DNA from: Candidatus Fraserbacteria bacterium
GTDB lineage: Bacteria > Bipolaricaulota > Bipolaricaulia > RBG-16-55-9
DNA length: 31,380 nucleotides
Direction: 5' to 3'
NCBI GenBank assembly: GCA_037442925.1
Contig: JBBIPG010000022.1
Span: 1 to 31,380, forward strand
Shown: piece after piece, positions 1-31,380 of the stretch
Layout of the letters: the number at the start of each line of letters is the position of its first letter
Position numbering within the stretch: the first letter of the stretch is position 1
Notes under the pieces: model-generated
The model's database searches: none
What the model saw: only the letters and a program-made list of their open reading frames with translations
Told to the model about the DNA's origin: nothing
Position numbers and translations under genes: made by a program

Positions 1-59
1 TTTTTACATGAGGCAACGATCCCGTTTGGAGTACTTTTTTGATGAGGCAATTCGTAGTA

Positions 60-88
60 TTGATATTATGGCATGGAAGTGGTATAAT
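60..88 (+). promoter_or_regulatory. sigma70-type promoter of RHH gene
   Basis: TTGATA (60-65), 17 bp spacer, TGnTATAAT (80-88); GAGGAG SD near 98-103. Confidence 0.75.
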
Positions 89-114
89 ACCGTCCGAGAG
101 GAGAATCAGCCTGA

Positions 115-405
115 ATGACGCGGCATACAGCAAGCACTGAAAAAGTCACGCTTTCCTTCCCCAGCGATCTGGTAAGGAAAGTCAAGGAGAGGGCTCCGAA
201 AGGAGAGGTAAGCCGCTTTGTGGCGGAGGCAGTACGCGAAAAACTAGAGGCGGAAGAGCGAGCCAGACTGAGAGAAGAGCTGAAAGAGGGCTATCTGGCT
301 CGGGCTGCTGCACACAAAGAGTTGGCGCAAGAGTTCTACGAAGCAGAAGAGGAAGCGTACTCCAATTCCCTGCCATCCGCTAATCCGTTCTCTTTATCGC
401 GTTGA
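115..405 (+). CDS. ribbon-helix-helix (CopG-like) putative antitoxin, no adjacent cognate toxin
   Basis: N-terminal KVTLSFPSDL..VSRFVAEAVREKL RHH pattern; acidic helical C-terminus; last ~11 codons and stop lie inside the repeat at 370-410. Confidence 0.7.
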   Translation: MTRHTASTEKVTLSFPSDLVRKVKERAPKGEVSRFVAEAVREKLEAEERARLREELKEGYLARAAAHKELAQEFYEAEEEAYSNSLPSANPFSLSR

Positions 406-410
406 CAGAT
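370..410 (+). repeat. palindromic repeat family, single arm
   Basis: CTGCCATCCGCTAATCCGTTC-N9-CGTTGACAGAT; the 21-nt and 11-nt blocks are identical to the reverse complement of 1119-1158. Confidence 0.9.
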
Positions 411-448
411 CACTTGCTCCAACAGCTGCTTTCAATCCAAGAGAAAAG

Positions 449-718
449 TTAACGGTACGTCTTCTCCTTCCTCAAGCGGATCGAAACGATATACACGACC
501 TTCGCTTCATGGAGAAGAACAAGAAAGATGCGGTAACGTCCTACCGCTTTGCGATACACCCCTTTCCATTGCTTGCCTTTGAGGGGCTTCACGTTGCCGA
601 GGAGGGGATTCTCCTTCATCCGTTCTAGGGCACGCTTGATCATCGCTTGTTGATCGCGGGGGAGCCCTGCCAGTTGCTCCTCAGCCTCGGGGGAGAGGCG
701 AACGGTCCAGGACAGCAT
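449..718 (-). CDS. RelE/ParE-family toxin
   Basis: 89 aa basic protein, VRLSPEAEEQL..VKPLKG..YRKAVGRYRI motifs; ATG at 718, 8 nt after the antitoxin stop. Confidence 0.85.
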   Translation of the reverse strand: MLSWTVRLSPEAEEQLAGLPRDQQAMIKRALERMKENPLLGNVKPLKGKQWKGVYRKAVGRYRIFLVLLHEAKVVYIVSIRLRKEKTYR

Positions 719-726
719 GAAAGTGG

Positions 727-990
727 CTACAGTTTGAGTCTCTTCTTGAGTTCGTCCCAATCCACGTACTCGCCACGCTTGAGTTGTTCGAGCCCTCGCT
801 TGATGCTAGCCTCATCCTCAGGGGTGAGCACATCCTCGGAATCCACGACCTTCTTTGGCTTGATGAGCACGGCTCCTTTAGCTCGTTTCACTTCGACAAA
901 GTCTCCTTCGTGTAGATCCAACTCGTCGCAGATCTCTTTGGGGATCACGACTTGGCGGCGCTTGCCGAGCTTACCGATAGGCATTGCCAT
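727..990 (-). CDS. AbrB/MazE/SpoVT-family antitoxin
   Basis: RRQVVIPKEICDELDLHEGDFVEV swapped-hairpin motif; GAGGAGG SD directly upstream; upstream of RelE-like gene. Confidence 0.85.
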   Translation of the reverse strand: MAMPIGKLGKRRQVVIPKEICDELDLHEGDFVEVKRAKGAVLIKPKKVVDSEDVLTPEDEASIKRGLEQLKRGEYVDWDELKKRLKL

Positions 991-1026
991 CCTCCTCGAT
1001 TGTATGAGGTCTCATTCAGCATACAT

Positions 1027-1070
1027 TCTGACTATCAGATTTAGATTAGCAGGTTCACGCCGTATGTCAA
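1027..1070 (-). promoter_or_regulatory. promoter and putative operator of AbrB-RelE operon
   Basis: minus strand TTGACA-16 bp-TAATCT with extended TG; palindrome TCTGA-N3-TCAGA at 1027-1039. Confidence 0.6.
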
Positions 1071-1118
1071 GGGCGATGGGACCTGGTACCTCTCTAGTTT
1101 GGATGCTTCTTGGCGGGA

Positions 1119-1201
1119 ATCTGTCAACGGATGAGAGGAACGGATTAGCGGATGGCAGTGAGCTGCACGATCCGTTAATCCGCTTGCTATCCGTTGACAG
1201 A
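1119..1201. repeat. ~83-bp imperfect palindrome (complete hairpin copy of the repeat family)
   Basis: TCTGTCAACGGAT (1120-1132) pairs perfectly with ATCCGTTGACAGA (1189-1201); inner AACGGATTAGCGGAT pairs with ATCCGTTAATCCGCT; GCAG/CTGC at the loop. Confidence 0.9.
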
Positions 1202-1206
1202 CCCCC

Positions 1207-1235
1207 TTGACAAGTATACTTTTGTATGCTATACT
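1207..1235 (+). promoter_or_regulatory. lexA-recA promoter with palindromic putative SOS box in the spacer
   Basis: TTGACA (1207-1212), 17 bp, TGnTATACT; AGTATAC-N4-GTATGCT at 1213-1230. Confidence 0.75.
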
Positions 1236-1245
1236 TATGTTCGCA

Positions 1246-1881
1246 ATGAACAGAGAGCTGACGGAGAAACAGCGTGAGATTTTGAAATTCATCGTCGATC
1301 GCATCGAGGAGCGGGGAGCCCCGCCGACGATGAGGGAGATCGCAGGGCGATTTGGGTTTGCCTCGCCCGCCAGCGTCAAGGGCCATCTGGAAGCTTTGGA
1401 GAAGAAGGGCTTCATCCAGAGGCGTGAGTGGACGGCCCGCGGGATCGAGCTGGTCAAGGAGCGCATTGGAAGACTCTTCTGGGAGCGCGAGGGGATTCCG
1501 CTGGTGGGGCGGGTCGCCGCCGGACAGCCCATCTTGGCCGAGGAGAACATCGAAGAGGTGCTCAAGCTCGAAGGTCTCTTCCCTGTGGATCAGGGGTTAT
1601 TCGCGTTGCGCGTTAAGGGCGATAGCATGTTGGAAGCGGGCATCTTGGAGGGAGACATCTTGATTGTGCGCCCGCAGCCCACAGCGGAGATCGGCGATAT
1701 CGTCGTGGCCATTTTGGGAGAGGAAGGGACGGTGAAGCGCTTCGGCCGAGCCGGAGATCATATTCGCCTGGAGCCGGCCAATAGAAACTACTTGCCGATC
1801 GTCACGCGCGAGGCCCGCATTGTGGGCGTCGTCGTGGGGGTTATCCGTCGCCTACGTTCCAAGCTCAGCACTCATCATTAA
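1246..1881 (+). CDS. lexA: SOS repressor LexA
   Basis: [16 protein letters not shown] w[15 protein letters not shown]la-Gly cleavage site, GDSM Ser nucleophile, TVKR Lys; start moved to ATG 1246 because the promoter overlaps the longer ORF. Confidence 0.97.
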
Positions 1882-1897
1882 AGGAGGAATTCATTGT

Positions 1898-2989
1898 ATG
1901 GGCAAAGCAGAAGTGTTGCAGGGCGTACTCGATCAGATTCGCAAGCGCTATGGGGAAGGTTCCATCATGTGGCTGGGGGAGTCCGGTCGTCTCGACGTGG
2001 AGACGATGCCCACCGGTTCCTTGGGGTTGGACATCGCTCTAGGGATCGGAGGTGTGCCCCGAGGGCGCATGGTGGAGATCTTCGGCCCGGAGTCTTCCGG
2101 CAAGACCACCTTGGCGCTGCATCTCATTGCCGAAGCCCAGAAACGGGGAGGGACGGCAGCCTTCGTGGACGCCGAGCACGCGCTCGATCCCAATTATGCG
2201 CGGGCGATTGGCATCGATCTCGATCAACTCTTGCTCAGCCAGCCCAACTCCGGCGAGCAGGCTCTAGAGATCACGGAACAGCTCGTCCGCAGCGGGGCTG
2301 TCGATATGGTCGTCATCGACTCGGTGGCTGCTCTGGTTCCGGAGGCCGAGATCGCCGGGGCCATGGGAGATGCGCAAGTGGGTCTGCAAGCGCGTCTCAT
2401 GAGCCAGGCGATGCGCAAGCTCACAAGTGCCGTCGGGACTTCCAAGACCACGGTCGTCTTCATCAATCAGATCCGTTCCATGATCAGTTCTGGGCCTTGG
2501 GGTCCCTCGACGACCACGACCGGGGGGCTGGCTCTCAAGTTCTATGCCTCGCTGCGCTTGGAGATCCGTCGGATCGGGAGCGTCGAAGACGGAGCTGGCA
2601 ACGACAAGCTCAAAATCGGCAACGAGACGATCATCAAGGTCGTCAAGAACAAGCTGGCTCCTCCGTTCCGTGAGGCCAAGGTGGACATCATCTATGGCAA
2701 GGGGATCGTCCGCTCGCGGGAGCTGGTCCACTTGGGTGAAGAGCTAGGCATCATCAAGAAGAGCGGGGCGTGGTATTCATTTGATGGCACTCAGCTCGGG
2801 CAGGGACTCGCGAACACCGCGGCATTTCTCGAGGAGAAGCCCGACATTGCTGCTCAAATCGAGCGAGCCATCCGAGAGAAGACCGGATTGACCCGCTCAG
2901 AGCCCAGCTCTAACGGCAAGGAAGCAAAACCCGAAATGAAAGCGGAGGCCCAGCCCAAGCGCGGCAAGGCCGCTGCTACCGTGGCATGA
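1898..2989 (+). CDS. recA: recombinase RecA
   Basis: GPESSGKTT Walker [44 protein letters not shown] before ATG 1898. Confidence 0.99.
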
Positions 2990-3013
2990 GCAATAATATA
3001 AGAGAGGGCTAGG

Positions 3014-3087
3014 AGGCAGGAGTGGGGAGCAATTCAGCGCGGAAGGAGGTTCATCCCCCACAAAGATAGAGCTTCCTACTCCTGCCT
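3014..3087. repeat. 17-bp inverted repeat with 40-nt loop downstream of recA
   Basis: AGGCAGGAGTGGGGAGC (3014-3030) / GCTTCCTACTCCTGCCT (3071-3087); 15 Watson-Crick and 2 G-U pairs on the + strand RNA. Confidence 0.7.
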
Positions 3088-3099
3088 TGGACCATCTGT

Positions 3100-3132
3100 C
3101 TGCCAACGGATGGTTTCATCTGCTAATCCGCT
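3100..3132. repeat. degenerate, internally deleted copy of the palindromic repeat family
   Basis: CTGCCAACGGATGG resembles CTGTCAACGGATGA; CATCTGCTAATCCGCT resembles CATCCGCTAATCCGTT. Confidence 0.55.
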
Positions 3133-3195
3133 CATGCAGGCCATGCCCGCCTGGGCAGGGAAGTAATCCAATGATCGCGCAAGGAGGTAGCTGAC

Positions 3196-3660
3196 ATGCC
3201 GGACACAAAGCAACTAGCTCAGCAGGTCGCGTGGGTGGCAGGTGGTCTCGTGAGCGGGATTTCCTTTGTTCCCAAGGAGAAGCGGAGTTGGAAACCAGCC
3301 GCGACATCACGCAGTGCTCAGGACATTTTGGCCCATGCCACGTATTGGAACCTGTACTTTACGCGGTTCCTACGCGGCGAAGGGGCGTGGGATGTGGCTG
3401 AAGATGCATGGACGCGCTCGACCAAAGAACTTAAAGACTCGGAGCAGGCCCAGAAGCTGACAGAGAAGAGCAATAGAGAATTCGTGGCTGCCATTGAGAA
3501 GTTGTCCACTAAGGATCTAGAGAAGGAAGTGGAGCTACCTTGGGGCCAGCGGACGCTCTATCAGGTCATCCTCGATAACTTCTGGCACATCACATATCAC
3601 GTGGGGCAGCTCAATTACATTCAGACGCAGCTGGGCGACACGGAGGATCATAGTTTATAG
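3196..3660 (+). CDS. DinB/YfiT-family putative metalloprotein
   Basis: RSAQDILAH and HITYHVGQL His motifs; AAGGAGG SD. Confidence 0.85.
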   Translation: MPDTKQLAQQVAWVAGGLVSGISFVPKEKRSWKPAATSRSAQDILAHATYWNLYFTRFLRGEGAWDVAEDAWTRSTKELKDSEQAQKLTEKSNREFVAAIEKLSTKDLEKEVELPWGQRTLYQVILDNFWHITYHVGQLNYIQTQLGDTEDHSL

Positions 3661-3674
3661 AACCTCTCACCAAA

Positions 3675-3728
3675 TGATGTGGGGCTTCCTCTCCCCGCAC
3701 GGGCGCACACGAGCGAAGCCCCACATCA
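3675..3728. repeat. perfect 14-bp inverted repeat between convergent genes (REP-like or terminator)
   Basis: TGATGTGGGGCTTC (3675-3688) / GAAGCCCCACATCA (3715-3728), 26-nt loop, no U-tract. Confidence 0.75.
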
Positions 3729-3802
3729 CCTTCCAGCGAAGAGCCCATCAAAGTTGTATGATAATGACCGCCAATGAGCAAATCCCTTCACTATCCATCA
3801 GG

Positions 3803-5638
3803 TCAGCTCTTGAGAGCCTTCAAGATTCGCTGGGCCAAAGGGCGAGGTAGACCGGGAACCTCCAGCAACTCCTCTAGGCACGCCTCTTGAATCTTCTTCA
3901 CCGAGCCAAAGCGCTGGATTAAGAGCTTCTTGCGTGTAGGGCCAAGACCGGGGATGTCATCTAAGAGGGATTTCACAGTGCGCTTCTGGCGCAATGTGCG
4001 ATGATATGCCAAGGCAAAGCGATGGGCCTCATCGCGCACGCGCTGGAGGAGCTGCAAGGCGGGCGAGCTGCGGGGCAAGACGATGGGCTCATCTCTGCCT
4101 TCTGTAAAGATGTGCTCGAACTCCTTGGCCAGCGCCAGTGTGGGAATCTTCTCCAGCCTCAACTCTCTCATCACCTGACAGGCAGCAGCCAGCTGACCCT
4201 TCCCGCCGTCGATGAGGATGAGATCGGGGAAGGGCAGAAACCGCTTGTCGCCTGCCAGCGCACGCTCCAGCCGTCGACGTATGATCTCGGCCATCATGGC
4301 GAAATCATCCGGGCCTTGCACGCTCGTAATTCCAAAGCGGCGATACTCTGACTTCTTGGGTTGGCCATCCTCGAAGACAACCATAGATCCAACAGGATCG
4401 GCGCCCTGAATGTTCGAGATATCAAAGCCCTCAATCCTTCGGGGGCAAGAAGCCCACGGCAAGATCTTCTGGAGTTCTTGTAGCACCTCTTCGCCCTCTG
4501 CCGGCTGCTGTCTTTGACATGACTCTTCTTCTTTGAGTGCCAGCTCTGCATTTCGTAGAACCATCTTGACGAGATGGCTCTTGGACCCGCGCTGGGGGAC
4601 GATCAACCGCACGCGGCTTCCGCGGCGTTCGCTGAGCCAGCCCTCGATCATAGAACTCTCTTCGATCTCTCGCTGTAGCAGGATCTCTTTGGGAATGAAC
4701 GCAGCGCTTGCGTAGTATTGCTTGACGAACGCTGTGAGAATCTCTTTCAGGTCAGCGGAACCCGCTGTCTCTACCCAGAACTGCTCACGTCCTACCAACT
4801 TCCCACCTCGGATGAAGAAGACCTGAACCGAACAGAGATCATTTTCTTGATAGACCCCGATGGCATCACGATCCATCCCCTTGGGATCGACGGCCTTTCG
4901 CGCACTCAGCAGGCGTTCGAGCCTGTGGATGCGATCGCGGAGCCGAGCAGCCCTCTCGAACTCGAGTCTTTGAGATGCCTCTTCCATCTCTTGTTGCAGC
5001 TGGGGCAAGAGCTGTTCATGCTGGCCGCCTAAGAAGAGGGCGGCCTGCTCAACGAGAGACCTGTAGGAACCCGGATCAATCCATCCTACGCAGGGGGCAT
5101 CGCAAAGCCCAATATAGTGATCGAGGCAGGGACGCTGACGTAGAGGCTTATCGCGAATGTCGAGGGTGCAGGTCCTGATGCGGAAGATCTGCTGAATCAC
5201 ACGGCTCGCTTCGCGCATGGCAAATGTGTTCGTATAGGGCCCAAAGTATCGTGCGCCGCGTTGCACGTCCTTCTCGATGCGGCGCTCGATCACAAGACGC
5301 GGGAATTTCTCTGCCGTCAGCTTCAGATACGGATAGCGTTTGTCGTCGCGGAGTCTCACATTGAAGCGCGGCTGATGTTTCTTGATCAATGTGTCTTCGA
5401 GGATCAGCGCTTCGCGCTCGGAAGGGGTTGCGATGAACTCGAAATCCGCGATCTCATTCACCAGGCTGCGCCTCTTATGATCGAGATGGCGTGAGGCGTG
5501 AAAATACGAGCGGACCCTATTGCGCAGCGAAGAAGCCTTGCCTACGTAGAGGATGTCTCCGTGGGCGTCCTTCATGAGATAGACGCCCGGCTCGGCAGGC
5601 AGGAGCTTCAGTCTTTGACGGAGGTTGGGCATGTCCAC
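3803..5638 (-). CDS. uvrC: excinuclease ABC subunit C
   Basis: GVYLM..LYVGKA GIY-YIG, Cys-rich region, UVR domain, EGFDISN and DGGKGQ RNaseH-like domain, C-terminal HhH. Confidence 0.98.
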   Translation of the reverse strand: MDMPNLRQRLKLLPAEPGVYLMKDAHGDILYVGKASSLRNRVRSYFHASRHLDHKRRSLVNEIADFEFIATPSEREALILEDTLIKKHQPRFNVRLRDDKRYPYLKLTAEKFPRLVIERRIEKDVQRGARYFGPYTNTFAMREASRVIQQIFRIRTCTLDIRDKPLRQRPCLDHYIGLCDAPCVGWIDPGSYRSLVEQAALFLGGQHEQLLPQLQQEMEEASQRLEFERAARLRDRIHRLERLLSARKAVDPKGMDRDAIGVYQENDLCSVQVFFIRGGKLVGREQFWVETAGSADLKEILTAFVKQYYASAAFIPKEILLQREIEESSMIEGWLSERRGSRVRLIVPQRGSKSHLVKMVLRNAELALKEEESCQRQQPAEGEEVLQELQKILPWASCPRRIEGFDISNIQGADPVGSMVVFEDGQPKKSEYRRFGITSVQGPDDFAMMAEIIRRRLERALAGDKRFLPFPDLILIDGGKGQLAAACQVMRELRLEKIPTLALAKEFEHIFTEGRDEPIVLPRSSPALQLLQRVRDEAHRFALAYHRTLRQKRTVKSLLDDIPGLGPTRKKLLIQRFGSVKKIQEACLEELLEVPGLPRPLAQRILKALKS

Positions 5639-5655
5639 TCCCAGCTCAACACATT

Positions 5656-7683
5656 CTACTTTCGCGTGGGGTTAAGATGTTGATCGAGCCAATCGCCGAT
5701 GCGTTGCAGGCGATCCAGACGTAGATCCGGAGGACCCATGCGCGAGAGGCCGTGGCTGGTCTCTTGCGGGTAGCGCACAAATACGACTTCCTTCTTCAGT
5801 CGCTTGAGTGCCGTAAAGAGCTGCTCGGCCTGCTCGATGGGGCACCTCAAATCTCCTTCACTGTGGATGATCAGCACAGGCGTCTTGACGTTGGCCACAT
5901 AGCTGAGCGGTGATTGCTGCAAGAGTTTCTGGGGTTGTGCCCAAGGATTCCCGGCCCAGTAGCCATCAGAACTGAATGCGAAGTCGCACGTCCCGAACAT
6001 GCTTTGCATGTTCACAACGCTACGATCGGTGACCGCACACCGGAAGCGATCTGTATGGCCGATGATCCAGTTCGTCATGTACCCGCCGTAGCTGCCTCCA
6101 GCCACGGCCAGCCGCTTATTGTCTATAAAGGGCAGTTTGATGGCGTGGTCTACGGCAGCCATCAAGTCTTTATAATCAACGTTGCCCCAATCTCCGCGGA
6201 TGCAGCGGGCGAAATCTTCCGAGTAGCCCATGCTGCCGCGCGGATTCGTGTAGAGCACCACATAGCCGCGGGCGGCGTGCCACTGGAACTCGTGGAAGAA
6301 GGTGTTGCCGTACTGTGCGTGCGGCCCACCGTGGATGTAGAGCAGCAAGGGGTATCTCCGCTTGGGGTTGAAGTCGGGTGGCTTGAGCAGCCAGCCTTGG
6401 ATCTTCTCGCCATCGAAGCTCTTGACCCAAAGCTCCTCTGGCACGCTCAGCTTCACTTGGTCAAGCCAGTCACGATTAAACTGTGTGAGCTGTTTGAGTG
6501 CAACGTGCTTTGTCTTCCCCATTTGTAGAGTGCCTACATACAGCTCTGCCAGCTGAGTGGGGCGCGCCAGGGTCATCGCGAACGTTGTGCCCTTACGATC
6601 GGCGCTCACGGACGTGAGCTCAAAGGCACCTTCCATCAACGCAACGGGTTTTCTGTCTTTGAGGGACACGCCGTACAAGTGGCAGCTGCCGCAATCGCTC
6701 ACGGGGAAATACACATACGCGCTATCGGCGGACCAGATGGGGTCTACGCTCTCGGCGTGAGCCTCGCGTGCGTCGCTGAGCGTCTGGTTTCCCACCGTGC
6801 GGTCAAGAGACTCTGTCAAGCAGCGGGCGTCGCCACCTTTGGGGGAGACAAGCCAGATCCGATCATGGCGCGGGACCCAGGGGTCTTCCTCGCTCTCTTG
6901 GCCGGTGTAGGCAATCCAACGACCATCCGGGGACCAAGACAGACCGCTCTTGTAGCCGGGAGGTGTCTCAATGTTATGGAGCTTCCCACCTTGAGATGAG
7001 ATCCACCAGATGTCCATCTTGTAGGGCGTCTCATCAGGATCATCGCTACGGTTCGAGATGAAGGCAATTCTCTTGCCATCGGGCGACCAACTGGGATGCT
7101 CGTCGTCGTAGTCGCCGTCCGTGAGTGGCTTGGCTTCTCCCGTCTTTGCACTGCAGATCCAGATGTGCTGACGGGTATCTATGAAACCGGCACCATCCAG
7201 CTTGTACCACAGGCGGGTGATCAGGCGGGGTGGATTGGATTTGCCCGATTCCTCTCTCTTCTTGCGAGCCTCTTGCGTCCAATCGGGATGGCTGGGCCGA
7301 AAGCAGAACGCGAGTTTCTTGCCATCGGGCGACCACGCGAGTGAGCTGATGCCTCCTTGGTCGAGCCGCGTCAGAGGACGAGCTTCTCCACCGTCTATAG
7401 GCATGACCCAGATCTGTGACCGTTTCTCGTGGGTGCGAAGGAACGCGATCTGCTTTCCGTCGGGAGACCAGCGCGGATTGCCATCGGCCACCTCGCCGAA
7501 CGTGAACTGCCTCGTGGCTCGACTCTTGAGATCAACGAGCCAAAGGTGCGACCAGTACTTGTTCTTCTCTTTGTCAATCACTTTGAGAACCAGAACCGCC
7601 CGTCGTCCATCGGGGCTGAGCTGGGCATCGCCAGCGAACTGAAACTCCAGCAAGTCCTCGTGCGTCGCTAGACGCTTTGGCAT
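5656..7683 (-). CDS. S9-family peptidase (acylaminoacyl/dipeptidyl aminopeptidase)
   Basis: WSPDG propeller repeats, HGGP, GGSYGG nucleophile, DLRC, SHGLSR. Confidence 0.95.
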   Translation of the reverse strand: MPKRLATHEDLLEFQFAGDAQLSPDGRRAVLVLKVIDKEKNKYWSHLWLVDLKSRATRQFTFGEVADGNPRWSPDGKQIAFLRTHEKRSQIWVMPIDGGEARPLTRLDQGGISSLAWSPDGKKLAFCFRPSHPDWTQEARKKREESGKSNPPRLITRLWYKLDGAGFIDTRQHIWICSAKTGEAKPLTDGDYDDEHPSWSPDGKRIAFISNRSDDPDETPYKMDIWWISSQGGKLHNIETPPGYKSGLSWSPDGRWIAYTGQESEEDPWVPRHDRIWLVSPKGGDARCLTESLDRTVGNQTLSDAREAHAESVDPIWSADSAYVYFPVSDCGSCHLYGVSLKDRKPVALMEGAFELTSVSADRKGTTFAMTLARPTQLAELYVGTLQMGKTKHVALKQLTQFNRDWLDQVKLSVPEELWVKSFDGEKIQGWLLKPPDFNPKRRYPLLLYIHGGPHAQYGNTFFHEFQWHAARGYVVLYTNPRGSMGYSEDFARCIRGDWGNVDYKDLMAAVDHAIKLPFIDNKRLAVAGGSYGGYMTNWIIGHTDRFRCAVTDRSVVNMQSMFGTCDFAFSSDGYWAGNPWAQPQKLLQQSPLSYVANVKTPVLIIHSEGDLRCPIEQAEQLFTALKRLKKEVVFVRYPQETSHGLSRMGPPDLRLDRLQRIGDWLDQHLNPTRK

Positions 7684-7697
7684 GAAACCTTCCTCCT

Positions 7698-8861
7698 TCA
7701 GTGAAGTGATTTCTCGTAGACGCGATAGACCTTCGTGACGTTGCCGCCAATGAGTTCAAGGGCACGGTTCATCGGGTGATTGTCTTCCAGCACCCAAGAA
7801 CACTCGCATGTCTTATACCGTGGCAGTGACAGGCCAGCGCGAAGCATCTCCAGATAGAGTAGCGCATCCACTCCGCGCTTGCGATACTGCCGCTTGATAC
7901 CCAACGTAATGACTCTCAAGCCATCGATGCGCTGTGCGTTCCAAAGGAGTTTTATGATTCCAAACGGGAGGAGTCGGCCCTTGATCGCACGGAGTGCCTG
8001 ATTGAAATCGGGTAAAGCCAAGCCGAACCCGATGGGTTCCGTCCCCAGCTCGACGATCTTGGCCAGCTGTGGGACCACGATTTGCTTCAACTGCTCGGCC
8101 TGAGCCATGAACTCTTTCTCTGTCAAGGGGACGAAACCCCAATTTCGTTCCCAGGCTTCGTTGTAGATCTCCATGAGCCGCCTCAGTTCGCCAGGGAAGT
8201 CTCTCAAGTCCGCATTTCGTATGGTGACCCCCAGACGGCGCGCCCGTTGGCTAATGGACTCCAGGCGGGGTTCGAGTTCCTTGATTCGCCTGCGAAATTC
8301 ATCATCGAGCAGCAGGGTGTACGCCCACAAGTCTTTCGCTTTCGCGAAGCCGCAGCCCTCGATCAACTCCGCGTAGTGAGGGGGATTATAGGGCATCATG
8401 AGAGCCGGCTGAGAGTGGAAGCCCTCGATGAGCAGACCGCTTTCTCCGTTGCTGTTGAAACTGAAAGGACCACGGATCTGGGCCATCCCGCGCGCTTTCA
8501 GCCAGTCTTCTGCTGCTCCCAAGAGCGTCTCGGCCACCTCTCTCTGAGGCGCGACTTCAAAGAAGCCAAAAAAGCCCGTACTCTCTCCATGGAACTCGTT
8601 GTGGAGTCTGTCGATGTGAGCGGAAATCCTCCCTACTGGTTTCCCTTCGTGAAGAGCGAGAAAGAGTTGCACCTCTGCGTGCTCGAAGAATGGGTTCCTA
8701 GAAGGATCGAAGCGCTTCTTCTCTTCCATGAGAAGCGGAGCCACCCAGCGGGGGTCTTCCCGATAGAGCTGCCACGGCAGGTGAATGAACTGCCGAAGCT
8801 CGTTCGGGCTCTGCACGGGAATGATCCTTACGTTCACGGAGATTCTTTCCTCACGGCGCAT
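7698..8861 (-). CDS. YghO-like GNAT N-acyltransferase
   Basis: GRISA, GFFGFFE, RGPF, MPYNPPHY, NWGFVPLT, SWVLEDN motifs. Confidence 0.8.
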   Translation of the reverse strand: MRREERISVNVRIIPVQSPNELRQFIHLPWQLYREDPRWVAPLLMEEKKRFDPSRNPFFEHAEVQLFLALHEGKPVGRISAHIDRLHNEFHGESTGFFGFFEVAPQREVAETLLGAAEDWLKARGMAQIRGPFSFNSNGESGLLIEGFHSQPALMMPYNPPHYAELIEGCGFAKAKDLWAYTLLLDDEFRRRIKELEPRLESISQRARRLGVTIRNADLRDFPGELRRLMEIYNEAWERNWGFVPLTEKEFMAQAEQLKQIVVPQLAKIVELGTEPIGFGLALPDFNQALRAIKGRLLPFGIIKLLWNAQRIDGLRVITLGIKRQYRKRGVDALLYLEMLRAGLSLPRYKTCECSWVLEDNHPMNRALELIGGNVTKVYRVYEKSLH

Positions 8862-8909
8862 GGTAGCAGAAGCTCCCCTTACAACTCAATCATGGTGCAC
8901 AGTTTGCGC

Positions 8910-9380
8910 TCAAAACAGCCGTAAGATTCCCAGGGTGCTGAGCGTGACGACCACTCCTGCAATGGCTACTCCTGCTCCAATCAACAGCAAAGCCTGCCGC
9001 AACGCAATCCCAAAGAGAAAGGCGATCAAGCAGCCTGTCCAGGCTCCCGTCATGGGTAGAGGTACAGCAACAAAAGCCACGAGAGCCACCGCTCCCCACC
9101 GCGCGTATGCACCGCTGAACCGGCGACGCGTGCGGGCAAAGAGCCAGTTCAGGATCTTCGCAGACACCCCCACCCGGCTGAGTAGCCTAAAGAGCATCTT
9201 AAGCGAAGGCAAGAGCAAAAACACAGGAATTAGATTCCCGATAACTCCCAAAAGATACGCCACGATGGGAGGCATCTGATAATGCACGAGTGCCAAGGGG
9301 ATGGCGCCGCGCAACTCACTGATCGGCAGTGCCGCGACCCCCATGACGATCAATGCGTTCGCAACAAAAGAGGAATCCAA
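8910..9380 (-). CDS. putative small multi-drug export-like membrane protein (COG2426-like)
   Basis: LPISELRGAIP and FVAVPLPMTGAWTG signatures; hydrophobic; start uncertain. Confidence 0.85.
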   Translation of the reverse strand: MDSSFVANALIVMGVAALPISELRGAIPLALVHYQMPPIVAYLLGVIGNLIPVFLLLPSLKMLFRLLSRVGVSAKILNWLFARTRRRFSGAYARWGAVALVAFVAVPLPMTGAWTGCLIAFLFGIALRQALLLIGAGVAIAGVVVTLSTLGILRLF

Positions 9381-9428
9381 GATGTTGCTATTATAAATGA
9401 GGCACTCGGGGAGCTACGAGCCGTGGCT

Positions 9429-9815
9429 TCACCCTTCCACGAGCTCGATCAATACGCCTCCGAAGCTCTTTGGATGTAGAAATGCCACTCGATGCCCCCC
9501 AAAGCCTGTGCGAGGCTTCTCATCAAGCAACTGTACCCCCTGAGCTTTGAGTGTTGAGAGCGCTTGATCGAGGTCTTCCACAGCGAACGCAAGATGATGA
9601 AGCCCTTCACCTCGTCTCTCCAAGAACTTCTGAATGGGACCCTCACCCAAGGGTTGAAGGAATTCGAGCTTGACCTCACCGGCAGGAATCATGCTGATGG
9701 CCACTTGGAACTCTTCCACGATCCCGCGTTCCGTCTCTTTGAGCCCCAATGCCCGAAAGCGCTCTACAGCCTCTTCGAGTTCTTTGATGGCAATGCCTAT
9801 GTGATGCAGTTTCAT
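9429..9815 (-). CDS. mce: methylmalonyl-CoA epimerase
   Basis: HHIGIA, GEGLHHLAF, FLHPKSFGGVLIEL; overlaps the mutase stop. Confidence 0.93.
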   Translation of the reverse strand: MKLHHIGIAIKELEEAVERFRALGLKETERGIVEEFQVAISMIPAGEVKLEFLQPLGEGPIQKFLERRGEGLHHLAFAVEDLDQALSTLKAQGVQLLDEKPRTGFGGHRVAFLHPKSFGGVLIELVEG

Positions 9816-11407
9816 AGTGTCATCGGCTCGCGGTACGTCCCAAACTCTCCCCGAAAGACATCACAGATTTCCCCCACTGTGGCATACGCCCGTACCGCTT
9901 CCAGAATATAGGGCAGCAAGTTTTCCTTTGTTTGGGCCACGTCTTGCAACTGTTGCAGAGATCGTTGCACGCGAGCTGCATCCCGCTTCTTCTTCAGTTC
10001 TTTGAGTTTCGTACTCTGGCGCTCTCGCACTCCTGATGGGACTCTTGCGATCACGGGTGGCGAAGCCTCACGCGTGGCAAAACGATTCACTCCCACAATC
10101 AGGCGCTCTTCGGCTTCGATCTCTCTTTGTTTGCGATAGGCGCTCTCCTCGATCTCCCGCTGGACGTAGCCCATCTCGATGGCACGAGGCATCCCGCCCA
10201 TCTTGTCCATTCGTTGAAGGTATCGCTCTGCCTTCCGTTCGAGTTCATCTGTCAGCCATTCGAGATAGTACGAGCCACCCAATGGATCGATTGTGTCCGC
10301 CACGCCAGACTCTTCCGCTATGATCTGTTGGGTCCTCAAGGCAACCAGCACCGCTTGCGCGCTGGGCAATGCCAACGCTTCGTCGTACGAATTGGTGTGA
10401 AGAGATTGTGTTCCCCCTAGCACGGCCGCCAGTGCCTCGAGCGTTGTACGCACGATGTTGTTCATCGGCTGCTGGGCTGTGAGCGTGGAGCCTGCGGTCT
10501 GGGTATGAAAGCGCAGCAGGAGTGATTCTTTCTTCTTCGCCCCAAAGCGCTCTTTCATAATCCGGGCCCACAATCGGCGGGCAGCCCGGAACTTGGCGAT
10601 CTCCTCGAAGAAGTGGCGATCACACGAGAAGAAGAACGAGAGTCGGGAGGCAAACGCATCCACGTTCACGCCGCGTTGCAAGACGGCCTCGATATAAGCT
10701 ATGGCGTTGGCGAAGGTGAAGGCGATCTCTTGAACCGCTGTGGCCCCGGCCTCCCTCATGTGATAGCCGCTCACGGAGATGGGGTTCCACCGCGGCAGGT
10801 GCTCGGCACAATACAAGATCGTGTCCGTGGCCAGTCTCAGGGAGAAATCCGGCGGGAAGATGTACGTCTTGCGCGCGATGTATTCTTTGAGAATGTCATT
10901 CTGCACCGTGCCCGATAATTGCTCGGGCGGTATACCCTGCTCTTCTGCCAGAGCGATGTACATGGCCAGAAGAATCGCCGCGGGGGAGTTGATCGTCATC
11001 GAGGTCGAAATCTTCTCTAGGGGAATGCCCGCAAATAAACGCTCCATGTCGGCGAGCGAGGAGATGGCAACCCCAGCTTTGCCCACTTCCCCTTCAGCCA
11101 GGGGGTGATCGGAGTCATAGCCCATCTGAGTGGGCAGATCAAACGCCACCGAGAGTCCCATCTGACCTTGCGAGATGAGGTAGCGATAGCGTTCGTTCGT
11201 CTCTTCGGCCGTGCCGAACCCAGCATATTGGCGCATCGTCCAGAGTCGGCCCCGGTACATGGTAGGGTAGATGCCGCGCGCGAAGGGATACTCGCCCGGA
11301 AGACCCAGCCGGGCTGGCTCATCGCACTCTGAAAGATCTTCTGGGCTGTAGTAGGGCCTAAGTTCGATCTGCGAATCCGTGGTGAAGCTCTTCTTCCGCT
11401 CACTCAT
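9812..11407 (-). CDS. methylmalonyl-CoA mutase, substrate-binding subunit (no B12-binding domain)
   Basis: WTMRQYAGFG, QNDILKEYIAR, ISVSGYHMREAG, GGTQSLHTNSYDEA; Tyr/Arg specificity residues of MCM rather than isobutyryl-CoA mutase; 531 aa. Confidence 0.95.
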   Translation of the reverse strand: MSERKKSFTTDSQIELRPYYSPEDLSECDEPARLGLPGEYPFARGIYPTMYRGRLWTMRQYAGFGTAEETNERYRYLISQGQMGLSVAFDLPTQMGYDSDHPLAEGEVGKAGVAISSLADMERLFAGIPLEKISTSMTINSPAAILLAMYIALAEEQGIPPEQLSGTVQNDILKEYIARKTYIFPPDFSLRLATDTILYCAEHLPRWNPISVSGYHMREAGATAVQEIAFTFANAIAYIEAVLQRGVNVDAFASRLSFFFSCDRHFFEEIAKFRAARRLWARIMKERFGAKKKESLLLRFHTQTAGSTLTAQQPMNNIVRTTLEALAAVLGGTQSLHTNSYDEALALPSAQAVLVALRTQQIIAEESGVADTIDPLGGSYYLEWLTDELERKAERYLQRMDKMGGMPRAIEMGYVQREIEESAYRKQREIEAEERLIVGVNRFATREASPPVIARVPSGVRERQSTKLKELKKKRDAARVQRSLQQLQDVAQTKENLLPYILEAVRAYATVGEICDVFRGEFGTYREPMTL

Positions 11408-11940
11408 TACGAAGACACCTCCGCGTGATCCGGGCGGATCACGCAAAGAAGCTGACCACGGCTCACTTCGCGCCCCGCATCCACAGCAATCTTCTCGATG
11501 GTGCCATCGCAAGGAGCGCGTATTTCGTTCTCCATCTTCATGGCCTCCATCACGAGAAGGCCATCTCCCTTCCTCACCCTCTGGCCCTCTTCCACCTCGA
11601 CTTTGACAATCAACCCCGGCATGTACGCGGCCACTATCTCCTCATCCGCCTTCGCCATGGAATGCTGCCGCAGGTGCTGCCGGAGCCTCTGCACGGAAGA
11701 GAGAGCCAGATCCACGGGATACGCCTGGCCATGCCAGTGAATGACATAGCCTGTTCCTTGCCCGGTCAACCAGAGGGGGACCCTTCGATGGCCGTACATG
11801 AGCGTATGAAACCCGCTGGTCGAGTGCTGATGGAGCTCGACAGGCACCCTCTTCGCGCCCACGCTGGCCCAGATCTTCCCCTCCTGGTACACAAGCTCTA
11901 CCTCGATGGATCTCCCAGCGACATTCACAGTGTACCTCAT
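11407..11940 (-). CDS. biotin carboxyl carrier protein
   Basis: MPGLIVKV..EAMKMENEI biotinylation motif; start/stop overlaps with both neighbours. Confidence 0.92.
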   Translation of the reverse strand: MRYTVNVAGRSIEVELVYQEGKIWASVGAKRVPVELHQHSTSGFHTLMYGHRRVPLWLTGQGTGYVIHWHGQAYPVDLALSSVQRLRQHLRQHSMAKADEEIVAAYMPGLIVKVEVEEGQRVRKGDGLLVMEAMKMENEIRAPCDGTIEKIAVDAGREVSRGQLLCVIRPDHAEVSS

Positions 11941-13436
11941 GAAGTCCACTTCCAGCGTTCTTCCTGTTCTCTGGCTGTCAAGCCCTGTGAAGACATCAAT
12001 TCCCGCATCTGTGCGGCACGTTTGAGGGCGGCGGCCACAGCCAGCATCTCGACCTGTTCGGGTGAGATCCCACACAATAACAACCGGCTTACAAAACCTG
12101 TCGTGTAGCTTCCGCTCTGGAATTCATCGCTGGAAAGGGCCTGGAGATGAAAACCGACTGTGGTTGTGATCCCAGCGATGAGCGTCTCTTGAAGAGCGCT
12201 ACGCATGCGCAGAAGAGCACTGGGTCGGTCTCGATGCCAGACGATTACCTTCATAAGCAGAGGATCATAATGAGGGCTGATCAAGTCCCCACGCGCGATC
12301 CCGCTATCTACTCGCACTCCCGGGCCCGAGGGCAACACCAATTCCTCGATCTGACCCGTGGAAGGCAGGAAGTCTCGCTCGAAGTCCTCTGCATAGATGC
12401 GGCATTCCAGAGCTGCCCCCCGAGGGTGGATCTCTCGTTGGCTGAAGGCCAGCTTCTCACCCGATGCAATTCGGATCTGCTCCTGGACGAGATCAACCCC
12501 TGTGGTCATCTCGGTGATGGGGTGTTCTACTTGGATGCGCGTGTTCATCTCCAAGAAGTAATAGCGTTCTTCGTCCGCATCGTAGATGAACTCGACTGTG
12601 CCCGCACTACGATAGTCGCAAGCTTGGGCAATAGAGACGGCTGCCTCTCCCATTTCCTCTCGCAGCCTGTCGCCCAGCAGCGGAGCGGGAGTCTCCTCAA
12701 TGAGCTTTTGATACCGCCGCTGCACAGAGCATTCTCGCTCGTAAAGATGTATGACATTGCCGCGACCGTCTCCGAGCACTTGCACTTCGATATGCTTGGC
12801 GTTGGGAATGAATCGTTCGAGATAGACCGAAGGATCACCGAAGCTCTTCTGCACTTCCGACATGCTGCGCTCAAAGGAGTCTTTCAGTTCGCTCTCGCTT
12901 GATACGAGCCGCATGCCCTTGCCGCCTCCACCGGCAGCCGCCTTGATCAAAAGAGGGTAGCCGATCTCTTTGGCCGCTTTCTTGGCTTCCTGGAGGGTAG
13001 CGATCTTCTCGTAGACACCGGGTACGGTAGGCACACCCTGATGTCTGGCGGTTTGGCGAGCGGCGAGCTTGTCGCCCATAAGGCGCATCGCCTGTGGCTG
13101 TGGACCGATGAAGATCAGATCATTCTTCTCGACAAGCTCGGCGAAATCCGCGTTTTCGGCCAAGAACCCATAGCCGGGGTGAACGGCATCGCACTCTGCC
13201 CGTTTGGCGATCTCTATGAGCTTGTCTGCGTTCAAGTAGCTTTCCGAAGCAGGGGGCGGTCCGAGATAGTGTGCTTCATCTGCAAGACGAGTGTGAAGTG
13301 CCCATGGATCGGCTTCGGAATACACGGCTGCTGTTTCTATGCCGAGCTCGCGGCAAGCCCGAATGATTCTCACCGCGATCTCGCCGCGATTGGCGATGAG
13401 AACTTTTCTAATGGGCGCACGAGTTCTTTTCGTCAC
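11937..13436 (-). CDS. accC: biotin carboxylase subunit of an acyl-CoA (probably propionyl-CoA) carboxylase
   Basis: KVLIANRGEIA, HPGYGFLAEN, GGGGKGMR, FLEMNTRIQVEHP. Confidence 0.95.
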   Translation of the reverse strand: MTKRTRAPIRKVLIANRGEIAVRIIRACRELGIETAAVYSEADPWALHTRLADEAHYLGPPPASESYLNADKLIEIAKRAECDAVHPGYGFLAENADFAELVEKNDLIFIGPQPQAMRLMGDKLAARQTARHQGVPTVPGVYEKIATLQEAKKAAKEIGYPLLIKAAAGGGGKGMRLVSSESELKDSFERSMSEVQKSFGDPSVYLERFIPNAKHIEVQVLGDGRGNVIHLYERECSVQRRYQKLIEETPAPLLGDRLREEMGEAAVSIAQACDYRSAGTVEFIYDADEERYYFLEMNTRIQVEHPITEMTTGVDLVQEQIRIASGEKLAFSQREIHPRGAALECRIYAEDFERDFLPSTGQIEELVLPSGPGVRVDSGIARGDLISPHYDPLLMKVIVWHRDRPSALLRMRSALQETLIAGITTTVGFHLQALSSDEFQSGSYTTGFVSRLLLCGISPEQVEMLAVAAALKRAAQMRELMSSQGLTAREQEERWKWTS

Positions 13437-13479
13437 GCACCCATTCTAATCTCCGCTTTTGCCGGGTACAAGAATCGGC

Positions 13480-13546
13480 CAACGGATAGTCAGCGGGCAA
13501 TTCGGCCATTGACAGAGAGCTGCAACCTGATAAACTGATGATCAGT
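13480..13546 (+). promoter_or_regulatory. degenerate repeat remnant, promoter and operator upstream of second AbrB gene
   Basis: CAACGGATAGTCAGCGG matches the reverse complement of the 1170-1201 arm at 15/17; TTGACA (13509)-16 bp-TAAACT with extended TG; palindrome ACTGA-N3-TCAGT at 13534-13546. Confidence 0.6.
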
Positions 13547-13583
13547 ACATGGCGCTTTCAATACTCCTCACAGGGAGGAACGT

Positions 13584-13877
13584 ATGCCTATAGTCAAGGT
13601 GATGAAGCACCGGCAGGTCGCTATCCCGAAAGAGCTCTTTGAGAAACTCAAACTCGAAGTGGGCGACTACCTCGAGGTGAAGATTGAGAAGGGCAAGCTC
13701 GTGTATGTGCCTAAAGAGTTGGTTGACCGTCAGGCAGCACAGGCGATTGAGGAGGCGTTCGAGGACATCAAGGCGGGGAGAGTAGCGGGACCTTTCAAGT
13801 CGGCAGAAGAACTGATTGAATCTCTAAGAAAACCAAGGGGTGGGCGAGTACCTGTCGCGGCTGCACCGCTATTTTAA
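13584..13877 (+). CDS. AbrB/MazE/SpoVT-family protein, orphan antitoxin-like
   Basis: HRQVAIPKELFEKLKLEVGDYLEV; C-terminal EDIKAGRVAGPFKSAEELI antitoxin-like tail; GGAGG SD. Confidence 0.85.
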   Translation: MPIVKVMKHRQVAIPKELFEKLKLEVGDYLEVKIEKGKLVYVPKELVDRQAAQAIEEAFEDIKAGRVAGPFKSAEELIESLRKPRGGRVPVAAAPLF

Positions 13878-14306
13878 CACGCGCAAACTCAAACGGTAGT
13901 CCTCACGTCGTATTGGTTGAGTGGATCTGGGTTGTGGCATCAGGCCCTCAAAGCGAATCTGATAACCTTCGTAGGTGACCTCCCGAGGCTCTACATTGGA
14001 GTTGAGAGTCAAGATTTGCGCGGCTCTATTCTCTTGCTTGACTTCGAGGGAGACTTTCGCGTTGCCTGCCCAAACGCAGACCACATCAACGGGGCAACGT
14101 GAGTCCTCTAAGACCTCTTTGGACGTGATGAAAAGACCGACACTAGATAATCGCCCTGTTTGCCCAATGGAAATCTGAAAGACTTGGCCTAGCTGAACAT
14201 CCACAGTAGGCAACGGAAACAATCCCAAGAGGTCGCAACTCCCTGAGGGTAAGAGCGCCAACATAAACAGACCGAGCGCAACGAAGCGGTGATTCGAGTT
14301 CAGCAC
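13869..14306 (-). CDS. exported or lipoprotein-like hypothetical protein
   Basis: hydrophobic leader ending in SGSC; EDSRCP..VCVWAG motif; GAGGAGG SD. Confidence 0.75.
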   Translation of the reverse strand: MLNSNHRFVALGLFMLALLPSGSCDLLGLFPLPTVDVQLGQVFQISIGQTGRLSSVGLFITSKEVLEDSRCPVDVVCVWAGNAKVSLEVKQENRAAQILTLNSNVEPREVTYEGYQIRFEGLMPQPRSTQPIRREDYRLSLRVLK

Positions 14307-14321
14307 ATGATCCTCCTCTAT

Positions 14322-14906
14322 TTAAAGTCCCAGTTGATCCGAGATCCCTTGCATGGCCGAAAGCACTGTCTGAATGTGATCGTCAAGCGGAACGCCCAGC
14401 TCTTGAGCGCCTCGTTCGATGTCCTCGCGGTTCACCCCACGTGCAAAAGACTTATCACTCCATTTCTTTTTGACAGAATCCACCGTGACTTCGGCCAATC
14501 TCTTCGAGGGCCTCACCAGTGCGACTGCCACGATCAAACCTGTCAGCTCATCACAAGCATAGAGGGCTTTGGCCATCAGCGACTGCCGAGGCACACCACA
14601 ATAGTCCGCGTGGCCTAAGATCGCCTGGCAGATGTCATCTGAGTAGCCCTTGCCCCGTAAGAGTTCCACTCCCCAGCAAGGGTGTCCCTGCGTGGGATGA
14701 TGCTCGGAATTGGGGTACTTCTCGTAATCAAAATCGTGCAAGAGCCCGGTGATGGCCCATTGCTCTTCGTCACCGTTGAATTTGCGCGCGTAGGCCCGCA
14801 TGGCCGCTTCCACAGCCAGCATGTGCTTGATGAGATTTTGATTCTTCGTGTGCTCTTCCACGAGCTTGAGGGCTTCCGCTCGATTCACAGCATCCGCCTC
14901 CTTCAT
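14322..14906 (-). CDS. HD-superfamily hydrolase
   Basis: HMLAV, LLHDFDYE, CDELTG, KSFARGVNR motifs. Confidence 0.9.
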   Translation of the reverse strand: MKEADAVNRAEALKLVEEHTKNQNLIKHMLAVEAAMRAYARKFNGDEEQWAITGLLHDFDYEKYPNSEHHPTQGHPCWGVELLRGKGYSDDICQAILGHADYCGVPRQSLMAKALYACDELTGLIVAVALVRPSKRLAEVTVDSVKKKWSDKSFARGVNREDIERGAQELGVPLDDHIQTVLSAMQGISDQLGL

Positions 14907-15925
14907 AAATCTAGGGCTTTCTGCCCCTGAAATTCTACGCGTGGGTGGGCTGCGGCTTTGCTGGCAAGATGGGCTCGGTGGATGGGCTCCGGCAGCCGTT
15001 GATGGGAAAGCTGCAGCACCAGCTTGACGGCTGTATCGAGATCTATGCCGTGGCCAATAGAGACGAAGACGGGATCTGCCCGTTCGCGAGTCTTCACGGC
15101 CGCTCCGATCGTCTCATTGTTCTTCGGATCGATCACCCAGCGCACCTCTTTCGGGTTCATATTCTTAAGATCCACTTTTCCATAAAGCAGCGATTTCGTG
15201 ACCCCAACGGTGGGCACATCAAGCAATACGCCCAAATGAGATGCAATCCCCACATGTCGCGGGTGCAAGATCCCACTCCCGTCGACCAGGATGACGTCCG
15301 CCAGTTTCTTCGTAGATTGAAGATGTTCCAGAAGAGGCAGCAACACCGGCAGCTCTCGAAAGGCAAGATAACTCGGAATGTAGGGAAATGAAACATCTAC
15401 TCGCATGCTTTCACTCATCAAGAGTCTTTCGCTGGCGAGATCCATGCCGATGTACGCTCCGACTCCTACCCACGGACCATCATATGAGAGGTCCACGCCC
15501 CCCACAGTTTGATACTCGCGCCGAAGAGGTTCCCGAGCCACGCGCTCCGAAAGTTCCTCTTGGAGTTTTCTCAACCGGCTGAGTGGCTTACTCGTCTCGA
15601 ACTGATAGAACACGTATTCCTCAAAGTTCTCGATGCAGCCGTTCTGGATAGGGATGCCGTCCGCTTGGAGTTTGGCGATCTTAGCTGCTGTGCCACCGGG
15701 TGCGCTGTATTCACCTACCCGCCCGTCGCTATGGACCACCTTGTAGCAGGGATAGATGTCCGGCTGTTCATTGTCGGCCATGATCTGTCCGACGGCTCGG
15801 ACGGCGATGGCATCGCCTAGAGCCAGAGCGAGCGCCCGATAGGTCGTGACTTTGCCCTGGGGGATCTGCAGGAGCAGTTCCAGGGTGAACTTCTTAAGGT
15901 TCGGGACATCGAGCGTGATTGTCAT
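14903..15925 (-). CDS. O6-alkylguanine alkyltransferase-like domain fused to endonuclease V
   Basis: N-terminus IPQGKVTTY..RAVG..PCYKVV; C-terminus GGVDLSY, FPYIPSYLAFRE, VDGSGILHPR..GIASHLG, GVTKS. Confidence 0.92.
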   Translation of the reverse strand: MTITLDVPNLKKFTLELLLQIPQGKVTTYRALALALGDAIAVRAVGQIMADNEQPDIYPCYKVVHSDGRVGEYSAPGGTAAKIAKLQADGIPIQNGCIENFEEYVFYQFETSKPLSRLRKLQEELSERVAREPLRREYQTVGGVDLSYDGPWVGVGAYIGMDLASERLLMSESMRVDVSFPYIPSYLAFRELPVLLPLLEHLQSTKKLADVILVDGSGILHPRHVGIASHLGVLLDVPTVGVTKSLLYGKVDLKNMNPKEVRWVIDPKNNETIGAAVKTRERADPVFVSIGHGIDLDTAVKLVLQLSHQRLPEPIHRAHLASKAAAHPRVEFQGQKALDL

Positions 15926-16009
15926 CTCTTGATCTGGATCATTTTAGGGGGAGTTGCTCTGGAGGGTCAAGCAGGGGTGGGCTATGATTGGGTCGGAGGT
16001 GATGAAACG

Positions 16010-16234
16010 ATGCCCTTGGCCAAACTTCCCGAGAGAACGATTGTGACGACACTCAGTTGCCCTCGCTGTGAAGGAGTAGGTCGGCTCTTCCGCAAGAGTC
16101 GTGAGGAAGTTCCTCTGAAGCTCGACGGCGCTTCTCGTGCCGAGTACTTCTATACTCTACGTTGCTCACAGTGTGGAGACATTGAGCTGTGGGGTGTGGT
16201 GGGTGATCGATCATCGGCAAAGCAAGCCGCTTGA
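16010..16234 (+). CDS. small putative zinc-ribbon protein
   Basis: CPRC and CSQC pairs; GGAGGTGA SD before ATG 16010. Confidence 0.65.
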   Translation: MPLAKLPERTIVTTLSCPRCEGVGRLFRKSREEVPLKLDGASRAEYFYTLRCSQCGDIELWGVVGDRSSAKQAA

Positions 16235-16236
16235 TC

Positions 16237-16265
16237 TTGACTTTCTCACGCTAATGCCCTATAAT
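16237..16265 (+). promoter_or_regulatory. sigma70 promoter of HU gene
   Basis: TTGACT-17 bp-TATAAT. Confidence 0.8.
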
Positions 16266-16301
16266 TCGCAATAATCTCTAGAGAGGGAAGGAGGGAGAGG
16301 G

Positions 16302-16580
16302 ATGAACAAGGCCGAATTCATCGAGCAGCTTTCCAGGAGGACGAAGCTCAGCAAGAAGGAGGCTCGTACCGCTCTGGACTCGGCGATTGATCTGATCGTG
16401 AGCTGCTGTGCCAGCAAGGACAAGGTGACGTTTACGGGCTTTGGCACCTTCGAGCCCCGGCAGCAGAAGAGCACGACCCGGGTCAATCCGCAAACGGGAC
16501 GGCCCATGACGGTTCCGGCGAAGATGGTCCCCAAGTTCCGACCGGGGAAGTCCTTCAAGGAAGCGTTGATGCGGCGCTAG
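16302..16580 (+). CDS. hup: DNA-binding protein HU
   Basis: MNKAEFI, GFGTF, RVNPQTG, PKFRPGKSFK. Confidence 0.95.
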   Translation: MNKAEFIEQLSRRTKLSKKEARTALDSAIDLIVSCCASKDKVTFTGFGTFEPRQQKSTTRVNPQTGRPMTVPAKMVPKFRPGKSFKEALMRR

Positions 16581-16608
16581 CGGGTCTCGTGACGTAATGG
16601 GCGATTTG

Positions 16609-16651
16609 GCTGGAGCGTCGGACAATGGACCGGCGCTCCAGCATTTGTTTT
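16609..16651 (+). terminator. intrinsic terminator after hup
   Basis: 13-bp stem GCTGGAGCGTCGG/CCGGCGCTCCAGC followed by ATTTGTTTT. Confidence 0.8.
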
Positions 16652-17393
16652 ACAAGTTCAGGTGATTGATCCGGCTGGCCAACACACCGGCCCCAAAGCC
16701 GTTGTCGATGTTCACCACCGCGACACCGGGCACGCAGCAATTGAGCATAGTGAGTAGTGCTGAGAGCCCCTGAAAACTTGCCCCGTATCCTCGGCTCGTG
16801 GGTACTGCGATCACGGGTTTGTCTACTAAGCCTGCCACCAAGGTGGGCAACACACCATCCATGCCAGCCACGACGACGAGCACGTTGGCACTCAGCAACT
16901 GATCTGCCTGATCGAGCAAGCGATGCACTCCCGCCGCACCGACATCGAACTCCCTTGCGACGGCATTCCCCAAGAGTTCGGCTGTGACAGCAGCCTCTTC
17001 CGCCACTGGCAGATCTGAAGTGCCAGCAGTCAGAACGAGCACTTGGCCACCTTGAATCTCTCTTGGCTCCCCCAACGAGACCATCCGCGCAGCCTCATGA
17101 TAGATCGTCTTGGGGAAACGCTTTTGGATGGCACGAACGTGCTCCAACTCCGCCCGTGTGGCAACCACTAGTGACTCGTATTCATGCAATTGACCCACAA
17201 GCTCCACAACTTGATCGGCAGTCTTCCCCGAACAGAAGATCACTTCGGGGATGCCCTGCCGCAGCGAGCGATGAGTATCCAGTTTGGAGTGGCCCACATC
17301 GAGATAGCCGCGCAGAGCTTTCAGTTTTCTTGACGCATCATCGACAGAGATCTTACCGTCGCGAACGCCTTCGAGGAGCGCTCTCCACTTCAT
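16650..17393 (-). CDS. larB: LarB / AIR-carboxylase-like nickel pincer cofactor biosynthesis protein
   Basis: PEVIFCSGKT, AGTSDLPVAEEA, AGMDGVLP, PTSRGYG, VVNIDNGFGA. Confidence 0.92.
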   Translation of the reverse strand: MKWRALLEGVRDGKISVDDASRKLKALRGYLDVGHSKLDTHRSLRQGIPEVIFCSGKTADQVVELVGQLHEYESLVVATRAELEHVRAIQKRFPKTIYHEAARMVSLGEPREIQGGQVLVLTAGTSDLPVAEEAAVTAELLGNAVAREFDVGAAGVHRLLDQADQLLSANVLVVVAGMDGVLPTLVAGLVDKPVIAVPTSRGYGASFQGLSALLTMLNCCVPGVAVVNIDNGFGAGVLASRINHLNL

Positions 17394-17510
17394 TCAGAAT
17401 ATCCTCCTGTTGGGGTACTTTAGGGGAAGAGATGGGGGCAAAGCAAGCTGTCATCATTTGCCATTCTCTTCATGGCTCCATTACAATCTCGCCCCAAGAG
17501 AGGAATACAC

Positions 17511-19031
17511 ATGAGCGCTGATCGCATCTTTATAGACGGAACCGTGCTCACTATCAGTGAGGGACGAGCGCAAGCCCTGGCCGTTTGCGATGGACGCATT
17601 CAAGCTGTCGGTCAGACAGCAGACATTAAGAAACTCGCAGGCCCCAAAACGGAAATCATTGATTTGAAGGGAAAGACTCTCATGCCTGCGTTCATCGACG
17701 CCCACATGCACGTGGTGAGCCAGGGCCTCAAGGAGACAGGCCATATTCTCGATCTCTCGGAGACGCGCTCTCTCGATGAGACTCTAGCAAAAGTTCGTGA
17801 GGCAGTGACGCGTCGCGGTGAAGGGGCTTGGATCCGAGGCCGCGGCTGGGACGAGAGCTTCTGGCCGGAACGGCGATATATCACGCGTGCGGACCTTGAT
17901 CGCATCGCACCGAAAAACCCCGTGGCACTCAGCCGCATCGATGGACATCTCTTGGTGGTGAACACTCAGGCACTGAAACTCGTGTCGGTGAAGGCTGACG
18001 CCGATGAGTTTGATCCTCAACAGGGCTTACTGAGAGAAAAAGCTGTGGATAGTTTTCTGCAGCACATCACGCCCAAGCCGGAAGAGATCGAAGAGGCTAT
18101 CCGGGCAGCGACGCGACTTGCTCACTCGCTGGGAGTCACCGCTGTTCATGATGTTGTACGAGCGGAACACATACGAGCATATCAGCGCCTCCATCGACGC
18201 GGAGAACTCCGCTTACGAGTCCGCATGAATCCGCTGGTGGAGCAGCTTGATTCTCTCATCGAGCTGGGTTTCTCATCGGATTTCGGCGACGAGGTTCTCC
18301 AACTGGGAGCCATCAAGTTGTTCACAGACGGCTCGATTGGCGCGCGGAACGCGGCACTCTTAGAACCGTACGTAGATAGTGCTCATACTTCGGGCACACT
18401 CAATTATCCCCAGGACGAGCTGAACGCTCTTGTGAAGAAGGCCCACGAAAACGACTTTCAGCTGATGATCCACGCCATCGGGGATCGAGCCATTCAAGCT
18501 GCACTGGAAGCTCTCAAGGCAGCGGGAGTAAAACCTCAAGACCGACCACGCATCGAGCACTTCGAGCTGCCCACAGAGAAGCAGCTCAAGCTAGCCAGAG
18601 AACTCGGGGTTATTGCCTCGATGCAACCGAACTTTCTGCAATGGAGCGGCTCCGCCGGACTCTATGAAACCCGCTTGGGACTAGAGCGCGACGCTCGCAT
18701 CGATCCCCATCGTGCAGTGCTTGAAAGGAAAGTGCCCTTGGCACTCGGCTCCGATGGGATGCCCTTCAACCCGCTCTACGGAATTCATCTCGCTGTGAAC
18801 GCTCCTCACAAGCAGCAAAGAATCACAGTAGATGCGGCGCTACACGCGTACACACTAGGCGCGGCCTATGCGGGTTTCCAAGAGCAAGAACTGGGTTCGC
18901 TGGAGCCGGGCCAGCGAGCAGATCTCGTGGTGCTCTCGGAGGATCCCACTGCTTCCCCCAAGCACATCCAAGAGATTCGCGTGCTGGAGACGTACTTGAA
19001 TGGCGAGTGCGTCTTCGCCGCCGATACTTGA
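17511..19031 (+). CDS. amidohydrolase 3 family (YtcJ-like)
   Basis: FIDAHMH, KLFTDGSIG, HAIGDRA, RIEH, GSD motifs. Confidence 0.92.
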   Translation: MSADRIFIDGTVLTISEGRAQALAVCDGRIQAVGQTADIKKLAGPKTEIIDLKGKTLMPAFIDAHMHVVSQGLKETGHILDLSETRSLDETLAKVREAVTRRGEGAWIRGRGWDESFWPERRYITRADLDRIAPKNPVALSRIDGHLLVVNTQALKLVSVKADADEFDPQQGLLREKAVDSFLQHITPKPEEIEEAIRAATRLAHSLGVTAVHDVVRAEHIRAYQRLHRRGELRLRVRMNPLVEQLDSLIELGFSSDFGDEVLQLGAIKLFTDGSIGARNAALLEPYVDSAHTSGTLNYPQDELNALVKKAHENDFQLMIHAIGDRAIQAALEALKAAGVKPQDRPRIEHFELPTEKQLKLARELGVIASMQPNFLQWSGSAGLYETRLGLERDARIDPHRAVLERKVPLALGSDGMPFNPLYGIHLAVNAPHKQQRITVDAALHAYTLGAAYAGFQEQELGSLEPGQRADLVVLSEDPTASPKHIQEIRVLETYLNGECVFAADT

Positions 19032-19103
19032 TTTCGCGCGCCGGTTCTGTTACTGTGACAATGCAATTACATCCACCCGAACAACTTCTGGAGGAGGGGC
19101 TAC

Positions 19104-20168
19104 TTGAAAGCGGTTGTCTTGTGCGCGGGGGAGGGAACACGCCTTCGGCCTCTTACCCATACCAGCGCCAAGCATCTCATTCCCGTGGCCAATCGTCCTG
19201 TCATCCTCCACACGCTAGAGGCCATTCGTGAGGCCGGAATTCGTGAAGTCGGCGTGGTCGTCAGCCCCAACGTAGAGGAAGAGTTTCACGCCACACTGAA
19301 AGATGGCTCCGAGTGGGGACTCAACATCGATTATGTGCTTCAGGAGCAGCCGAAAGGGTTGGCCCACGCCGTTGCCTGCGTGCGTGACTATGTGGGCAAA
19401 GATCCCTTTCTAGTCTACCTCGGGGATAATCTCCTCGAGCATGGTGTGCGAGAGCTCGTCCAGGATTTCCAGCGCGAAGCAGCCAGTGCGACTCTGTTGC
19501 TGGCTGAAGTGAAAGATCCCACCAGCTTCGGCGTCGCTCGCCTCGAAGATGGCAAGATCGTCGAACTCATCGAGAAACCGAAGAAGCCCCCCAGCAACCT
19601 GGCTATTGTGGGCGTCTATCTCTTCGACCATCAGATCTTCGACGCCATCGAGCAGATTGAACCCTCATGGCGTGGAGAGCTCGAGATCACCGATGCCATT
19701 CAGCGACTCATTGAGCAAGGCCATCGCGTGAGCCCTCATCTCCTCAAGGGTTGGTGGAAGGACGTGGGACGCCCGGAGGATATGCTCGATGCCAATCGCC
19801 TCCTGCTGGAAAGACTGGAGACAGGCATCCGTTCGCCTGTGCCAGCTAACTCGCGCGTCATCGGGCGAGTCTCAATTGCAGAAGGCGTCCAGATACACGA
19901 TAGCCAGCTGCGTGGGCCATTGGTGATTGGGCCGGGGGCCATCGTTCGTCATTCGTTTATCGGACCGTTCACATCGATCGATAAAGACGTGCAGGTTCAG
20001 CAAAGCGAGATCGAATATAGCATCGTGATGGCCGGTGCTTCCATCGATGGAGTCGGACGCATCGATCATAGCCTCATCGGCAGAAACGTTCGCATTCACC
20101 ACCGCGACCGGCCTCCGGCAACGTACCACTTCGTCATTGGCGATAATACCGAAGTTCAATTGATTTAG
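19104..20168 (+). CDS. glucose-1-phosphate thymidylyltransferase, long form
   Basis: AGEGTRLRPLT..AKHL, GLAHAV, EKP, RGELEITDAI, C-terminal beta-helix; TTG start with GGAGG SD. Confidence 0.92.
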   Translation: MKAVVLCAGEGTRLRPLTHTSAKHLIPVANRPVILHTLEAIREAGIREVGVVVSPNVEEEFHATLKDGSEWGLNIDYVLQEQPKGLAHAVACVRDYVGKDPFLVYLGDNLLEHGVRELVQDFQREAASATLLLAEVKDPTSFGVARLEDGKIVELIEKPKKPPSNLAIVGVYLFDHQIFDAIEQIEPSWRGELEITDAIQRLIEQGHRVSPHLLKGWWKDVGRPEDMLDANRLLLERLETGIRSPVPANSRVIGRVSIAEGVQIHDSQLRGPLVIGPGAIVRHSFIGPFTSIDKDVQVQQSEIEYSIVMAGASIDGVGRIDHSLIGRNVRIHHRDRPPATYHFVIGDNTEVQLI

Positions 20169-20189
20169 GATAAAACTCGAGGTGATGGG

Positions 20190-21314
20190 ATGAAGGTAAC
20201 TCTTTCAGCGATCAAAGCGGATATCGGGGCCATCGGCGGCCATCTGGCTCCCAGCAAGGCCGTCTTAGGACGGGTGCGGGACTACGTCCAATCGAAGAGT
20301 AAAGGATTGGTGATCGACTCCTACATAACGTACACGGGCGATGACATCGCGATCTTGATGTCGCATGAGCGAGGATCGAACAATCCAGAGATTCACGCTC
20401 TAGCCTGGGAAGCGTTCCGTCAAGGGACGGAAGTGGCCAAAGCAGAAGGCCTCTATGGCGCGGGGCAGGATTTGCTCAAAGACAGCTTTGCCGGCAACGT
20501 GCGGGGCATGGGACCGGCAGTGGCGGAAATCGAGTTTGACGAGCGCCCCAATGAGCCCTTCTTGCTCTTCGCTGCTGATAAGACAGAACCGGGAGCCTAC
20601 AATCTCCCGCTGTATCTGGGGTTTGCCGATCCGATGTACTGTCCAGGCCTGATGCTTAGCCCCAGCATGGCGAAGGGCTTTACGTTTGTGATCATGGACG
20701 TGAATTATACCGAAGGGGACCGCGTGATCGAGCTACACGCTCCGGAAGATCTCTATGATCTCGCCGCGCTTCTACGAGACACCCACCGCTTCGTGATCGA
20801 GGGAATCCACTCGCGCACCACGGGAGAGCTCTGCGTCGCTTGCAGCACCACGCGTCTGCACAACATCGCCGGCAAGTATGTGGGCAAAGATGACCCCGTG
20901 ATGATCGTGCGGACACAGTCCCAATTCCCGGCCACAGGCGAGATCATCGCACCGTTCGCTCTGGCCCATTACGTGAGCGGCGACTGTCGCGGCAGCCACA
21001 ACGTAGCTCTCATGCCCGTAAAGCACGCCTCTCCCGTAGCCTACTTCGATGGTCCGGCCCTCGTCTCGTGTCTCAGCTTCTGCGTGCACAATGGAAGATT
21101 CACAGAGCCCATAGATGTCTTCGATCATCCGTTCTGGGATTGGGTTAGGCAGAAAGCATCCGAGAAGACGCTCGAGATGAGGCGTCAGGGGTTCTCGGGC
21201 CCCGCCATGGTCGGTCTCGATGAACTGGAATATGGGGGCATCACGGAGCGTTTGGAGCGCCTCGAGGGCAAGTTCTCGATCCGAAAAGCAGCTGCCACGA
21301 AGTCGAAACGATGA
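20190..21314 (+). CDS. fbp: bifunctional fructose-1,6-bisphosphate aldolase/phosphatase (class V FBPase)
   Basis: IKADIG..GGH, GDD, LYGAGQDLL, ADKTEPGA, HNIAGKYVGKDDP, ELEY. Confidence 0.95.
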   Translation: MKVTLSAIKADIGAIGGHLAPSKAVLGRVRDYVQSKSKGLVIDSYITYTGDDIAILMSHERGSNNPEIHALAWEAFRQGTEVAKAEGLYGAGQDLLKDSFAGNVRGMGPAVAEIEFDERPNEPFLLFAADKTEPGAYNLPLYLGFADPMYCPGLMLSPSMAKGFTFVIMDVNYTEGDRVIELHAPEDLYDLAALLRDTHRFVIEGIHSRTTGELCVACSTTRLHNIAGKYVGKDDPVMIVRTQSQFPATGEIIAPFALAHYVSGDCRGSHNVALMPVKHASPVAYFDGPALVSCLSFCVHNGRFTEPIDVFDHPFWDWVRQKASEKTLEMRRQGFSGPAMVGLDELEYGGITERLERLEGKFSIRKAAATKSKR

Positions 21315-21883
21315 AACGGGCTTCGGAGATCCACAAGATCCTCTGGGATGAGGCAACAATTCAGGCGCGGGTTCGCGAGCTGGGGATTCAGATTAGCCGC
21401 GATTATGAGTCGTTGCTGAGTGAAAACCTCGCTCAAAGCCCTCCCCTTGCTGTAGGTCTCTTGCGGGGTGCCGTCGTCTTCATGGCCGATCTGATTCGTG
21501 CCATGTCTATCCCGGTAGAGTGCGATTTCATTCAGATCGCAAGCTACGGGAAGGCTTCCAAGCCCGGAGAACTCCGGTTCATTCGAGATCTAGAGAACCC
21601 TGTGAAAGAGCGCCATCTCTTGATCGTCGAGGATATAGTAGATACGGGACAGACACTGAGTTATCTGCGTGAGAAGCTCACGATGTGCGGAGCAGCTTCC
21701 GTGAAGTTTTGTGCCTTCATTGACAAGACAGCCCGCCGTCAGGCAACTGTAGAACTCGATTACGTGGGCTTCCAGTTGGAAGAAGATGCCTTTCTGGTGG
21801 GGTACGGGCTGGATTACGCTGAAAAATACCGCAATTTGCCTTTCATCGCAGCCCTCAAGCCGGAAGCGCTCACCTCGCACTAG
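21311..21883 (+). CDS. hpt: hypoxanthine phosphoribosyltransferase
   Basis: LIVEDIVDTGQT, FLVGYGLDYAEKYRNLP. Confidence 0.96.
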   Translation: MKRASEIHKILWDEATIQARVRELGIQISRDYESLLSENLAQSPPLAVGLLRGAVVFMADLIRAMSIPVECDFIQIASYGKASKPGELRFIRDLENPVKERHLLIVEDIVDTGQTLSYLREKLTMCGAASVKFCAFIDKTARRQATVELDYVGFQLEEDAFLVGYGLDYAEKYRNLPFIAALKPEALTSH

Positions 21884-21889
21884 CCTTTC

Positions 21890-22891
21890 ATGAGCCAGTA
21901 CGTGTTAGGCCTCGAGACTTCATGCGATGAGACGGCAGCCGCTGTGCTCCAAGGCGGCCGCCAGGTGCTCTCCAACGTCGTCTACTCTCAAGCCGAGATC
22001 CATCGCAAGTACGGAGGCGTCGTGCCGGAGGTGGCCTCCCGAGATCACTTGCGCAAGCTGCCCTACATCGTCGAAGAGAGTCTCAAACAAGCGCGTGTCG
22101 GTTTGAATGACATCGACCTCATTGGGGTCACGCAAGGTCCCGGGCTTGTCGGCTGCCTGCTCGTCGGCCTCTCGATGGCCAAGGGGCTCGCGTACGGCCT
22201 AGAGATTCCCTTGGTGGGGGTGAATCACCTCGAGGGGCATCTCTTTGCCCATTACATCGAGAAGGGGGAGCGAGCTCCGCCGCCATTTGTGGCGCTCATC
22301 GTCTCCGGCGGGCACACATTGCTTGTATTCGTCCGTGAGTGGGGGCACTATGAGGTTCTGGGTGAGACTCGCGATGACGCAGCAGGAGAAGCTTTCGACA
22401 AAGTAGGCAAATTGATCGGGTTGGGGTATCCAGCGGGACCTGCCATCGATCGACTGGCCAAGCAGGGCGATTCGCGGGCGATCCCATTCCCCCGTCCTCT
22501 GTTAGATGCTTCGGGCTACGAGTTCAGCTTTGCTGGACTCAAGACGGCAGTTGTGTATCACCTACGCGATAATCCCAGCACTCCGCAAGAGGACTTGGCA
22601 GCCTCCTTCCAAGAGGCAGTCGTAGACGTTCTGGTTGAGAAGGCTCTGCGGGCAGCTCAAGCCAAGAAGGTCCGCCGTCTGGTCATCGTCGGAGGAGTCG
22701 CAGCCAACTCGCGCCTGCGCGAGAAGTTCAAGGCACGTAGCGAGAAATGCGAAGTGCACTTCCCCTCGCTCGCGCTGTGCACGGACAACGCCGCGATGAT
22801 TGCGGCAGCAGCATATTTCCATCACACGCATCAGCACTATTCGCAAGAGATGGAATGGACTCTATCACCTCAGTCTGGGCTGAAATTATAA
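21890..22891 (+). CDS. tsaD: tRNA N6-threonylcarbamoyltransferase
   Basis: ETSCDET, GGVVPEVASRDH, HLEGH, SGGHT, DDAAGEAFDK, TDNAAMI. Confidence 0.98.
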   Translation: MSQYVLGLETSCDETAAAVLQGGRQVLSNVVYSQAEIHRKYGGVVPEVASRDHLRKLPYIVEESLKQARVGLNDIDLIGVTQGPGLVGCLLVGLSMAKGLAYGLEIPLVGVNHLEGHLFAHYIEKGERAPPPFVALIVSGGHTLLVFVREWGHYEVLGETRDDAAGEAFDKVGKLIGLGYPAGPAIDRLAKQGDSRAIPFPRPLLDASGYEFSFAGLKTAVVYHLRDNPSTPQEDLAASFQEAVVDVLVEKALRAAQAKKVRRLVIVGGVAANSRLREKFKARSEKCEVHFPSLALCTDNAAMIAAAAYFHHTHQHYSQEMEWTLSPQSGLKL

Positions 22892-23190
22892 GTTAAAATT
22901 GAAAATATCTTTTATCTTTCCCCTGTGGAAAAACCTGTGGATAACCCTGGGGAAATCCTGTGGAAAACTGACCCCAAGCTGTGGAAAACTCCTGTGGAAA
23001 ACTCCCCAGCCGAGTTATCCACAGAAGTTATCCACAAGGGCAAGGCACTTTTCCACAGTTTTTCCACAGATCTATCCACAGGCAATTTTGAATTCTCATC
23101 TAAACAAAAGCCACTTTTCCACAGGTTGGAAGGCCCCCTACAACTACTACTAGATAATAAATAATAAGCCTGTAGTTGTTGTTGTAAGGC
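22892..23190. other. probable chromosomal replication origin oriC
   Basis: 11 DnaA boxes (3 perfect TTATCCACA, 7 TTTTCCACA, 1 CTATCCACA) plus one degenerate; GGCCCCC followed by TAC-AAC-TAC-TAC-TAG trios and an AT-rich tract. Confidence 0.9.
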
Positions 23191-23258
23191 TGCCGACTGT
23201 CTACGGAAGGCCAAGGACTTTTGCTTCTGGGTAGACGCTCAAAGTACAATCACCAAAG

Positions 23259-23804
23259 ATGAGTCTGATCAATCTAGAAGAGATCCGTCGTGTCTTTGAA
23301 AGACAAGGCCTGGGTAAAGAATTCTTAGAGCAGGAACCGCTGCTCTTCTGGCCCAGAGTCGCTGGGACACACATGAGTCGGCTGACCCAACCTCTGCGCG
23401 TTCGGCTGGGAGTCTTATATGTGGAAGCAGCGAACCACGTGGTTGCACAGCAACTCAGCTTAATGAAAGACGCATATCTCACTAAACTCAATGCGTTCTT
23501 AAGCGAAGGGCGGGTGATTGATCTGCGTTTTCGCGTGAGAAGTTCCTCCAGATCTCAAGCTCCAGAGCCACGCCAAGAAGGGGAACAGTTGAGCTTGCTG
23601 GAACGGGAGAAGTTGGAACAGTTGCTCGACAGCGTGGAAGACCCTCATCTGCGAAAAGCCTTTGAGGGTGTGATCCTGGCGTTAGCCAAGCGAGATCGCG
23701 AGCGGGAAGCCCACGGTTGTAACGTGTGCAAGATCTGTGGCGTCCATCACGACGGCGAAGGGGCAGTCTGCTATTATTGCCATCAGGAAGGGCAAACAGC
23801 GTGA
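23259..23804 (+). CDS. dciA: DUF721/DciA-family helicase loader-like protein with C-terminal Zn ribbon
   Basis: WPRVAG..TQPLRV..GVLYVEA..AQQL..IDLRF DUF721 pattern; CKIC..CYYC tail. Confidence 0.8.
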   Translation: MSLINLEEIRRVFERQGLGKEFLEQEPLLFWPRVAGTHMSRLTQPLRVRLGVLYVEAANHVVAQQLSLMKDAYLTKLNAFLSEGRVIDLRFRVRSSSRSQAPEPRQEGEQLSLLEREKLEQLLDSVEDPHLRKAFEGVILALAKRDREREAHGCNVCKICGVHHDGEGAVCYYCHQEGQTA

Positions 23805-24973
23805 CGCTCACCATCGGTTTCTTTACAGATACATACGTGCCTCAGATCAACGGCGTGGCGACGCTTCTACCCATCTTGGATCGACTGTTGACAAAACAGG
23901 GGCATCGCGTCTATACCTTCGCTCCCTCCTACCACGGACGCCGCTGGAGCCTGGAGGGTGAGAGGGTCTTTCGGTTTCCTGCTCTTAAGTTTCTCTACCA
24001 TAAAGAAAGCCGTGTGACGATCCCGTATCACCGTGAGGCCTGGCGAGCCTTCCAAGAACTGGATGTGATTCATAGTCACACGCCCTTCTCACTGGGGGTT
24101 CTGGCCATACGCCTCTCTCGTAGATATGATGTTCCGCATCTGCACACGTACCACACACTCTTCACGGAGTATCTTCACTATCTGCCCCGCTATCTGCGCC
24201 CGACTCCGGCCATGGTCGCGCGGATCAGCAGAGCCTTCTGCAATCGCTGTGATGCTGTAACTGTTCCCTCCAGCTCTATGAAGGAAGAACTCACCTCGTA
24301 CGGCATTACGGTGCCGATTCACACGCTGCCCTTCGGGATGGATCTAGAGGACTTTGCTGGGCCTCCTCAGATCGATGTGCAAAGGGAGCTTTCTCTCCCC
24401 GAGGGTGAGCAGCTGTTGCTGTGTGCTGGCCGTCTCTCTCGCGAGAAGAATGTCTCGTTTCTATTACGGGCGTTTCAAAGGGTGCTCCAGCATCAGCCAG
24501 CCGTAAGGCTTATCATCGTCGGGGACGGCCCTGCCCGTGGCGAACTTGAGCACGAAGCGAAGCAGCTGGGTATCGCTAGACAGGTCACTTTCACGGGCTA
24601 TCTGCCCTGGAAGACCCTCATCGATTACTACAAGAGCGCGGATCTCTTCGTCTACGCTTCCAAGACAGAAGCCCAAGGGATCGTCTTTGTGGAGGCTCTG
24701 GCCAGCGGATTGCCCGTGGTGGCCGTGGGGGAGATGGGCGCGTTGGAGGCCGTGGATCATGGCATCAACGGGCTGCTGATCCAGGACGATGAAGATGCCT
24801 TTGCCGAGGCGGTGCTGGGGCTTCTCCGCGATGAGAAACGTCTGGGGGAGATGCGCCGCGCCGCTCTCGTGCGCGCGGAGAAGACGAGCATTCAGCGTTC
24901 TCTCGAAACACTTCTCGGGATCTATCATCACATGCTCGAGGCAAGGCAACCTGTTGGACAAGCCGGACGCTAG
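23801..24973 (+). CDS. GT4 glycosyltransferase (diacylglycerol glucosyltransferase-like)
   Basis: FTDTYVPQINGV, HSHTPFSLG, HTYHT, GRLSREKN, EAQGIVFVEALASG; GTG start overlaps the upstream stop. Confidence 0.9.
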   Translation: MTLTIGFFTDTYVPQINGVATLLPILDRLLTKQGHRVYTFAPSYHGRRWSLEGERVFRFPALKFLYHKESRVTIPYHREAWRAFQELDVIHSHTPFSLGVLAIRLSRRYDVPHLHTYHTLFTEYLHYLPRYLRPTPAMVARISRAFCNRCDAVTVPSSSMKEELTSYGITVPIHTLPFGMDLEDFAGPPQIDVQRELSLPEGEQLLLCAGRLSREKNVSFLLRAFQRVLQHQPAVRLIIVGDGPARGELEHEAKQLGIARQVTFTGYLPWKTLIDYYKSADLFVYASKTEAQGIVFVEALASGLPVVAVGEMGALEAVDHGINGLLIQDDEDAFAEAVLGLLRDEKRLGEMRRAALVRAEKTSIQRSLETLLGIYHHMLEARQPVGQAGR

Positions 24974-24980
24974 CTTTCCC

Positions 24981-25009
24981 TTGCGGATCTCCCAACGTCA
25001 TGCTAGAAT
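24981..25009 (+). promoter_or_regulatory. putative hslVU promoter
   Basis: TTGCGG-17 bp-TAGAAT with extended TG. Confidence 0.5.
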
Positions 25010-25024
25010 GCCGTGAGGCTTCCT

Positions 25025-25567
25025 ATGCGCATTCGCGGGACCACAATCCTAGCCATTCGATCCGAAGAAGAGCGCAGGGCCGTCATCGCCGCCGATGGCC
25101 AAGCGACCATGAACAACCAGATCATCAAGAGCAAGATCCGCAAAGTGCATAAGATTTACGACAATCAGGTCTTGGTGGGTTTTGCCGGCACGACGGCGGA
25201 CTCTCTTACGCTCTTTGAACGCTTTGAGGGCAAGCTCAAAGATTGTAGCGGCAACTTGAAGAAGGCAGCAGTAGAGCTCAGCAAGGATTGGCGGACGGAT
25301 CGCGTCTTGCGGCGCTTGGAGGCTCTTATGGCCGTCGCGAACCGTCAGGGGCTTTTGCTCATTTCGGGTTCAGGTGATGTGCTTGAGCCGGATGAGGGGA
25401 TGGTTGGGCTGGGTAGCGGAGGCATGCATGCGTTGGCGGCGGCCAAAGCCCTGCGGCAAGAGACGCGGCTGCGCATACGCGAGATCGCAGAGAAGGCACT
25501 TAAGATCGCAGCCTCGATCGACGTCTATACGAACCAAGAGATCACGATGGAAGAACTGGAATGGTAA
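25025..25567 (+). CDS. hslV: ATP-dependent protease peptidase subunit HslV
   Basis: TTI active site after a short propeptide, ADGQAT, DWRTDRVLRRLEA, GSGG. Confidence 0.97.
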   Translation: MRIRGTTILAIRSEEERRAVIAADGQATMNNQIIKSKIRKVHKIYDNQVLVGFAGTTADSLTLFERFEGKLKDCSGNLKKAAVELSKDWRTDRVLRRLEALMAVANRQGLLLISGSGDVLEPDEGMVGLGSGGMHALAAAKALRQETRLRIREIAEKALKIAASIDVYTNQEITMEELEW

Positions 25568-25570
25568 GAC

Positions 25571-26962
25571 ATGGGTGAGATTGCCGAGACTCATCGTGCT
25601 GTAGACCAAGTGGAGCCAAGAACCCGGCTGGACACGCTGAGCCCCAAAGAGATCGTGGCGGAGCTGGACAAGTACATTGTCGGGCAACGGGAGGCGAAGC
25701 GCGCTGTGGCGATTGCGCTGCGCAACCGCATCCGTCGTCAGAGAGTGCCAGGTCCCCTTCGTCAGGAGATCCAGCCCAAGAACATCCTGATGATCGGCCC
25801 AACCGGTGTGGGCAAGACGGAGATCTCTCGGCGTCTGGCTCATCTTACTTCTTGTCCCTTCTTGAAGGTGGAGGCGACGAAATTCACCGAGATCGGCTAC
25901 GTAGGGCGAGATGTCGATTCGATGATTCGGGATCTGGTCGATGTGAGCATCGGCATGACGCGCCAGGAGGAGATCAAGCGGGTGGAAGTGGAAGCCCAGC
26001 GTCTCGTGGACGAGCGCATCTTGGATGCGTTGCTTCCCCGACCCACCAGCGCCGATCAGGAGCGTGAGGCCTCCTTTGAGAACACCCGAGAGAAGTTTCG
26101 CGAGAAGCTACGGGCAGGCGAACTGGAGGATCGCTACATCGAGATTCGCGTCCAGGAGTCGGCACTTCCCAAGATCAACGTCTTCTCCAATGAGGGTCTT
26201 GAGCAGATCGGCATTGATCTCAGCGTGATGGCCGACTTCATGCCGCAACGCACCGTCACAAAGAAACTCAAAATCCAAGAAGCCAGAGAACTTCTCTTCA
26301 GCCAAGAAGCCGATAAGCTCCTCAACCACGAGGAGATCCGGCGTCGGGGACTCCAGCGTGCCGAAGAAACCGGGATCATCTTCATTGACGAGATTGACAA
26401 GCTAGGAGCCGGAGGGCGTGAGGAGCGCCACGGCCCGGGAGTCTCGCGTCAAGGAGTTCAGCGCGATCTTCTGCCCTTGTTGGATGGTGCGACGGTTCGC
26501 ACCCGCCACGGCCATATCTCGACGGGGAATATTCTATTCATCGCAGCAGGGGCGTTCACGATGGCCAAGCCCTCGGATCTCATTCCAGAGCTTCAGGGCC
26601 GTCTGCCTATCCGGGTAGAACTCCATCCCTTGGGTGAGGAGGATTTTCAGCGCATATTGACAGAGCCGGAAGATTCTCTGGTCAAGCAATATCAGGCACT
26701 GCTGGCTGTCGAGAATTTGGAGCTGAACTTCACTCCGGATGCGATTCACGAGATTGCGCGCATTGCTCATCGCCTGAACGAGTCGATGGAGAACATCGGT
26801 GCTCGGCGTTTACAGACCGTCATGGAAAAACTAATGGAAGATATCTCGTTTGAGACCGTGGAGCTTTCGAAGCCCAGCAAGTTCACAATTGATGCCGATT
26901 ACGTGAAAGAAAAACTCGCGCACATTGCGGAAGATCTGGATTTGAGTCGTTATATTCTGTGA
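25571..26962 (+). CDS. hslU: ATP-dependent protease ATPase subunit HslU
   Basis: GPTGVGKT, GYVG pore loop, FIDEIDK, C-terminal DLSRYIL. Confidence 0.98.
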   Translation: MGEIAETHRAVDQVEPRTRLDTLSPKEIVAELDKYIVGQREAKRAVAIALRNRIRRQRVPGPLRQEIQPKNILMIGPTGVGKTEISRRLAHLTSCPFLKVEATKFTEIGYVGRDVDSMIRDLVDVSIGMTRQEEIKRVEVEAQRLVDERILDALLPRPTSADQEREASFENTREKFREKLRAGELEDRYIEIRVQESALPKINVFSNEGLEQIGIDLSVMADFMPQRTVTKKLKIQEARELLFSQEADKLLNHEEIRRRGLQRAEETGIIFIDEIDKLGAGGREERHGPGVSRQGVQRDLLPLLDGATVRTRHGHISTGNILFIAAGAFTMAKPSDLIPELQGRLPIRVELHPLGEEDFQRILTEPEDSLVKQYQALLAVENLELNFTPDAIHEIARIAHRLNESMENIGARRLQTVMEKLMEDISFETVELSKPSKFTIDADYVKEKLAHIAEDLDLSRYIL

Positions 26963-26996
26963 GGGAGTGCCAAGAAGGACACCCGTGATTCAGGCT

Positions 26997-27947
26997 CTAG
27001 CTTCCCCCGCGGATGAAATTCTCCGGCCAAGGGTAGCGAAAGGGGCAAAGGTCCAATCGAAGGTTATCTGAAATCCCATTCTCTGAACCGTGAATCGTCC
27101 CTTCAAAGAGCGCATTCGTCGGGAAACAAGGCTGCTGCCAAAGAGCGACTCCAAAGCCATTCTCGTGTATCTCATTCCTTGAAATGGTAACATTCGCTTG
27201 ATCATTCAGTTGGATTCCTACAATAGAGTTCTTCACGATCTGATTCTCCTCCAGGAGAGCTTGGGCTTGACCTCCGATCACCAGGCCGTTCTTGTTGCCG
27301 GAGACGGTGTTTAGCTGGAGTTGTCCCATGACTTGGCCTAAGATCATGACGCCGACTACCTTGTCCAGAATCGTATTGCGTTGCAAAGTGCTGTTGAAAT
27401 CACCAAGTAGCAATACTCCTATGCCTTTCTGGCCTCCTCCGGAAATCCAGTTTCCCTCTAGGGTGAGAAGGCTTCCCGCAAAGCCGAATGCTTTGATTCC
27501 GTCCGGATTATCAACGATTCGATTGTTGATGAGAGTTGCCTTCGCCTGCGAGACTTCCACTCCCCCTAGGCCTCCGGAGATGGTCAGGCCAGAGAGGGTT
27601 ACTTCGATTGGGACTGATCCGGTTGAGGGCGTCTTTCCCGTAACTGTGCGAATGGTGACCACGGCGTCTTGTGGATTTGTGGGTTCTACGATGACTTGTT
27701 CTGCTGCTTCTCCCTGCAGGGTGATCCCTTTGGAGATAAAGAGTGTCTCTTTGTAGGTGCCTGCCAGGATCTTGATGGTATCTCCCTCTTGGGCGGCGTC
27801 GATTGCCTCTTGAATTCTTGTGAAGGGGCAACCCTCAGGGCATACAATGAGTTCCCTTGGCTCCTGCGCTGAAAAAGGCACTGATTGCAGGCTGTCGAAT
27901 CCCAGCACAATGAGACCCATCGTTGCGACGGCCAGTGTTCTATTCAT
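26997..27947 (-). CDS. secreted right-handed beta-helix (NosD/pectin lyase-like) protein
   Basis: signal peptide, IQEAIDAAQEGDTIKILAGTY, repeated NxIxxNxxGI units. Confidence 0.85.
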   Translation of the reverse strand: MNRTLAVATMGLIVLGFDSLQSVPFSAQEPRELIVCPEGCPFTRIQEAIDAAQEGDTIKILAGTYKETLFISKGITLQGEAAEQVIVEPTNPQDAVVTIRTVTGKTPSTGSVPIEVTLSGLTISGGLGGVEVSQAKATLINNRIVDNPDGIKAFGFAGSLLTLEGNWISGGGQKGIGVLLLGDFNSTLQRNTILDKVVGVMILGQVMGQLQLNTVSGNKNGLVIGGQAQALLEENQIVKNSIVGIQLNDQANVTISRNEIHENGFGVALWQQPCFPTNALFEGTIHGSENGISDNLRLDLCPFRYPWPENFIRGGS

Positions 27948-27957
27948 AGACAGCTCC

Positions 27958-28671
27958 TCAGCGATCCCATCTTAGGGCATGGGCCACGCGGTCTTGAAAG
28001 GGGAGATACCCCCAATACCAAGCGCGCCAGGCCGTAAATAGTAGACCTGCTACGAAGATTAGCGTTTGGAAGGTTCCTATGCCCACCAATTCCAAGACCG
28101 GCTGAGTCATCCAAGCCAGCAGGAATGATACAGAAGTTCCCACCGTCAGTGCGATTCCCGTGCATAACCAGCAACGGTTCTCTCTGACTCGACGCTCCAC
28201 TTTCAGTGAGTGAGGGTCAACTCGCTCAGAACAACCACTGCAACCGGATTTTGATTTTCGATCACCATCTACATCTGCGAAGAATGTTTCGTTACGATCG
28301 TGGAACTCCAGCCTTTCGCCTTGAGGTGTTACGACCACACCACGCGTCTCAATGAGCGCATCTTCCGTAATTCCGATTTGCTCCAAGGATACGTCCTTGG
28401 GTACAGCCAGAAGGTTGCGAAATTGGATGAATTCCCCATCGGGTTTGACTAAATGACCTTTTGCCAAAGTCAACGTACGGTTCTTGCGCACTCCGATTTT
28501 GCTTGTGACCAGAAAAAGCTGCGCAAGGCCTTGGTCTACGTGGATGCGCAACAGCACTCCCTCATCTAAAGGTATAGACTTGAAGGGGACTTGATCGTTG
28601 AATTGCTGTTGGTAAAGCTGGGTCAGGATCGCCCCCATATTCGTTCTTGACTTACTATTCATTTCTCTCAT
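27958..28671 (-). CDS. hypothetical membrane protein with two CxxC motifs and two C-terminal TM helices
   Basis: 237-aa ORF, ATGA overlap with the upstream gene, CSGC and CWLC before hydrophobic segments. Confidence 0.7.
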   Translation of the reverse strand: MREMNSKSRTNMGAILTQLYQQQFNDQVPFKSIPLDEGVLLRIHVDQGLAQLFLVTSKIGVRKNRTLTLAKGHLVKPDGEFIQFRNLLAVPKDVSLEQIGITEDALIETRGVVVTPQGERLEFHDRNETFFADVDGDRKSKSGCSGCSERVDPHSLKVERRVRENRCWLCTGIALTVGTSVSFLLAWMTQPVLELVGIGTFQTLIFVAGLLFTAWRAWYWGYLPFQDRVAHALRWDR

Positions 28672-29054
28672 TTTTCAGTTTCTGTTCCTCGAGAGGTAAA
28701 CCACTGCCGTAAACTTTTCAGTGGCGCGAGGAGAAGCGACAATCCGAGGGCCGAGGCTGTCCATGCAGCGAATGTGGAGATACTCAGTTCTTGGAAAGAC
28801 CTTGGGGGAGGCCATACTAAGAGCGCCTTAGAGATGACCCATACCAAGGCGACTCCGGTAGCGACTGACATCACGTGAAACCAACGCGGTAGAAGGGTAA
28901 GGAACCAGCTGCAAAAGCTCACTCCTAAGATAACAGTTACAAGATAATAAGTCGAATAGATTGCAGTTGGGGTAGGGAAAATCAGAAAGAAAACCCCTCC
29001 TAAAGCTGCAATCAGAGAAGCCAATAATCCCAAATTCCGCGCCTCACTCGGCAC
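28668..29054 (-). CDS. small ~4-TM membrane protein (immunity-like)
   Basis: 128 aa, four hydrophobic stretches, GTG start with purine-rich SD-like sequence. Confidence 0.7.
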   Translation of the reverse strand: MPSEARNLGLLASLIAALGGVFFLIFPTPTAIYSTYYLVTVILGVSFCSWFLTLLPRWFHVMSVATGVALVWVISKALLVWPPPRSFQELSISTFAAWTASALGLSLLLAPLKSLRQWFTSRGTETEK

Positions 29055-29129
29055 TTAGGTTTCCTCACCTTCCTTGCTAAAGAATAATAAGCAGTATCTC
29101 GACCCCTCACAGCAGGCTTGCATATTGCG

Positions 29130-29951
29130 TTATATGCAGCGATATCGAGAGTAAGTACACTCTTCTTCGCAGCAGTATTCAGGCACCCAACATGCTGCCT
29201 CACAGCCTGCTATACATGCTGCTGCGCAGGCCAGAACGTTACCACCTGCAGCAGCGCAACCAGCCGTGCATATGGTTGCGCAGTTTCTACAGAAAAAGTC
29301 ACCTGAATAGTATCCTCCGCAGTACTGAACGCAACCACAATGCCATCCATGGCATTGTGCATAGACCTTCGCCTCGTCAGGAGATAGATCACTGTCTTGG
29401 AGATTCTGGGACTTGATCTTTGGTCCTTTTTGCTTAGCCTCTTTAAGAATTTGTGATACTCCTTCCGATAACTTCTTGATCGCATTGTGCTGTTTATGCT
29501 TAAGGAACTCAAGGTTCACATGCTCCAAACTTGAATCTATTGTCCCAATTGCAGCATCTGCGACTTCCCTATTGAGATGTTCTACAAGGAATGCAGCGTA
29601 TGGGAAGACCACAAACTGACCTGGTTCTTTCAAGGGAGCATCAATCGTGAAGATTATGGATGCGAGTGCCAGATCATCTGTCTGATACGGGTACCATGCT
29701 GATATGGGTTCCTCCTTGCGAAACTGACGACGGAGGCGCCTGAACTCAGGAGACGCTTTAATGATCCTGAGCAGGTCCTCAAGAGCGAGATCATCCACCG
29801 ACTGTGACGCTGTGAGTTCCGAGGGATCCTGTAGTCCGTTCTGAAAAATACGTCTTTGTGGAAGAGCTGAGCATGCCGTCAAACCGGCTGTCCCAAAGAG
29901 CGCCAGGGCTGCTCCAGTTCCTATCCGATGGAGAAACTCTCGACGATCCAT
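29130..29951 (-). CDS. Tat-exported lipoprotein with Cys-rich C-terminal domain (halocin C8-like architecture)
   Basis: MDRREFL twin-arginine motif, LTAC lipobox, 16 Cys in the last 74 aa; AGGAGG SD before ATG 29951. Confidence 0.8.
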   Translation of the reverse strand: MDRREFLHRIGTGAALALFGTAGLTACSALPQRRIFQNGLQDPSELTASQSVDDLALEDLLRIIKASPEFRRLRRQFRKEEPISAWYPYQTDDLALASIIFTIDAPLKEPGQFVVFPYAAFLVEHLNREVADAAIGTIDSSLEHVNLEFLKHKQHNAIKKLSEGVSQILKEAKQKGPKIKSQNLQDSDLSPDEAKVYAQCHGWHCGCVQYCGGYYSGDFFCRNCATICTAGCAAAGGNVLACAAACIAGCEAACWVPEYCCEEECTYSRYRCI

Positions 29952-30011
29952 TCTAGCCTCCTTTTGAGGCCAAGAGTAATCCCATCCTAACCCCTCACTT
30001 GGGAGGCCGTC

Positions 30012-30073
30012 TGCCACCGCTGTGACAGATATTCTGTCCCCTTGGCGACACAAAATCTGTCACCCAGGGGACA
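30012..30073. promoter_or_regulatory. three phased 16-bp palindromic operators
   Basis: TGCCAC-N4-GTGACA, TGTCCC-N4-GCGACA, TGTCAC-N4-GGGACA, separated by 7 bp (23-bp period). Confidence 0.75.
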
Positions 30074-30176
30074 CTTTAGCGCGAGCCATACGCCGCAGGA
30101 TCTTCCCATCACTGCCCGGATTCCAGTCCTCACGGGCGTAGAGTCCAATCCTGAGCGCGATTGAGATGGGGTGCAG

Positions 30177-30437
30177 CTAGGTGAGGGGAGAGATCTTGCC
30201 CGGTGGCTCCAAGTTCTTCGCCTTGCTCCAAGCCGCCTTCAGCTCTTCCTGATGCTGCGCGGCCCACTCGGCCACTAAGCCCATGGCCCGCGGAGGCAAC
30301 CTGCCTCCAATGAGGGCAAGAGTCTCGATGCTCACTAGCGCTTCGTGTTCACCGTATAGGGCGTGAAAATGGGGCGGCAGGTGATCGTCGAAGTACATCC
30401 GAATCACGATGCCGTAGAAGCGGCACAGTTCAGGCAT
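30177..30437 (-). CDS. DUF4160-family protein
   Basis: MPELCRFYGIVIRMYFDDHLPPHFHA..EWAAQH signature. Confidence 0.9.
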   Translation of the reverse strand: MPELCRFYGIVIRMYFDDHLPPHFHALYGEHEALVSIETLALIGGRLPPRAMGLVAEWAAQHQEELKAAWSKAKNLEPPGKISPLT

Positions 30438-30717
30438 CGGCTCTGACCGGCTTCAGAGCCGGGAATATATCCTCAGGCGGCTGGCCCGTCAGTCGGAGAT
30501 AGAGCGCATCCGGGCAGAGGTCGATCTCCTCTCCCCAACAGATCGCTCCGGCATCATCGATCCGGACGGCCTCGAAGAAGGCCTTCTCCTCCCAAGCTTT
30601 GAAGACCCCACGCCCCACAAGGTGCGACAGGTCGACTTCCCCCTCGACACCGTTTGAGTACCGCAACCACAGTCGGTAGCCCTCCAACGCCTTCACTGCT
30701 GTTGGTCTTACCATCAC
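30430..30717 (-). CDS. DUF2442-family protein
   Basis: YRLWLRYSNG..VDL..ICWGEEIDLCPDALY signature; overlaps the DUF4160 start. Confidence 0.9.
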   Translation of the reverse strand: MMVRPTAVKALEGYRLWLRYSNGVEGEVDLSHLVGRGVFKAWEEKAFFEAVRIDDAGAICWGEEIDLCPDALYLRLTGQPPEDIFPALKPVRADA

Positions 30718-30787
30718 TCGATCCCCTCTTGATTATCCTCCCTAGCTTCGGTGAACTGCAAGGTGCGTCTACCTACGACAGAGACAT

Positions 30788-31378
30788 TCAGAATCGCATC
30801 TGTAGCAGCCGAATCTCCCAGCTGATCTTAGGTGCATCTGGCTTGGAGCCGGACGTAGCCCCAAGGTTATAGCCGATGATGGCCCCTATAACTCCGGCTG
30901 TCAAAGGATTGACGAAGCCGGGGATAGGAGGGCAGCCGATCATGCGGGGCACCCAGGCGCACTCGGGAGGAATGGGTTCCTCTTCGATGCGGAAGAGAGG
31001 ACGCCACCACTCCTTGGGGCGATAGAAGCGTCGAGGAGAGGCACCTTCTGTTTCTACCACCAGCCAAGGTTGGCTCCAGGACCAGATGACGAGGCCAGTG
31101 CCAACTATGGCTCCGAGAGCCGCTCCCGGCAAATTCCCTGCTACGCCATATCTTGTGCCTATCCAGTGCACGCCCAGGACGATTCCAGCCATCAACCCGC
31201 TTAAACTGCCTACATCCATCATGGCCGAGTCGAGCCAAGCCGCATCCCCCACCGTGCTCTTAAGGAGGGTGCTACTTAGAGAACCTACTTCCAGGCCGAG
31301 CAGTGCTCCCAAACCTCCAACTCCCATCCCGCTTATGAATTGAAGGCCTACGTAGTCAACCGTCAGCGGAGCGGATTC
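30788..31378 (-). CDS. hypothetical Gly-rich membrane protein, probably 5'-truncated by the window edge
   Basis: frame stays open from ATG 31327 to the window end; several GxxxG hydrophobic segments. Confidence 0.6.
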   Translation of the reverse strand, partial: ESAPLTVDYVGLQFISGMGVGGLGALLGLEVGSLSSTLLKSTVGDAAWLDSAMMDVGSLSGLMAGIVLGVHWIGTRYGVAGNLPGAALGAIVGTGLVIWSWSQPWLVVETEGASPRRFYRPKEWWRPLFRIEEEPIPPECAWVPRMIGCPPIPGFVNPLTAGVIGAIIGYNLGATSGSKPDAPKISWEIRLLQMRF

Positions 31379-31380
31379 TA

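Follow-up and report, generated by a model that had tools for sequence, protein, structure and literature searches.

Arms of a short repeat family at the lexA locus of this Candidatus Fraserbacteria genome match the inverted ends that flank GxxExxY (TIGR04256/PF13366) nuclease genes, and differences in gene content between the genome and its relatives end at arm boundaries. On balance, we favour the view that the arms are gene-less ends of GxxExxY cassettes, which have likely spread in trans and likely act as break or recombination points at a minority of sites. New here are the subfamily built of ACGGAT words and the allele evidence that toxin-antitoxin content changes at arms. A literature search, with most subscription papers and supplements outside its reach, yielded no description of repeats linked to GxxExxY, and none are described in the accessible portion of 10.1101/2021.01.26.428298. 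In the accessible portion of PMC3424549, the function of GxxExxY (PF13366) is listed as 'Unknown'.

Arms at the lexA locus and across the genome

The window, that is, the whole stretch of 31,380 nucleotides that was analysed, comprises all of contig C22 from an assembly of 2.07 Mb in 86 contigs (94% complete). Its features are the following.

4..54, no strand assigned: end of a multi-copy insertion sequence, a separate element, at which the contig breaks off, directly ahead of the RHH promoter
115..405, plus strand: truncated RHH-type antitoxin gene, with the last ~10 codons read from the arm and the mazF-type partner missing
370..411, plus strand: solo right arm, with the inner box at 375-389 and an outer box that ends TTGACAGA at 409
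449..718, minus strand: RelE/ParE-family toxin gene (PF05016, E 7e-08)
727..990, minus strand: AbrB/MazE-type antitoxin gene (PF04014, TIGR01439)
1119..1201, no strand assigned: gene-less cassette (hairpin) of two arms and a 16-base loop
1207..1236, plus strand: lexA promoter, with -35 box TTGACA and -10 region
3099..3133, no strand assigned: collapsed copy in the interval from recA to the DinB gene, with the left outer box joined to the right inner box
13475..13516, no strand assigned: probable decayed collapsed copy, weak, by pattern match only
13584..13877, plus strand: second AbrB-type gene (TIGR01439)

Contigs C32, C34, C35 and C37 end in sequence that matches bases 4-54 at 98%. The first-pass annotation had reported no transposase or integrase in the window; a Pfam scan of the 35 ORFs agrees, but the insertion-sequence end had been missed. 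The RHH label is that annotation's reading of the sequence, and Pfam and NCBIfam scans gave no match for this gene. The abrB gene appears to have its own sigma-70-like promoter at ~1043-1070. In the cassette, the left arm carries its outer box at 1120-1132 and its inner box at 1139-1153, and the right arm its inner box at 1170-1184 and its outer box at 1189-1201. The cassette stops 5 bases short of the -35 box of lexA, whose promoter is host sequence conserved in hairpin-free relatives. Downstream of lexA, the Pfam scan of the window identified recA, the DinB gene and uvrC.

An arm reads TCTGTCAACGGAT, 3-10 variable bases and ARCGGATKARCGGAT, that is, three ACGGAT-type words in 33-38 bp, and paired arms produce hairpins of 70-100 bp. 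The exact outer box occurs 26 times and the exact inner box 21 times in the genome, compared with 0 and 0 in three shuffles. An arm profile had 39 matches at E<0.01, the best match on reversed contigs having an E of 3.1. With the limit set at E 0.011, 40 arms were counted at 27 sites, of which 12 hold an inverted pair, 14 a solo arm and 1 a tandem; this bears out the earlier idea of a dispersed, non-autonomous REP/MITE-like family. Equally sound was the description of the arm at 370-410 as a near-exact inverse of 1119-1158: aligned as 370-411, which holds one inserted base, against the inverse of 1118-1158, the two share 38 identities, with 2 mismatches and 3 gap columns. Among 37 other arms, 1118-1158 is the best match of 370-411, and the pair ranks 5 of 703.

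The segment 1119-1201 is indeed a complete hairpin, folding as DNA at -31.6 kcal/mol (z -9.97; 0 of 200 shuffles equally good); the solo arm, taken as 360-420, did not fold (z 0.28). Across the family, the boxes are conserved, and almost every copy has spacers and loops of its own. Furthermore, arms within the 12 hairpins showed no excess complementarity over shuffled pairs (box identity 23.9 versus 24.4 of 28, p 0.96). Thus, the words, not the fold, appear to be conserved, and selection for the hairpin structure was rejected because there is no compensatory change between paired arms. No target-site duplication of fixed length was evident at the 12 hairpins of this genome. In an Rfam scan of 7 loci, only a tRNA reached the gathering threshold, and the arms matched no known structured RNA.

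Two decayed copies had been proposed downstream. The one at 3099-3133 yields only weak profile matches (E 7.6 and 0.16) and is supported by a relative that has a full left arm at this position (see below), whereas the one at 13475-13516, the weakest copy, had no profile match at E<10. The latter is the sole match in the genome to a collapsed-copy pattern that was written post hoc (0 matches in three shuffles). Upstream of the second AbrB gene, its TTGACA and then a TAAACT follow each other at a distance of 16 bases. No toxin gene was recognised behind that gene, the neighbour at 13869-14306 being on the opposite strand and without a Pfam match.

Of 184 genomes from the phylum, 4 contain the strict arm pattern, and these 4 belong to the family of this genome. 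With one mismatch allowed, the 12-base box was more frequent than a control in G004 (31 versus 1), G007 (18 versus 0), G003 (15 versus 1) and G006 (12 versus 3), and scarce in G001, G002, G005, G008, G009 and G011; the strict pattern is nearly absent from G001, which is of the same genus. A scan of all species genomes returned 108 stretches, and among the 80 listed, 72 were from Chloroflexota and 4 from Bipolaricaulota-type lineages.

The GxxExxY nuclease gene and its flanking arms

To avoid circularity, 80 metagenome loci were selected by GxxExxY protein similarity alone. An arm-profile match lay within 250 bp of the GxxExxY gene in 50 of the 80 loci, compared with 12 of 80 for matches elsewhere in the locus, and at least 3 words of the CGGAT or CGAAT type were present in the 200 bp flanks of the gene in 70 of 80. 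Arms flank the gene in L173, L184, L192, L206 and L236. The commonest layout among loci with matches was left arm - gene - right arm, spanning about 495-560 bp; hairpin-gene-hairpin and hairpin-gene-arm layouts were also found. In G004, a genome of the same family as ours, the GxxExxY gene (TIGR04256; L263, 1386-1835) has two hairpins upstream and further arms downstream, all belonging to the ACGGAT-arm family. The clade's 78 loci compared here form 37 neighbourhood groups. Words of other types accompany four distant GxxExxY genes, and in a quick tree of GxxExxY the word types cluster. Exact duplications of 2-9 bases bounded 0-2 of 51 gene-bearing cassettes, so that no fixed target duplication was apparent. 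In loci selected by the motif, clustering of ORFs beside arms revealed no dominant enzyme family, and the nuclease gene was present in only 5 distinct loci; thus, the link between arm and gene rests on the protein-selected test.

GxxExxY is a large, widely transferred nuclease family. In the clade, G29, E32, Y35 and D71 are invariant, and E81 and K83 are present in at least 90% of 69 aligned rows; D71, E81 and K83 are predicted to be catalytic-type residues. A structure model (pLDDT 89) had its best Foldseek match at E 2.9e-4, with a TM score of about 0.5, and resembles, at the fold level only, SSO0001 (a Cas4 protein), AdnA, MGME1 and lambda-type exonucleases. The clade protein is accordingly modelled as a PD-(D/E)XK nuclease with a Cas4/lambda-exonuclease-type fold.

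The GxxExxY gene was absent from our 94% complete assembly in searches with PF13366, tblastn and a clade profile, and it is also missing from the arm-bearing G003, G006 and G007. The first-pass annotation had expected a RAYT/TnpA(Y1) or tyrosine recombinase gene as the partner; the partner found was the GxxExxY nuclease. It is barely credible, and largely refuted, that the arms belong to a RAYT (Y1) transposase as REPs or REPINs or serve a tyrosine recombinase as attC-like sites. The extragenic inverted doublets and five tyrosine-recombinase matches in the genome would suit such a reading, but PF01797 has no match here or in the arm-bearing G003, G004, G006 and G007, and the 3 of 9 family genomes that do have PF01797 are all arm-poor. 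As for attC, the integron-integrase scan covered 3 of the 5 recombinase matches, two partial ones being left out; these three full-length proteins scored 110, 97 and 59 bits against the TIGR02249 cut-off of 265, none lies beside an arm, and paired arms, as noted, are no more complementary than shuffled ones. Since the assembly contains no GxxExxY gene, no Y1/RAYT gene and, among the three recombinases tested, no integron integrase, the copies are taken to be gene-less cassette ends.

Under the favoured view, the GxxExxY nuclease would bind the three ACGGAT words, cut at or between arms, and spread full and gene-less cassettes in trans. Repair of the cuts by short homology would leave collapsed copies and solo arms, and would cause genes to be gained or lost within arm boundaries; alternatively to cutting, the same outcome could result if arms, at 35-40 bp, and duplicated gene ends recombined in the ordinary way. 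In either case, toxin-antitoxin operons would be gained, lost or truncated at arms, at a minority of sites that includes this locus. Because the gene is missing here and from three other arm-bearing genomes, the driver of the arms may be lost, unassembled or not needed.

Alleles of the locus in relatives

In G001, contig C64 matches window positions 54-372 (81% at the DNA level) and the match ends at 372, past which the RHH gene of G001 continues into a PemK/MazF match. Since its G001 counterpart extends into a mazF-type gene, the RHH gene of the window is truncated precisely where the arm has its inner end. At the junction, 370-372, three bases are common to the RHH gene and the inner extension of the arm, as short-homology repair would leave. 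Thus, the earlier suggestion that 1119-1201 is simply an empty site and the RHH gene an intact cargo does not hold. No lexA gene was found in G001 (80% complete).

Run X4 represents a relative that is ~90-95% alike, the evidence consisting of single contigs, of 2402 and 10576 bases, and the 30-letter ends of unmatched segments. One X4 contig matches the window at 57-372, continues with 453 other letters and matches again from 1202, the 30 letters before 1202 being a right arm. X4 is therefore without the block 373-1201, the breaks fall at arm ends, and a single arm is retained. The 453 letters probably contain mazF, judging from G001, and 387 of them would fit. In X4, the outer end of another right arm lies ~20 bases before base 57, where the window has the insertion sequence. 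In the X4 contig, 587 letters precede base 57; the last 30 of them start with an 11-base string whose single occurrence in this genome is in the C40 arm, and no placement for this flank was found in our assembly. Thus, the order in X4 is probably arm - RHH - (probably mazF) - arm - lexA, compared with insertion sequence - truncated RHH - arm - relE - abrB - hairpin - lexA in the window. X4 also differs at 3111: it has a complete left arm, the inner part of which is the inverse of window positions 3112-3133, followed by about 700 extra bases before the match resumes. On this alignment, 3099-3133 is read as the collapsed form of the larger X4 allele.

Presence and absence ending at arms, as had been anticipated, were thus observed in X4 at 372/1202 and at 3111. 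The comparisons with G001 and with X4 share a single break point, the base at which the 370-411 arm has its inner end. Since X4 differs from the window exactly at repeats, the arms are likely break points for the gain or loss of gene pairs. Before lexA, G005 and G006 have neither arm nor toxin-antitoxin genes, but they also differ in the upstream gene. Short pieces from X2 and X3, which look like one data set, match the allele of the window across 368-532 and 700-1243; X1 may be the source data; X5 and X6 were compared on 1190-3125 only. A left arm upstream of base 1, another expectation of the first-pass annotation, was not recovered: the insertion sequence breaks the contig there, and the five contig ends that carry its other end show no clear arm close to it.

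In the simplest history, the locus would have started as arm - RHH - mazF - arm - lexA promoter, as in X4. Next, abrB-relE would have been gained with a second arm pair (the abrB-relE step may also have run in the reverse order), a deletion with one end at the inner boundary of arm 370-411 would have removed mazF, and the insertion sequence would have landed before the RHH promoter. This proposed history needs no dedicated integrase. The locus gives one GxxExxY clade a defined candidate DNA target of 33-38 bp, and it offers natural alleles for a binding or cleavage test, namely a full arm, a collapsed copy, a single arm and an arm-bounded module.

Accessory genes, promoter gaps and known repeat systems

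The predicted enrichment of arms beside toxin-antitoxin genes was confirmed in a census of six families, covering 50 genes at 42 loci of this genome. Nine of the 27 arm sites lay within 600 bp of a census gene, with 1.4 expected. At the level of loci, with two in-gene arms left out, a toxin-antitoxin-type gene lay within 600 bp of 6 of 19 arm loci, compared with 7.6% of 605 intergenic gaps (p 0.002), which is an about four-fold enrichment; without the locus of the window, the count was 5 of 18 (p 0.009). In other genomes, toxin-antitoxin-type Pfam matches lay within 700 bp of 5 of 74 arm loci versus 0 at 1500-2200 bp, a comparison of 116 kb with 79 kb, six duplicate loci left out, that is not significant alone (binomial about 0.08).

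The first-pass annotation had further proposed that arms are used in trans to insert cassettes. This was not substantiated: 36 of the 42 toxin-antitoxin loci have no arm, and similar insertions with duplicated flanks also occur without arms. An arm is near 7 of the 50 census genes (6 of 42 loci); C9, the closest paralogue of the abrB-relE operon, has none, and neither do four abrB-relE-homologous loci in G001 and G002. The genome contains 71 local direct repeats, and three of those around toxin-antitoxin genes (C6, C10 and C17) are without an arm of this or of a second repeat family, which indicates that insertions accompanied by duplication of a gene end are general in this genome.

Several arm sites do bracket accessory genes. 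On C69, a terminator-plus-arm unit is repeated three times around BrnT-CopG and RHH-PIN operons, and the orthologous G006:C2 has three such units with different genes between them. On C42, HicBA lies before rplI between repeats of a unit that consists of an 89 bp gene end and an arm. Arm-bounded accessory genes are found in other phyla, in L148 (DUF433 between two hairpins), L169 (BrnT between arms), L193/L194 (left arms enclosing tandem modules of TumE and of MvaI methylase, and a repeat of the end of the upstream gene), L292 and L315.

Such arrays could be the work of a dedicated integron-like system, in which the GxxExxY protein, with or without a host factor, would excise and insert circles of an arm or hairpin plus cargo, a reading that we consider rather unlikely. 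It would account for the hairpin-gene-hairpin, hairpin-gene-arm and arm-gene-arm layouts that enclose the nuclease gene at some loci and other cargo elsewhere, for RHH(-mazF) between two right arms in X4 and abrB-relE between arms at the same locus of the window, for the different cargo of the arrays on C69 and G006:C2, for the tandem, arm-delimited restriction-modification and TumE modules, and for the extra arm-delimited segments beside the nuclease gene in L292, L294, L300, L315, L327 and L332. However, the junctions are uneven, some lying at inner ends, some with a duplicated flank of 50-180 bp and some without; the cargo has its own promoters and mixed orientation; and most arms are without cargo and most cargo without an arm. 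Moreover, we know of no covalent-intermediate chemistry for rejoining in the PD-(D/E)XK fold. Just as doubtful, taken as a whole, is the proposal of an integrase-free cassette system in which a 145-residue Cas4-like nuclease would recognise the arms and capture, stack and lose toxin-antitoxin and defence genes, forming integron-like arrays across Chloroflexota and this lineage, with the gene supplied in trans acting on gene-less genomes. If it is true that arms direct gene gain and loss, accessory-gene arrays can arise without an integron integrase or transposase; if not, a genome-wide repeat family is still explained, and such repeats supply -35 boxes and truncate genes.

In the way it works, the arm system resembles REPIN-RAYT and SsnA-NTS without belonging to either; it is not an integron system and does not appear to be a DDE MITE. 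REP/REPIN-RAYT systems share with it the extragenic inverted doublets, solo arms, higher-order arrays and an enzyme gene between repeats, whereas the arm-rich genomes tested have no Y1 gene, single arms remain unfolded and the enzyme fold is different. REP elements have a GTAG-type foot, which is absent from the arms. Integron attC sites and integrase-less clusters are similar in placing hairpin-capable sites between small accessory and toxin-antitoxin genes, and attC sites also in the differing cargo at an orthologous locus (here C69 versus G006:C2 and the window versus X4). The core sites of attC are RYYYAAC/GTTRRRY; the arm ends, in contrast, read TGTCAAC and GTTGACA, there is no compensatory change, the cargo has its own promoters, and half of the sites are solo arms. 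DDE MITEs and in-frame palindromic elements are alike in being short and gene-less, with inverted ends near TGT and an outward -35 box, and the latter occasionally reside in frame in a protein gene; unlike in DDE MITEs, there is no fixed target duplication, interiors vary from copy to copy, and the cognate gene does not encode a DDE transposase. The insertion-sequence ends seen at contig breaks differ from the arm.

According to the accessible portion of PMC11893778, which also discusses REP/REPIN elements, SsnA is a GIY-YIG nuclease with demonstrated activity and its NTS a directional hairpin of 20-50 nt. As far as described there, the SsnA-NTS/SRM system resembles ours in a small nuclease gene, of a single domain, between copies of its own repeat, in many gene-less intergenic copies and in a proposed link to gene exchange. 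It differs in that the partner here is of the PD-(D/E)XK type (TIGR04256), not GIY-YIG, the activity of GxxExxY being predicted, and in that the arm consists of three short words, only paired arms forming a hairpin.

Arms favour promoter-proximal gaps. A TTG-type -35 start lies within 20 bases of 14 of 39 arm ends (background 16%), and a -10-like hexamer 16-18 bases from 5 of 39 (background 3%). The unrelated multi-copy insertion sequence also sits just before -35 boxes, so that part of the toxin-antitoxin enrichment reflects shared target space. At the tRNA-mutase promoter gap, our genome has a hairpin, and G004 and G008 have an insert that reads as toxin-antitoxin-like, with no arm. These observations and the arm-free gene-end duplications favour the arms being inert relics at a shared hot spot, where hairpins, toxin-antitoxin modules and insertion sequences would land independently and arms be copied as passengers. 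We hold this to be unlikely, since the independent breaks in G001 and in X4 coincide where the 370-411 arm has its inner end, and X4 also departs from the window on arms at 1202 and 3111.

It is quite improbable that the arms are domesticated host sites, with the words kept for protein binding (for example, for cutting incoming ssDNA, as by SsnA at NTS repeats) or the outward TTGACA kept as a -35 box. In line with this, the boxes are conserved while spacers and loops vary, some arms are retained at orthologous sites in G006, the GTCAA of the arm replaces, in register, the host -35 of relatives at two promoters (lgt and tRNA), and five arm ends have the -10-like hexamer. However, the narrow distribution of the strict pattern and its near absence from G001, the lack of a cognate gene in the assembly and the 34 of 39 ends that give no promoter argue against it. 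A LexA operator was rejected on two grounds: arms accompany genes that do not belong to the SOS response, lgt, tRNA and rplI among them, and the conserved lexA promoter motif lies outside the arm. Two arms sit in frame within ATPase genes.

Arms within genes, at promoters and in arrays

The left arm of the ACGGAT family was found in frame within heavy-metal P-type ATPase genes, two in the genome that contains the window and one orthologue in a same-genus relative (G001), directly after the DKTGT motif. These in-frame arms, which may be relics of an in-frame cassette, are located as follows:

L005:3028-3064, in-frame left arm
L006:7739-7775, in-frame left arm
L102:1479-1516, in-frame left arm

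Furthermore, comparison of L013:3060 and L016:3061 with the relatives L399 and L412-L423 showed that, at lgt and tRNA promoters, the outward TTGACA of the arm occupies the exact position of the -35 box in the relatives. Head-to-tail arrays of arms, spaced by 66-111 bp, were identified in one Anaerolineales record set (L152, L177, L200, L201 and L228) and could be mistaken for CRISPR arrays.

Among the cassettes carrying a GxxExxY (TIGR04256) nuclease gene between arms, the largest neighbourhood group comprised 19 loci, including L292, L297, L298 and L302. The members of this group inspected by eye were located between the two genes that probably encode the glycine-cleavage P-protein; this shared position suggests that the cassette has been retained vertically for a long time at one site. 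The gene-bearing cassettes L291, L319 and L275 occupy one site, where ~50-60 bp of the end of the upstream gene are repeated downstream of the right arm.

Duplications around toxin-antitoxin genes

A second repeat family, consisting of TCAGC/GCTGA triple words, yielded 16 matches in the same genome, on the following contigs:

C1:48600 and 49390, TCAGC/GCTGA repeat
C26:27470-27530 and 28310-28370, TCAGC/GCTGA repeat
C29, C30, C52, C60 and C81, TCAGC/GCTGA repeat

On C1 and C26, toxin-antitoxin genes are bracketed by a duplication that comprises the repeat and 110-176 bp of flanking sequence. This design is that of the ACGGAT arms, built with a different word. In three toxin-antitoxin operon inserts of this genome, 62-73 bp of the neighbouring gene's end were duplicated, and neither a repeat nor an integrase was recognised:

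C6:7415-9421, insert with duplicated gene end
C10:653-1580, insert with duplicated gene end
C17:914-1988, insert with duplicated gene end

A further toxin-antitoxin-like module, the DUF2442-DUF4160 pair, is present at 30177-30717 of the window, with no arm of the ACGGAT family nearby.

Other features of the window

Positions 4-54 of the window correspond to the end of a multi-copy insertion sequence, and the same end was found at the ends of contigs C32, C34, C35, C37 and C43. In every case, the insertion-sequence end lies ~4 bases ahead of a TTGAC/TTGAT-type -35 box. A similar end (C71:7420-7455) follows a transposase-like ORF, presumably IS1182-like.

Ahead of the DciA gene, TGTGGA(T/A)AA-type boxes are clustered in direct and inverted order (22925-23082); by their motif, they resemble the DnaA boxes of a replication origin. 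Compared with the window, the relative in sequencing run X4 carries 711 extra letters separating the DinB gene from uvrC (3742-3852) and 106 at the lexA end (1832-1897), and the relative in run X5 carries 524 extra letters separating lexA from recA (1832-1897).
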